A stretch of DNA of 64,000 nucleotides from Guillardia theta CCMP2712 (taxonomy: Eukaryota; Protista; Cryptophyta), in the NCBI RefSeq assembly GCF_000315625.1, contig NW_005434622.1:1-64000 (forward strand), given 5' to 3'. The translations under genes were made by a program, and so were the position numbers. Positions 1 through 64,000 of the stretch are shown here, piece after piece; the stretch's first letter is position 1; every line of letters starts with the position of its first letter. The notes below the pieces were generated by a model. That model did no database searches. It had not been told where the DNA came from and worked only from the letters and a program-made list of their open reading frames with translations.

Positions 1-166
1 CCCTAAACCCTAAACCCTAAACCCTAAACCCTAAACCCTAACCCTAAACCCTAAACCCTAAACCCTAAACCCTAAACCCTAAACCCTAAACCCTAAACCC
101 TAAACCCTAAACCCTAAAACCCTAAACCCTAAAACCCTAAACCCTAAACCCTAAACCCTAAACCCT
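1..166. repeat. Telomeric repeat array (CCCTAAA)n, i.e. TTTAGGG type, with a few variant units
   Basis: Window begins with tandem CCCTAAA units, including occasional CCCTAA and CCCTAAAA variants. The array ends abruptly at ...aaccct|cggg. Confidence 0.98.
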
Positions 167-560
167 CGGGACTCCTCGCACAATCTCACAACAACGGCCC
201 TGCCCCTTCTCTTGGTTGCCCGCCTTGTGTTCGAGGCCGTACAGTGCGTCGTCGTCCTAGCAAATGGCGACCGGGGCCGGCCGACCGCGCACTCCGACAG
301 GCTCCAGTTACAACAACTCGAGACGCTCGTCCACCTAAGGCTACCAAGCGAAAGGATACGACGAAAGCTCAATCTAACTCTTCCAAAGACGCGAGCAAGC
401 TCCTGTCTGCCTCCGCCATGTTCACCATGTTGATTTAAAAATTGATCGGGCTCTCCTTCAACACATGCATGTCAACGAAACCGACATCTACTTCGACCTC
501 TCCGTCCTCCCTGACACCAACCCTCTCCTCCTCCTCCTCCTCCTATTCTCACCCCTCCCC

Positions 561-640
561 CATCCCCAACAAGGACAAGTCTCTAAATTCTCTTCCCATC
601 CATCCCCGACAAGGACAAGTCTCTAAATTCTCTTCCCATC
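561..640. repeat. 40-bp tandem duplication in subtelomere
   Basis: catcccc(a/g)acaaggacaagtctctaaattctcttcccatc occurs at 561-600 and 601-640 with one mismatch. Confidence 0.95.
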
Positions 641-1916
641 CCGGTACGTGCCCACTCCTCTCACCTCATCGGACCCATCCCTGAACACCTGCTCACTTCC
701 CCGTCAGATTGAGTCGGCACCTCCCTATTCAGCCAAGACATGTTCCCTACCCTCACATTCTGCACAAAGAAGCAGATCCTGCACCCCAAGCTCTCACTCC
801 CTCTCCTCAACAAGCATAGGACTGTAACAAAACATTCCTTACCCCGTTGACGAATGCACATAGAAAACTTTGAAGCAAAACAAATCCTCTATCACGTTGT
901 TGACTACATACCCGTACGTCTTAGTGTCTGCGGCACCATCGTCACCTCGCCACCTCCCGGATTCCCATGCTCTGTCTCATTCCGTTGTCGCTCAGCTCCG
1001 TCTCGCTACCGTCAAGAACCAATTTCATCACTCGCTTCCAGTTCGACTTGAAGCCCCCGACAAGCTTTCCGACAGGGATCTCAGTTACTTCAACCTGCAC
1101 ATCGCCCTCCCTCTACTTGTGGGAGCCGCATCCGGACGAAATAATTCCCTTGTACGGTCTGGTCCTGACATCTACACCCAGCGACAGATGTGTATCTGTA
1201 AGCCTTGACATGTAATCTGTAAAGGCTCGCCCTGGCGCACTAAGAATCAGCTGCTCAACATCTTCTCACACTCTACTTGCTCCTTCCCATCCCAACGGGA
1301 GTACACCATACATTGTTTTTGTATCTCTGTCTCTCGATCACTCTGTCTCTCTATCTACCTCTCTCTTTTCTCTGCCGGTCAGTCTTCTGTCTCTCCCTTA
1401 CCTAGGCTTTGAATGCTTTCTCGCATCCGCTCCATGATGCTCCGAGACGCATGGTCCGTCGACAACACTTTCAGTGCTTCCGAGATCCAGCAAGTCCAGG
1501 AGCTTCTTTGTTTCCTCGCGGGTGACGAAAGCATTCTGCTTAACTCTGATTTTCTTCTTGTGAAGGTCCCTTCCTATCCACCGCTCCATAGCAACGCTGT
1601 TTTATGCTATCTGCTGCTCATACCTAAAGAGAACTTCAGGTCTGCTACTGAATCGTCGGAACAGTTGGAACGTTTCAGTGCCCGTATGCATTAAATCATG
1701 CAGGTGTCTTCCTGTACCCTTCACTTTGCCTTTTCGACATTTCATTTCTTCCTGATCACGTCATTGTGTTTGTTAATCTTCTGCCAATTTGCCTGCCTGC
1801 CGCCTGTAAATCACCCACTTCCCTTTCATTCCCTCCTTCCCTCCTTGCCTCCTACACGTCAAAAACTGAAAGAAAAGCAAACCTTTTGTTGTACAAGTTT
1901 TTACAAGTGTCCTCAT

Positions 1917-2140
1917 TGTCCTCGTACTGATTTTTAACTTAACTTTGAGTAAAGTCCTCGTACTGATCTCAGTCGGCACTGGCTCCCGCCGGAGTCCCGG
2001 GCCGGGCCGCAACCGTCATCCGGCGGCGTACCGGTGACCGCCTCGCCGCCACCCGGTCCGGGCCGCCACCTCAGGGGAGTATCACTTAACTTTGAGTAAA
2101 GAATCTGAGCTCAGCCCCCCGGCTGCCGGTTTCACCGGGC
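1917..2140. promoter_or_regulatory. GC-rich intergenic island carrying two copies of the ACTTAACTTTGAGTAAA element
   Basis: Motif at about 1917-1953, flanked by direct repeats of gtcctcgtactgat, and again at 2084-2100. A CCGG/GGCC-rich stretch lies between them, just upstream of the first gene. Function is inferred. Confidence 0.5.
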
Positions 2141-2247
2141 CGATTGTTTTACTGTGCGCAACCTGATGAGACTCGACCAAGATTTAAAGGGTTTGTCGGA
2201 ATCCTGTTGGATATACTGCATAACAAGTTCAAAGCGGGAGGGGAGCG

Positions 2248-3504
2248 ATGAACTTCGAAACAAAGATAGCAAACCCAACTTGTACGCTCGACAAGAGTCC
2301 CAACCGAAAGACATACATTTCTGAGAAACTGATAGCCGCTCGAATGGTCGCCTTCGTCATTGTTTGTACTTTGAGCTGTGAGTCTCAAGGTACTGACTGC
2401 GACAAGATTTTAACTTGCTATTTGACTCCTTGACCAATCGTGTATCAGCATCGTCTGCTTCAAACACCATCCCAGTAAATTCTAGCGAAGTTGCATCACT
2501 GACTTGTGATATCCGACAGGTATTCCAATGATTTTTCTGTACATGTTTCAATCTTGTTTTTGTAGGTGAGCACTCCTTGGAAGGGAGAAAACGTCAAGGC
2601 AATGCTCTGTTTTATTAAGCAAAAACAAGCTGATCTATAAATCTTGCAGGACTTGTGGGCGGAGTATCACAATATTTTTCGTTTTGGGAACAGAAATGCA
2701 GCATCACACCTGTGGGCCACTTTCTTGCTTGAGAGGAGTTCGCAAGTAACCTGAACTGAGTCTCTTTGATCTCTTTGACAATAACATTACAATGCAGATG
2801 ACACCGCAACAGCTAGAGTATATGTTCAGCGGCTTCTGTGCTGTGAGTGGGTCGCCCGTCAGACCAAACGATTATAATCGATACTTGTTGAATCTTGGAA
2901 CGGTCCTTGGGGGATCAAGGATTGGATACATGCACTATTGCTGCTGGCCTTGTGTTTGTGACACGCAAGATTTCATTCGAGTTGATACCAAAATGTGATA
3001 ACTAAGGAAGGGATTCGACAGTATCACTTTGCTGTGATAGGAAATCCATGTGATCATCCTGAGAAGCTGAACGAACCATTTGTACAACCTTTCGGGTATC
3101 GCGAAACAACTTTATCTTTTGAAGCAAGAGAGGTTCGTTGTCAGGATGGCAAACTCATAGGAGCCACTTTGAGTGATCATGGTTACCCCATTATCTCTAT
3201 GTTCTTTAACCTTTCAGAGCAAAATCCTACTGGAATGGGCCAAGAACACAACGCAAGTGGAACTCATGCTCTTGCAAGGACGGTTCAAAGCCAGAGTCGA
3301 ACAGATGTGCCTCAGCCTGGGAGAATCTTACAGGTGTCAGGCGTGCATGTACAGGACGAGTATGAGTGGAAAGATTACTGCTCTCAACGAGCTGCGGCGG
3401 GGTTTAACTCGGGAATGGGAGAGATTTTTCGAAAAGTCGCAGCCATATCTCCAATCCGTGCACAACAGAAACAAGTCAATGAAATTTCATCATTGATCAG
3501 GTGA
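2248..3504 (+). CDS. Cys-rich protein of unknown function (multi-exon; 1-nt frame break near 2990-2998)
   Basis: Spliced exons read ...FRFGNRNAASHLWATFLLER / FSGFCAVSGSPV / YMHYCCWPCVCDTQDFIRVDTK / HFAVIGNPC ... GFNSGMGEIFRKVA. Short GT-AG introns at the 5' end. Start position uncertain. Confidence 0.6.
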
Positions 3505-3989
3505 ACAGAATAATTAATGACATGAGCCTGTGGGATGGATGTATCATTCGCCAATCTGATACTGGCTGTCTAATACAGAGCTGTGCTTTCAGAAGCAAGG
3601 TTGACATTTATCTCCAGCTCCTCTTTAAACGAGAGGCAGGCACCTCGTCGTCCTACAACATGTTACACTGAAAGAAATGGTCTTCGGGAAGTACCTGTAG
3701 CCCTGAGTTTATCCCCAACGGATCCACGTTGCCAGATAGTTTCCCCTGTGTCGTTTAGATTTGTTAAATGGCATCAAGATCGAACTCCGTCTGTACCAAG
3801 AGAAATACTTGTTCTGCCTTGTTTGATGTACTGCTGGAGTTTCCCTGTTTTTTCTCGAGAGGAGAAAATCTGTGCATGTATCAAAAGCTAGCAACAACTT
3901 CCATGTTTATGCAGCATGCACCTGTCATGAGGTGGAATTTGTGGGGTATTGGAAGGATGCCACTGGTTTTTGAGTCTGTGAATCGGTGA

Positions 3990-5207
3990 GCTTGGATCCG
4001 CCCGAAGGGTCGATGCATACTCATTAAAGGGAACGAGCGATCTTCTGAATGGCCCTAAACTTGCGGAATCACTTACAAAACGAGAGCTGAATGAAGTGTC
4101 AGGCGAGCTATCAAGTCGCGATGTCGTAGCTTTAGGAAACATCACCTATGCGAATAAGACTTGTCTCCTGTGCCTCCAGCAAAAATCTGAAGTGGGATCG
4201 GAGCTTGGCCAACATTTTCAACTTTTGTTATCCTGTCTGAGAAATCTCTGTTCCCTTCGGTCATACCAACTGTGATAGGATTGGTCAGGATGAATACATC
4301 ACAATTTGCTTCTGCGCAAAATACCTATGTAATTATCGCCGAGGTTGCTCATATCCTTATGAGGGAACCGGACTGGGGTTATCAGATATCTGTTGTTTTG
4401 ATTGGCGGTATGGTCGAGGCCGGTGTCATACCTGTAGTGTTTTAAATTGAAGAAGAATAATGCACCAACCATGCTGACATGTATGGATAGTGTTGTCGTA
4501 GAGCCTTCCAATACTCCTTCAACTTCGTTTCATAATCGCTTAAAATCTTTTCGCACTTCTTGCTCCTGCTGCCAATCAGGCTCACGTGAACAAGAGGCGC
4601 ATTATTCCTTTTGTTCACATAGCATTCCAAAGGCTGATGGTTCAAAACAGGTTTTGCGATGCAGCTTCCTGATTGTTTTCACATCAAACATCACAACAAA
4701 CAGTGATGTCATCCTACCGCCAACCCAAGCTTTGGGAGGGTAGCATTCGTTCATAATCGCTTCTGAATCTCGAGCTTCCTGCGAATTTGAAGAATTGGAA
4801 GATGCATTCAAAGCTAATATCATCTGTAAATCAAAAACGTCACTCAGTCATCCATCCCTGATCTCTACTGAAACAACCTGAGGTGCTTGCTCTAATTGCC
4901 TCAACGCATTCATATATTTTTGTTGTGATCTGATGAACATCCGCGTTTCTTTGCTCAAAAACTTATGCAGTTTCTGGTGGTACTTTTGGTATGAACCTTT
5001 CACTGCTGGAGAAGTGATCCCAAGTCGCCGAAAAGACAAGTCTTCTAGTTTTTCTTCATCCATTCTGAGCTTTTTATCCCAGTCAACCACGCCGGGACGA
5101 GATCGCTCTTGCAGCACATCTCGCCTCGATCCTGATGATGCAAGAATGGAGAGGACCGTAAGAGCGGCAAGCAGCCATACTAGTCCGGCGTACAGTACCG
5201 CCTTCAT
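3990..5207 (-). CDS. Hypothetical protein with N-terminal signal/anchor, multi-exon
   Basis: MKAVLYAGLVWLLAALTVLSILA hydrophobic leader. Further exon-like segments lie at 4602-4823 and 4442-4575. The 3' end is uncertain. Confidence 0.45.
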
Positions 5208-5306
5208 GAAGAGCCAGTAGAGCGATCGTGCACTCCACCCCTCTCTTTGACTACTTTCTACCCCACCCTTTCGGTTGCTACTGCTACTAGTTATGAGTCT
5301 GGTTGT

Positions 5307-8300
5307 TAGTCGTCTGTTGAGGCGGACTTGTTGGATGCCACCGCTGTGACAACCATTGAGAACATAAGATTTTGAAAGGAGGGACAGAACGTCTCATCTT
5401 TTACGTCGTTCATAATAACAAGAAAACATGCTGTACATGTGCGTAGGTGTATATCTTTTGCTGAAAAGACGGCAATTACGAAGGCTTTAACCTGGTCTCA
5501 AATGTGCCAGGATCTTGATACTCTCTCAAAAGATACCTACCAATACACAACGTTCAGAAACATACAGAAATGCAGCAATGTCGAAACCTTTCTGAGCTTT
5601 TCTCTTGTGACTTGAAAACCATATCCAGGCGGAACTTGAAATCCCGTTCACTGTAATAGCAAGGCAATTTCGAAGCTGCTTACCTTCGCTCTGGCTCGCG
5701 AGCTTGTGACAGACTGGGACTGCTCTGAGTCAGGCTAAGCAGGTACAAGTCATGCCTGAAGCCAGATTGAAAGAAAAATAAACCTCAACACTGTCTGGTC
5801 GACTTGGTAAATCGCTTCGCAATACAGAAGGATTTTTTGACAAAGCCTTTGATCGACCAGAAGGACCCCTTGTTCCCGAATGATGAGATTCAGTTAGACT
5901 ATTATTCTCTCTCGAAGATCCATAAGAACCGACGACAACGTCCTCATCAGTCAGATAAGAAATATTTGAAGTTGGTAATGGTGATGACCGTGCACTTAGT
6001 GAAAGATTTTCATGCAAAGGGGCTGCATGAAATTGTTGAGGTCTGGCGTCAGCTTGTGAAGATGATAAATCAGGATTCAAGTCTGGTTCACCAAATCGAC
6101 CTCGATGTCTTGCTCTCGAGATCAGATTGGATGAGACCGAGCTCCGCGCAGAGGTAGAGGACTGCGAACTGCTAGGGCTTGACGCTCTTGAAGAAGAATC
6201 TCTGTGGACGTAAGCATCTCTGCTGCTTCGTGGTGCGAGACTCATCGTGACTCCAGAATCATTTTCAAGCATTTCAGAATCCGTCGCAACTCTGATATCC
6301 TGAAACAAAGTAAATGCCAAGCGTGGCATGAAATCAAAGCACAAAGAAAGATACTCACTTCTTTGAGAGTAGCCGTGTAGAAAGGAGCCTTGCTGCCTAC
6401 GGCGCTGGAAGGTGAAATACATTTTTCATTCAGTGTCCCTCGTGAATTTTGCTCATTTTCTTCACTGATTGGCTTCAAAGCTGCTTTGCTGAGCTCAGAA
6501 GATAAGTAATCTCTTGAAAGAATCTCCAATGAAAGCAATTTGCAACCTGCTCAAACAACTTTATTTCAAGAAAATCGAATGAAGGAAACCTTACCAGATT
6601 CTGGAAAGCGGTATGCATTTTCAATGTACAAGTCAGAAGATAGCAGGCCAACAAAATCCATCATCAGAGTCTGTGGAGGACAGGAAAAGACTTCTCGCAT
6701 AGTTTGACCAGAAATTACTTTGATCAGTATATCATCCAACGGTAGAAAGACAACTCTCGCAGCGGTAGACCGGGTGTCTTCTGCTGCAAAGACTTCAGGT
6801 ATTTCAATTTGCGCTTCAGAACAATGCAGAACACGAGCAATGTCTCGTCTGAGGGACCGCCTGAAGGAAGTTTTTTTATGAGCACGATTCAATCTTGAAA
6901 AACGATGGTCGAGTACTAATTGAAGAACAGCGATATTGATCTCATCTTCTTCGGCATGTTCAGCATTGTGAGATCTGTTATTTCTTCCTCTTGAGTTTTC
7001 CTTGCTGTCTTCTTCTGGAATCAAACCTTGGGCAATTTGTGCTTTCTTCTCAATATCCATGAGTCTATTCTCAAACTCTTCGACTTGGCCAGGATCTGGA
7101 GGCGAAATAAAAATGTTTGCAAGCTGATAAGCAAGATCTTCGAATTGTTCCATTGTGATATACTGTTTTTGAGTAAGATCTTTAATCTTATTGGAGAGAA
7201 TCCGATGCATAGAACTTTTCCCATTCGCGTTTCTATCAAAATCAATCAGGGTAAGAGAAAACAAAACGTAACTACCTTTTCCATTTCTTCTGAATCACCT
7301 GAAACGTTGGCAGAGACATGAATTCAGATACCATCTTCTTTCTACATTCTCGCCTTTCACGAGTTCTCTCATAAGCACAGCGGTAACCAAATTCATCAAG
7401 ATAAACGAAGCCACTGCAACGAAGAAGGGAAAGAATATAAGACTAGCTATATTTCCGCACGTTTCTAGGCATGGAGTGCTTTCGCACACGAGCAGTCCAT
7501 CATCCTGTAGCTTCTTGAGTTCATCATAAGTCTGGCACTGGGGTAAAGCGTTGCGCGCTGCTTGAAGATACTCTTGCTTCAAAGTATAGACACTTGTTTG
7601 CTTGTAAGACTGCAACGCCCTCACAGCTTCGTCAAGGGCATTTGGGTTCCGTGCAGAGGTGATCCTCAGGTTGTACTTCCACATGACATCGGACCACATA
7701 TCTCTCGTGCTCAGTTCAAACAGTTGTATCATACCAAGTCCCAAATTCTGGAAGTTGGAAACGGATGATAGGAGTGAATCAGATGCCAGAAGATCACATC
7801 GATGAACAACATCATTAGTCCGATATGCGTCTGTGCACATGTGAGAGAAGAATGCTACTCCCACGACTCCACAGGAATAGAAGACAAGCACAAGCAGAAG
7901 AAGTAGGTTAACAATCAAAATGACAGATCGTTTCAGCACGTCCAGAATTACTGTCAATCCTTTGGCAGATCGTAAAATTCTTAGAGTTCTGAGAGTTCTG
8001 AAAAGTCGGAAGACCCTTACAACTCGAAGCATCCTTGGATTTACCGTTGTACCACTCGAAAACTGAGATTCGAAAGCAAACGAAGCAAACGATACAAGAA
8101 CAACAAACATGTCGAAAGAATTCATAAAGTTCGTGAAATACTGTCGAGGATAAACTGAAATGAGGGCAACAAATGCCTCAATCCCAAATGTAAACATAAA
8201 GAACATGTTGAAACCAGTCTGAATATTAACAGAGTATGCTGAATCATGAAAACTTTCGAACGACATGATAACTATGTTTCCGACAATGCAAAGAAGTAAA

Positions 8301-11300
8301 AACTTCTCAAATGGCATAGACGTGTAGATCGAATAAAGTCGACTTCTCACAAAACTGGAAGGAGGATCAAACACGTATGGAAGTGCCGCCCGGCTTGGTT
8401 TCCTTGGAGGTGGTTGAAGTGACTCCATGGCAACAGAAGCAACCGAGAATGCTTGCACAAAGACGCCGATGCTGGCAGAGATCAGAAAGAACCCTCCAAT
8501 CACAATGACAAAGATGTAGTATACAGCAAACCATGATATGTTGTCTTTGCGAGGCCCTGTTGTTGGCCCCGTGGAGTCTATTCCCTGGCGCATCAGGACA
8601 GGCCAATTATCTTGAGAAGCCAACACATAAACGTAAATCAGACCATCCCCAATCCAGTCAAAGTTCAAAGAGTCTTTTTGCCAAACTCTAGATGCGCCTC
8701 CAGGATCTGTTCCGTTGCAAGCTTCCTTGGTCCAGATCATCGGGTCACTGCAGAAGTGCATATTCCCACTTAAAACTTGCATGCCAAGGATTGCAATCAC
8801 AAGAAACACAGCTACTGAAACGAGAGCTGCGCTGATAATGGGCTTCCATGCCCCTGCTAGAGTTGACAGCAGAATGCGAAGACCGGTAGTCTGTGCGAGG
8901 ATTCTTAAAGGCCTCAGCGCCCTCAAGCCTTTGACGATTCGAATAATGCGAATTGCAGCCACAGCCGAAGAAGTAAGTATGATGAGTTGCATCAAGATTT
9001 CAGTGATTCCTCCCAGCACAACAATCATATCCACACGGTTCCATGGATTTCTTGAATACTTTTTCAGTCCATACCAGAGAACTTTGAAAGATGCTTCAAA
9101 AACGAAAAAGAGAGTTACAGAAATGTGCAGCCAGGTCGTGATGGTTTCTTCCAAATTGGATCGAAACGGACGTTCAGTAGCAAGAGCCATGCAGTCAATG
9201 AGAATAAGAGTCACAATGAATTTTTCAGTGAGAGGATTGTTGACGACATTCCCTGCAAATGTGCGAATAGGATTGTTCCATGTTATGCATCCACAGACCG
9301 AGTAAGGAACATCATCTTGTGAGTGGTTTTCAAGTGAAGATTGTAGACCTGTCCGCATCATCTTTGCAAGGTTTTCTCCATCTCGTGCCATCGCAACCGA
9401 GGTGTTGCCACGAGATATGAGTTTCAGACTCTGATATCCCGAAAGGAACCGCACGTTGACTTCTCTATGTTCCATACAGTCGAGTTTGTTCGGACACTGA
9501 GTTCTCCTACCAACCACTCCTTGACATCTTGTTGAACCATCAGGATGAAGCAGTTGCATCGCAATGTCAGAATGAAAGGGATCTCCGACGTTCTTGCGCG
9601 CTTGTTCTGCAATGGTTAGGTCTGCACCCTCCAAGATTAATTGCATATTGTCATTCATTTGTTCTTCCGTCATTGCAAGATTGGACTCCATCCCACGAAT
9701 CATTTGCTTCTCTTCCGTTGCTTCAACTCGCTCCCAGAACTTGAAGAGATATTCTACAGCAATGAAAAACGAGCTTGTGTTAGTATTTTTGACATTGACA
9801 ATCAGAGCAGGTAGGACTCGAGAAGACTGAGCTTTGCTTTTCAGAATCTTTCCCAGCTTGTTTCGCTTGCGTGAAAGCACTCGTACAGTTCGTAGGTCAA
9901 GAATGATTCGCTGGATGTCTGTGGCTGTAGGTAGTGGCTCGTTCCCAAGAAATTGAAAGTTCATCGAACCCAGCAAAAGCTTTGCAGCATCTCGGACAGC
10001 CATTGGTATTTGAACATAATCGTAGTCGTATACAATCTCCGAACCTGCTGAAATTGTCTTCACATTAAATGTTGCAACTTTCTTTTCACGAAATTGAAGT
10101 AAACTCCACATGGAGACCCCTCCTAACATGCAATTAGGTCCGGGAAAGTTGCAAAGATGTTTTGATAAAGCCTTGATGACATTTTTTTCGAGAATACGAC
10201 TAGATTTGAATCGCTGCATTGCCAGTTCCCTGTTATCTCGCTCAATGATTGCCAGTTGGCCCTTATTATCTCCAAAACCAACAATTACAATTCCCAGGAA
10301 AACGTTCATAAGAACATAGTTTCCAACGAAAATCAAGGCATAAAAGTATAAAGCTGATGGCCCTCCATTGATCGAACAGGCAGAGTACATGATGTTCTGC
10401 CAGTTTGTTTGTGTCAAGATCTGGAATACAGTCAATAATGCAGACTGAAACGTATCAAAATTTTCGCGAGGAATAGCAAAAGAGATTGCAGCAGAATTAT
10501 CCCACGGAAGAACAGTGAATACGTCATCATTCCTAATGCCCGCCCAAACTTCTTCCGTCTCGTATCCGAATGTTGTGAAGCTGCTAACTATTCGCACTCT
10601 ATACGGCAGTCTCGGATGTTGTGCTCTATCTATACTCTGAACAATCCCTGGCCTTCCAGGCAATAGAGATGGCAAATCATCACCTGGAATGTCAACGTAG
10701 ACCCATTCTCCAAGCTCAATATCCTGCCATGTTGGGCGATACCACATCTTTGCCCCAAACAAGTTCATCCCGAGGATAGTGTAGATGAAGAGGAACAACA
10801 TGATCAAAACTACCATTGTTGCAACAGGTCGCAGCATCTCAGCAATTCTTCCCACTTGTCTTTGAAATTGGGGAAACTTTCGTAGAAATTTGACAAGACG
10901 AACAAGACGGAAGGCACGGAGAACACTGAGGGTTGTGCTTGAAGCGTTACAAACACTTCCGTCTTGGTTCTGAAGATAGCAAAAGATGAGACTAAGACCT
11001 GTCGGAAATTCGTACGCTCCAATGCATACGATGAATCCATCAAAGAGATTTTGTGGAACTTTGATATAACCAAATATGCCAAGTCCAGCGATCTTGATTG
11101 CCATTTCAATCACGTAAGTGCAAAGAAATAAAACATTGAGCCCTTCAAGAGAAGCTCGGAATAGCCAGTAACTCCTCGTCTTTCCACTGGATACCCACAA
11201 ATTTCCTATAGGACTGTCAAGCTCATGATAGAAACCCAAACAAGAGATGTTGATAACAATAATGACGGACATGATGTCCGAAAGAGTGTCAGAAATTGCA

Positions 11301-13185
11301 GTCCGTCTTAGGCGCTCGCGAAACGGTACATATTCTTTCTGCCTGCCACTGTATGGCTCAAGAACTGATTTCGCTTTTTCCCAAAATTCGTCTTCATCCT
11401 TTTCCTGCCGGATTAGCTCTTTCTGATATTGTTCTTCTTCGAACATTTGTGGAAGCAAATCTCGAACCAGCGGAATCACATGATCAACCTCTTCAGTGAT
11501 TGTCCTGTTTTCTTGGCTTCCTGCTCGAGGTGTTGATGCAATGCGTCTGGTCTTGGTCCGTCTGATTGTCAATGTCACACGACTTCCTCTCCTGCCAACC
11601 ATGAGCTGATAGACTGCGTGCAAATCCAGAGGGACGATGTCTGTGTTGTCGATTTGAATGATGCTATCTCCTTTCATTATCTCCCGTTTTTCATAGCTGT
11701 TCCTCCCAGCTTCAAGCTCATCACGACAGCTGGTTCTCCGATCTCCTTCAAAATTGATAATCCCACCCCTGCAGTAGTTTGTTTCAAAAGCTGTTGCTTC
11801 GATGGCCTGATTTGATCCCAGGTAAAGAAGAATTTTTGAATTTGCCTGGCACGAAATGTTCTGAACTCATCCAATTTTTCAATTCGAGAAACCAAGCTTG
11901 CTTCAACCCATTGCTCGTACATTCTGCTGGCAAATCGTTTGGTCATTACTTTAATCACATCCCTGCCAAGATGTCGTTTGTTTTGTATCTGCATTTCACG
12001 AAGGCGATTAGCAATTATAGCGAGAAACATTTTCAAGGAGAGTAGTGGGCCGACTAGCACCAGGGCAAGGAAGAAGAAGAAGACAAACCCCGAAGAGGTT
12101 TCAGAGACAGATCGCATGATGGATACCCAGCCTTCCAATGTCATCATTTGAGCAATCGATAGTAACGCATAGAGAACATTGTCAAAGTTAATTATGCCTG
12201 CATAAGGGCCTTGCGCTAACATCAGACATTGGTACCCTGTAGGGCATACCCTTGTACCCCACTGAACTGTGTCTGAACAACTGATTGGGGGGACATGGAT
12301 TTCTCCGCTGTTTACCCCATAGCAACTTTGCCTCAACACACCTTGAAAAACCTGTACTCCCACAATGGCAAAGATGAAGAAGATGAACGTGCAGAGGAAC
12401 AAGACTGTGTTCAAGGTTGGAACGACTTGTAGAAGGAAAGAGACCAGAAGTTTCAATTGCGGCACCTTATTGATAGCTCGCAGTGGCCTCAACATTCTGG
12501 AAGCTCTTAGAACCGCCATGCTCCTCAGCCAGCTTATGCTCAAGAAATCTTGCATCAAACCCAAGACAACAATTACAAGATCCATCCATCCCCATCCGTC
12601 AGACAGGAAACTTGTTGGGCCTAGAAGGAGTCCTTGAGCAACGATCTTGATGAGGCATTCAAACCCGAAACAGATGGAAAGAATTTGATTGATTGCTCTC
12701 AAAACATTTCGACGAGCAGAGATCGGACGATAGTCTGTTGTGTCATGGGGGTCGAAGCAAGCAAGTATGACTGCATTGATTAAGATCAGAATCAACATCA
12801 CTTGCTCTAGTCCATGCTGCAGAATGTAGATAGAGGCATATCGCAATGGATGTGAGATTGAGAAGAGAAAAAGCGACTTTCCTCGAAATCTAACAGGGTC
12901 TGGTGCCCAGGTACGGTGTACAGCTCCATCTTCATCTAACCTCTTCCTCCTTTTCTCATGCACCACTTGAGAAGCTTTTCGAAGGCCCAACTCTTGTTCT
13001 TTCAATTTGACGTGATGTTCAATCACTACATCTGCTATCAGTCCAGCATGGAATTTCTCAAGCTCGTTGGGAGATGGCAGTGTAGGGTTGACTTTGATCT
13101 CGCTCTTCCTTCTCTTCAGCTGATGTCGCACTTTAGAAATGTAATCGAAGTCATCTTGGACGTTGTCCCCTTCACCGCTCAACAT
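5307..13185 (-). CDS. Four-domain voltage-gated cation (Cav/Nav-like) channel alpha subunit with PDZ domain in the I-II linker; frame break at 11677
   Basis: Four S4 segments (LRASRMLRPLR; LRAFRLVRLVK; IRIVKGLRALRPLR; LRVVRVFRLFRTLRTLR). Four pore loops (TLEGW, TQTNW, SQDNW, TRDMW). IQ-like VIQKKWKR after splicing. C-terminal exons continue through 7264-5730; the end near 5307 is approximate. Confidence 0.9.
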
Positions 13186-13813
13186 CTTCCCCCTACAATC
13201 AGCTGAGGGAACTACTCGACGTCAGTAGAGTAGAAGCCATTAGCACAAGGATTCGGCAGACAGAGGTATAGAAATAGAGCTGACCTGCTGGCTGTCACAA
13301 GGTGCTTGGATGCCTGCGTCCTATCACTAACAAGATGCGAGCATCCCACCAGTCATCCAGTCAAATTTTTGATGCTCATGCGTCAAGTCCCTTCCTCGCT
13401 GCTACTAACTAGCAACGAACAAATTTTTCTGCCTTCGAGTAATTCTAGGTAAAATCTCTGAGGCAGGCCGTGTTGATTTAGATCAAGCGCGGCCCGCAGA
13501 CAGTTGATCACCGCATGACTGTTGTACTAAATAACCTCAGCATGACAGTCTTTATAACCTCACACTAGCAAGAGATATCGGATATGAACTTGCTTGAGTC
13601 TAGTTCAAAAATTCTTGCTAAGATATTCTCAGTGCCAAATGGAGTGTGCTTCATGAAGGAAAACGGCCGCTGGCACAGAAAAGTTTTGCTGACCCGCCGG
13701 CAAAGTTCAGTCTCCCTGCCTCTTGTCTCTCAGCATCGAAATATCTGGCAAATTGTTCTGTTTTCACGTTCTACTTTGATCTCAATTCATTCTCCTGGTA
13801 GTTCAAAACATTA

Positions 13814-14983
13814 TCAAGTCGAGAGCGAATCCAGCCTGATGACCCCAACAAAGTTAGTCTCCAGCGATCCCAGGTACAGGTTGCCGTTTCGTATCACAAC
13901 ACTTGTGACCATCCTCATTCGCTGGCCGTCAGGATCTTGAAGCTCTCTGAGGATAGCGCCGTCCTCTAACGAAACCTCCACCAGGCAGGAATATGGAGAT
14001 TGCGCAGGGAGCATCCAGCTCGGCAAGAGCATAAGTGCGCTTCGGATTAACTGATCCATCACATCACTTGGTAGGGAAGAAATCAACCCCGCCAGCCTCG
14101 GCGCTGCAGTCGGAACAGCTACCCATGCCGTGTGTGCTTTTGGATCTATTGTGACTCCATCGATATATCCTGGAAATCTAGAAGCCAGCACTTCCCGCCT
14201 TCCCCTCTCAGGCCGTCTCAACCATATTTTAGTGAGACGCGCCGCAAACGTCTCAGCCACTAGCAAGTATGATTCATCAGGCGAAATTGTAAGCCCGTTT
14301 GCAAACCAAAGTCCTTCTGCTAGGACGTTTACGTGACCCGTTTGCGGATTATATTCCAACACTTTGCCTGCTGGTTTACCGCGGATACAATCCAAGATAG
14401 ATGCGCCCACTACATCAAACTCATCTTGACTTTTCCTTGTCCTCCATGGAAGAATATCGGTGGCAACCGTGAAATAAACTTTCTTTGAAATCGGTCCGAT
14501 AGCGATATCATCTGCCAGGGTGATGCCCTCTGAGTATACAAGCTCAACTGACGGTCTATTAACAAAGCTCTTGTCAAAATGCACCCGTAAAAGACCTTTG
14601 AGAGCACAAGCAATGAATAATGTATGATCAGAATGAAACTTGCCGCCTAGCAATCGGCCTGGACCCAGATATATAACTCGCTTGCTTCTTGCAGTCTGAC
14701 TATCACTGTCAAATTCTACCAGATACCCATCACCTTGTAACCCAAACATTCTTCCACCAGGAGAAAAAATAATAGTTTCCACTGAGTATGCAGAGGGACC
14801 TTGAAGCACATGGTTTCGAAGCAAGGTATTTGAACGATTTATGGGAGAAAACGTTGGATAATCGTTCCTTGCTAACTTTGCAGCAGGAAGCTGTTCGTTG
14901 TCTACTAGCCATGCAGCGAAAGAGAACAGAGCAACAAGAGCAGAAGCGCCTATCCATCTGCTGACCATTCCATTCATTTCCAA
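13814..14983 (-). CDS. Strictosidine synthase-like / APMAP-family beta-propeller, intronless
   Basis: N-terminal TM segment. Family motifs GRLLG, LADDIAI, GKVLEYNP, GLWFANGL, LLVAET, PGYIDGV, LQDPDG, LYLGSL. Confidence 0.88.
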   Translation of the reverse strand: MEMNGMVSRWIGASALVALFSFAAWLVDNEQLPAAKLARNDYPTFSPINRSNTLLRNHVLQGPSAYSVETIIFSPGGRMFGLQGDGYLVEFDSDSQTARSKRVIYLGPGRLLGGKFHSDHTLFIACALKGLLRVHFDKSFVNRPSVELVYSEGITLADDIAIGPISKKVYFTVATDILPWRTRKSQDEFDVVGASILDCIRGKPAGKVLEYNPQTGHVNVLAEGLWFANGLTISPDESYLLVAETFAARLTKIWLRRPERGRREVLASRFPGYIDGVTIDPKAHTAWVAVPTAAPRLAGLISSLPSDVMDQLIRSALMLLPSWMLPAQSPYSCLVEVSLEDGAILRELQDPDGQRMRMVTSVVIRNGNLYLGSLETNFVGVIRLDSLST

Positions 14984-15027
14984 CCTACCATGCTCGCCTC
15001 GTCTACCTCCAAAGTCAAAGTGTATTC

Positions 15028-15430
15028 TTCACTCAAAGTTAAGTTAAAGATCAGTACGAGGACACTCAGGGCCTGAGACCGTACGGCAGCCCGCGGCCCG
15101 GCCTGGACCGTCCGGGAGGCTTGACCCTGACACTCCGAGGCTGTCGGTCGCACAGGCCAGACGGCGAGAAGAGAAAAACACAGCGCAAGAACCAAACTTG
15201 GGTTGAAACCTCAGGGAGGCCTTTAAATCATGACTATTTCAAGTTCAAGTTGCGTTGCCACTCCATCTCGAGTCTCGTGATTGTCCTCGTTGCTAGTTAT
15301 GATCTGACTCAGTGACTTTGAGCCACGTTGAAAGGAGATCGTGATCAGTCGACCGGGCCGGTCTGAGTATCCGGCCCGCCGCCGTTGAACTTGGAATCAC
15401 GGCGGCCGGGCTGCGGCGCGGCACATGGGT
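15028..15430. promoter_or_regulatory. GC-rich island with reverse-strand copy of the element (gtgtcctcgtactgatctttaacttaactttgagtgaa)
   Basis: 15028-15065 is the reverse complement of a near-exact match to 1917-1953. It lies about 45 nt upstream of the SSL start. Confidence 0.5.
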
Positions 15431-15479
15431 ATGTCATGGCTGTTGATCGAGATGAGCGAGGACAGCGTCATGCCACCTT

Positions 15480-16360
15480 AGAAAGTTCGTTCAGGCAAAG
15501 GGAGACACTATATTGTTTCCTCACCCTTCCAGATTGTCGGATGTCAAACCCAACGTTCTGCGAAGAAGCGCGATATGCTTGCATTCTCTTTTCCTAGCAC
15601 GTCAGTGGAGTCAAATAATGTCCAGAGGATAAGAAATCCTGCAAAACAGCATTGTCTCACCGAAGTCGAAAGTCTAAACATGCACATTTAGATCGCGCCC
15701 CACCAATCGATACCTGCTTCAAACAAATCAGATTTTGTATTTTTGCTTGTCACTTTGCCTTGTAAGGTTTCCTAGTTGAGCCTAGTACAATAAATATTGC
15801 TTCTTCTTTTGACAAATCCACCAAAGTCCCCATCTGCGGCGGCAAACATTCCATCAGGGGGAAGCAACAGTCTTTTAGACAGCTGAAGATCACACTTCAA
15901 GCTCGGACATTCGCTCTTCGAGGGATCTTCCAGCATTCGGATGAGGTCTAGAGGTCTTGCTCGATTTCGCCTGCAATATGACATGGTCTCTGGGAAGAAC
16001 AAGCCGCGACCTGGAAAAATATTCACCTCTTCCCTCAGTTCTGGAAATTCTTGTTCTTGCACAGGATCTTTCTTCACAGCGCTTCTAAGTGTACGAGTCG
16101 ATTTTCCTTCCCCCGCCACAACAGTTTTTCTCCTTTTCGTAGAGCTCTCAGACTTGATTTCTCCTGTCTCCTTGCCTTCGTCTTTGCTCAAAGACGACAA
16201 CCCATGTAATTCGCTGGCTATCCCCAGGCTTATCAAGAGTTCTCGATTCTCCCGGATTCGCTGCAGACGCTGTTGGAAGGCGACAGTAAGCAAACAAGAA
16301 GCAATGTGCTTTGATGGGGCAGATGCAAGTGCAACATACCTTTTCTTCATAGGCAGACAT
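15480..16360 (-). CDS. Hypothetical nuclear protein, multi-exon
   Basis: MSAYEEK|intron|QRLQRIRENRELLISLGI is a typical N-terminal helix of several nuclear proteins. Basic KRRK NLS. The 3' end is approximate. Confidence 0.5.
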
Positions 16361-16547
16361 GGCTCCTGCCAGGGATCGCCAGAGAGAGCAGGATAGGTCG
16401 ACAGTGACAGGGGAGGACTGGAAACCTGACTGGAAACCTTGTCCGCTGGCGGTTACATTGCAGCCGTTACCGGCCAGACTGCTTCCACGATCCGCTTGTC
16501 GATGGACACGAGCGGGATGGAGGTTCCACCTGCCAAGTTACAGTGCT

Positions 16548-16594
16548 ATGCGCGTGTCTTGAGGGCCATGCGCGTGTCTTGAGGGCCATGCGCG
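16548..16594. repeat. 20-bp tandem repeat (atgcgcgtgtcttgagggcc x about 2.4) in a divergent intergenic region
   Basis: Directly visible in the sequence. Confidence 0.9.
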
Positions 16595-16877
16595 AGTAGA
16601 GAGGAGAGGCTGAGATTTTGATGCTGATGGCAACCTTAAGATTGATCTGACCCTCCTTGACAGATTCTTGCCTCCAGGCTCATCGGGTTACAAGGTGAAG
16701 CCCATAGCAGTCTTTGTCTTGCATGAACGTTTCATCTCAGTTGTAGCCGCCTGCAACTGCTTTTTGCCTCCCATCACTACCAGGAACCTACTACGGTCAT
16801 TCAATCCGTTGATCCTGGCGAGAGTGTGAACTTGGACTCTCAGTTTACGCGGAGGTTGCTCCATCCAACAAGTTCGC

Positions 16878-18812
16878 ATGACTCAATCTGGATCAGACGC
16901 CAAGGTGATTTACTTATCTAGTCAAATTCCTTCACTTACACAACATCCTTTCAATTTCTTTTGTTACTGCTGTTGAGCAGCGAGCTCGCAGCATGGTGTT
17001 TCGTTATCTTGTTGAATAATGCTCTGACTGCAAGCTCAGAAGCGCATTGGAACTCATGACGGAGCATTTCATTGCGACGAGGTTTTGGCGTGAGAAATTT
17101 TTTGAAGTCCGATCACTTTAAAGTACTAATATGATGATCGAGATGTTGGATGCTGCATCAAACCAAACAGTTCGCCGACGCTGAAATCGTGAGAACTCGT
17201 GAGGTCGGATCACCGGGTGTGACGGTATGAGGAATGATGAAGTGCAGGAAAACAAACTCTCAGAGATGGACATTGTCGTCGACGTTGGAGCTGTCTTTGA
17301 CCCTTCAACGCATCGTTACGATCATCACCAGTACGTAGAGATCGCGCGTGCTTTGTTCTTCAGACTGATGAAACTTCTGCAGGAAATCATTTACTGATAC
17401 TTTCGATGAGAAGCATGTTGTTACAAAGCTTTCGTCTGCAGGTTATCCTCTGTCTTCTTACAGGAACTGAAAGCTGAAGAAATGCTTTAGGACTCATCTA
17501 CAAATACTTCGGGCAAGAGGTTCCCTTAGTCTTGTTTGTTCAAGCCTGTTGATTGAAACCATAAATATATCAGATTCTTCAGAATATCGTGAAGAGCGTT
17601 GATGTCAATTACGAGAAGCTTTATCATTTGGTCTACGATAATTTCATGTCTTGTGCTGAGTTTTTGCTCTACAGCTCAATTAAGACTTTTGGCAGTGAGG
17701 AGATCGATGCGGTGGATAATGGGGTCCAATGTTATGCTGCAGATGCTGTTCCCAAGTATAAGGTGAAAGAAAACTGCTTCTTTCTCCCATGTGATTAGAT
17801 TGATTATTCCAGGTCTCTACCATGCTCGGTCAACGCGTTGCTCGGTTGAACCCAGTTAGCAGAGATGTATGGCAATCCAAGCTCTCTTGTAACGTGTTCT
17901 CAGAGCTGGAATGATCAGAGCAAGAAACCAGACGAACAATTTCAGAAGGTTTTCTTTTGTTTTGCGTCTGCTCTCTTTTGAATTCGGCGTAGGCAATGCA
18001 AATTGTTGGTGACGAGATGGAATCCAGTATTTAGTAGGATAGCACCAACGGCCCCGAAACTGAAGACATTTCGCAGTCGTCAACTACTACGCCAAAGCAT
18101 TTCTGCCAGCACGATCAATTGTCTACGAAGCAATATCTTCACGCTTAGATGTGACTTGTAATTGGATTGCCACTGCTGTCAATCGTGACGTGGCCGTTTT
18201 TTCGATGATGACAGGATCATCCAAGTGGAAAGATTATTGTTCTTAAAACGGTTTGCGCTGTGATTGGAAGAATGTATTCTAATACTTTGGACAGGCCTGC
18301 CCTTGGAAGGATCATCTTTTTGAGATTGAGAAGGAGCTCCAGGTTTCCATGTATACACTTGTTCACATCAAAGTCATGTGCGTGTTAGGCCAATGTGCTG
18401 TATGCAGTGTATGAGGACCAAGGAGGGTCATGGCGAGTCCAGGTATGAGAACGACTGGACGGTACCCCAGTGATAGTCACGCAAGGCCGTACCTGAGCGA
18501 CCTGAATCGTTCCATTGCCGCAAGGCGTTGCCGGAAGCCTGGCGCGGAGTAATTACTTGACACGGCCAAGATCTGTCGCTAACGAATATGTAGATTCGAG
18601 ACCAGGCCTTGAGTGATCTTACCGGAGTAGAAAAACGTTGTTTCAAGGGCTTGATTTGACACATTTCAGGTACAAGGTTGCATCTTCGTGCACGCGACAG
18701 GCTTCATAGGAGGAGCACAGACGCGGTGAGGCGCGTGATGAATATTTACGTATGCTGAGAATGCTGCAGAGAGGGTGCGATGAAGCTGGCAGAAATGGCG
18801 TTGGATATGTAA
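16878..18812 (+). CDS. MYG1: MYG1 exonuclease (UPF0160), about 19 short introns
   Basis: Spliced translation gives KRIGTHDGAFHCDEVLA, DIVVDVGAVFD...RYDHHQ, KLSSAGLIYKYFG, EEIDAVDNG, CPWKDHLF, RKALPEAWRG, GCIFVHATGFIGG. Confidence 0.93.
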
Positions 18813-18892
18813 GGATTCAAAGCATAAATCATTTGTTGCCAGTTTGTGAAAAATACAATTAGACAGACTCCTCCATCCTCTGTAGTGTCTTC

Positions 18893-19526
18893 AACCTTCG
18901 CTCCTCACGGAGCCTTTCTGTCGTCGCGTTCATCTGAACATCAACACGTCAGAAGAAGATGATTCATCTCACGCCTCACCCTCGGCTCAAAGCACATGTT
19001 GGACCGCATCCATGAATACAAAGTCACCGAGATTGCCAGCAGGAAGAGAAACAGGCCGAGGCTAGTTGGAACGGCTCCAGCACTAATGGGGCTGTACTGT
19101 TGGATCATCAACAGCACCTTCTCGTTGATGGTTCCGTCGACGTGCAGGAATTGCTCCTTGTACTCTTTTTGTTTGATTGGGTCTCCGCCGTCTTGGTACG
19201 GGTCTTTCTCCGTGCTCAGTGCCTGGATTCACACCTTAGCATGACACATGAAAATGCTTCCAACGGCTGCTCTACCTGCGACCTTCCGTTTTGAACGGCT
19301 TGTACAATGCTGCTGGGAGCACGCGGCTGAGTTGCTGAACAAGTGGTGGCCAGCATGGCAAGGAGGAACCTAGGAAAAAGGCAAATGATTGCAAGGCAAG
19401 AGAGGCTAATCACTAGAGAACAACAGAAGCTAATCACTGCATGTGTGGTAGCAAGATAAACTATCTGCTTGCACTACTTTCATCCCCTTACTGCATGGCG
19501 TCGTCGTTGCCCGTGCTACTCACCAT
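18893..19526 (-). CDS. Small hypothetical secreted/membrane protein, multi-exon
   Basis: Hydrophobic N-terminal exon, then ...EKDPYQDGGDPIKQKEYKEQFLHVDGTINEK..., then a C-terminal hydrophobic tail. Boundaries uncertain. Confidence 0.35.
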
Positions 19527-19865
19527 GTCGAACGGTGCTGGAACTGCATCATACCCGCCGCACTCTCCTGCTCTAAATTGGGGGGGAAAAAAAGGTCACC
19601 TTTTTTTTTCGCTGTGAGGACCGAAAAGGGTTCTCAAGTTTAACGATGGCGAGAGAGACAGAGGGGGGAGGAGGCGGAAGAGTGAAGGCGACTCGATGTA
19701 TGAATAGATTTGTAATGTATAGAACTCATGCAAACTCGTTCTCCACCCCCACAGTGCATTCAACAGCGCAACATCTCTGGTCATTCTCATCGTTGCAAAT
19801 TCACAAAGTCTCTGACATCTGCCACACCACAAGAATTGAAGAGCAAAGATGAGCCAGAATTTTAC

Positions 19866-22481
19866 TCATTCAAAAGTTTCTTGAATTTTGAAGAAAGCTT
19901 CCTAAGAGGATGTCAAGGATGGTTTGAAAGACTCGATGCAAAGGGACCTCAAGAGATTTGGCGAATAGGTCGGAATCGGTTTCCTAGTGTTGTTGACAGA
20001 ACATCAAACTTCGACATAGAATTCTTCAACTGACCTTTGAGTCTCTCCATGAAGTAAGATTCAATAGTACTTGATCGTCATGGATTAGATAGCCGACCCC
20101 TGAAGAATCTTTAAGGCGATCCTTGGTAAACAAGAGGTTCTCACCATATCCATGTTCAGAAACAGGGCCAAATGCGAAGATTGAATTCCAAGTTGTTGAG
20201 ACGTTGCTAAGAAACGACATGGTTACTGGACATCGACGCCTTGCTGTGCGCCTACCTTGTTGATATCAGCCAAGTACTCGAATATCCAAATACTTGATGC
20301 TGAAAGGCAGCAGGGATGGCAGCAGGGATCTTCGCCTCTAACAGCTTGTTGTCCACAGGAAGAACCCCATGGGCCACTTTGTTGAGAGCCATCAGATGCC
20401 TGTCAACCCCTTGGCCTTGTACCTGCTCTCTCAGTCAAGGACCATGACGGCAACCAGGCAGCACACCGCCAGGCGAGACAAGTCATTCTGCCGCTTGACA
20501 GCATTCTTGAAGAGTTCTGTCTGTTGATTTCTAGTGAAGGGTTGATATCCCGGGGAGACATTTCTTTTGTCTTGGTTCATTGCTCGTACCATCTGGCTGC
20601 CTTCATCGTGACATGAACGTATAACCTACACATCACAGAGCAGTCAAGTACAGCAGAACCAAGATAATCAACCTCAGTCCTTCCATGAAAATACCCTTTG
20701 GTGGAGCATGATTCATATCTGAAAGTCACAGTGAGTCCATGCCTGCCTCCTCGTCCCTTACGTTGGTACTGCTCTGCCGTGTAGGCGATGATAAGCTATC
20801 TGTATTGCCATCTGCACCACTCCATCGGGGCTCAGCCCCCACAATTTGAATTTCTCTTTGCCAAAGGACGAGAAACGCAGCATGTGGGTGTGAGTGTTGA
20901 GAGTCAGAGCCTCGGCTCTCTTGCGAGCTTCTCTCATCCGACTGCAAATGAAGGAACAAGTCACTCTAATCTCACCCCTCAAACCTCAAATCCAGAAATC
21001 AAATTTGAAATGCTTACTTCTCCATGGCGCTGTCAATCTCAAATTGCAGCGCTACTGGGCAGCTTGGATCAACACAATTGGTTTCTGAAAATCTTGGAAG
21101 AGGAGCAGGGGCCCCCAACGCCTGATTCCCTTGCATGTTGTCCCAAACTTCAGAGAGCCAGCGATTCCAGACTACTCCATCGGAGAATGAGTGCTCAAAA
21201 TTAACTCCAAGGGCTCCTGTTGAATCGGATATAATCTAGAACGTTTCGTTATGTCTTGCAAGTGATATTTGCATCACCGGCAAACCTGAAGCTTGTCAAA
21301 CCATCTGTTGGAAATCGAATTCATTTGTCCATGAAGGATATCTTGAGCTCGTTCTGTGTAACCCTGGTGTGGTCCATGATCAAGGCAAACAACAAAAAGT
21401 GCAGAGTCGATCGTTCGCAGCGACTCCTGATTGATGGCCGAGCAAGTTTCCAGCTGTTTTCGAGTGTTGGCCCATGCATCGCGATCCTCCCACGTAAATA
21501 TTCCAACACCAACTTCATTTCCCTTCGCTGGCGGGACTGTATCGAGGACATGTTGTATTTGTTGCTCAAGCGCCTCACAGGACAGAATCTCAGACCTGTC
21601 GGCAGAGAGAACCTGGTGTAGCGATCAACCTTTCAAACATAAGTGTGATTCGATGCACCTGCACTTGAAAGAATTTGTTTCCTCGAATCAAAACAACATG
21701 ACGAGAATGCGCGTTCGTCTTGAGGATGTCCCTACCGATGTGTGGAATTCGTGCTGTTCCAAGTAGTCTGGTTCACACGAAGACTTCAGAGACGTCGCAA
21801 GAAGCTCAACAGAGCTGACCTCGAGAAGAAACTCATGCAGCTAGGGCTCTTTTCTGGCTCAAGATGCCCTCGAAGAACTTTCTCTTGCCATCTGAAACTA
21901 AGAGATATGAATTTCGATAGCCGACTGGCCTGAGATTTCGGTTTCCCGCAATCTTCATCATGTTTCAAGTTGTATGCTGGGTTCACATGAACTGGTATGG
22001 GGCATCTGAGGTTGAGGTACATGTCGTCCCAATACCTTTCCTGAAAGTGCTTGATAAGAAGAAGAAAGCATAAGTACTCTTAGCATCACCACATAGCTGT
22101 ACGGGTATCCTTCGTGCTCAAGAGATTGTAACAGCAACGACTGCAATGTTGAACCTTCTTCTTCTTCAAATTTTCTGACGATTTCACTATACTTCTGAAA
22201 TTCACTTGGCTCCATCAGCGGTATCAAGCTTTGGGGAAATCAGACAGCCAGTTTCAAGCAGGTGGTCAGGTCAAACCTTTGGAGATATCGTTGAACAGTA
22301 GACTTAAGGTCTGGAACAGGTAGCTTGGGAAGTTGTAAATGATTGTGCGAGTACAAATGAGAGAAGTCGTAGAGCTTGGAGTCCCCGGTTGAAGAAAAGC
22401 ATCGTGATCTTGCCAACCTTTTCGATACTTGAATGGCAAATCTTGCAAAATCAAGTCAACCATCGATACCCAATGCAGCAT
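19866..22481 (-). CDS. Carnitine/choline O-acyltransferase family protein, multi-exon
   Basis: LPKLPVPDLKSTVQRYL, WDDMYLNLRCPIPVHVNP, NRWFDK, catalytic FEHSFSDG, SPDGVVQMAIQIAYHRLHG, YESCSTKGYFHGRTE, GQGVDRHL, FGPVSEHGYG. Confidence 0.92.
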
Positions 22482-22656
22482 GACTGACTATGGAACTATG
22501 CCGCATGACTGACATTGAGTTCTTTTTGGACTTAACGCGAAACGTTCTCCCATTCATGTGACATTGGTATCAAATAGAATGTGTTCCTACCATATATCCT
22601 CCAAATAACTACTTGAGGTTAACAAGCATTATCATTCCATCTTTCGTCCTTCTTTC

Positions 22657-22858
22657 CTCCCCTCTGCCTCAAGCGTACATCCCCTCCCCTCCCCTCTGCT
22701 TCAAGCGTACCTCGCCTCTCCTCCCCTCTGCTTCAAGCGTACATCCCCTCCCCTCCCCTCTGCTTCAAGCGTACCTCGCATCTCCTCCCCTCTGCTTCAA
22801 GCGCCTCTCCTCCCCTCTGCTTCAAGCGCCTCTCCTCCCCTCTGCTTCAAGCGTACCT
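22657..22858. repeat. Minisatellite, 7 copies of ctcccctctgcttcaagcg with short alternating linkers
   Basis: Directly visible. Linkers alternate tacatcccctc / tacctcgcctctc, then shorten. Confidence 0.92.
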
Positions 22859-23176
22859 CTGGGCTTCTTTGATCCGCAGCATGATCCCAGCGGCAGCTCG
22901 TCGCACAAAGTCGTTATTAGTGCATAACCGATGACGGGCCGGCGCAGGGAGTTCAGTCGGGAGTAACGGTCGGACTCGACTCACCGGGCCGGCGGCGAGT
23001 ACTGAACGGTCAGTGATCGGATGCCGCACTGCCAGCAGCATTGCAGTGTACAAGAAAACTTTACTTCATAATTCAGTGAATATGTGACTCTGTGAAGCCG
23101 AGAAAACGGCATCAGAACTCGAGATCCGAGTCCCATAGTCCTTGCAGACTATTCTTGCGATTTCTGTCAGAACATG

Positions 23177-25700
23177 TCATGCAGATTCAAGGTATAGCAA
23201 AACTGAGCATACCACCACAGTTGACCCAGGGCAGGTGAGAAATTTACATTTCAAATCGTTGGATCTTTTCCTGATGGAATTCGCCAATGCCATCAACTTT
23301 GCTCTACCAACAAATTCATAAGCGCAAGATTGAAGAGTGAACGCGTTAAGCACCTCCCTTCGGGCGACTTCTTGATGTGGAGAAGCTTCCCAACACATTG
23401 AATTGCAACTTTGTGGCGCCACAACATGCTCCTGTTCTCCATCAGTTGCAGTCAATCTATCAGTAAAAACCGACTGGAAGTCTTTCCCATCTCTTGTGTG
23501 AACGCTCAGCGGCGGTGAAACGCTTGACAAAACCTTCTGGTAGTCATCCTACCCCCGATTGTAAGGCTTGCGCAAATCGTGAACGAGATCTCTGTGCATA
23601 CCTCGTCCGCGATGTCGTACGACGCTGTCAACCTGACGAGTCTACCCCGCTCATCTCGTTCGAACACGTGCGATACAGTTAACACCTGTCAGACTAGGAT
23701 GAGGTTGGGCATCAGAGTATGTAGACACAGGAGAACCTCTGCATCATATGCCCCTGTATCCTTGGTCAACAGATCGGGTTTAGAGAACTGTGAATTGTCT
23801 CAGTGGAGACCATCATAATTCTTTTGTTTACGTCGTTTTTGTTGCTTTCCGTGTCTTTTCCCTGTTTTTGCGCGAAGAAAATCATTTTTTTTGTTGAGAA
23901 TGATATTGAATTTACCTGACGCATCCACGACGCTCCCTTCGTGTGTACAACAAAATGTCTCGTTGCCGAATCAACAGAGTAAAGCTGAGAACGTGCATCA
24001 GAACATACATTCTTATTGCTTTGAGATCGAACTGACCAAATCCTCGATCACAAAGCATACAAAATCGATTTCACTGATAAAAGATCATTAAAAGGTTCAC
24101 ATGGTGCGTCTTAGGGCATCTATTGTGTCATTACCTACAAGGAAGGCGAACTTCGTGAGCATAAAACCTAAAAGTGATCTCACTTGACAAGAAAGTTCAA
24201 CACCCTGAACAATACTTTGCAATCAGGTCCTCCTCGGAAATCCCAACTATGTCAGAAATTGATGGACCACAAGAAATTGTTTTCCTTTTTCCCGACACTG
24301 ATCACGGTTCAGTACAATGCAGTAAGTTGAAGAAATGAAACAAACCTGGATCAAACTCAAATGATATCCAACTTTTCTTCTCATGCATTCGTTGTGCCTC
24401 TTGGGCTGCAGATTCTGATGGGAATTTTCCCTGAGCAGCAAGAATATCTATTGCACTCTGAGCTATGCTAGCTGCTTCTCTGATGGAATCCAGAAGCACT
24501 CCACGGGTATCAGCAAATGCACTCAGCAAAGCCTGAAAACAGAAATGATTCATGTAGTCAACATCGATTGACAGCGAGACCTGTGACGAGTAACCAAGCT
24601 CAATGTATGGTCGCATTGCCATGCAGTCAAGGAAGAGGTCTTCAACTTCACGTAGTCGGCCACGACGGTCGTGTAGAATTCCCAAACGTTTCCGAGATAT
24701 GCTTCGATGCTCGATCTTGGTTGAAGACTGTCCAGTAACAACGTCCTGAGGCTGTTCATCTCCGCCACTTCGAGTTCTTGATGCTCCTCTCTCTGCGGAA
24801 TCGATTTCTACTTTGCTGGAAACTTTCAGCTCCCCAGCCTTCTTGGCTGATTTAATTCTTCGATTGTAACCCTCGTATGAGTCAACCAGCTGATCAAACG
24901 GGTTCTTCGTATCTTCTACCTGCGATCGTTTTCCCAAGACATCTGTGCTTTTGAATACAGAGGGATGCTGAGAAACAAGTTGAGCATTTGGAACCTGAGA
25001 AGGATTGAGGGATGAAATCGAATTTGCGCCGGGCATAGAGACCGCGAGTCGAGATTGGAAAGATGCATCTGATATCTGAACATTATTCAAGGAAGAATCC
25101 GGTAAAAGGGATGTAGGAAAAACGTTCGCAGGACTGCTGTTGTGTTTGGGAACTCCTAATGAGCTCAAGTTGGATTCCATAATATTGCTGAAAATAAAGG
25201 GAGAAATTGCAGAGGTTGATCCTAATGAAGAGTTCAAACCAGCACCGTTGACACTTGGAGCCTGACTGTTCAAAGCAAGCCCGTGATTCCCAAGGTTCAG
25301 AAATTGCGAATTGTTGAGAATGTTCCCAGGAGCATTGCTCAAATTGCTGTGTAGCAAAGCACTGATGTCCTGATTGGTCGCCATCAAATTGAACGAATTC
25401 GGTACAGCTGCAGCATTCTGATTGCCCAATCTCGCAAGACTTTGATTTCCTATTGGGAAAAACAACTGCGGGGTATTTGTGTCGGGAATCCTCGGTCCTC
25501 CAAAGCCGGGATTCAAGATGGGATGGGATGACATGCTTTGTGTTGGAGTAATGCACATCGAATTCAGTGAGAGATTCTGCCCTTGATTCTTCAGAATTGT
25601 ACCCAAGCTCTGCATTGTGGCTGAAGATGTATCAGGCATTTTGAAGCATAGTTGACATTCGAATCACTTACTGGAGTTGGCACCAGTTCCCTCCAGACAC
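23177..25700 (-). CDS. Hypothetical protein: long S/N/Q-rich N-terminus plus globular C-terminal region, multi-exon
   Basis: 445-aa ORF at 24302-25639. Probable downstream exons (ISDIVGISEEDLIAK; VLTVSHVFERDERGRLVRLTASYD; DDYQKVLSSV...). Joining these into one gene is inferred. Confidence 0.5.
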
Positions 25701-27086
25701 AACATGTTGGAAGTATCTGACTTGCTACTTGCTACTGCAGATAACAAGGACGCCGCAGAATACCTGAAATGGCATGAGGTATTGATCAGTTTACAAAGAC
25801 AGAATGAGCAATGTTTCTCACAAATTGTTCATCTTTAGAAGGCAAACGATTCACTGTAGCATCGGACCTCTATCATCGTGAAGCTTCTAAGGCCGGATGA
25901 TGCTAAATGATTTTATCATGGATAATGATTCTCAGAAACCTGTCAACGCGGATCGAACTTTTGTCAGCATGTTCAAATATCGTTAGCGATTCTGTAAATG
26001 AGATTCAAGAATCTGCATCACATGTACAACGAAATAAACCAATCCCATTCGTTTGACCATCGCTATTTGCTCTGCTCCACGTTGCTTGAGTCCTTTTCTC
26101 CTTGCCCCCACCACACCTCATCCCTGAACAATCTGAATATATTCTTGATATGGCCTCGCCCATCGCTACAATCCTTCAATCTCGGGAAAGTTTCTTCTGA
26201 TGGTGTGTTCTTCTCGTTGATTTCTCTCACTTTGCCCTGCTTCTACTCTTGTCTCCTTGTCATACCATCATCCTTTCATCCCCTCTTGTCTCCTTCCTGA
26301 ATCACCCTGCCCGCGTGATAGCGCCCAACCTGCCCTTGGACCCCACCCACACACGGTACATCGCGCTTCAGAGATTGGTTGGTCTTGGTGGGGTAAGGTG
26401 GTATCCGAGGACCTTTGTGCATTAATCCTTTGAGCGCAAATATAAAAGATAGGGGTATGGAGGTGCTCAGCCACAGCCATGATTGATGTGGAGGCTGTAT
26501 CATGGGTAGGGGTGGTGGAATTATTTGTACCTTTATAATAATGTATTCTAATAAGTGTTTTAGATCATCATCTACATGTACCTGTTCTGCAGTCTTTTCC
26601 CGTTCATACCCAATCAAATACCCCACCCCCTGGGAACCTAGCAATCTCAGGTAGATGATTCGGTAGCTCCCAACCCCCACCCGGAATTTCCAACGGTATT
26701 GGTGTCGACGAGAAGGAAGTAAAATATTTTACCAGCTAAATGTAATGTAGGAGAAGGCAGGAGCAGTCATCCAATCCCGAGGTGTAGCGTTAAAAACACT
26801 TTTTGGGGTGTTCATGCAGGCACCACGTGACAACTGGCATGTCGGTTTGTACCGACACATGTAAAAATGATATAGATGCTTCCTGGTAACACTGTACAAA
26901 ATGGTCATCATTAAAACTACTTTATAAAAATCGGTAATGCCCCGACCTTTAGGCCTCCCACCCCTTCGGGGGCAACCGGCGACGCACGAGTCCTAGGACC
27001 GCAACCATAGATGACCTAGGACTCATTCCTAGCGCCTCGTCCAGTATTGGGAATCTGCTCCTGCCAGGCAGACCACAACAACAGAC

Positions 27087-27114
27087 CTGATTTTTAACTT
27101 AACTTTGAGTAAAA
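27087..27114 (+). promoter_or_regulatory. Copy of the dispersed element ctgatttttaacttaactttgagtaaa
   Basis: Identical core to 1927-1953. Confidence 0.55.
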
Positions 27115-27576
27115 AGGGAGATCGGACCACAGACCCTGGCCAGGACCCTGGCAGACCACCACCACTCTGACCACCACTGTTGGCAATGGGTATTAGTGGG
27201 GATGAGGGATGACCCGGCTCCAAGCCGGCGAGATTGCCGGGCCATGGCAAGAGCTAATTTCCTAAAGAATATGATCCTTTTTAGTGGGAAATTACAGAGA
27301 AAGATTTCAAATATTCTGGAGGTTTAGCAGTGTTTCGCCATGGACTCGTCGAGGATCGCAACGATGAAGGTAAAAGAGAGAAGGGAAGAACAGATGAGCA
27401 GAGCAGGGGTAGGTGAGAGAAACCGCAGTACGGAACACAAAGAAAGGAAGGAAAGGGTTGGCTGTCGAGTTGAGAAAAAAGATTAGGGTGTGTACAGAGC
27501 ATTGTAAAGATATGAAATGTTTGCAACAAGTCAGCATGGTTGAACATCGACATCATATTGTAAAAGAACCAACCTC

Positions 27577-29458
27577 ATGTTAAAGGTGGTGGAGCTGAGG
27601 AAGGAGTTGGAGCAGCGCGGCCTGGACTGCAAAGGGTTGAAGGCGGAGCTTGTGAATAGGCTTCAACATGCGGTGGAGAATGAAATGCAGGAGCAGCCTC
27701 AAGGTGCCTTAGTACCTAATTTCTTTGCCCCTTGTTTGTCGATGACCTGCACTCGTTACAGAGCCGGAGAATCAAGATGCTGGCGACGCGTCGCTGACAG
27801 ATGAGGCTTTGCAACAAGGAAATGATGCTGTGCAGCCGTATAAACACGTTCAACCGTCAGAATCGGAGCACAATCGCGAAGCACCTATCACCTCGAGTAC
27901 GTATTTCCAGTCGGAAGATGCTTGTGCAGCCCCACACCAGGGCATTAGCGTAGACCCAGATCAGAACGGCACTCCTATGGTGCCGAACCAGGCGATGCAG
28001 ACTGCCGAAGAGAACAAGAAGAGACCAGCTACCGAACTAGAAGGTCCTGGTAGTGTTGATGCCTTCAAGCCTCAGAAGGACGATGCTTCCTTGAATGCAT
28101 TCAAAAGGCATAAATCCTATGTCGATGTGAGCTTCTTCTGAGACAACCGGCTCTGCGTATTATTGACGCTTGCGGAAGGAACCATTGCCAGAAAGGAACG
28201 AGGCACTTTTAGACCTCAGTCAAGCCCCCGCAGATCCATCGCACTTGTCTGCCAACATCTCCCAGAGTCCGAAAGGTTATTCATTGCTTGCATTATTAGA
28301 CCAAGGTGTAGCTGTTTATCTGATGCTCTTTGTGTCCAACTCCAGGCATGTCAATTCTTGCAGCGCCTTGGTCGCCTTCGGTAAATATCAACTGCAACGA
28401 GTTTTTCGAATGACTTTTTGCATTTCTCAAATATTGTGTCATACCTACCATATGAATTGAAAATCGAAGAATGACAGGTAAACCTGATCAATTGACTGTG
28501 AATGACTATCATCGTAATGATCATTTGATAGCTCCGGCAGTAATGCAAACCAGCAGACAGCTTCCTCACATCCCACAGCACTGGCAGGTAGCATGCAAAA
28601 CATACGTACTTCCTATCGCTTCAATGATCCTGCATCATGCCAGGGAATACCCATACAGGCAGTCAACCTGCGGCCTCGCGCACGCATGTGATAGAAATAC
28701 CAAACGAGAAAGTTGGCCTGCTCATTGGCAGGGGAGGATCTAACATTCGAGAACTAGAGCTTCGTACAGGATGCCGGGTCCAGATTGTCCACACAGTCAC
28801 AAGGGCAGGACGGTTTGAACCTCGTCCGATCGAGATCACGGGAACTTCACCGCAATTTGAGGCCATCAGAAAGCTCATCGCAGACAAGCTAGCCTTGCCT
28901 CTCTCGTCCATTTACGATATCACATCGAATACGACGGGCACTGGTTCTGCAGGGCATGAGAGACCTCCTCACAGCAGCGAAAGGAGCAGCTCAATCTACA
29001 ATATGCTTGAAGAGAAGACTCAAGCCATGGATCAAAAGCCAATTCCGGTGGAAGAAGATAGAAAGCGAGCGCTTCCTGCTAACGTCTCCAGGAACGAACC
29101 GTGTTCCCAAACCATCACCATCCCCAACGCTAAAGTAGGTTTCGTCGTCGGCAAGAATGCATCTTCCCTTAGAAATTTGGAGATGTATTTCGGCACTCGG
29201 GTGTTCATTGCCAGAGAATGCCCTTCAGGTTCGAATTTTCGCCCTGTCACGATTGCAGGGCCGTTTTCTGCCGTGGAAAGGACAAAAGATCATATTCTAT
29301 CCCAGGTCTGTTCCTACAATCTTGTTCGCGAGAGATAATTGAGTCACGTTCTGCAGATCCAGCAAGGAAATTGTGGCGCTCTTGTTGTACCCTTGTCTTC
29401 AAGCCCAGGCTACAGTCAACAACAGCACTACGATCACTTTGTTCTTCCAGTCCACTGA
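27577..29458 (+). CDS. SAP-domain plus two KH-domain RNA-binding protein
   Basis: SAP LKVVELRKELEQRGLDCKGLKAELVNRL. KH1 IEIPNEKVGLLIGRGGSNIRELE. KH2 ITIPNAKVGFVVGKNASSLRNLE, with a degenerate GxxG loop. Confidence 0.85.
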
Positions 29459-30038
29459 GTCCACCGTTGACTACTGGAGTCCCAGTCGGTCTCTGGATTT
29501 GTCGGTACGGTAGTAGTCTCAATGAGTAAGTAAGTTCAAAACTTTGAAAAATGATGTGCCAAGTTATGAATGTCGGATTCGAGTCCCTGAGACCCTCCGC
29601 CGGGCGGCCTCTGAGGTCGGGCAGCGGGCGCGTCATCACGCCGCTGTGTGCTGAGTGACCGACCGTGCGGATCCTATGAGCGGGCAGGCGGGCCCGGGGC
29701 CTCGCCCCGACCAGCCGCACCCGCCGCCGCGACACCGGCGGCCGCCCCGGTGAGTCGACCATGAGTTGGGGAATGTCAGTCGTGCTGTATGAGGGTTGGG
29801 TCGTAAAAACCGAGGAGGAAATGACGCCATTGCGCCTGTGAGTAAAAATGCCGGGAGTTAGAGCGGCAAGACCGCTGCACCCGCTTGCTCCTCTCCTTGT
29901 CATCATATCATGCTGCTTCTATCTGCTCCTTCATCGTGCGCTCCCATACCCTCACGCCGTCTTGTCCCAATCCTGTGAGCACAGTCCAAGATTGGTCCCT
30001 CCTATCTGCAAGCTGTCCGGGTGTGGAAGCACTTTGAG

Positions 30039-30786
30039 ATGATTGACAGATTCTCTGCCGTTTTATGCACCCTATGCCTATCCGCAAGCGCGACTCGACT
30101 CCCTTACAACGGGTTGCTTCCTGGAAGAACCATGTTGACGTTGGATAAGTCGCATGTCAACTATGAGGACCATTTCAAACTTCTGTATGACGGCACCACA
30201 GGCTGAAAGCGGATTCTTGCGGCTGAGAGGAGGCGGAGGAGTACAGTACTTGCACACTCTAGATGAGTTTGAAGCGGCAAGTAGATTGCTTGCAATGTGA
30301 GGTCAAACAAGCTGACCTTAGCTTCCAGAAGCTCAAGGAAGCCAAGGATAAACTCGTTGTCGTAGAATTCACAGCTGCCTGGTACCCGTGCCCTTGAAAG
30401 CTTTCGATGGCGTCTTGGCGAACCATGAAATCAGGTGTGGGCCATGCAAACGAATCGCCAGCAAGTATGAAGAAATGGCTTTGGAGAACCCCAACACGTT
30501 GTTTTACAAGGAAAGCTCGCATGTCGTCACGGCTGATCCTCTCTAACGCTCATGCCACGATCTCCAGGTAGATGTGGACGAAAACTATGAAACTGCTACC
30601 TCTCGCTCGATCTCTTGTATGCCAACTTTTCAGGTAGAATGTACTCTTCTCAATTCTGTTGATGTTTTGACTGGGGCCTCCTCCTGGAAGTTCTTCGTCA
30701 ATGGACAGTGTATGGACGATGTGGTTGGAGCAGACATTGAAAAAGTCCTTGAAAAAGTGAAGAAGCATGCGCGAGTTGCCGCATGA
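30039..30786 (+). CDS. Thioredoxin (WCGPC) with N-terminal signal peptide and LRLRGG linker, multi-exon
   Basis: KLVVVEFTAAW|CGPCKRI, FYK|VDVDE, ISCMPTFQ|FFVNG, VVGAD. An alternative start at 29848 is possible. Confidence 0.88.
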
Positions 30787-30966
30787 ATGCCTGGGCGAAG
30801 ATAACAGCACCTGCTGAACAAGGAGGGACGACTATGGAGCTATGAAATTAGTATCATTTCCAGACAGCAGAGCAGAGTTAGGGGACAGGAATGATTGAAG
30901 ACTCGCTTTAAATTTGAGCCCGTCACATTGACGAAGCTCTCAGGCAGACCGGAATGTGACTGCCGG

Positions 30967-31410
30967 GTTTTATAACTTAGTAAAGTTTTATAACTTAGTA
31001 AGAGCCTCCTCTGCGGCAAGCAATCCGGGGCAACTGAGTTCAGTGAAGCCTTACTAACTGTGAAAGTTCCGAAGCAGTGAGGGCCTCGGAGCCCGGCGCT
31101 GCCCGTTTCCGAAGTTTGGCGGGATGGCACTGCCAGTCCCCGGCTGGGGGGCCGCTGTTCACATCAGTGAGTCTGATTGGCCCCGCCGCGCGGCGCGCGG
31201 CCGCCGCCGGGGGCCCGGGCCGGGCCCGGCCGGACTCCCCGGAGTCCCGGCGCCCGGTTGATCGGAGGCTCCGACCGACTCCCGTCCCCGGAGGGCCTCG
31301 GCCCGGATCGGCGCCGGACGCGGCCGGTGGCGCCGCGGCCGCCTCCGGCCGGGCCGCCGCCGGACCGTCCGGGACGGACACGCGGCCTCGGAGCACCGTA
31401 CCGCGGCGTT
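30967..31410. promoter_or_regulatory. 18-bp tandem duplication (gttttataacttagtaa) followed by a very GC-rich island upstream of RRP9
   Basis: Duplication at 30967-31002 resembles the dispersed element. 31070-31410 is dominated by CCGG/GGCC. Confidence 0.45.
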
Positions 31411-31619
31411 GCAACCGTTGCAAGCGGGGACTTAGAAAACGGTTAATATCGCACGTGCGATCTGAGAGAGCTCGTGGAGTTGGCAGGGAGGAGCAGGGAG
31501 AGAGAGCGAAGAGAGGCGAAGCACGAGAAGGAAGGAGAGAGCAGCACGAAGACATCTCTCACCCGATGACCTACTGTCAGAATCTTAAGCCTTGAAGCGA
31601 GGACTCAAGTTTGCTCGTT

Positions 31620-32969
31620 ATGGCGCCGGCAAAAACTGTGAAACGAGCAGGGAGCAAGCGTAAGAATGAAGGGGACAATAAATTCAGTAGCAGAAAGAAG
31701 GCAGCGTTCAACGACGAAGAGCTTAGTGGTGATGATTTCAGCGCGGAGGAAGAAGCAAGATTCGAAAGCGGGGGAGAAGGCAGCGAAGATGAGTTTGCAT
31801 TAGAAACAGCAGACGAAACGAGGCTTCGGCTTGCCAAACAGTATCTTGAAACTGTCACTAACGAGGTGAAGAAGATCGAAGAGGACGACGACGCAGATGC
31901 CTTCAACCAAGATGCAATTGCTCATCGTCTACAGCAAGACATTGCTGAAGCAAAGGGGAAGCGCTACAAACATGTGGCAGATCACTTGGTGGGAAAGGAT
32001 ATACAAGTCTCCCAGGTTCTTCGCGGTCATAAGCTTTCAGTCACCAGCGTTGCACTTGCTGGAGATGACAGAACTTTGTGCTCAGCAGGAAAGGAGGGAG
32101 TGGTGTACCTGTGGGACTTGGAGTCAGGAACCAAGAAGAAGATATTTCCAGATGAAAAGTTTGGCAAGGTTGTGAACGGACTAGCTGTAAGTCAAGATGG
32201 GCAGTACGTCGCGATCGGAGGAAAGGATAGCTTGGTTCATGTATATGATGTTAGGCAGCAGAAGCTGGCGAGCAGCTTTAAGGGGCACCGCGACGCTGTT
32301 ACTTGCTTGGCCTTCCGCAAGGGAACTCACCAGCTGTTCTCCGGCTCGCTAGACAGGACAATCAAGATTTGGAACTTAGACGAGATGTGCTATGTTGAGA
32401 CGCTGTTCGGGCACCAGTGCCAAATCAACGGGATCGCCTCCCTGCTTCGAGAACGCTGCGTGTCAGTGGGGCGAGACAGAACGATGAGGCTGTGGAAGGT
32501 GATGGAGGAGTCGCAGCTCATCTTCAGGGGCCACACCCACAGCATCGACACCGTTGCCATGTCCAACGAAGAATTCTTCTGCGGAGGATCGCAGGACGGG
32601 GGCGTGAGCTTGTGGTCAGTGATGAAGAAGAAGCCGACGGTGATTCGCCGGGTGGCTCACGGCAGCGACGAGTTCGGCAACCCCAACTGGATCTCCTCAG
32701 TCGCTGCTCTCAACTACAGCGACCTCATTGCCTCCGGCTCCTGCGATGGGCTGGTGCGGCTCTGGAAGTGTGCAGATCAAAACTCGTCGCTGGAGGAGGT
32801 GGCACAGCTGCCTGTGAAAGGCTTCGTCAACTCGCTCTGCTTCTCCTCAACAGGGAGGTTCCTGGTCGCTGGCGTCGGGCAGGAGCATCGACTCGGAAGG
32901 TGGAAGAGAATGGGAGAGGCAAAGAACTCCATCGTAGTTCTTCCTTTGTCGCAAGAAGACTTGGTCTGA
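31620..32969 (+). CDS. RRP9: U3 snoRNP-associated WD40 protein RRP9 (U3-55K), intronless
   Basis: ETADETRLRLAKQYL, FKGHRDAVTCLAFRKGTHQLFSGSLDRT, YVETLFGHQ, LVAGVGQEHRLGRW. ATG at 31620. Confidence 0.95.
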   Translation: MAPAKTVKRAGSKRKNEGDNKFSSRKKAAFNDEELSGDDFSAEEEARFESGGEGSEDEFALETADETRLRLAKQYLETVTNEVKKIEEDDDADAFNQDAIAHRLQQDIAEAKGKRYKHVADHLVGKDIQVSQVLRGHKLSVTSVALAGDDRTLCSAGKEGVVYLWDLESGTKKKIFPDEKFGKVVNGLAVSQDGQYVAIGGKDSLVHVYDVRQQKLASSFKGHRDAVTCLAFRKGTHQLFSGSLDRTIKIWNLDEMCYVETLFGHQCQINGIASLLRERCVSVGRDRTMRLWKVMEESQLIFRGHTHSIDTVAMSNEEFFCGGSQDGGVSLWSVMKKKPTVIRRVAHGSDEFGNPNWISSVAALNYSDLIASGSCDGLVRLWKCADQNSSLEEVAQLPVKGFVNSLCFSSTGRFLVAGVGQEHRLGRWKRMGEAKNSIVVLPLSQEDLV

Positions 32970-33104
32970 GAGATTCAGAGAGCTCGGGGTGGGATGGAGT
33001 TGGAGGAACACAACAAAAGAAGCGGCAACGATGTTGATCATGTGAAGGGTGACGATGATAATAACCTTTACGTATATAAAACATGGCTGCAACAAGGTCG
33101 CACT

Positions 33105-34674
33105 TCAAATCTCATCTACACTCAACATCGCTCCCCAGCCGTATGTACATGAAGGCTGGAAGATCAGTTGGGGAGGGCAGGGAGGAAGAGTCTGCTTCTC
33201 GGAGAAGAAAGATTGTGCATGGTCTGGAATCTTGTCAGGTCTTGTCGACGAGGAGACGAGGTTTACCTTGATCCCCTCTGACGAGTCCGCAACAGGGCAG
33301 CAGAAGAAAAAAGAAGGCATCCTGTTCTTTCTGCAAAACAAGATCACTTCTCGACTGCGCTCGTCATCCAAGACTCACTGCATGAAGAGATCGGGATCGA
33401 TAGGAGGAGAGTCCTTCTCTGAGCCTACCCAGAGATGGTATTGCCCGTCGAAGCCCTGCCGGAGGTCAACGGTCTTGACGAGGATGGACAGACTAGCTCA
33501 CGGTGTTGTAGATGCCCCACGTGTTGGTGTAGATCCATCGCACCCGCCACATGGAGCTACAGCACAGCAGCATCAGCAACCGCTTGCTGCACATCGAGGT
33601 CTCCTACCTATCCCCGATGTGGTCCTCCATCAGAATCCCTGGGCCATCGTCTCCAGGAAATCTGTAAACACGAATCAAAGGATGAAGGGGGAAGAGCCAG
33701 TGCTGACCTGCAAGATTCCGTGTCTCTATAAGCGTCCAGGTTCAAGAAAACAAGCAGCCCTGGTCTGCTGTCTTGTCAGCGGATGGAACTCAACAGGCCT
33801 CCTCCAGCTCCTCCTCCAGCTCCTCCTCCAGCTCCTCCTCCTCCTGCTTCTCCTCTTTCTCGTTACCTCGCGTTGTCTTTCGCCACCTTGACGCGCAGCA
33901 TCTTGGAATCTTTCTTTCCTTCAGCCTCAAGCATGCTATCGTGCACAAGCTGACAGATGCACAAGTCAGCACTGGAAGCAGCAACTCAGTGTTGAGCTCA
34001 AGTCACCTCAACAAATCGGCTCAAGTGCTCCTGGCCCTCCGAACTTTGAACTTCGGCCATTCTCGAAACGATTTCGTCCAACATTAGCTTTGTGCTTTTC
34101 CTCTGCAAGTTTGAGCGAGCAAATGGCTTGCCGTTGCTCCCTTCCCCCTTATTCTGAAATTGTTTTAGCGCAGGCCAGCAAGCAAAGCTATATCCACCTG
34201 CACTTCCTGTACCTTCTCTAAGATGTGCTTTTGATCGCGGTCATCCATGTTGGAGAACAGGGCTGGTGCGAGCTTGGTCCATGCTTCAAGCAACGTGAAG
34301 AAAGCTTCTCTCTTCAGCACTAACAGCTCGCAGTCCGTGTTTGCTATGGCTATTGTGTAACCCTCCTCGTTAAGCAACATGCTTGTCTCTGCGAAGTGAT
34401 CCCCATCGGACAAATTCTTGGTTTGCTTTCCTGTATCATGAACAGAGACTTCTCCACGGCTTATGAAGAACATACAGCAAAACGTGTTTGGACCGTTGAT
34501 GACATAGCTGCTAGCCTCGTACTTCTTCCATTCTGCTGCTGCTGCAAACTGTTCCAAGAAAGCAACGCTGCAATCCTGTAGCAATGCAGGCACGTTGCAA
34601 TCATGACCCTCCACCACGAGTCGAGACCTTTGCGCTTCCCTCGCATTGGTCGCGACAGAGGACCCACAACCCAT
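33105..34674 (-). CDS. cNMP-binding-domain protein with N-terminal MGCGSS acylation motif, multi-exon
   Basis: MFFISRGEVSV...LSDGDHFAETSML...IANTDCELLVLKREAF cNMP fold. Further exons run to about 33105 (approximate). Confidence 0.7.
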
Positions 34675-35679
34675 GTTGACAGATGGACGCGGAAAAGGTC
34701 CAATTGAGAGATCGCTGGGGCCGACTAGAGCTGTTTTATATGCCTACCTTCTTTTGCTGATCACTTGTACATGATTCCTTTGTCGCTTCGTAGACTTTTT
34801 TTGGTTTTTTTGCGATGAATTTGATGTACCCACAACCTGCGCAGCATGTGCATCAGACAAGTTATTTTTGTCGCTCTGTTCCTGTTTCATAAAGGATTGC
34901 TAGTTTTATACGTGCAAACTTCCAACCACTTGCTCCTGCACTCTGTACTCACATGAAACCGGAAATCATAGTGATCGTGTCAAGTATTACGGCTAATACT
35001 GATGTTCTCAGCTCTAGCCTTGTTGCCGGGAGCTGGCTCTATCGACTCAGCCTTTTATGCTCTTCTCCTCCTGACTTCAGCCATCCTCTTCCTCCATGTC
35101 CACACCTTCGTTACTAACTAGCTCTCCCGAGATTCTCGTCCCGTGTTTTTGACCCTCGTCTACCCCACCCTTTCATATCTCAATTGATTGCTACCCCACC
35201 TACTACAAACATCCAGAATTTACCCCTACCCCATCTATGTTCAGGTAAAGTACCCCTCATTCATCTATGTTTCGGATATGAATTACCAATGACCCCTGCT
35301 GTCATCCACCCCCTTTTGATCGAAGTGAAAGAGATCTATCAACTCCGAATCCCCTTCTCCGACTCTATCTGTTCCTACCCCTACCCATACCCCTCCCCTG
35401 CCTCTACCCCCTCCACCCCCTTGTTTCCCTACGAGTCTTCCTACCGAGTGACCCCTACCCTACTCCCCCTACAACCGCCGCTCAGCGACGCTCAACTGAA
35501 CTTTGACCCACGACCCCCTTGATTTTAATTGGTTCAAATTGAAAAGATTCAATGTACACGGGATCTAGAACCAGTTCAAGTGCGAATCAATTCGAATGAA
35601 ACTTTAAGATACATCTCACGGACTGCCAGGCTGACAGTCGGCTCGCACGGTACCACATGGCCCATGGCGCTTCTTCCGG

Positions 35680-35810
35680 ATGAGTAAAGTTTGTATGTGC
35701 TTCTACATGAGTAAAGTTTGTATCTGCTTCTACATGAGTAAAGTTTGTGTTTCTGGATGAGTAAAATCTGTGTCTTGTTTCTAGATGAGTAAAATCTGTA
35801 TGTTGTTTCG
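35680..35810. repeat. Degenerate minisatellite, 5 units of 23-28 bp beginning atgagtaaa
   Basis: Units start at 35680, 35707, 35734, 35757 and 35785. Confidence 0.9.
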
Positions 35811-36196
35811 AGTCGCAGTACGGTGGATGAGCAGCGAGATGTCATGACGAGTGCAAGTCATATTCTTAACTTCTGCTATGTCCATCGTCAGGCGGCTCTA
35901 CACCGATGCCGTCTGGCATGACAGTGACGGAGTTGAGAGTGACTGTACCATGCTGCAAGAGAGAGTGCCACCGAGACAGAAAAGATGCTCCGACCTCACA
36001 AGTGGCTGCAAGCAACTTCCCTGCCTGATGGGTGAAAGGAGGTGTCCACTGTGATGTAAAGGGAGCCATGCGCGATGGAACCAGGAAAGAATTTTCAAAG
36101 CAATCGCCCAGCCAATGTATTGAGAACTGGAGTGCATTTCCAGAAGCAAGATAGAGAGGAGGAGTTCATTTGCCCTTTCATGTCAGAAGTTCATTC

Positions 36197-39100
36197 TTAG
36201 CGATGAGAAAAAGGAGAATCCTTGAGTCGCTTCTTGGGGATCTCATCCTCAACCTCCTGGCAACACAAGGTTCAGTGAGGGATATTGCTATCGTCGTCGT
36301 GATGTCTTACCCTAACTGCGTGCCGAGCGCCTCGCTTTGGAGTGAGGATCTCCCTACTGCTCGACTTGCTCACTGATATAGCAGTAGAGACTGAGGAGAG
36401 ATGAGTTGACTGCTCAAGGGCATTGATCTTCTCCTGCTGCTCTGCCATGCTCGTGCAGAAATCCTTGATCTCCTGCAAACACGCTCACATCATCCTGTTG
36501 AGGCAACAAGCAGCCAACACTCACGCGCAGCAACCTGTCTATCTCTCCTGCGGCATTCGTGTCTTCTTTCAGCTTCTGTTGCGTTCTCGACATGTAGTCG
36601 TTGGCTACTCCCAGCACGTTGCTCGACCTTTTCTCTTTGCTGGCCACGACCCTCGAGCCGTTCCACAGGAGCACGTTGTTGGGCGCGTCAAGCCCGACCG
36701 CCATCTCTCCTGCAGCTGCCCGGTAGGCGCGCGCATCCTGGTGTAGCTCGAACACAACTAGCCTGCCAAAGAAGCGACGAGCAAGCGAGTCGAGCATCGC
36801 GTCTCCTGCCCTTACTTGCCTCACAAACTTGTTGGCCCTTCCCAGGGCAGCGCGAGGAACCTCGTCGCTTGCTCCGTCGGGCGAGTCGATCATGTCCGGG
36901 AGAGCGATGGCGCGCAGGTCGGCAGTGTCAGGGTTACGGGAGAGCCTGTCCTCGACGTACTTGTTCATCTGGTGGCTGGAGGAGAAGACGAGGGTGGAGA
37001 GCTCAGCACCAAAGGCGGTCGAGATGGCGACCTGCAGCTCCGTTGCCCTGCTGTCGTCGATCTGATACAAGGAGGCCGGGCAGCCCAGGCACGAGTGGCC
37101 CTGTGGGATCTTGGCTTCATACTTGCAGGGCAGAAAGGTTGCCTTGCTCCAGCGAGTCGCCTTCTCCTCGAGCTCTCGCTGGATAGATCGAACCTTTGAC
37201 AGCCAGCGCTCGCATACTTGACCTTTCTGCGCATCGGCTGCGGCATCAAGTTCAAGAGAAAGTTGAGTGATCTCATGGGAGAAGCAGCTTTTAGTCGGCA
37301 TCGTTTGTAGGCAGTTCTTGATCTTCCTCTGTGACTGCTCCAACTCGTTGCGGCAACGTGAGATCTCGATCTTCGTTGCTCTCGTCCTCTCTTCTTCTTC
37401 TTCAGCGAAGCTAGCAGCATCTCCATCCACGTCTTCTGCGTCATCGGTGACCGTGTCGTAATGCACGAGGTTGACTTGATGCTGTTTGCTGGGCACAGGC
37501 GGGTCAAAGTTGCAGGCTGTGTCGAAGCACACAGTGCATCGCGACAGATCGCGACCATCAGACCAGCGGCGCGGCTTGAGGCGGAACGACGAGCATCTGC
37601 CAGGACAGGAGGAGGAGAGCTGGACAGGTTCAGCCTCAATCTCAAAGTCGTCGACCTCCAGCACGCGCGGCGAGATCGAAAGCTTCCAGTCGGAAACAGG
37701 ATGGTAAGAGGTGGGCTGATAAAGGCGATCGGCAGCGTGTACGCTGAAGGTAAAGCGATTCATCGATCCTTCTAGTTTGCAGCTTGGCAGGAGAATACAA
37801 TGTACCGGTCCTGAGAACAGATCGTTACTCGCGTCACAACAGAATCTGAATGATGTTACCTGGCTCGACCTTCACCTTGCAGGCCGTTGACTTTGTTGTC
37901 TTTGACGAACCTAGCCTTGTGTCTTCGAACACTGCTTTGATCTTCAGGTCGTTCCCAACCTCGTTCAAGGAGAACATGCAGATAAGCTGGTTGCCTTCAA
38001 ACGATATTGGGGTCGTTCCTAACTCCACGTCCTTCTTTCCATTGGCAGAGCAAACAAGCTTCACATCGGGTATTTCAGAGCTGAATTTCAACTCTTGCCC
38101 GTCCTCTGTGTGGAAGGTGATCTTGGCCGTGAAGTCTGCGGTCATCCGATCTCCTGACACTGTCGCCTGGAGGTGCTTGACGCTTGGCTCAACCTCGAGT
38201 CCAAGTTGCTGCACGGTGTTTCCAGGCATGGAGACAACCACCAGCTCCAAGCTCTTCAACTTTTTTGATTTCAGTGTGATCTTGTGTTGCCCCTTGGGCA
38301 GAGGGGGCAGACGAGCGAGTCTGTAAACAGTTTCTCGACCTTGCTCCCTCCACTTCTGTAGCTTTGCGGAAGATGACTTGGGGATGTCAAGCGTGAGATC
38401 GGTATCCCAGTGCTCTGACAGGTTGTTGCCGGAGCAGTCGGTCACCTGAAAGAAGATCTCGCAAAGATACTCGAGGTTGCTGGGGACCTGAAGGGGAAAC
38501 AAATTCGTGTGCCTGCCATCCAGCATGATCTCCGAAGCCTTGCCGGCATGCAGTTCAATCTGACTCTCAATCGCCTTCATCACATACCATTGCTGAGCAT
38601 ACTTCTTCTTAGGTTTGATCTTCATCTCCATCCGAAACGTTCCTCGAGCTGGTTTGCACTTGATGTAAACATTTCTCATCTGAAAGTCATTGTCATGAGT
38701 AGTGATGTTGCCCTTTGCTTTGACCCCTGACACTTCAACGCCCTGACTGTCCTTCATTAAGATCTCCCGTTCTTCGCGCTCGTTGGTTTCAAACTTGAAG
38801 GTGTACGTCTCGTGGTCAATGTCGAAATCTCCAAAGTTATCGATGACGAGGCCGTTGCGATCGCACACGAAACCTCTTAGGCTGAAACTTTCTCCAACAA
38901 CAACCTTGTCCCGCTCGACTTGCAGCCTCAGCAGAGCTGGTTCACCTCGATTCACTCTGACCTGAATTTTCAGATCCTGAGGAATGCCATTATCATTGTT
39001 GATGTTGATGGAATACGTCTCATCTTGCTTTGCGACAAACTCTGGCAGTAGCAGCTTCTTAGCCTTCGCAGGTCGGAACTTCAATGGGCTCCCTGCTTCC

Positions 39101-42100
39101 TGCCAGCTACACCTGACCTCGACAGTTTCCTTCAAGTCAATGCACGGCTGCATTGTCTCGTCTTTCGCGAGCAGGAACAGGTTGTCAAGAACAGTGCCAT
39201 AATCAACCTCGATCACCACTAGAGCATCTCCTTCTCCAAGAATCTTTCCCTGCTGGCTAATCAAGAACCTCACCGGCGTCCCGCTGGTCTTGAGGGGGAA
39301 AGACATTCTTCGATGCAGCAGCTTATCGTCGCTGTGCAGGAAGAAGTCGAGAGATGCCTGGAGGTCAGCTGTGCATTCATCGCAGCAGGCGAAGTAAACG
39401 TCCTCGTTCAGCACGCAGACGTCAAGTCGGTCCATCAAGGAATGATGAAGCACAAGAATCCTCTTTTGGATCCTGTCAATGTTCAACATCTCAGGGCCAC
39501 CCTCCGCAGGTACGAGAAGGCGGGAGCTATCGCTCGTAGCGTTGAAGTACTTGACCCACCAACAGCACCTCCCTCGCTCCTTGCTCACTGACTCAAGCCT
39601 GCCCTGTTGATACTTGTACCGGTTGGGTTGATCTGAATCGAGGCGCACGAGCAGCCAGTCACCCTTGGTAAAGAATCCATGCTCATGGCAAAAGAATCCC
39701 GCAGGTTCTTCTTGCTTCTCCAACAGACTTCTCCAAGTATCGTTCAGGTTTGCTCCGATTTGATTGTGCTCCTGCGTCTTTTTCTTTGCTCCCCACGCGC
39801 TGACAACACTGCAGTTCTTCACCTTTGCGGTTCTCTTGTCAGCAGGTCTGTTGAAGTACAAACTTTGCAGACGTTTGTCCATAAGGAGAATGCATTTTCC
39901 GGCAAATAAAGGGCAGCTGATGTAACTACTCTCAAGCCGTAGATCAGTGCTGGTGACGAACATCTTTGCTGTTTCACCAATGGTGTCACACGGATTGCTG
40001 TACCTGTCTTTGATGGAGCAAGAAATATCAGGGAGCTCAGACAGGTTAGTAAGCTCCAGGCCTTGACTGCAGTCAACAGGCTCTACCTCGATGCACTGAG
40101 GATCTCCATGCTGGACCTCGAGATCAAAGTCCACATGAACAGACGATCCACTCTCACTCGTGACGATGAGCGTTGCCTTGAACTTGCCAGCACTCCCATC
40201 TCGAGCCTCCAAGATCTTCATTTCTATCGCGTCTTCGTGCAACGTTGTCTCTACTTGCAACTGAGGAGGTCTGCTTGCAATGGAGAAGGATTGCTCTACT
40301 TGGCTTAGCTTGATCCTCGGCTTATGCATTTCTTGGGGGCTGACAACGTTGTCGTACTCGTCATACAAGGTAGCCTTGAACGAGGACTGGCGTCCGAACC
40401 TGATCGAGACCACTCGGACATCATCGTTCATCTTCACTTTGCTCACATCTCCTGCAACGACCCTGAAGCGAAGGGGAGTGCAAGCGATGGGGTGATGAGG
40501 TAAAGTGGACTCAAGACTCACAGTGTACTCGCCAGCCTTTGTCAAGAAGACAGGGTCGGTGCCGAAAGGATCGTTACGATCAGGAAGAACAAATTTCTCC
40601 TGCTTCATGTCTTCCTGGTGGAATATCACATGCAACGTACACATTGGATTGACGTCGATTCTCGCTCCGAGGTGATTGCGACACTCGAGCTTGAGTACGC
40701 GCTGATCGCCAGCTCGGATTCGCTTCTTGCTCTGAACGAAGAAAACTTCACTGGCGAGGTTTCCTTTGTTCTTCTCCTTGTGCTCTTCAAAGGTTGCCGC
40801 GTCAATCAACCTCATCGACCAGTCTGGAATCTCTTTTTGCTCCACATTTTCAAAGCGATTGTTTGTCTCTAGCATCAAAATCTCTACCTTCCCCTGATGG
40901 AGGCTGTTGCGATGCTGTAGAAACCGTCGGATCTGCCCGACAAGTAAGCTCTTTTTGTCCTTGTTTTCCAAATGAGCCTCTTCAGCCTCGAACACCTCAA
41001 CGTAGTCACCGACGTTGAACTTCTTGCCGCTGAAAGTGATAGACTGGTGGGTGAAAATGCGTTGGTTTGTGTCAAACTCAGCGTCTTCATCCTCGAAGGT
41101 GATTTCTTCGTCATACTTGCGGTGACACAACAGCAGCCAGGTATCATATGCCTCAGACAGAACCTTATCCTTAAAAGCTTTTTGCACTCTCGACAGATTT
41201 CCTTCTCTTTGATGCAATTTGGTCTTGTCGGCTTCCGGTGCAATGTCTCTGTCAACAAACATGATTCCAAATGCTCTGTTGCGTACATCAGCTGAGATGT
41301 TCAACTTCGTTCTTTTGCTCTTGCTCTTCTGCATGAACTCGGGCATAAATTGATCTGCTAGCAACCATCGCCCCATCCAGAAAGTCATGAATCTCCTGTG
41401 CTCCGCGCAAGATAGACCAAACAGTCTGTCCACAAATTGAATCGTTTCACTGTTGTTTCGTTTCGGGAAGTAAAACACGGCTCCCATAACCATCGTTTTC
41501 TTGAAAACGAGATCTTTCCGCTTGTATTCTCTCAAGTCAAGGTAGAGAGGAAAGCAGTCAACAGCAGCGTCGCTCAGCAGCGTGTCAAGACAACAGCTAC
41601 TCGCACAATGAGCCACCGTCATCTCCTGAACAACTTCATGTCCTTTCTGACCTTCTGAGGTCACCTTGAGGTTTAGTTCCAGGTGCGGTAAAGTTTTCGC
41701 CTCGTCAAGCAGCTGAATCGCCTTAATCAGCTTGTTCTTATCATTCACCATCCTTGTTGTCACTTCGATGTTTCTAATCTCCTGAACGTCATTCTCGCAA
41801 ACACATGTCTCCTGACATGCTCTCAGAATTTTCTGCGCCATGAGATAGAAACCGGGCTTGCTCCCTTGAGATTGGTTCACTCCAAGATACATGAAGTACA
41901 TCATTCGCAGACTCTTGATAGTCTCAAGTATCCCCTCGTCGGCGGGCAAGCTCCCGGTCTCGAGCAAGGTCGTGTCGAACTCATCGATGACTATCTTGCA
42001 GTAGCTCGCATTCACCATTCCTGCATCCTCCAACCGTCTCGCAAAGCTCGATGCAATCCATGCGTTGGGGTCCGAATCCTTCACCGAGTTCTCAATCATT

Positions 42101-42942
42101 GAGCCCTTGCTTTTGCTAATGATACGAATGGTCTTTCCGAGTAGATTGCATGCATTCTTGGATCCGACTCCATACCGGGAGAAACTTCCTCCAAAGTATC
42201 TGAGGAAAGATCGACTGGATGGATCATACCGGCGTTGCACATCTGCTCTCGCTGAGCCGTACTGAAGCAATTTCTTTGGGTCTGCGCAGCCAACCCCATT
42301 GTCATGCAGAGAAAATCGTTTCTGGATCAAGTCGATGATAATCTCAATCTTCTTGCTCTCTTCGATTCCAGTCTGCATGACGGCTTCGATCGCGTTGTCC
42401 AACAGCTCCCCAAGAGCTGAAAGAAATGTGTAGTTGCTGATAGAGCCCTCGATGAGTCGCCGCTTGTTGGGAGCGATACTAGTGATCCATTCACACGTAT
42501 CGTTGACTGAGACCGAGTCAGCACAAACAAACATCAGCATTCTTGCCGCACGGCTCATGTCGCTCACCATCGTATACCAGGCGCACTTCGCACGCACTGT
42601 CTTGGAAGTTTGACAACAAATCTTGGAAATCTTTCAGCTCACCGCCTTCACCACTCATAGCGCAAAGCTTCAGCTCCTTCGGCATGCGTGAGAAACAGCA
42701 GGTATGGATTTGATCACCTCTTCTCCTGACCATCCCAGTTTGCTGAGCTTGCGCTTCACCTCTGCCAAGACTTGCGGTATGCTGCTGAAATCTTGGCATT
42801 TGAGTTGGATAGGGCTGTGAAAGCCAACAAGTCAGACGCAAACAGCTGTATTGCTCCGTTACCTCTCGATGCGAGGAACTTCGTTTCTGATCCTATCCGC
42901 TATGTAGATTTTCAGCACGTCGCTGTCGCGATAATCGCTCAT
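36197..42942 (-). CDS. SMCHD1/GMI1-like protein: UBL-like N-terminus, GHKL ATPase, BAH-like region, Ig-like repeats, coiled coil, SMC hinge
   Basis: ALGELLDNAIEA, LHDNGVG and FSRYGVGSKNA GHKL motifs. FWMGRWL. ITFSGKKFNVGDYV. Hinge-like AISTAFGAELSTLVF...RRFFGRLVVFE...AVGLD flanked by coiled coils. ATG at 42942 and stop at 36197 after manual splicing. Confidence 0.82.
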
Positions 42943-43423
42943 GGCGCCGACTCGTTCGAAACCTGCAAGAAAGCACGCCAATCAAGGGGGGAAGACAGAG
43001 AGCGCGTGCTAGAGCGCGGCAGCAGAAGGAGGAACAAGGAGGAGGAGAGACTAGGGGGAGGAGGATGGACTAGGGGGAGGAGGAGGGACACGTGGGAAGA
43101 GGCGGGTCGAAGTAGAGCAGAAGCGAGTGGGCGGGGAGTATAAATGCGGTCTGGTAGCTAAGAAACCCGTACAAGTACAACTCTCAGTACAAATGCCTCA
43201 CTTCTCCTGGTACAACAGCGTGTACCGTACCACATTCATTACCAGTACTACTTTCAGTACCTGCAGTACTCTCTTCTCAGCTAAGGCATACTGGCTCAGT
43301 GGACTCGTAGTAGCTCCTCAGTCATCTACTAGGAAAGTGTACCGGGTCAAAGTTCGTGGAAGTGCTACTACAGCCCCACTCAAACGGTTTGACCTTTTTT
43401 TTCCCTGGGCCGCCGCTAACATG

Positions 43424-43452
43424 ACTGATTTTTTACTTAACTTTGAGTAAAA
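43424..43452 (+). promoter_or_regulatory. Copy of the dispersed element (actgattttttacttaactttgagtaaaa), about 20 nt upstream of the NLR ORF
   Basis: Most palindromic copy: TTTTACTTAA-CT-TTGAGTAAAA. Confidence 0.55.
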
Positions 43453-43470
43453 GACTCGCCAATCACTACC

Positions 43471-46400
43471 ATGATCACTCAGGCCCGCCTCCCTTACTCG
43501 ACCCTTGACGGCATGTCCGCCTCAGGGAGAAAGGCCTTTGTCCACCAGCTGCCCATGAAGCGCAGGGTGGCAGCGGCATGGTCGGGTTGGACTCTGAGAG
43601 GAGATGAGAAGCGATCAAGGTCCGAGGGAGACGGAAGAAGCGGCTACCGAGGAAGCCTCGTCTCTGCCGATGGCTTGCGTGCTGGACCCAAGCATGACCT
43701 GCAGACTCAAGCGAGAGAGCTCGGGCTCACTTTGATGGCACACCCTGCCACGAAGCACCGGGAAGGTGCGGAGCAGGAGATCTGCTACAAGACATACCAG
43801 AGTCCGAGTCGAGAAAACCAGGAAGAGGGGGACGAGGAGGAGGAGGAGGAGGAGGAGGAGCGGGAGAGAAGTTGCAAGAAAGTTCAGAGTACGACGGCCG
43901 CAAATGATCCACGAGGCATTGTTGTCTCCAGCGATGATTTGGTTCTCGGACGGAAGTTTGATCTCCAGGAGGATGCAGAAGCGCTGGGTATGATCGTGAC
44001 ACCTCAAGGACGATACGTCCTCGGATCGTCTAGGCAGCGCAGGATGTTTGCCTCCAGCCTTGCTTCCGGGCAGATCCTCTGGGAGAGTGACGGCCCGGTA
44101 ACGGAAGAGGACGTGAAGGAGGTTCTGCACGCCATGACTAGACTAGATCAATCCATCCACATCAACACGGGCACTCACGGCACTGCAGACGGAGGGCTCT
44201 TGACAGCAGGCGGTAACACCATCGATTTTTTCTTTGAAGACTATCGCACTATCAAGGAGCTGGAGCAGCCAGCCAAGGTTTCCATTCATATGGTGACGTC
44301 GCAAAGCGATCCCTTCTTGCCGCTCAAGGCGAACATGGTCATCAACGCGTGGTGTCACAGCTGCATGTACGGCTTTGCCGACAAGGTGGACATCGAGACG
44401 GGGAGGATAGTCGAGTGGACGTATGGGAGCCTGCCGAGGCGTCTCCGCGAGATCCTGAAGCAGATGCTCGGAGATGAGGAGAGCGTTGATGACGCGATGG
44501 AGTGCTTCGTTGAGACGAGCTGCTCCGAGACCGACCCCGACGTCGATGCGACAGCTAGAGTGTCATCGGACCACCTTCTGGACAAGTTCATGCACAACAC
44601 GGGTAAGCGCGTGCTGCTGCTACTAGGAATGACAGGAGCAGGCAAGTCAACATTGGGCAAGAGGTGGGCGATTCAGATGGGCGAGGCATGGCAGGTGGGA
44701 AAGCCTTATCCGGTATACCTCCACCTACCTCGGTGTAGGTCTGTGAAAGAGTATTTCGAGGAAGTAGGATCGCTGACATCGGGCGGGGAGCGGTCTTGGC
44801 GAAATTTCGTGCGCAGACACACGTTCGTTGTAGTGTTGGACTCGTATGATGAGATGGGGACCATGGAGAATGTTGTGGAGAAGGTGTTCAAGGAGCTGGC
44901 AGGCTGCAGAGGGATCAAGACGATTGTCACTTGCAGGAGTGGCTATCTCAAGAAAGAAGGAAAGTCCAACACGCTGTTCTGGCCTCCTGGACTTGAAGGG
45001 AGAGATGCCCTACAAGTTGCCTGGGTTTGCGAATTGAGCCTGTCAAACAAAGAACAAGTAAACCAATACATTGATAACCATATCAGAAAGCGGGTGCATA
45101 CTGAGTGGAGCAAGAAGCAGTACGACGAGGCGATCAGGTCGATGCCAGAGCTTCAATTTATAGTGAGCACGCCCTACACGCTCAAGGTATTGCTGGTCGT
45201 GCTTCCCTCCTTGCACCGGAAGTTCATAAAGAAGCCAAAGTATACACTCACTCGGCATAACATACACAAGGAGTACGCGAAGGAATGGTACAGGAGAGAA
45301 TGGGATAAGCTTAAGCAGAATGTGAACATGGCTATCAAGGTACGGGAAGAAGAGGTTGATGACGGGAACTTCATGGCCTGGTATTCCAACGCTGCTCAAC
45401 AGCTCTGCCTTCACATGCTCATGGAGCATAAGAATTTCATCCTACATAAGGCAGAGGGCTCGTTTCTGGCGGGCCCGCCTTTCAATCTTTCAATGAGAGA
45501 AGGCAAAGTTGAGAAGAAGCTAGGATACTGGCTTCTGAGGGGATGTCTGACTAGACTGAAGGTGCACAAGCATCAGAACACTCTTGAAGTCAGCTTTGCC
45601 CATGACATGCTGCGCAGCTTCTTCCTTGCCCGTGCAACCTTCGCGCAGCTTCAAGCACAGATTGATGGAGCACCAGCGAGTCTGTCGGTGCGAAACCTCC
45701 GAGGCGAGGTCGAGACGATCAAGGAGCACGCCATTGTCGTGCAGAGCAAGCGCAAGTACCAGGAGAGGCTGTTTGACGTCATCAGAGCCTCGCGGGAGGA
45801 CGGAAGCGAGGCGACGGGGAGTGCGTCAGCAAACGCGGCTACGATCTTGGTAGCAGCGAGCGTGAGCTGGTCGGGTCTAAACCTGTCGGGGGTGCGATTG
45901 GCAGAGGCGATCTTGAGGAACGGCATCTTCCATCGGACGGACTTGAGGCGGGCTGACCTTTCCGGGGTGGACGCGAGCCACGGATACTTTGTGGAGACGC
46001 GGCTGGAGGGAGCGCAGCTGGATGGAGCTGACTTTGGGGAGAGGGCGACAGTGAGGATCGAGTGCGAGGAGGTGAGATGCGGGGCGTTCGAGCCCGGGGG
46101 AGAGGCTCTTGCAACAGTGTCGAAGGACGGGAAGATGCGGGTGTGGGATGTGGAGACCGGTAAGTGTATGAGGGAGCTTGGGGGTGGAGGGGAAGAGATC
46201 GATATGATACGATGGAGGGCTGATGGGAAGAGGCTGGCGTCGGGGTCAAGGAGGGGAAGGATAAGGGTGTGGGACGTTGAGGCAGGAGAATGCTGCCTTG
46301 AGCTTTTGAGAGAGGAGGAGATAGGGGAGATAGGCTGGATGGGGGACGAGAGGATCGCTTGGTGGACGCACAGGGAGAAATACTGCATTCAAACAATGGA

Positions 46401-47091
46401 CGTGGAGCTGGGAGTATGCACTCGCGAGCGCGAACTCAACACGGCTGGGAAACACTCAATGCGCTTAGGACCGGACGGGAGGAAGCTCGCAGGCGTATCG
46501 AAGTTAAGTGGTCAGGCGTGGGTGTGGGATGTAGAGACGGGGAGGGGGCAGGAGCTACAGGGGCCTGAGGGAGGAGTGACAGGGCTGATCTGGGGGCCAG
46601 ACGGGAGGAGGCTCGCGGGCGTGTCGAAGACAGGAGGGGGAGCGTGGGTGTGGGATGCAGAGACGGGGAGGGGGCAGGAGCTACAGGGGCCTGAGGGAGG
46701 AGTGACAGGGCTGATCTGGGGGCCAGACGGGAGGAGGCTCGCGGGCGTGTCGAAGACAGGAGGGGGAGCGTGGGTGTGGGATGCAGAGACGGGGAGGGGG
46801 CAGGAGCTGGAGGGGCCTGAGGGAGGATTGGAGCAGCTGATCTGGGGGCCAGAAGGGAAAAGGCTTTTCACGCGGTATACATCTGACGGGTCGATCAAGA
46901 CCTGGACATTGAGGGATGAAGGATTCTTTGTTCTCACGGCTGATTTCAATCGATACGAGAGAGTGCTTGTGTGTCGCAATGCTTCCATCGACCAGTCGCT
47001 CTCGAGCCCCATCAGACGCCTGCTGGAGGAGAGAGGAGCCGTCGCTCAGGCTAACACATCAACCAGAGGCTCGCGGTGCTGTGTACAGTAG
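43471..47091 (+). CDS. NLR-like NACHT-pentapeptide-WD40 protein, intronless, with candidate N-terminal His/Cys protease domain and C-terminal CaaX
   Basis: Walker A GMTGAGKS. Walker B VVVLDSYDE. TCR sensor. ANAATIL followed by pentapeptide repeats (LSGVRLAEAIL...ADLSG). WD40 repeats. Ends LLEERGA...CCVQ. Confidence 0.88.
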   Translation: MITQARLPYSTLDGMSASGRKAFVHQLPMKRRVAAAWSGWTLRGDEKRSRSEGDGRSGYRGSLVSADGLRAGPKHDLQTQARELGLTLMAHPATKHREGAEQEICYKTYQSPSRENQEEGDEEEEEEEEERERSCKKVQSTTAANDPRGIVVSSDDLVLGRKFDLQEDAEALGMIVTPQGRYVLGSSRQRRMFASSLASGQILWESDGPVTEEDVKEVLHAMTRLDQSIHINTGTHGTADGGLLTAGGNTIDFFFEDYRTIKELEQPAKVSIHMVTSQSDPFLPLKANMVINAWCHSCMYGFADKVDIETGRIVEWTYGSLPRRLREILKQMLGDEESVDDAMECFVETSCSETDPDVDATARVSSDHLLDKFMHNTGKRVLLLLGMTGAGKSTLGKRWAIQMGEAWQVGKPYPVYLHLPRCRSVKEYFEEVGSLTSGGERSWRNFVRRHTFVVVLDSYDEMGTMENVVEKVFKELAGCRGIKTIVTCRSGYLKKEGKSNTLFWPPGLEGRDALQVAWVCELSLSNKEQVNQYIDNHIRKRVHTEWSKKQYDEAIRSMPELQFIVSTPYTLKVLLVVLPSLHRKFIKKPKYTLTRHNIHKEYAKEWYRREWDKLKQNVNMAIKVREEEVDDGNFMAWYSNAAQQLCLHMLMEHKNFILHKAEGSFLAGPPFNLSMREGKVEKKLGYWLLRGCLTRLKVHKHQNTLEVSFAHDMLRSFFLARATFAQLQAQIDGAPASLSVRNLRGEVETIKEHAIVVQSKRKYQERLFDVIRASREDGSEATGSASANAATILVAASVSWSGLNLSGVRLAEAILRNGIFHRTDLRRADLSGVDASHGYFVETRLEGAQLDGADFGERATVRIECEEVRCGAFEPGGEALATVSKDGKMRVWDVETGKCMRELGGGGEEIDMIRWRADGKRLASGSRRGRIRVWDVEAGECCLELLREEEIGEIGWMGDERIAWWTHREKYCIQTMDVELGVCTRERELNTAGKHSMRLGPDGRKLAGVSKLSGQAWVWDVETGRGQELQGPEGGVTGLIWGPDGRRLAGVSKTGGGAWVWDAETGRGQELQGPEGGVTGLIWGPDGRRLAGVSKTGGGAWVWDAETGRGQELEGPEGGLEQLIWGPEGKRLFTRYTSDGSIKTWTLRDEGFFVLTADFNRYERVLVCRNASIDQSLSSPIRRLLEERGAVAQANTSTRGSRCCVQ
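46516..46860 (+). repeat. Near-identical 126-bp WD40-coding tandem repeats (about 2.7 units)
   Basis: Units start at 46516, 46642 and 46768; the first two are almost identical at nucleotide level. Confidence 0.95.
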
Positions 47092-47625
47092 AGGTCTTGA
47101 GGGAGGAGGTTCTGTTCGATTACATGTCAGGCAGCTTAGCGTGTCACTCGAGTGTTGTTCTCGCTGCTCCTCGTCCGATCTGTCTTGGAGCCTGACGTCG
47201 GACCGCTTGTCGAAGCGCCGGCACCCGCTTGCTCACGGGCCTCGACGCCCCTGTGTAGGAAGCGATCACCCCTACTGTATATAAATACAAGTGCTCGGCG
47301 TTGACGAAGCTCTTGGTCAGCCGGACGGACTCGGGATCGCAGTGAACTAGTCCACTGACCACCCCCTTGCCCCCCCGGCTCAGTCAAATGAAAGAAGTTC
47401 CGATGATCATCGTTACGTGTCCGTTCAAGTTAACGGCGCCGGGCTTCATGTGACTCGCTCAGTGAGCCTCCGGGACTCCGGGGAGCGGCCCGGCAGTCCG
47501 AGTCCGATCACCCGGCCGGCACTTTTTTACTGGCTTTAGTCGGGCCCGCGTCAGGAGCCACTGAGCAAGAAACCATGCAAGAAGGGAGGTAAGGGAGCAG
47601 GGAGCAGGGAAGAGGCGCGGGAAGC

Positions 47626-49407
47626 ATGGCGGGAGCATGGCAGCTCACGATGATCATCTTTGCTATCAGAATGTCTGCCAACTTTGAGCAGACTCTTAGC
47701 CTCCTCCATTCCCGAACTGCTAAATGTGCATGCAGCGACAGCCGCATCACGTTCCCGAGGCTTCGTGGGGGATCAAGCTCAAGCTCAGACATTCACGAGA
47801 GACCAAATAAGAAAGCGAGAAAGTTCTCGGCTGTAAATCTGGGTGATTCCGGTTCAGATCCAGAACAAACGCAGCAGTCGGAGAGGTCGACGAAAATGGA
47901 GGAAGTGTACGATGAAGCGGGATCGATTTACGATGATGTCGAGGAGATATCGGATGACACTCTGCGTTGGCTAGGTGAGCCGGACCTAAACTTTCCATCC
48001 CCTGATGTGCTTCCTTTGTATAGAGCGTCAGGCTCAACCCAAGGTCAACTCCACTTTTTCCTTCCCCGCTCAAAACGAGTCGGAGCATTCGGAGGAGGAG
48101 GAGGCGGCAGCGCCTCGCATGAGCATGAGCTTTCTTGCCAATGAACGAGAGCGCATCAGCAACGCCAAGACAGCTCTGTTTGAAGCAGCTCAGAAGGTTG
48201 ACAGCGACTTGATCAGAAAGGCGGTCAAGAATGGAGCTTCCATCACTTCTCAAGACGAGTCCATGTGCATGTGGACGGCCTTGCATTACGCGGCAGAGAA
48301 CGGGTCTGTGCCGACCATGCGCACGTGCTTGAGGCTGGGGGCAAACATCACGGCGAGGAGCAGCCAGGGGCAGACGGCTCTGCATGTGGCGGCACTGGAA
48401 GGGAAGATAGAGGCGGTGAGGTACCTCCTCAAGAAGGGCATCTTCGTCGACGAGCGAAACCTCTTTCAGTACACGGCTCTGCATATCGCTGCGTCTCAAG
48501 GGAACCTGCAGGTGGCTCGCATCCTCCTTGACGCCGGGGCAGACATCAACGCCCTGACCATGGACGGCAACAACGTCATCAACCTCGCGGCGACGCAGGG
48601 TCACCACCTTCTGATCCGCGTCCTCATCGAGCTCGGGGCCAACGTGAACAACTCAAACGTTGAGAACCGCACAGCCCTCCATCATGCGGTGCTGCAGAAC
48701 GAGGAGCAGACGGTGAAGGTGCTGCTGGACGCGGGCATATGCGTGAATCACGCCAACAACGATGGCAACACCGCCCTGCATGAAGCGGCTGTGATGGGAT
48801 GGGTGGACCTCGTGGAGATGATCCTGTCCAACTCGAATCCTGACATTTTCCTGCTCAATAACGACAACCAGACAGCGATGGAATATGCTCGTCTTGCGGG
48901 GGAAGGACTCTGTGCGTCTGTGCTGTGGAACAAGATGGGACTGCCGCTGGGAAAGCTTGAAGTGCCTCCAAGACCCAAGACTATGAAAGAAGAGGAAGAC
49001 GAATTCCTTGAGAAGTAAGCAGAGGTCGAAGGGGAGGGGGGATAGGAAGGAGAAGAGGACCCTGTGGGGGAGAGGAATGATTTAGGTACAGCGAGGGGAA
49101 TGGAAGAGAGTTGGGGGCGAGGAGGAGTAAGGATATCTGACTGGCATGCTTGCTCCGCAGGTTTTGGCAGTCGTACTGCGAGCACAGGACAGAAGCTTCT
49201 CTACCAGGAGTGAAGAAATGCTGCACTATAGACGAATGGCTCGCAGCAATCGAGCGCCTCCAGGGGCACGAAGAGCCTCCGCTGAAGCCCGAGGACAACT
49301 TTGTGATCCGCAAGGGCCTTCGAGTTTATCTCAACGACAACAAGAAGAAGATGAAACAGATTCAATTCCCCTCAAACCAGCCAGACCAACCAGACCAAGG
49401 TCAATGA
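47626..49407 (+). CDS. Ankyrin-repeat protein with hydrophobic leader and RLRGG motif (3 exons)
   Basis: Repeated TALHxAA ankyrin units in 48165-48900. Introns at about 47974-48022 and 49014-49160. Confidence 0.88.
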
Positions 49408-49463
49408 AATCTATGTATATCCACCCTACCCCTTCTTTCCCCACACAACCTCCTCCTCAGCCA

Positions 49464-51791
49464 CTAGGTAGGAACCTTCCCAGTCGACCATGGCACCCTC
49501 GCCCTTTCCACGCTGCGGCCTCTCATGCCGTTCCAGAAGGACTTGGCGTCCATCGGCTAGCGGGAGGTCAGAAACTGACAGGAAGCAGGAGCAGCGACCT
49601 TCTTGCCCGGTGGCTGAACTTCAATCGCATCCAACTGACTCCCGTCGTCGCAAGTGATCACCAACGCGTTCCCTGCTGCCTCGTTAGCGAGCAAGTGAAG
49701 GTGCGCGAGACGAATGAGGAGGGGAGGGAGAGAGAGGAAGGGATCGCAGATGGAGTTGGAGAAGGATGAGATCGAGATGGAAGGAAACAAAGAGGTGAAC
49801 AACTGGATCTGGACAAGGACGACAAGCATGGAAGCACGAGAGACCCTTGGGATCAAAATTGACGGCATGAACGCCTAGCACCGCTCCTCCTTGCTCTCGG
49901 CGGATCCTACTGGTAACGATCTTGACCTGCAGACGAGTCAGCTCAGCTCAGCTGGCAGCCCAGCAGGGCCCCTGACGTCATAGCCTCACCGTCATCTTCT
50001 CTTCGTCCGGGCAGCCGCTGTTGATGACAAGATCCATCGTCGTCCCCGGCCAACCGGCAAAGGCCCGCACCTTGTTCGAAATCAGTGAGGATACAGGAGC
50101 AGCAGCAACACTCACCCTGTTGTGCATGTACTTGGCGTTTTCCGTGAACCAAAGTTTGCTCTCCTCCTTGTTCATCTTAGCCGCGTACGTCGCTTCCTCG
50201 TCGTTCTGAGAGGAGCGTCAGGATTCAGCCCCAGCAGAGGATCGCACCTGTATGATGCATCCCGTTCCGTCCTGCTGGTACTTGCCCTCGAAGATGCCAG
50301 GAAGTGCAGACAGTAGGAGCTCACTGATCTCCTCATGAGCAGGAAGGAACAGCAGGAGGGAGGGGGAGGGACAAACAGAGGGAGGGAGCAGGGGGGGCAG
50401 GGCGGCAAGAGAGTCGAACCTTCCCCGGTCAAAGAGGATGGGCAGAAGCTGATCTGCCTTCTCGTCGCCTGTCAGAGGATACTCCTCCTGTGCGGCGATC
50501 AGGCTCGTCGACATGTCAGGGATCGTGACCTGGCGGATAATGGGACCCGCGTCCATCTCGAACTGGGTGAATAGAACGGACACTCCCGTCACTGCCGCAC
50601 AAACTTCAGCATCGCCCAGCTGACTCTCAGCCTCCCCACCAGCAACTCCATCCTCCAGCGCACGAGGAACGGGAGAGGCTCCACGGTACTTGGGAAGAAG
50701 AGAAGGATGGATGTTGACTGTGCCCAGCCTACCCGTACACGTCAGATGCTCGTTGCTGCGTGCGATCAAGACCTGGGGATTGTGAGGAATTTCTTGGTGA
50801 GGAACTGACCGTAGGCTGCGGTTATGCAGAGATCCGGGCTCAGACTCTATGAGTACTTGTTCAGACGTCGGTTGGAGGATGGGAGCCTCGCTCCCTCTCT
50901 CCCTCTCTCCCTCTCTCCCTCCTTCTCTCCCTCCATCTCTCCCTCCATCTCTCCCTCCATTCTCCATCTTCTCCCTCACACCCATGCTCCCTCCCCTCCT
51001 GACCTCCAGCTTCTCAAGAAACTCGGCCGAGTCTTCGAACTTCTTCATAATCCCTGTGGGGGTCCAGACCTGAACGCCTGCATCTTCACCCGCGAGATGC
51101 ACGGGACTCTTCTGCTCGTCAAGCGTGTCAGATGGACAAGAAAGAAAGATTCTCACATCGCATCGCATCGCATCGCATCGCATCACAGTGCGGTTACTCG
51201 CCTGCAGCTCCTTCTTTCTGTTCGCCTTCGCTGGCGGATTCGAGACCACGGCCGAGACCTCGAAGGTAGAATCTGGAGGAGGAGGGGTGGGAGTAAGTGA
51301 GCCGCTGAGCTGCTCCTGTGCTCCCTCCCCTCACCTGCTGCCTTTGATGCCTCGAAGATCTTTCGGAAGGCGATTGTTGCTACTTCTGGGGTCCCGAGGA
51401 ACACTACTTTCTTCTTGCCACCGTCACCGGCAAGCATGCTAAGGGTCCTTGCGACGCCAGGAACGCGCATGGCAGGACTCATGCGTTCTCTTGAGCTGAG
51501 GGAGCAACAGGAGGAAACGAGTCTCACTCCAGGAGCAAAACCAGAAACGAATCCCAAAAGATCCCCTCTGGATCCGCTGGGAGCTGGACATGGGAACAGA
51601 GTTGCTGGCGAGGATGGCGGGGCCATGATTGGTCTGAGAGAGGAAGAAGCGGAGGTCTGGAAGTTGCGAAGGGAGGAAGGAGGAGGAGGAGGATGAAACA
51701 GCCGCAGAGTCGCTTCCACGTCTCTCGCTTGTCGCGCCATTGTCGCTCCCACCCTCATCATCAGCATCCCTACCACAAACATCCTCGACAT
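49464..51791 (-). CDS. fmt: Organellar methionyl-tRNA formyltransferase, multi-exon
   Basis: KKVVFLGTPEVA, VVSNPPA, SPV, AAYG, VNIHPSLLPKYRGASPV, TGVSV, MDAGPI, ATYAAKM, VRAFAGWPG, EVQPPGKK, MDAKSFWNG. Long targeting-like N-terminus. Confidence 0.92.
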
Positions 51792-52048
51792 GTCGGCCTC
51801 GCAATCCACCCCTTACCCCTGTGTTTGGGCTACTACCCCACCAAATTTGTACCCTACCCTTCAATATCATACAATTTTCCTTTGCAGTTGCTTTTGAATT
51901 CCCCCGAAGAATTGGACCCACCCCTATCCCTACGTACCCCCCACCTTTCGTAGACCTTGAACATATTTCGGCCCTCATACCGTCGATGAGACACATAAAC
52001 GAAGGCAGCGTAGTTGATAGTATGGTTGGGCGACGAAGGAAGAGGAGG

Positions 52049-52078
52049 CGGGGGGGGGGGGGGGGGGGGGGGGGGGGG
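52049..52078. repeat. Poly-G run (about 30 nt) between the divergent fmt and GST genes
   Basis: Directly visible. Confidence 0.9.
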
Positions 52079-52236
52079 ATTGGAAAAATTGCAAACATGA
52101 GTTTGTGCCAGCATGTTATGGTTGAAGAACCAGTGATGCGGAAAATAGATCCAAACGAGAAGAAAAGATTGAGAGACGGGAAGGTTTAAATTCCAGAGCT
52201 TTGCTTTGCTGATGGAGTCTCTCATTTCCTCTGTCT

Positions 52237-54090
52237 ATGATTAGACACAAAGCCATCGCTTGCTGTTTGACTGATGGCTATCTTTTAGTTTCACACCCTG
52301 CCGCTCGGATCTTTTTCTTCGTCTCGGCTGCTCTGGATGATTTCGCGATTTCCGCGAGACATTGCGCGACGTTCGGGACGACTTCCTTTGTTTTGTGCTC
52401 AGCTGTACCCGCTGCTTGCCATTGTTAGTTTGCAGGTCAGCCAGGCGTTTCACGTGGCTGGGCGGCCAGTTCCATTCAAGTCGCTCAAGTTCGCGGCTCT
52501 CAGTCGCCTCTCAAGACCCCCAAGGTCGAGACTGCCTGACTTCCTCCTGTCCTTCTCCTCCAGTGACCCCTGGCTCAGGACGAGACCTCTCGCGATCTTG
52601 GCTCAGTTTGGAGGCTTGGTGGAGGGGATGGACAAGTTCTTGCGAGGAGGAGGAGAGTCCAGCTCTGACGACCCGAACTCACCGTGGAAGGACCAGGCGC
52701 CGAGCTGGGAAGACCTGCAGCAGAAGGTGACTTGTGCTCGCCCTCTCGTCCGTGACGCCCCTGCTGTGCTCTAGCTCGCGAGCCTGCAGACGGCGGAGGA
52801 ACGAAGCTGGCCGAGCGTGGTGGCGAGCGGACGAGGACCAGCAAACCATCAGGCGAGTGTTCGTCTGTTCGAGGCCTCGGACGACACGGAGCCTCGGGTG
52901 ATCCTGTATCGAGACAAGGCAGCCTGGTGTCCGTACTGCGAGAAGGTATGGCTTCATCTAGAGGAGAAGAGAGTACCGTATCGTGTGGAGAAGGTCAACA
53001 TGAGATGCTACGGTGACAAGCCCGACTGGTTCATGAGGATGCAGCCGAGCGGAGGGATTCCTGTAGCCAAGATCGACGGGCAGGTGATCACCGAGTCAAA
53101 CGACATCATGCAGACTCTCGAAGACGTCTTTCCTCAGAACCCCATGCTCCCTGCCAGCTCCGACCCGCAGGCCCCTCGAGTTGGGAAGCTGCTGAGGCTA
53201 GAGCGACAGATCTTTAGCTCCTGGTTCCGCTGGTTGGTCTCTCCGTCTCGCTTTGGAGACTCGCAGCAGATCAATTTCGAGTCTCTCCTCTCCCAAGTCG
53301 ACGAGGAGCTCAAGGAAGCTAATGACATCGCTGTGGCTAACGGGCATAAAGAGGGACGCTTCTTCCTTGGAGACAGGATCAGTTTGGTCGATTTCATGTT
53401 CGCTCCCTTCCTGGAGCGCATGGCGGCGTCAGTTCCCTACTACAAGGGGCTGGTTATCCGTGACCCTGCGCGCTGGCCACACGTAGAGCTGTGGTTCAAA
53501 GCCATGGAGGAGCGGGACTCGTTCAAGGGGATTCAGAGCGACTACTACACGCACTGTCATGATCTTCCTCCTCAGATCGGAAACTGCTTCTCTCACCCTG
53601 AGGCTGAGAAGTACCGCAAGGAGATCGACGGTGAGCTCTGGCGCCTGCCAGTCAGACAGGGCATCGAGCCCTTGAACGCAGGAGCTGACATGGCGCGACG
53701 AGAGGCTGCGGCGCGAGTGATTGAGAACAGAGACAAACTTGTTCCCTTCTGCCTGCGAGCCGTGGGAGCTAGGGGCTCACCTCGCGTGTCTGCTCCGCTC
53801 TCAGACCCCAACGCCAAGCCCGATCTGAGGTTCACCCAGCAGGTGTAGGCACTAAGGCCCGCAAACTTTTCTGACGCTGCTAGCAGATGGACGCGGCGCT
53901 CAGGCATCTGGTGGACGCCATGCTCATGGAGGCTGCTGACTTCTCTCGACTGTCCCCAGGCTTGCCCAGCAGCTCCATCAAGAAGGGGCTCACGTATCTT
54001 CGTGACCGTGTTTCCGTTCCCCGGGATATGTCGTTTGCTGCTGCTCAGCAGCTACGCGCACACTTGAACGAGCTGGCGAACGCGCTCTGA
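52237..54090 (+). CDS. Glutathione S-transferase (CPYC-type) with bipartite plastid-type leader, multi-exon
   Basis: LYRDKAAWCPYCEKVWLHLEEK, NMRCYGDKP, ITESNDI, SDYYTHCHDLPPQIG, YLRDRVSVPRDMS. Leader ...LLAIVSLQVSQA-FH. Start uncertain. Confidence 0.88.
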
Positions 54091-54201
54091 AAGAGATCCT
54101 TCTCACGAGGAGTCTCAACTCATGAGTGGGTCGCTTAACAAATACAAATTAAAAAAAGCGCACTTCAAATTAAAGTCATAGCGATGACAAAAAGCTTGAC
54201 T

Positions 54202-55259
54202 TCACTTCTTCTTCTCCGAAGTCATGGTATCACTCAGCGAGTTTTGTTTCGCAGTACAGAACTGGCAGCAGTTAGACTCAGCGGCAGGCCTCAAGGTCAA
54301 GGGCTTACTCTGCAATGGCACGTATGCCCGAGCTTCAAGTGATATCGTACCATATGATCGAATTCATCCTGAAGTAGGTAAGTGATCTCAATTTTCGCAA
54401 ATGACAATTACAAAGTCGACTTTCCCGTCGCCATCCTTGCCACATGTATGTCAGGATGCATATGAGAGAAGCAAACGAAGTCCCCTTACCACATCAAACT
54501 CAGACAAGAATGTATCGATCTCTTCTTCCGAAGGACGCTCACTGAGCTCCGACATGGCGCAACACAACTCTTGGCTGTGAGTCAGAAATCAGAATCAGGT
54601 CACCCAGGATCCAAGGTGATTTGCACCGATCGAGATAAAGATTCTTATCCTTGTCAAAATAGTCGAATTTTCTTTTCAGCTCCTCGTCAAACTGATAAAA
54701 AACAGTTGAGCAGGAGGCATGAGAGAGAGAAAAGTGCAGCTTACCTCAGTGGGGTGAAGATGCAGCAGTTTCTTGAAATATTCAGAAAGCGTCGCTCCCA
54801 TACTCTGACGAATCCTGCATCAAAGTGAGGAACCAGAGAAAGAGTCCCAGACGGCTGCCTCTGAGTCTCTTGGATGGTTCCCTTCATCTCTGCCAGGCCC
54901 TTGGGTGTCAACGAAAGTAGCATCGAGACAAGAGTCCTCACCATCCTTGACCGACGAAAGTCTCTCAAAGATTGCTTCCTGCTCGGGCGGAAGGTTCCAT
55001 CCGGACGAACTTGTCCTTCTCACTCCACTACCAGGATCCGTCGGCACTCGAGTGAAGGTTTCAGCAGCAGGAGGGTGGTTGTGATGAACAGGTTCTTCCG
55101 AAAGCATCAGTTCCGATGGAATGGTGTGACTTGTCGCTTACCATCATTCTTGTAGACCGAGGCAATGATTCCTGAGTTTCTCCTTGCAGACCCAGCATGG
55201 GATTGATTTGATCCAGAAGATGTAGTTCTGATAAACCCTTCGTGGTGATGACCAGACAT
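54202..55259 (-). CDS. EF-hand protein, multi-exon
   Basis: Spliced C-terminus ...RPSEEEIDTFLSEFDV|DGDGKVDF|DEFDHMV... Low-complexity N-terminus. Confidence 0.6.
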
Positions 55260-56459
55260 GGACTTGGACACTGTTGAACTTCTCAGTCAGGTACCACCGT
55301 TGAAATCAATTCTCCAGCACGAGACACCCTCAAACATTCTGTGACATCTCTCAAATATGTCGGAATTATTCTGCAGTCTCTGACGACTTACCAATCACTT
55401 CCTGCCCTCTCCACCAAGGAGTAGTGAACTGTGTCTTTGTGGTCTGACCCTCACCTATCTGGTATGACTCGATACCAATCTTTGTCTCTGATCCTTTCTA
55501 GAGCTCACGCTGTATCACCTCGCCTCGTTCGATACCAATGAGTGTCCCTCCACCCGTCTTTACCTTGTTCTCCTCCTTCGCCAGAGAACTTCAAGATTTT
55601 ACGATCCACCATCCACTTCTTCTCCCTCCCAACCCTCTCCCTGTCCCCCTTGCCCCTCTCCCTAACCCAACCATTCTTCGGCCTCCTGCCTCACTCCACA
55701 TCTGCTTGCTGCACCTACTATTCCCTCTCATTTCGCCCTTCCTCCTTTCCTTGCATGAGGGGCTCTCTCTCGCTCTCTTCTTCCTGCTGAGATCGAGGTT
55801 TCTCTTCCTCTTTCCCGCCAGCTCTCGTCCTCTCCAGCCTCCTTCACAACCACTGAGCGGTTCAGCCGCCCATGGATCAGAGGCACAAGGGTGGAGAAGT
55901 TCAGGGGGGGAGGGGGTACTGGGATTCCATGCTTGACTCGTCGGAACAGGGTGGGTAGCCCTGGCTAGCGTGTTGGGGTACTCGGCCCCTGAGTTGGTGG
56001 GGTAAAGGGGGTAGGGTGCTACAGATTATTCGGATGCCAGGGTGGTATATTTTTTCAGGTAGGTCCGGGTCAGTGGGGAGGCCCTCGGAGGGGGTCATGG
56101 ACCGGTTCTTCGCAGGGGTGCGGCCCCTCAGGGCCAACTCTAGGAGGCTACTCCTTGCAAGGAGGTGGGTACCAGAGGTTGCAAGGGCCCACGGGGGTGG
56201 GAATACTTGCATGTTTGAAATTTAAGGTCATGAAGACAAATATGGCTCTGATTATTCAAATGTAGATGTTGAAGATTCGATTCTCGATCAAATATTCACA
56301 GTATCTCTCCTCTAAATAAAAATTCAGTCATCAAGGCAGCCCCTACCAACCCCCAGTCAGCATTTGCTAATCTTAGCCTCCGAAACCCCCGCTAAAATCA
56401 GATATAAATATAGGGGGTCGCAACTACCTCGCTCCCCGTTGGCATCTTAACGGCTCCCT

Positions 56460-56880
56460 TATCACTGCCGCGGTCTCAGTGCCATGCCACCGTGACGCCG
56501 ACCCACAATGATGGGAGGGCCGCCGGCCGGGCGGCCGGCAAACGGCGCTGGACTCGCGGCCCGTGCTACTAAGAGTAACCTACGGTACTTCACTTTGAGT
56601 AAAGGGCCGCTAAGTACTTTGAGTCATTGCCGTATGGTAGTACGTGATAAGCCTAGTACGCCGCGGCCCGGGCCCCGGTGGTGCCGGGCCCCACTGCCAG
56701 AACTTGACGGTCTGACACTGAGTGGCCCGGCAAGGAAGTTGGCCCTGACTCGGACCGTATACTTTACTCAAAGTATACCGTAGTACGGTACGGCGGCGCC
56801 CGGCCCGCGGCCGGGCCGGGCCGGGCCCGGACCCGGCGCCGGTACTGTTTTCACCGAGGCGGGCCCGTCTCGAATCTGCT
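56460..56880. promoter_or_regulatory. GC-rich island with element variants in both orientations
   Basis: acttcactttgagtaaa at 56587-56603, actttgagt at about 56616, and hairpin gtatactttactcaaagtatac at 56757-56778. Confidence 0.5.
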
Positions 56881-58069
56881 GCTCTCATCACCCCCGACAA
56901 GCCTAGGGTATCATGAGGGTGGTCTGTGGAGAATTGGGGGTGGGGTAGGGGCAGGCTCGGATATTTCCGGCAGACAATGTTCTCAGGGCTTGTGGCGGTC
57001 AACAGCTTGAAATGGTGAGAGGAGGAGAGGAGGAGAAGAGAAGAGAGGAGGAGAAGAGAAGACAAGGAGAACATCGCGATAAGAGAGTTACTAGAGCTCA
57101 GTCTGCGAAGACGAAGATGGAGGGGAGAGCAAAACTTACGAGAAGCGTAGCGAAGGGGCAAGGTAGCATGGAGACGTGGGGTTGAGCAGGTCGGTGGAAC
57201 GAGTTGGCGATAGAAAGCGCAGATGCAAAATGGGAAGGAAGATGGAGAGCGATGTTGACCAGGAACCCAGGAATGGTTGGTAGGTGTGTGCGAACATCGA
57301 TTCCAAGATTTGCTCCAAAGATTTTCATGAAAGTAATCAGAGAAAACAATAGATCGGTTAGATGACCCTTGTGCAATGTGAGGGTAGAAAGGACCTATGT
57401 TCATATAATATCAGGATGCGCATCCTTCGATAACCTGTGTTCCCCCTTGAATTCATTCGCAAATCACAGGTGGGATCATGGATCAGCTGAGTTGTACAAT
57501 GGAGATGACAGGTGAAACACAAGAATGACATCAAAGACAGAAATCGTTGAATGTTTGATTGCAGCTACATCTCATCGTTCAAGTACAAGCCTGTCTACTC
57601 TCACACCGACAAGGAGAACAAGGAAGGGGATTCTTCCTTGTATGCCAACAGGTTGATCCGGGATGACTTTCTACAGTCTGATTGTTATTGGCAGTTTTCA
57701 GAGCAAGAAGAAGCAATCGGAGTACTAAAGCGTCTTGGCAACATCTGCTGAGATGAAGTGAGAAGGATGTGGTGGAGTTAGATCTTTAAGGGTAGTTTTT
57801 CATTTCAAATCAATAATTTGGAAGACTGTGAGTGACGTTGCGGAATTGGAGATGTTGAGAATTTGGAGTCTGAACGCGACTGAAACCCTTAAGCTGAAAA
57901 CATCAAGACTGCGCTGCTGATAGCTCCACACGCCTGTATGCATGTGCAACCGCCCAGCTCGTCCTTGTTGTTATGACAGTGTTGAAACCTCACAGTTGGT
58001 TCCTGTTGAGTCGAGATAGATAGGATTCCTTGAGGTTATCGGACTGATCGCAATCGTCTTGAGCGCGAA

Positions 58070-59234
58070 TCATTGCAGAGAAGCAAGATCGGCACGAACT
58101 CTCTCCATGCGGTGAATCTCAAATCTTATCCACCGCTCCATGTCCTGCAACCGTTCAGCATAAGTATCAAATGCTCTATGGGAAGAGAGTGGGAGGAAAA
58201 TCAAGCACAGACAGGAGCATGCGCAATGACGCGCAAGCACAAGGCACGGACAAGGAAGGGGAAGGAGAATGACCTCGGCCTCGTGGCTCTTTTCCAGGTA
58301 TCTGCTCGGCTTGATCTGCATGCCTCGGTATACGAGATATCTGGAAGAGCATTAGAAGAGGAGGAGGATGCGACGCAGAAGCACATGGAAGGATAGGAGT
58401 CGAACTGAATCATCTTGGACCACCTCGCCGGGATCTGCAAAGAGAGTAAGGGGAGAAGAGAGGAAGGGAGGAGAGCGAGGAAAGGAGGAGGAAGGCGGGA
58501 GGGAGAAGGCGGGAGGGTGCATCTGAGTAGGAGACACCTTATTTTGGTAACCGTCCATCCTGGCCAGCTTGATTGGTCCTGGATTGGTCCACGAGTTTGG
58601 ATCTGGAAACACAATGAGTCATTGCGACAATGCGATGGGGGAGAGGGAGAGGAGGGGAGACGGGGAGGAGGAAGGAAGAGCGGCCGTACCTCGGGTCTTC
58701 TCCTTCTCACGCAGGAAATGTGCCAAGGCATTGAACTTGGGAGTTGAGAAGTCAGAGGAAGCGACTCACGAAAGAAGATGGGGAGAGGAAGGAGACGGGT
58801 GAGAAAAGGAGAAAGGAGAGAAAGGAGAACAAGAGGAGCAGGAAAAAGGAAAAGTGGAGGTGCTGGAAGGGAGAAAGGGCTGGGGCGATGAGGCGGGTTT
58901 TAGAAGGAGGGAGGGAGAGGGAGGACGAAAGGGAGGGAGACAGAGAGGGAGGGAGGGAGAAGGCAGGGAACCTTTGGTTCAAATTGACGGCAATGAGGGC
59001 AAGAAGGATCGTAAATCTCCAGCAGTAAGTTCTACCGTCACGATCGATCAATGAGGAAGCAGACCTGGGGCTCTAAATTGCGACAATGGGGACACCAAGG
59101 GGCGTAGATCTCCAAGAGAATATGCTACAAAGATCGGCAAGAGGATGTGAGGAGGAAGACGATGGTAAGGATGATGATGATGATGGTAAGGATGACGATG
59201 ATGATGGTAAGGATGATGATGATGATGGTGATGG

Positions 59235-59303
<69 letters not shown>

Positions 59304-62300
59304 GCAACGGGAGGAGGAGGAGGTCGAGGCGAATAATGATGATTGAGGTGAAAATGATCATAATGAATGGAGGATTGAGATCGAAGAGGTGTGACTTGAA
59401 GGAGAAAGGAGCGAGTGTGGGCAGCACAAGGAGATGACGATTCGCAAGTCCATCAGCGAATTGTCGAGTTCAGGAAGTAGAGATGGTCTTGGTGGTAGTG
59501 GAGGAGGGTGATGAAGAGGACGAAGAGGAAGAGGAAGGCAAAACAAGTTGTCAACCTTGGTGCTCTTCACCACCTCCTCTTCGAAGTTCTCCTCAGTGAC
59601 CTAACGCAAAAGATCAGCGCGGAATGAAACCGGGAGAGCATGAAGAATCAGATCAAGTAAGAAGAGACTGGAGCATCTAGGAACGATGACAAGGAGTGGA
59701 GGAGAGGGGAGGAGGGCCAATAGCTACCTGAGTGATTCCTGCTTCCTTTGCTCGTCGTAGGGCTCCTTGTTCCCACACATACCCTTCTCGACTCGTCAGT
59801 AGCCTGATCCACCTCTCTCCCTCCCTCTCCCTCTCCCTCTCTCCTTCCCCTTTTCCTTTCCTGTTTTCTTCGCCTCTCCACTCTTTTTCGCTCCCCATCA
59901 TCACCACGGCCACAAACACATCAGCACATTCCATCCTTCTTCTCCCACCCCCCCCCCCCCCCCCCCCCCCCCGGCCTCTTTCCCCTCCTTCCTGCTCTTT
60001 CTCCCCCTTCTCTCGTCCAAGTCCCACCTGCCCGGACTCGCTCCGCCTGCTTCATCATTCCCTCCATCGACTGCAGCCAGTCAAGGAGAATACGCAAGGA
60101 GAGGTTGGGGAGGAGGTGACGAAGAATAGCAAGAGGAGGAAGTGAGGAAGGGATGGGAGGAGGAGGAGTAGGAGGATATCATTGTGGTGGAGGAGGAGAG
60201 GACACCTCCGCATGCTGCGAGTGGTGGATGCCGCACTCAGTCCTGTTCTCTCCCAGCCATCTCCCAGCTCTCTCACCCTATCAGGGCAGGTCAGAGGCAA
60301 GGAGAGAAAGTCAGGAGCTACTGGCAAAAGAGGATGGGTGGTAGGAAAGAGGACAGGGAGTAAAAACGAGAAGAAATGTGATGGGAGCAGGATGGATGGA
60401 GGAAAACCATTTCTGGAGTCGCCTTTGCAGTCGACATCTCATCCCCGATGGAAAAATATCCCTGCAACAAAGATCGGCTCTCCGTCTTCTTCTCCTTCTC
60501 CTTCTTCTGCTCCTCTCCTGCTGACCTGATCGTGCAACTTGTTGTAGGGGATCTGATTTCTCGTCACGTACTCCCACACATCTTCCCTGCAAGGAGGAGG
60601 TCAGGAGCAGGAGGAGAGGCGGAGAGGCGGTAACCTGCTCCAATGCGTCAGAGGGTTAATCTTTAGCCTTCCGTCCCCCTTGTCTATCTCGAAGAGCTTG
60701 AGAAACTGTCGCTCCCCCCCTGCTCGCAGATTAGCACCAATATGGCCGACTATGCAAACAGAACCTTGCGATCGCCTCCTGCCTGTGATCCAAGCCACGA
60801 TCTGTCGACATATCAGGCACATACCAGCATCCCATCATCGTCATCATCTCAATCAACAGTCATGCATTTCTCATCCACAAACTTTCTTCATGCACAAAAG
60901 TTTCAGACCCTCAGTTCGTTGAGCGCTCGTTTCATGGGCTCGATCTTGGAAACAAAGTCGTACAGCAGCGGGTCTCCGCGGTAGAGTTTGCTCCCTTCAA
61001 TCAACACTCAGTCAAGGCCCGGAAGGATAGCACGGAGCTCGCGTACCATATTTCGTCTCGAACTCTTTCCTAGTGGTTGCATGCTTGCAGCGGTACACCT
61101 TCAGCTTGTCCAGGTGATAATGTGCCTTCGCCTGCAGCCCCTACGTGTCAGCGCAACACTGGCGAGGGCCGTCAGCTCAGAGCAGCTGACCTTGTCTATC
61201 AGGTCGTAAGTCTCGGGGAAGAGATGTAGAGTGTCAATAGTGACGACTTCCGCTCGGTGAATGAGTTTCTCTTTGACGAGAATGTCGGTAATGACAAGTC
61301 CAGACAGGCCGAAACTTGTAACCTGACGGAGACAACAAATCGAATCAAAAGAGCATCACCGATCACAGTGCTCGTTTCAAGTCTTCGAGTTTGAAAACAT
61401 GGCCCTGCACATCAACAAAGACGTCTCGATCCCAACTTCCATCCCTCCTTCACTCTGCACCCCCAACACACTGAGGAGGCAGTGAACAATCATGTTCGCA
61501 GCAATTCGACACAACAAAACTTCACAACATCATCATAATATCAGCATCGTACTTGCGCCCATCGTCGTCGCGGCAGGACCCGAGCAGCCCACTTCAAGAC
61601 CTCAACAGGCTGCTGGGAGATCGGAAGGGCGCCAAACTGATCTGATGTCAGAGAGAGAGGAGGAGACAACGAGAGAGGAGGAGACCTTCGAGTTCAAGAA
61701 GTCTATGGCGTCCGAAAGGGTCGATGTCCCCGTGTCCTCGAGCTGCAGTTGAGTGAGAAGAGAGCAGGTTCTGTTCTTCCTCGTACCACTTCCAGCAACT
61801 CCGACGTGACAACCCCAGTTTGCTTCGCATGCTTCCTGACATGGTCGTTCGATCCGCTTTGCAAGCCTGAGCAGCGTCAAGTACGGCTCTTGACCCTTCA
61901 CTGGTATGTCCTCTCACCTGTGCCGAAGGTGTGCGAGTGAAAGTTTACTTGATACCTTGATAATTGTTACACCCCATCGATACCCGGATCCGCCCTCACT
62001 GCTCATCGTCGCCCGAGACTGACACCCACTTATACAGAGAGGATAGGGCCAACAGACTGTGAGTTGGAATCACACGGGAGGAAGGCTAGCACGGCACACA
62101 GTCTTGTTACCACAGCCCCACCGCAATGCACACTTTGAAGATCCACCTACCACCAGGCAGTGAGACGCTTCTCCACGCAAAGATTCGCAGAGGAGAACAT
62201 GTCGGCATCAGTGTCATCATAAGTTAGGAGCTCTCACCATCGGTTCCCATATCTCCTCATCCCCAAAAGCTTCTCCATCTTTGCAGTCCGCTTTTTCCAT

Positions 62301-62476
62301 TCCTGCGTGGAATGGACTGAGGAGGACGAGGAAGGAGACAAGGGGGTTTGAGACGGAAGAGGAGCACAGCAGAGAGCATGAGAAGGAAGATGATCGACAG
62401 GAGAGGAGCCGGTGGGGTTGGAGGAAGAGCTCCTCATCCTCGCACGCGTTTCCACCTTCCCCAGCTCTCCTGCCAT
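58070..62476 (-). CDS. PAPS/APS reductase lacking Fe-S ligands (CysH/APR-B type) fused to a C-terminal PDI-like thioredoxin domain, many introns
   Basis: Spliced: VTSFGLSGLV, IDTLHLFPETY, YDFVSKIEP, AWITGRRRSQGGER, RLKINPL, IPYNKLHDQGYFSIGD, GERAGRW...ECGIH. Then VTEENFEEEV, CPHC exon(s), IKLARMDG, FDSYPSM. 5' exons and start uncertain. Confidence 0.88.
58972..59124 (-). other. Candidate mutually exclusive exon pair (59065-59124 and 58972-59031)
   Basis: Both are 60 nt, phase 0/0 and AG...GT flanked. They encode HILLEIYAPWCPHCRNLEPQ and NLLLEIYDPSCPHCRQFEPK. Confidence 0.8.
59159..59303. repeat. (GAT)n microsatellite inside the intron upstream of the exon pair
   Basis: Directly visible, with ggtaag interruptions. 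Confidence 0.95.
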
Positions 62477-62529
62477 GCGGCCCACGTCGCCCAGATCTGT
62501 GGGCAAGCAATTCTGAGGCGGGCATGTAA

Positions 62530-62960
62530 ACCGCCGGACCGGCACTTACGGTGCACTGAGGGCGGCCGGCGGCCGCGCCGCGCCGGGCCCGGCACGCCGT
62601 CACCTGACAGACTCGAACTTTAAAGTTCCGAGTAATACATAAGTCGAGTCCTGGCAAGCGGCCTTGTTCCCATCATCCGGCGCCAGCACTAGCCGCCCTG
62701 AGGCTGGGCGGCCGCGGCCCAGCCCCGGGCCTCCGAGCTATTGTGCGCAGTTAAGTGAAGGTCACCGGTATCAGGTAAGTCATGATGGGGGACAGCAATC
62801 ATCGGCGCTGCAGGATGAGGGATCAAGTTGGTTTTCCACGCGGCCATGGTCTTCTTCGAACGGTTTTAACTTGACCGTTTGACCAAACCGTGCGTGGCAG
62901 TGATCGCCGCTCTTCAGTGCCGCTGCCACCGGCGCGGGCTTGGGCGGAGTCTCGGAGTTC
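62530..62960. promoter_or_regulatory. GC-rich intergenic island with palindrome actcgaactttaaagttccgagt
   Basis: CCGG/GGCC-rich; lies between the divergent reductase and kinase genes. Confidence 0.4.
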
Positions 62961-63860
62961 CGAAGTTCACCTCGTCAATCGGACTGTCATAGACAATTTA
63001 TCCGTAAAATAGTAATAGGTGGATTGTACTACTACAGTACACGGTACTGGTACACTGATTGTAAAACACAGGCTCCGCTTACGTCATTGTTCCTGCAGTA
63101 CTACTATTTGTATTTCAGTTGTAAGTTCAGAGTTGGTCCTGTATGGCGTACTGTTACTGCCGCTACTCGTACTACTTTTAGTACTGTACCATATTGTCAC
63201 TACCAGGAATAGGGTGATGAGACTGCACCTTATAATTATGGGCTCAGAATCGGTACAGATTCATGCCCAAAATTGTTTTTACATGTAGTAATGGTTGTAC
63301 TTGGGTTATGTAAAATTGTTTTTGAAGAGATACAGTGTATTGTAGCGGTACTGGTACTAGCAGTACCTTAGAGGGGGCCGTAGGGTACCACCACTAGAAG
63401 TGGCGCCGCAAGAGCCTCCCGGGGGTGTGTAAAGAGAGCGGCAAGATCTCCAACGATGGTGCCGGTGCGACGCAGGCATGGCAGCAGGCGCGCAGGGTTC
63501 GCAGATCTTCATCATGTTCGGAGTGTGGAAGGAAGGAAGACAGAGTAGTAGTGGGGCTGAAGAGTAGGAGTCGATGCCAGTGTGCGGCAGGAAGGCAGAT
63601 CGTGATGGGGAGTTTCTCGGGCAAAGGAAAGAAGTAGCTTTTGTATCATGAGGTTTGCCAGTGCAGTTTCAGACACGGCCTGTTGAGAAAGGATCTGTGC
63701 ATGCCCTTTGTATGGAATGTGTCTGATGTTTTCAAAGAGATTATTCGGATTTCCCGCCTTTCATTAGAACTTCGCTGACCTTCACCTCCTTTTTCTAGTA
63801 ACCCGAAACTTCAAGCTCGATGGTCGCTCAACCAACCTTTGAGTATGAGCGAGAGTAAGC

Positions 63861-64000
63861 ATGGAGTCAGAGGGTGCTTTTGTAAATGTTGGGTCTTATG
63901 AGATAGGAAAGCTCATTGGCAGTGGCGCCTTTTCCAAAGTGCGACTGGCGACCCATGTGACGAAAAAGAAGCAATATGCTATGAAGATAGTCGACAAGGA
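63861..64000 (+). CDS. Ser/Thr protein kinase (CAMK/SNF1-like), 5' part, truncated by window end
   Basis: MESEGAFVNVGSYEIGKLIGSGAFSKVRLATH...YAMKIVDK: Gly-loop and VAIK-type lysine. Confidence 0.85.
   Translation, partial: MESEGAFVNVGSYEIGKLIGSGAFSKVRLATHVTKKKQYAMKIVDK

What the first reader, a model, noticed from the sequence alone, without database searches (positions are those of the whole stretch)
58972..59124. Tandem duplicated exons that swap the thioredoxin active site (WCPHC vs SCPHC) of a sulfate-reductase fusion: candidate mutually exclusive splicing
Seen: two minus-strand 60-nt phase-0 exons, each AG/GT flanked. Exon A (59124-59065) is HILLEIYAPWCPHCRNLEPQ and exon B (59031-58972) is NLLLEIYDPSCPHCRQFEPK. 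Either one alone joins the upstream exon VTEENFEEEVVKSTK (59600-59556) to the downstream FNALAHFL exon and completes one Trx fold; both together would duplicate the beta2-CxxC segment. The spacer is only 33 nt, shorter than the roughly 45-55 nt introns elsewhere here, and has an in-frame TGA if retained. The DNA has diverged at many silent positions while LLEIY, CPHCR and EP are kept, suggesting selection on both. Known: a too-short intervening intron is a classic steric mechanism for mutual exclusion, and the Trp before CxxC shapes Trx redox and partner properties. Inference: splicing toggles two redox modules on a sulfate-assimilation enzyme. I know of no description of this.
Basis: partly seen in the sequence, partly recalled or inferred. 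Interest (0 to 1): 0.88.

Follow-up and report, generated by a model that had tools for sequence, protein, structure and literature searches.

The report
Mutually exclusive thioredoxin active-site exons
In the cryptophyte alga Guillardia theta, a sulfate-assimilation enzyme gene carries two tandem copies of the 60-base exon that encodes its redox active site, and transcripts contain one copy or the other, giving a WCPHC and an SCPHC enzyme, of which only the first is in the reference annotation.

Summary
The window is Guillardia theta CCMP2712. The gene is GUITHDRAFT_164091: a membrane anchor, an APR-B-type APS/PAPS reductase domain without an Fe-S cluster, and a PDI-like thioredoxin domain.

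Exon A (59124-59065, WCPHC) and exon B (59031-58972, SCPHC) are both 60 nt, phase 0 and AG/GT-flanked. They are 13/20 identical in protein and 39/60 in DNA, and 14 of the 21 DNA differences fall on third codon positions.

Spliced RNA contigs from two studies each contain an A-only and a B-only form with identical upstream and downstream flanks. The A share is 32% in one run and 57% in the other. A third run and a full-length 2277-nt cDNA carry B only. No A-to-B joint and no form lacking both was seen, but this is contig-level evidence, not read counts. The locus is unique in the genome.

The 33-nt spacer is shorter than all 23 working introns of the gene (minimum 44 nt). It puts exon B's likely branch point 17 nt from exon A's donor, which fits steric exclusion.

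Both isoforms model as intact thioredoxin folds. The functional consequence, the regulation, and the presence of exon B in relatives remain untested.

This is a new instance of a known splicing mechanism, in an unusual lineage and at a catalytic site.

The parts
59065..59124 (-). Alternative exon A (60 nt, phase 0-0). It encodes strand beta2, the WCPHC loop and the start of helix alpha2 of the thioredoxin domain. This is the only form in the reference protein XP_005829432.1.
   Evidence: 118-nt A-only contigs in X1 and X2; joint 58735>59065; P0044; model.
59032..59064 (-). 33-nt GT..AG spacer between the two alternative exons. It has an in-frame TGA at 59040-59038 and a YTRAY-type branch-like motif TTGAT at 59051-59047, whose A at 59048 lies 17 nt from exon A's donor.
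   Evidence: shortest of 23 working introns is 44 nt; branch-like motifs lie 10-17 nt before the 3' splice site in most introns of the gene.
58972..59031 (-). Alternative exon B (60 nt, phase 0-0). It covers the same structural segment but with DPSCPHC. It is absent from the reference annotation.
   Evidence: B-only contigs in X1, X2 and X5; P0045 and the L009 cDNA; model.
59556..59600 (-). Constitutive upstream exon (VTEENFEEEVVKSTK). Its donor at 59556 joins either A or B.
   Evidence: (identical 28-nt loose end on both the A and the B contigs).
58690..58735 (-). Constitutive downstream exon (FNALAHFLREKEKTR...). Its acceptor receives either A or B.
   Evidence: (joint 58735>59065; record 6 joins 58735 to 58972).
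58070..62278 (-). Whole coding region of GUITHDRAFT_164091: 25 exons including both alternative exons (24 in any one transcript), 503 aa. It comprises an N-terminal hydrophobic anchor, an APR-B-type PAPS_reduct domain, a linker and a thioredoxin domain.
   Evidence: (exact spliced alignment of cDNA L009).
60206..60277 (-). Exon encoding the reductase catalytic motif (GERAGRW...TECGIH).
   Evidence: the motif definition comes from PMC2275785.

Best explanation
Exons A and B are a tandem-duplicated pair of mutually exclusive exons in the Guillardia theta gene for a membrane-anchored, Fe-S-free (APR-B-type) APS/PAPS reductase fused to a PDI-like thioredoxin domain.

Shown: every informative transcript contig carries exactly one of the two exons between the same flanking exons. 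This gives two 503-aa proteins that differ only in the 20 residues forming strand beta2, the CxxC loop and the start of helix alpha2 (YAPWCPHCRNLEPQ versus YDPSCPHCRQFEPK).

Inferred, about 0.6: exclusion is steric. The donor at 59556 chooses between two acceptors 93 nt apart. If A is chosen, its donor cannot pair with B's acceptor, because the spacer is 33 nt and B's likely branch point is 17 nt from A's donor, so it joins 58735 instead. If B is chosen, A is removed inside a 524-nt intron.

Inferred, about 0.5: the switch changes how the thioredoxin module resolves the reductase's Cys-S-sulfonate intermediate or how it is re-reduced. Exon B replaces the aromatic or hydrophobic residue before the CxxC (W, Y, F, L or M in every relative) with Ser, and the small residue at -3 with Asp.
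For: - **Sequence:** the anatomy is as described, and B is the unique strong match to A in the window.
- **Short contigs, run X1:** a 118-nt B contig has depth 291 and a 118-nt A contig has depth 139.5. Both have the same upstream loose end, which is the reverse complement of the end of the 59556 exon, and the same 58735 flank.
- **Short contigs, runs X2 and X5:** X2 shows the same bubble from another study, A 14.7 and B 10.9. X5 has a 1867-nt contig with B only.
- **Depth balance:** A plus B depth is about that of the flanking contig, 431 versus 316 in X1 and 25.6 versus 32.6 in X2. This leaves little room for forms with both or neither exon.
- **Full-length cDNA:** L009 is 100% identical to the window exons and carries B only. 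P0045 (B) and P0044 (A) are otherwise identical.
- **Single locus:** the stretch occurs once in the 87-Mb genome.
- **Age and selection:** third-position differences between A and B are 14/20, against 0.408 across the orthologue pair (binomial p 0.008). dN is 0.22. Splice sites, frame, both Cys, the Glu at -6 and the Pro are all kept.
- **Spacer length:** 33 nt, against a minimum of 44 nt in the gene's 23 working introns. The donor-to-branch-like-motif distance is 17 nt, against about 33 nt in the 44-45-nt introns.
- **Fold:** both isoforms model as the same thioredoxin fold, pLDDT 91.7 and 91.5.
- **Family comparison:** the -1 residue is W/Y/F/L/M and the -3 residue is A/S in all 13 other sequences, exon A included.
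- **Literature:** the Trp-Cys-Pro-Phe-Cys loop lines the modelled GSH groove in AtAPR1 (PMC6827007). Mutating Trp31 lowers human Trx-1 activity (PMC11939457).
Against: - Mutual exclusivity rests on assembled contigs, which drop rare variants. The one raw-read RNA run placed only 10 reads, none on the cluster, so low-level transcripts with both or neither exon are not excluded.
- The runs are labelled RNA only by guess, although the spliced joints show they hold RNA.
- Either combined or skipped inclusion would stay in frame, so nonsense-mediated decay cannot enforce exclusion.
- The minimum spliceable intron length in G. theta was taken from this one gene only.
- Exon B was not found in any other species. 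The closest relative is known only from one A-form cDNA (L010), and a more distant relative's genomic contig (L018) has a single larger exon with no duplicate.
- No biochemical data exist for either isoform.
- The isoform ratios come from three runs whose conditions are unknown.
Confidence: 0.8

Rival explanations
1. Both isoforms are made, but the choice is unregulated competition between two acceptors, and the two proteins are functionally equivalent. On this view the redundancy is neutral rather than a redox toggle.
For: No condition-linked switching was shown. Ratios come from only three runs. Both models are the same fold with equal confidence. The CPHC motif itself is unchanged.
Against: Synonymous sites between A and B are saturated, while frame, splice sites and catalytic residues are intact. 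This is hard to explain for a redundant copy. The amino-acid changes in B fall on two positions that are otherwise constrained across the family. The A share differs widely between runs: 32%, 57%, and undetected in X5.
Confidence: 0.25
2. Mutual exclusion is real but is enforced by something other than spacer length, such as competing RNA structures or exon-specific splicing factors.
For: The 44-nt introns in this gene show that G. theta tolerates short donor-to-branch distances, so 33 nt is only 11 nt below the working range.
Against: The 201-nt region around the cluster folds no better than shuffled sequence (z = +0.70). No docking/selector-like inverted repeats link the upstream intron to the exons. 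The only YTRAY branch-like motif in the spacer is 17 nt from A's donor.
Confidence: 0.2
3. The A and B transcripts come from two different loci, alleles or strains, or from an assembly artefact, and not from alternative splicing of one gene.
For: The runs carry two organism labels, and the contigs are assemblies.
Against: Both exons lie 33 nt apart in one contig, and the 201-nt stretch occurs once in the genome. Both forms occur within the same run, in X1 and again in X2, with identical flanks. cDNA L009 is 100% identical to the window in all other exons.
Confidence: 0.02
4. One of the exons is a decaying pseudo-exon, or both are constitutive and included together.
For: The reference annotation uses only A. 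Including both would stay in frame.
Against: B is the majority form in X1, the only form in X5 and the form in the full-length cDNA. A is the majority form in X2. No A>B joint was seen. B has an intact frame and splice sites despite saturated silent divergence.
Confidence: 0.02

Closest known systems
Steric-hindrance mutually exclusive exons. The classic case, from established knowledge, is alpha-tropomyosin exons 2/3. About 9% of human MXE clusters have a donor-to-branch-point distance below 50 bp (PMC5740500).
   Same: It is a tandem pair of homologous exons of equal length and phase. The intervening intron is too short, and the downstream exon's branch point lies close to the upstream exon's donor. 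Exactly one exon appears per transcript.
   Different: The organism is a unicellular cryptophyte with 44-nt working introns, so the critical distance is much smaller (17 nt against about 33 nt). The exons are multiples of three, so there is no frameshift or NMD back-up. The mechanism is inferred here and has not been tested.
APR-B-type APS reductases of chromist algae with a C-terminal thioredoxin moiety (Patron et al. 2008, PMC2275785).
   Same: It has Y....K and GD...T in place of the Fe-S Cys pairs, an ECGIH catalytic motif and a C-terminal thioredoxin domain. The best solved matches are PAPS reductases and moss APR-B.
   Different: The residue before ECGIH is Thr, not Lys or Arg. All relatives found here carry an N-terminal hydrophobic anchor. 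No splice-variant active site has been described. Substrate preference (APS or PAPS) and location are untested.
C-terminal redox domain of plant APR (AtAPR1, PMC6827007).
   Same: It is a thioredoxin fold fused to a sulfonucleotide reductase, with a WCPxC motif at the start of helix alpha2. In AtAPR1 the Trp-Cys loop lines the modelled GSH groove.
   Different: The plant enzyme has an Fe-S reductase domain and a CPFC motif, and no alternative active-site exon is known. Here the motif is CPHC, and one isoform replaces Trp with Ser.
Catalytic a-type domains of protein disulfide isomerases (PDIA3, PDIA4, P5, ERp46).
   Same: These are the best structural and sequence matches of the thioredoxin domain. 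They share the (Y/F)APWCxHC context of exon A.
   Different: The domain is fused to a reductase rather than to b/b' domains. The SCPHC context of exon B is seen in none of the relatives aligned here.

Membership tests
Cluster of mutually exclusive exons (criteria of the WebScipio/Kassiopeia predictions, PMC3923563) | The exons are neighbours, of similar length, with the same splice phase and reading frame. | tested here: met
   Both are 60 nt, phase 0-0 and AG/GT-flanked, and they lie 33 nt apart.
Cluster of mutually exclusive exons (criteria of the WebScipio/Kassiopeia predictions, PMC3923563) | The exons are homologous in sequence and encode the same structural segment. | tested here: met
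   13/20 aa identity. Both align to Pfam Thioredoxin positions 21-40. They give identical secondary structure in both models.
Cluster of mutually exclusive exons (criteria of the WebScipio/Kassiopeia predictions, PMC3923563) | Transcripts contain exactly one exon of the cluster. | tested here: met
   A-only and B-only contigs share the same flanks in X1 and X2. X5 and the full-length cDNA are B-only. No A>B joint and no skip-both loose end was seen. This is contig-level evidence, so rare forms are not excluded.
Steric-hindrance type of mutually exclusive splicing | The distance from the upstream exon's donor to the downstream exon's branch point is below the spliceable minimum. | tested here: inconclusive
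   The spacer is 33 nt, against a minimum of 44 nt in the gene's 23 working introns. The branch-like TTGAT lies 17 nt from the donor, against about 33 nt in the shortest introns. The branch point was not mapped, and there is no genome-wide intron survey.
APR-B-type sulfonucleotide reductase (PMC2275785) | Y/FxxxxK and GDxxxT/S replace CCxxRR/K and GCxPCT, so there are no Fe-S ligands. | tested here: met
   YDFVSK and GDEMST are present in P0045 (definition).
APR-B-type sulfonucleotide reductase (PMC2275785) | The active centre is K/R-E-C-G-L/I-H. | tested here: met
   RTECGIH is present, so ECGIH is kept, but the preceding residue is Thr. E, C, G and H are invariant in the alignment.
APR-B-type sulfonucleotide reductase (PMC2275785) | The enzyme reduces APS (or PAPS) to sulfite. 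| not testable with these tools
   This needs an enzyme assay. Only homology to solved PAPS/APS reductases is available (E 3.5e-57 to 7rge; 4bwv also matches).
Thioredoxin fold, PF00085 | A thioredoxin-type beta/alpha fold with CxxC at the N-terminus of helix alpha2 and a cis-Pro loop. | tested here: met
   Pfam PF00085 is assigned to P0001 and its cluster. The models have pLDDT 91.7 and 91.5. Foldseek matches PDI a domains at E 3e-9. The Pro of the cis-Pro loop is invariant.

The most novel reading that the evidence does not exclude
The splice choice is a regulated switch of the enzyme's redox partner or potential. One form is thioredoxin/PDI-like (Trp before CxxC). The other has a small hydroxyl residue there, as some glutaredoxins do, plus an added Asp. 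On this reading a unicellular alga retunes the committed step of sulfate assimilation post-transcriptionally. It would also be a validated case of steric mutually exclusive splicing that arose independently outside animals, and other G. theta genes may use the same trick.
Probability: 0.3. Interest if true: 0.75.

Novelty: new member of a known kind. Interest (0 to 1): 0.6.

Why it matters
Documented mutually exclusive exons are overwhelmingly from animals, and reports outside animals are described as rare (PMC3923563). This case in a cryptophyte is supported by transcripts and sits exactly on the catalytic CxxC segment of a redox domain. It therefore gives a natural pair of enzymes that differ only around the active site.

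It also corrects the reference annotation. The isoform missing from the annotation (B) is the more abundant one in two of three runs and is the form in the full-length cDNA.

If the two forms differ in reductant use or redox potential, this would be a new layer of control on sulfate assimilation in marine algae. It would also be a compact system for testing how the residue before CxxC tunes thioredoxin-fold chemistry.

Tried and rejected
- **First gene model:** my hand-built model skipped the exon at 60277-60206, which made it look as if the catalytic Cys was lost (KEAGIT). The homologue alignment and the cDNA showed that the ECGIH exon is present, so that idea is rejected.
- **RNA structure:** folding of 58950-59150 gave z = +0.70, and the inverted-repeat search found no docking/selector-like pairs.
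- **Raw RNA reads:** run X19 gave only 10 reads, all at the 3' end, so there are no read-level junction counts.
- **Read laying stretch:** I kept the (GAT)45 repeat at 59170-59303 out of the laid stretch by choice. The 59556 junctions were therefore seen as loose ends and directly only in cDNA L009.
- **Search for exon B in other species:**
  - The protein search found only 5 relatives.
  - The cluster of the closest relative has no B form.
  - The metagenome scan returned 59 loci, but the close relatives were left out.
  - The nearest genomic relative, L018 at 48% aa identity, has one larger exon with no duplicate.
  - The G. theta paralogues L001 and L002 each have a single WCPHC.
- **Literature:** nothing was found on this gene or on this splice event.

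Full report
**What is in the sequence**

On the minus strand, exon A (59124-59065) encodes HILLEIYAPWCPHCRNLEPQ and exon B (59031-58972) encodes NLLLEIYDPSCPHCRQFEPK. Each is preceded by AG and followed by GT. The two exons are separated by a 33-nt GT..AG spacer with an in-frame TGA at 59040-59038.

The similarity is far beyond chance. Of 65,639 stop-free 20-mers in the six frames of the window, exon B is the only one with 13/20 identity to exon A, and the next best has 7/20. Both exons align to positions 21-40 of the Pfam Thioredoxin profile.

**Organism and gene**

A search with the 44-aa exon at 61322-61191 found full-length relatives. The 90% cluster of the best hit contains XP_005829432.1 / EKX42452.1, hypothetical protein GUITHDRAFT_164091 of Guillardia theta CCMP2712. 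The assembly size of 87.1 Mb in 669 contigs is consistent with that genome.

A 2277-nt cDNA contig, L009 from a JGI sample, is 100% identical to the window. It aligns exactly as 24 exons with canonical splice sites. This gives a coding region from 62278 to 58070 and a protein of 503 aa.

The protein has four parts:
- an N-terminal hydrophobic anchor;
- a PAPS_reduct domain;
- a linker;
- a thioredoxin domain.

The reductase domain has YDFVSK and GDEMST where Fe-S-containing APS reductases have CCxxRR/K and GCxPCT, and it keeps ECGIH. By the criteria of Patron et al. 2008 (PMC2275785) it is therefore an APR-B-type enzyme with a C-terminal thioredoxin moiety, a form known from chromist algae.

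The best solved sequence matches are PAPS reductases and moss APR-B for the reductase domain, and PDI a-type domains for the thioredoxin domain.

**Transcript evidence**

I laid Logan contigs and reads of four runs on 57900-59160. I kept the (GAT)45 repeat at 59170-59303 out of the stretch. The contigs are spliced, with CT..AC joints that match the cDNA, so they hold RNA.

| Run | Study | Exon A | Exon B | A share |
|---|---|---|---|---|
| X1 | P1 | 118-nt contig, depth 139.5 | 118-nt contig, depth 291.1 | 32% |
| X2 | P2 | depth 14.7 | depth 10.9 | 57% |
| X5 | P4 | not in contigs | in a 1867-nt contig, depth 70 | not detected |

- In X1, each 118-nt contig has the same 28-nt loose end on its upstream side. 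That loose end is the reverse complement of the last bases of the 59556 exon. Each also has the same 28 nt of the 58735 exon on the other side.
- A joint 58735>59065, which skips exon B, is listed for X1 and X2.
- X2 shows the same two-armed bubble as X1.
- In X5, exon B is joined on both sides within the long contig.
- No 59065>59031 joint was listed, and no loose end at 58735 that would indicate skipping of both exons.
- The summed A and B depths are close to the depth of the flanking contig: 431 against 316 in X1, and 25.6 against 32.6 in X2.
- cDNA L009 shows the 59556>59031 and 58972>58735 junctions directly.
- Its protein P0045 is identical to the annotated A-form protein P0044 outside the alternative exon and the mis-predicted N-terminus.
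- The 201-nt stretch holding both exons occurs once in the genome, so the two forms come from one locus.

The limit of this evidence is that contigs drop rare variants. The only raw-read RNA run placed 10 reads, none of them on the cluster.

**Age and selection**

A and B differ at 21 of 60 bases: 5, 2 and 14 at codon positions 1, 2 and 3. dN is 0.22 and dS is saturated.

The orthologous cDNA of a close relative, L010, is 87% identical in protein and carries an A-type exon. It differs from G. theta at 41% of third positions over the rest of the coding region (dS 1.16, dN 0.064), and at 7/20 third positions within exon A. The 14/20 between A and B exceeds that rate (binomial p 0.008).

The duplication is therefore probably older than that species split. 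Even so, exon B keeps its frame, both splice sites, both cysteines, the Glu at -6 and the Pro at -2. This argues for purifying selection on both copies.

I could not find exon B in another species:
- The relative is known only from one cDNA.
- A more distant relative's genomic contig, L018, encodes this segment in one larger exon with no flanking introns and no duplicate.
- The two G. theta paralogues each have one WCPHC.

**How exclusion probably works (inferred)**

The 23 working introns of this gene range from 44 to 244 nt. Three are exactly 44 nt and none is shorter. The spacer is 33 nt.

Most introns of the gene have a YTRAY-type motif with its A 10-17 nt before the acceptor. In the 44-45-nt introns this puts the donor about 33 nt from the motif. 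In the spacer, the only such motif (TTGAT, A at 59048) is 17 nt from exon A's donor.

This is the arrangement known as steric interference, where the donor-to-branch-point distance is too short (PMC5740500). The decision would then be a choice by the 59556 donor between two acceptors 93 nt apart. An included exon A is forced to join 58735.

Folding and repeat searches gave no sign of competing RNA structures. Because both exons are multiples of three, nonsense-mediated decay cannot be the enforcing mechanism.

**What the switch may do (inferred)**

Both isoforms model as the same thioredoxin fold with equal confidence (pLDDT 91.7 and 91.5). The alternative segment forms strand beta2, the CxxC loop and the first turns of helix alpha2.

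In all 13 other sequences aligned, exon A included, the residue before CxxC is W, Y, F, L or M, and the residue at -3 is A or S. Exon B alone has Ser and Asp at these positions.

In the solved plant APR1 redox domain, the Trp-Cys-Pro-Phe-Cys loop lines the groove in which glutathione was modelled (PMC6827007). Replacing the equivalent Trp lowers human thioredoxin-1 activity (PMC11939457).

In sulfonucleotide reductases, the thioredoxin module resolves the enzyme's Cys-S-sulfonate intermediate and is then re-reduced. This is established knowledge; PMC1175818 appeared among the search hits but I did not read it. A change in partner preference, Cys reactivity or redox potential is therefore the most likely consequence. 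None of this was measured. The different A shares in three runs hint at regulation but do not show it.

**Comparison with what is known, and novelty**

Tandem-duplicated mutually exclusive exons and steric exclusion are classical mechanisms. APR-B/thioredoxin fusions in chromist algae are also known.

I found no paper that mentions this gene or an alternative active-site exon in any APS/PAPS reductase or thioredoxin-fold protein. Surveys of G. theta splicing report exon skipping and intron retention only (PMC6142364).

I rate this a new member of a known kind. It has added interest because it lies in a cryptophyte and on a catalytic motif. In addition, the reference annotation lacks the isoform that is more abundant in two of three runs.

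**What did not work**

My first hand-built gene model missed the ECGIH exon and wrongly suggested a lost catalytic cysteine. The homologue alignment and the cDNA corrected this.

Noticed in passing
window 62238-62488 (-): The reference protein XP_005829432.1 (518 aa) starts 15 residues upstream through a predicted intron. The cDNA L009 is colinear with the genome here, so the supported start is the ATG at 62278 (MEKLLG..., 503 aa).
   Followed up: partly
L001 (G000:C10:490915-494442) and L002 (G000:C44:500576-504100): Two G. theta paralogues have the same anchor, APR-B and thioredoxin architecture (38-43% identity). They encode the whole reductase domain in single open frames, whereas the window's gene has 24 introns. 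This is a striking difference in intron density within one family and one genome.
   Followed up: partly
all full-length relatives (P0003, P0008, P0010, P0016, P0025, P0037 and others): Most full-length members of this reductase-thioredoxin family that I read carry an N-terminal hydrophobic segment. This suggests a membrane-anchored or secretory-route location, which is unusual for a sulfate-assimilation enzyme. Location was not examined.
   Followed up: no
window ~52898 (+): A CPYC glutaredoxin-like motif (VILYRDKAAWCPYCEKVWLH) is the next-best match to exon A in the window. It probably belongs to a separate glutaredoxin or GST-like gene.
   Followed up: no
window 59170-59303 and 59944-59972: A (GAT)45 microsatellite lies in the intron before exon A. 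A run of 29 G (on the minus strand) lies in the intron after the 60070-60028 exon.
   Followed up: no
L009:2101-2277 / window 56964-57692: Past 57692 the cDNA contig continues with a 42-nt gap without canonical ends and two further joints down to 56964. A 70-aa gene is called on the opposite strand there. This is probably a merge with the convergent neighbouring transcript.
   Followed up: no
same genome, another contig (note s1-439785): Another first-stage note proposes mutually exclusive exons in the class II PRPP synthetase of this genome. If true, such exons may be recurrent in G. theta. I did not check it.
   Followed up: no
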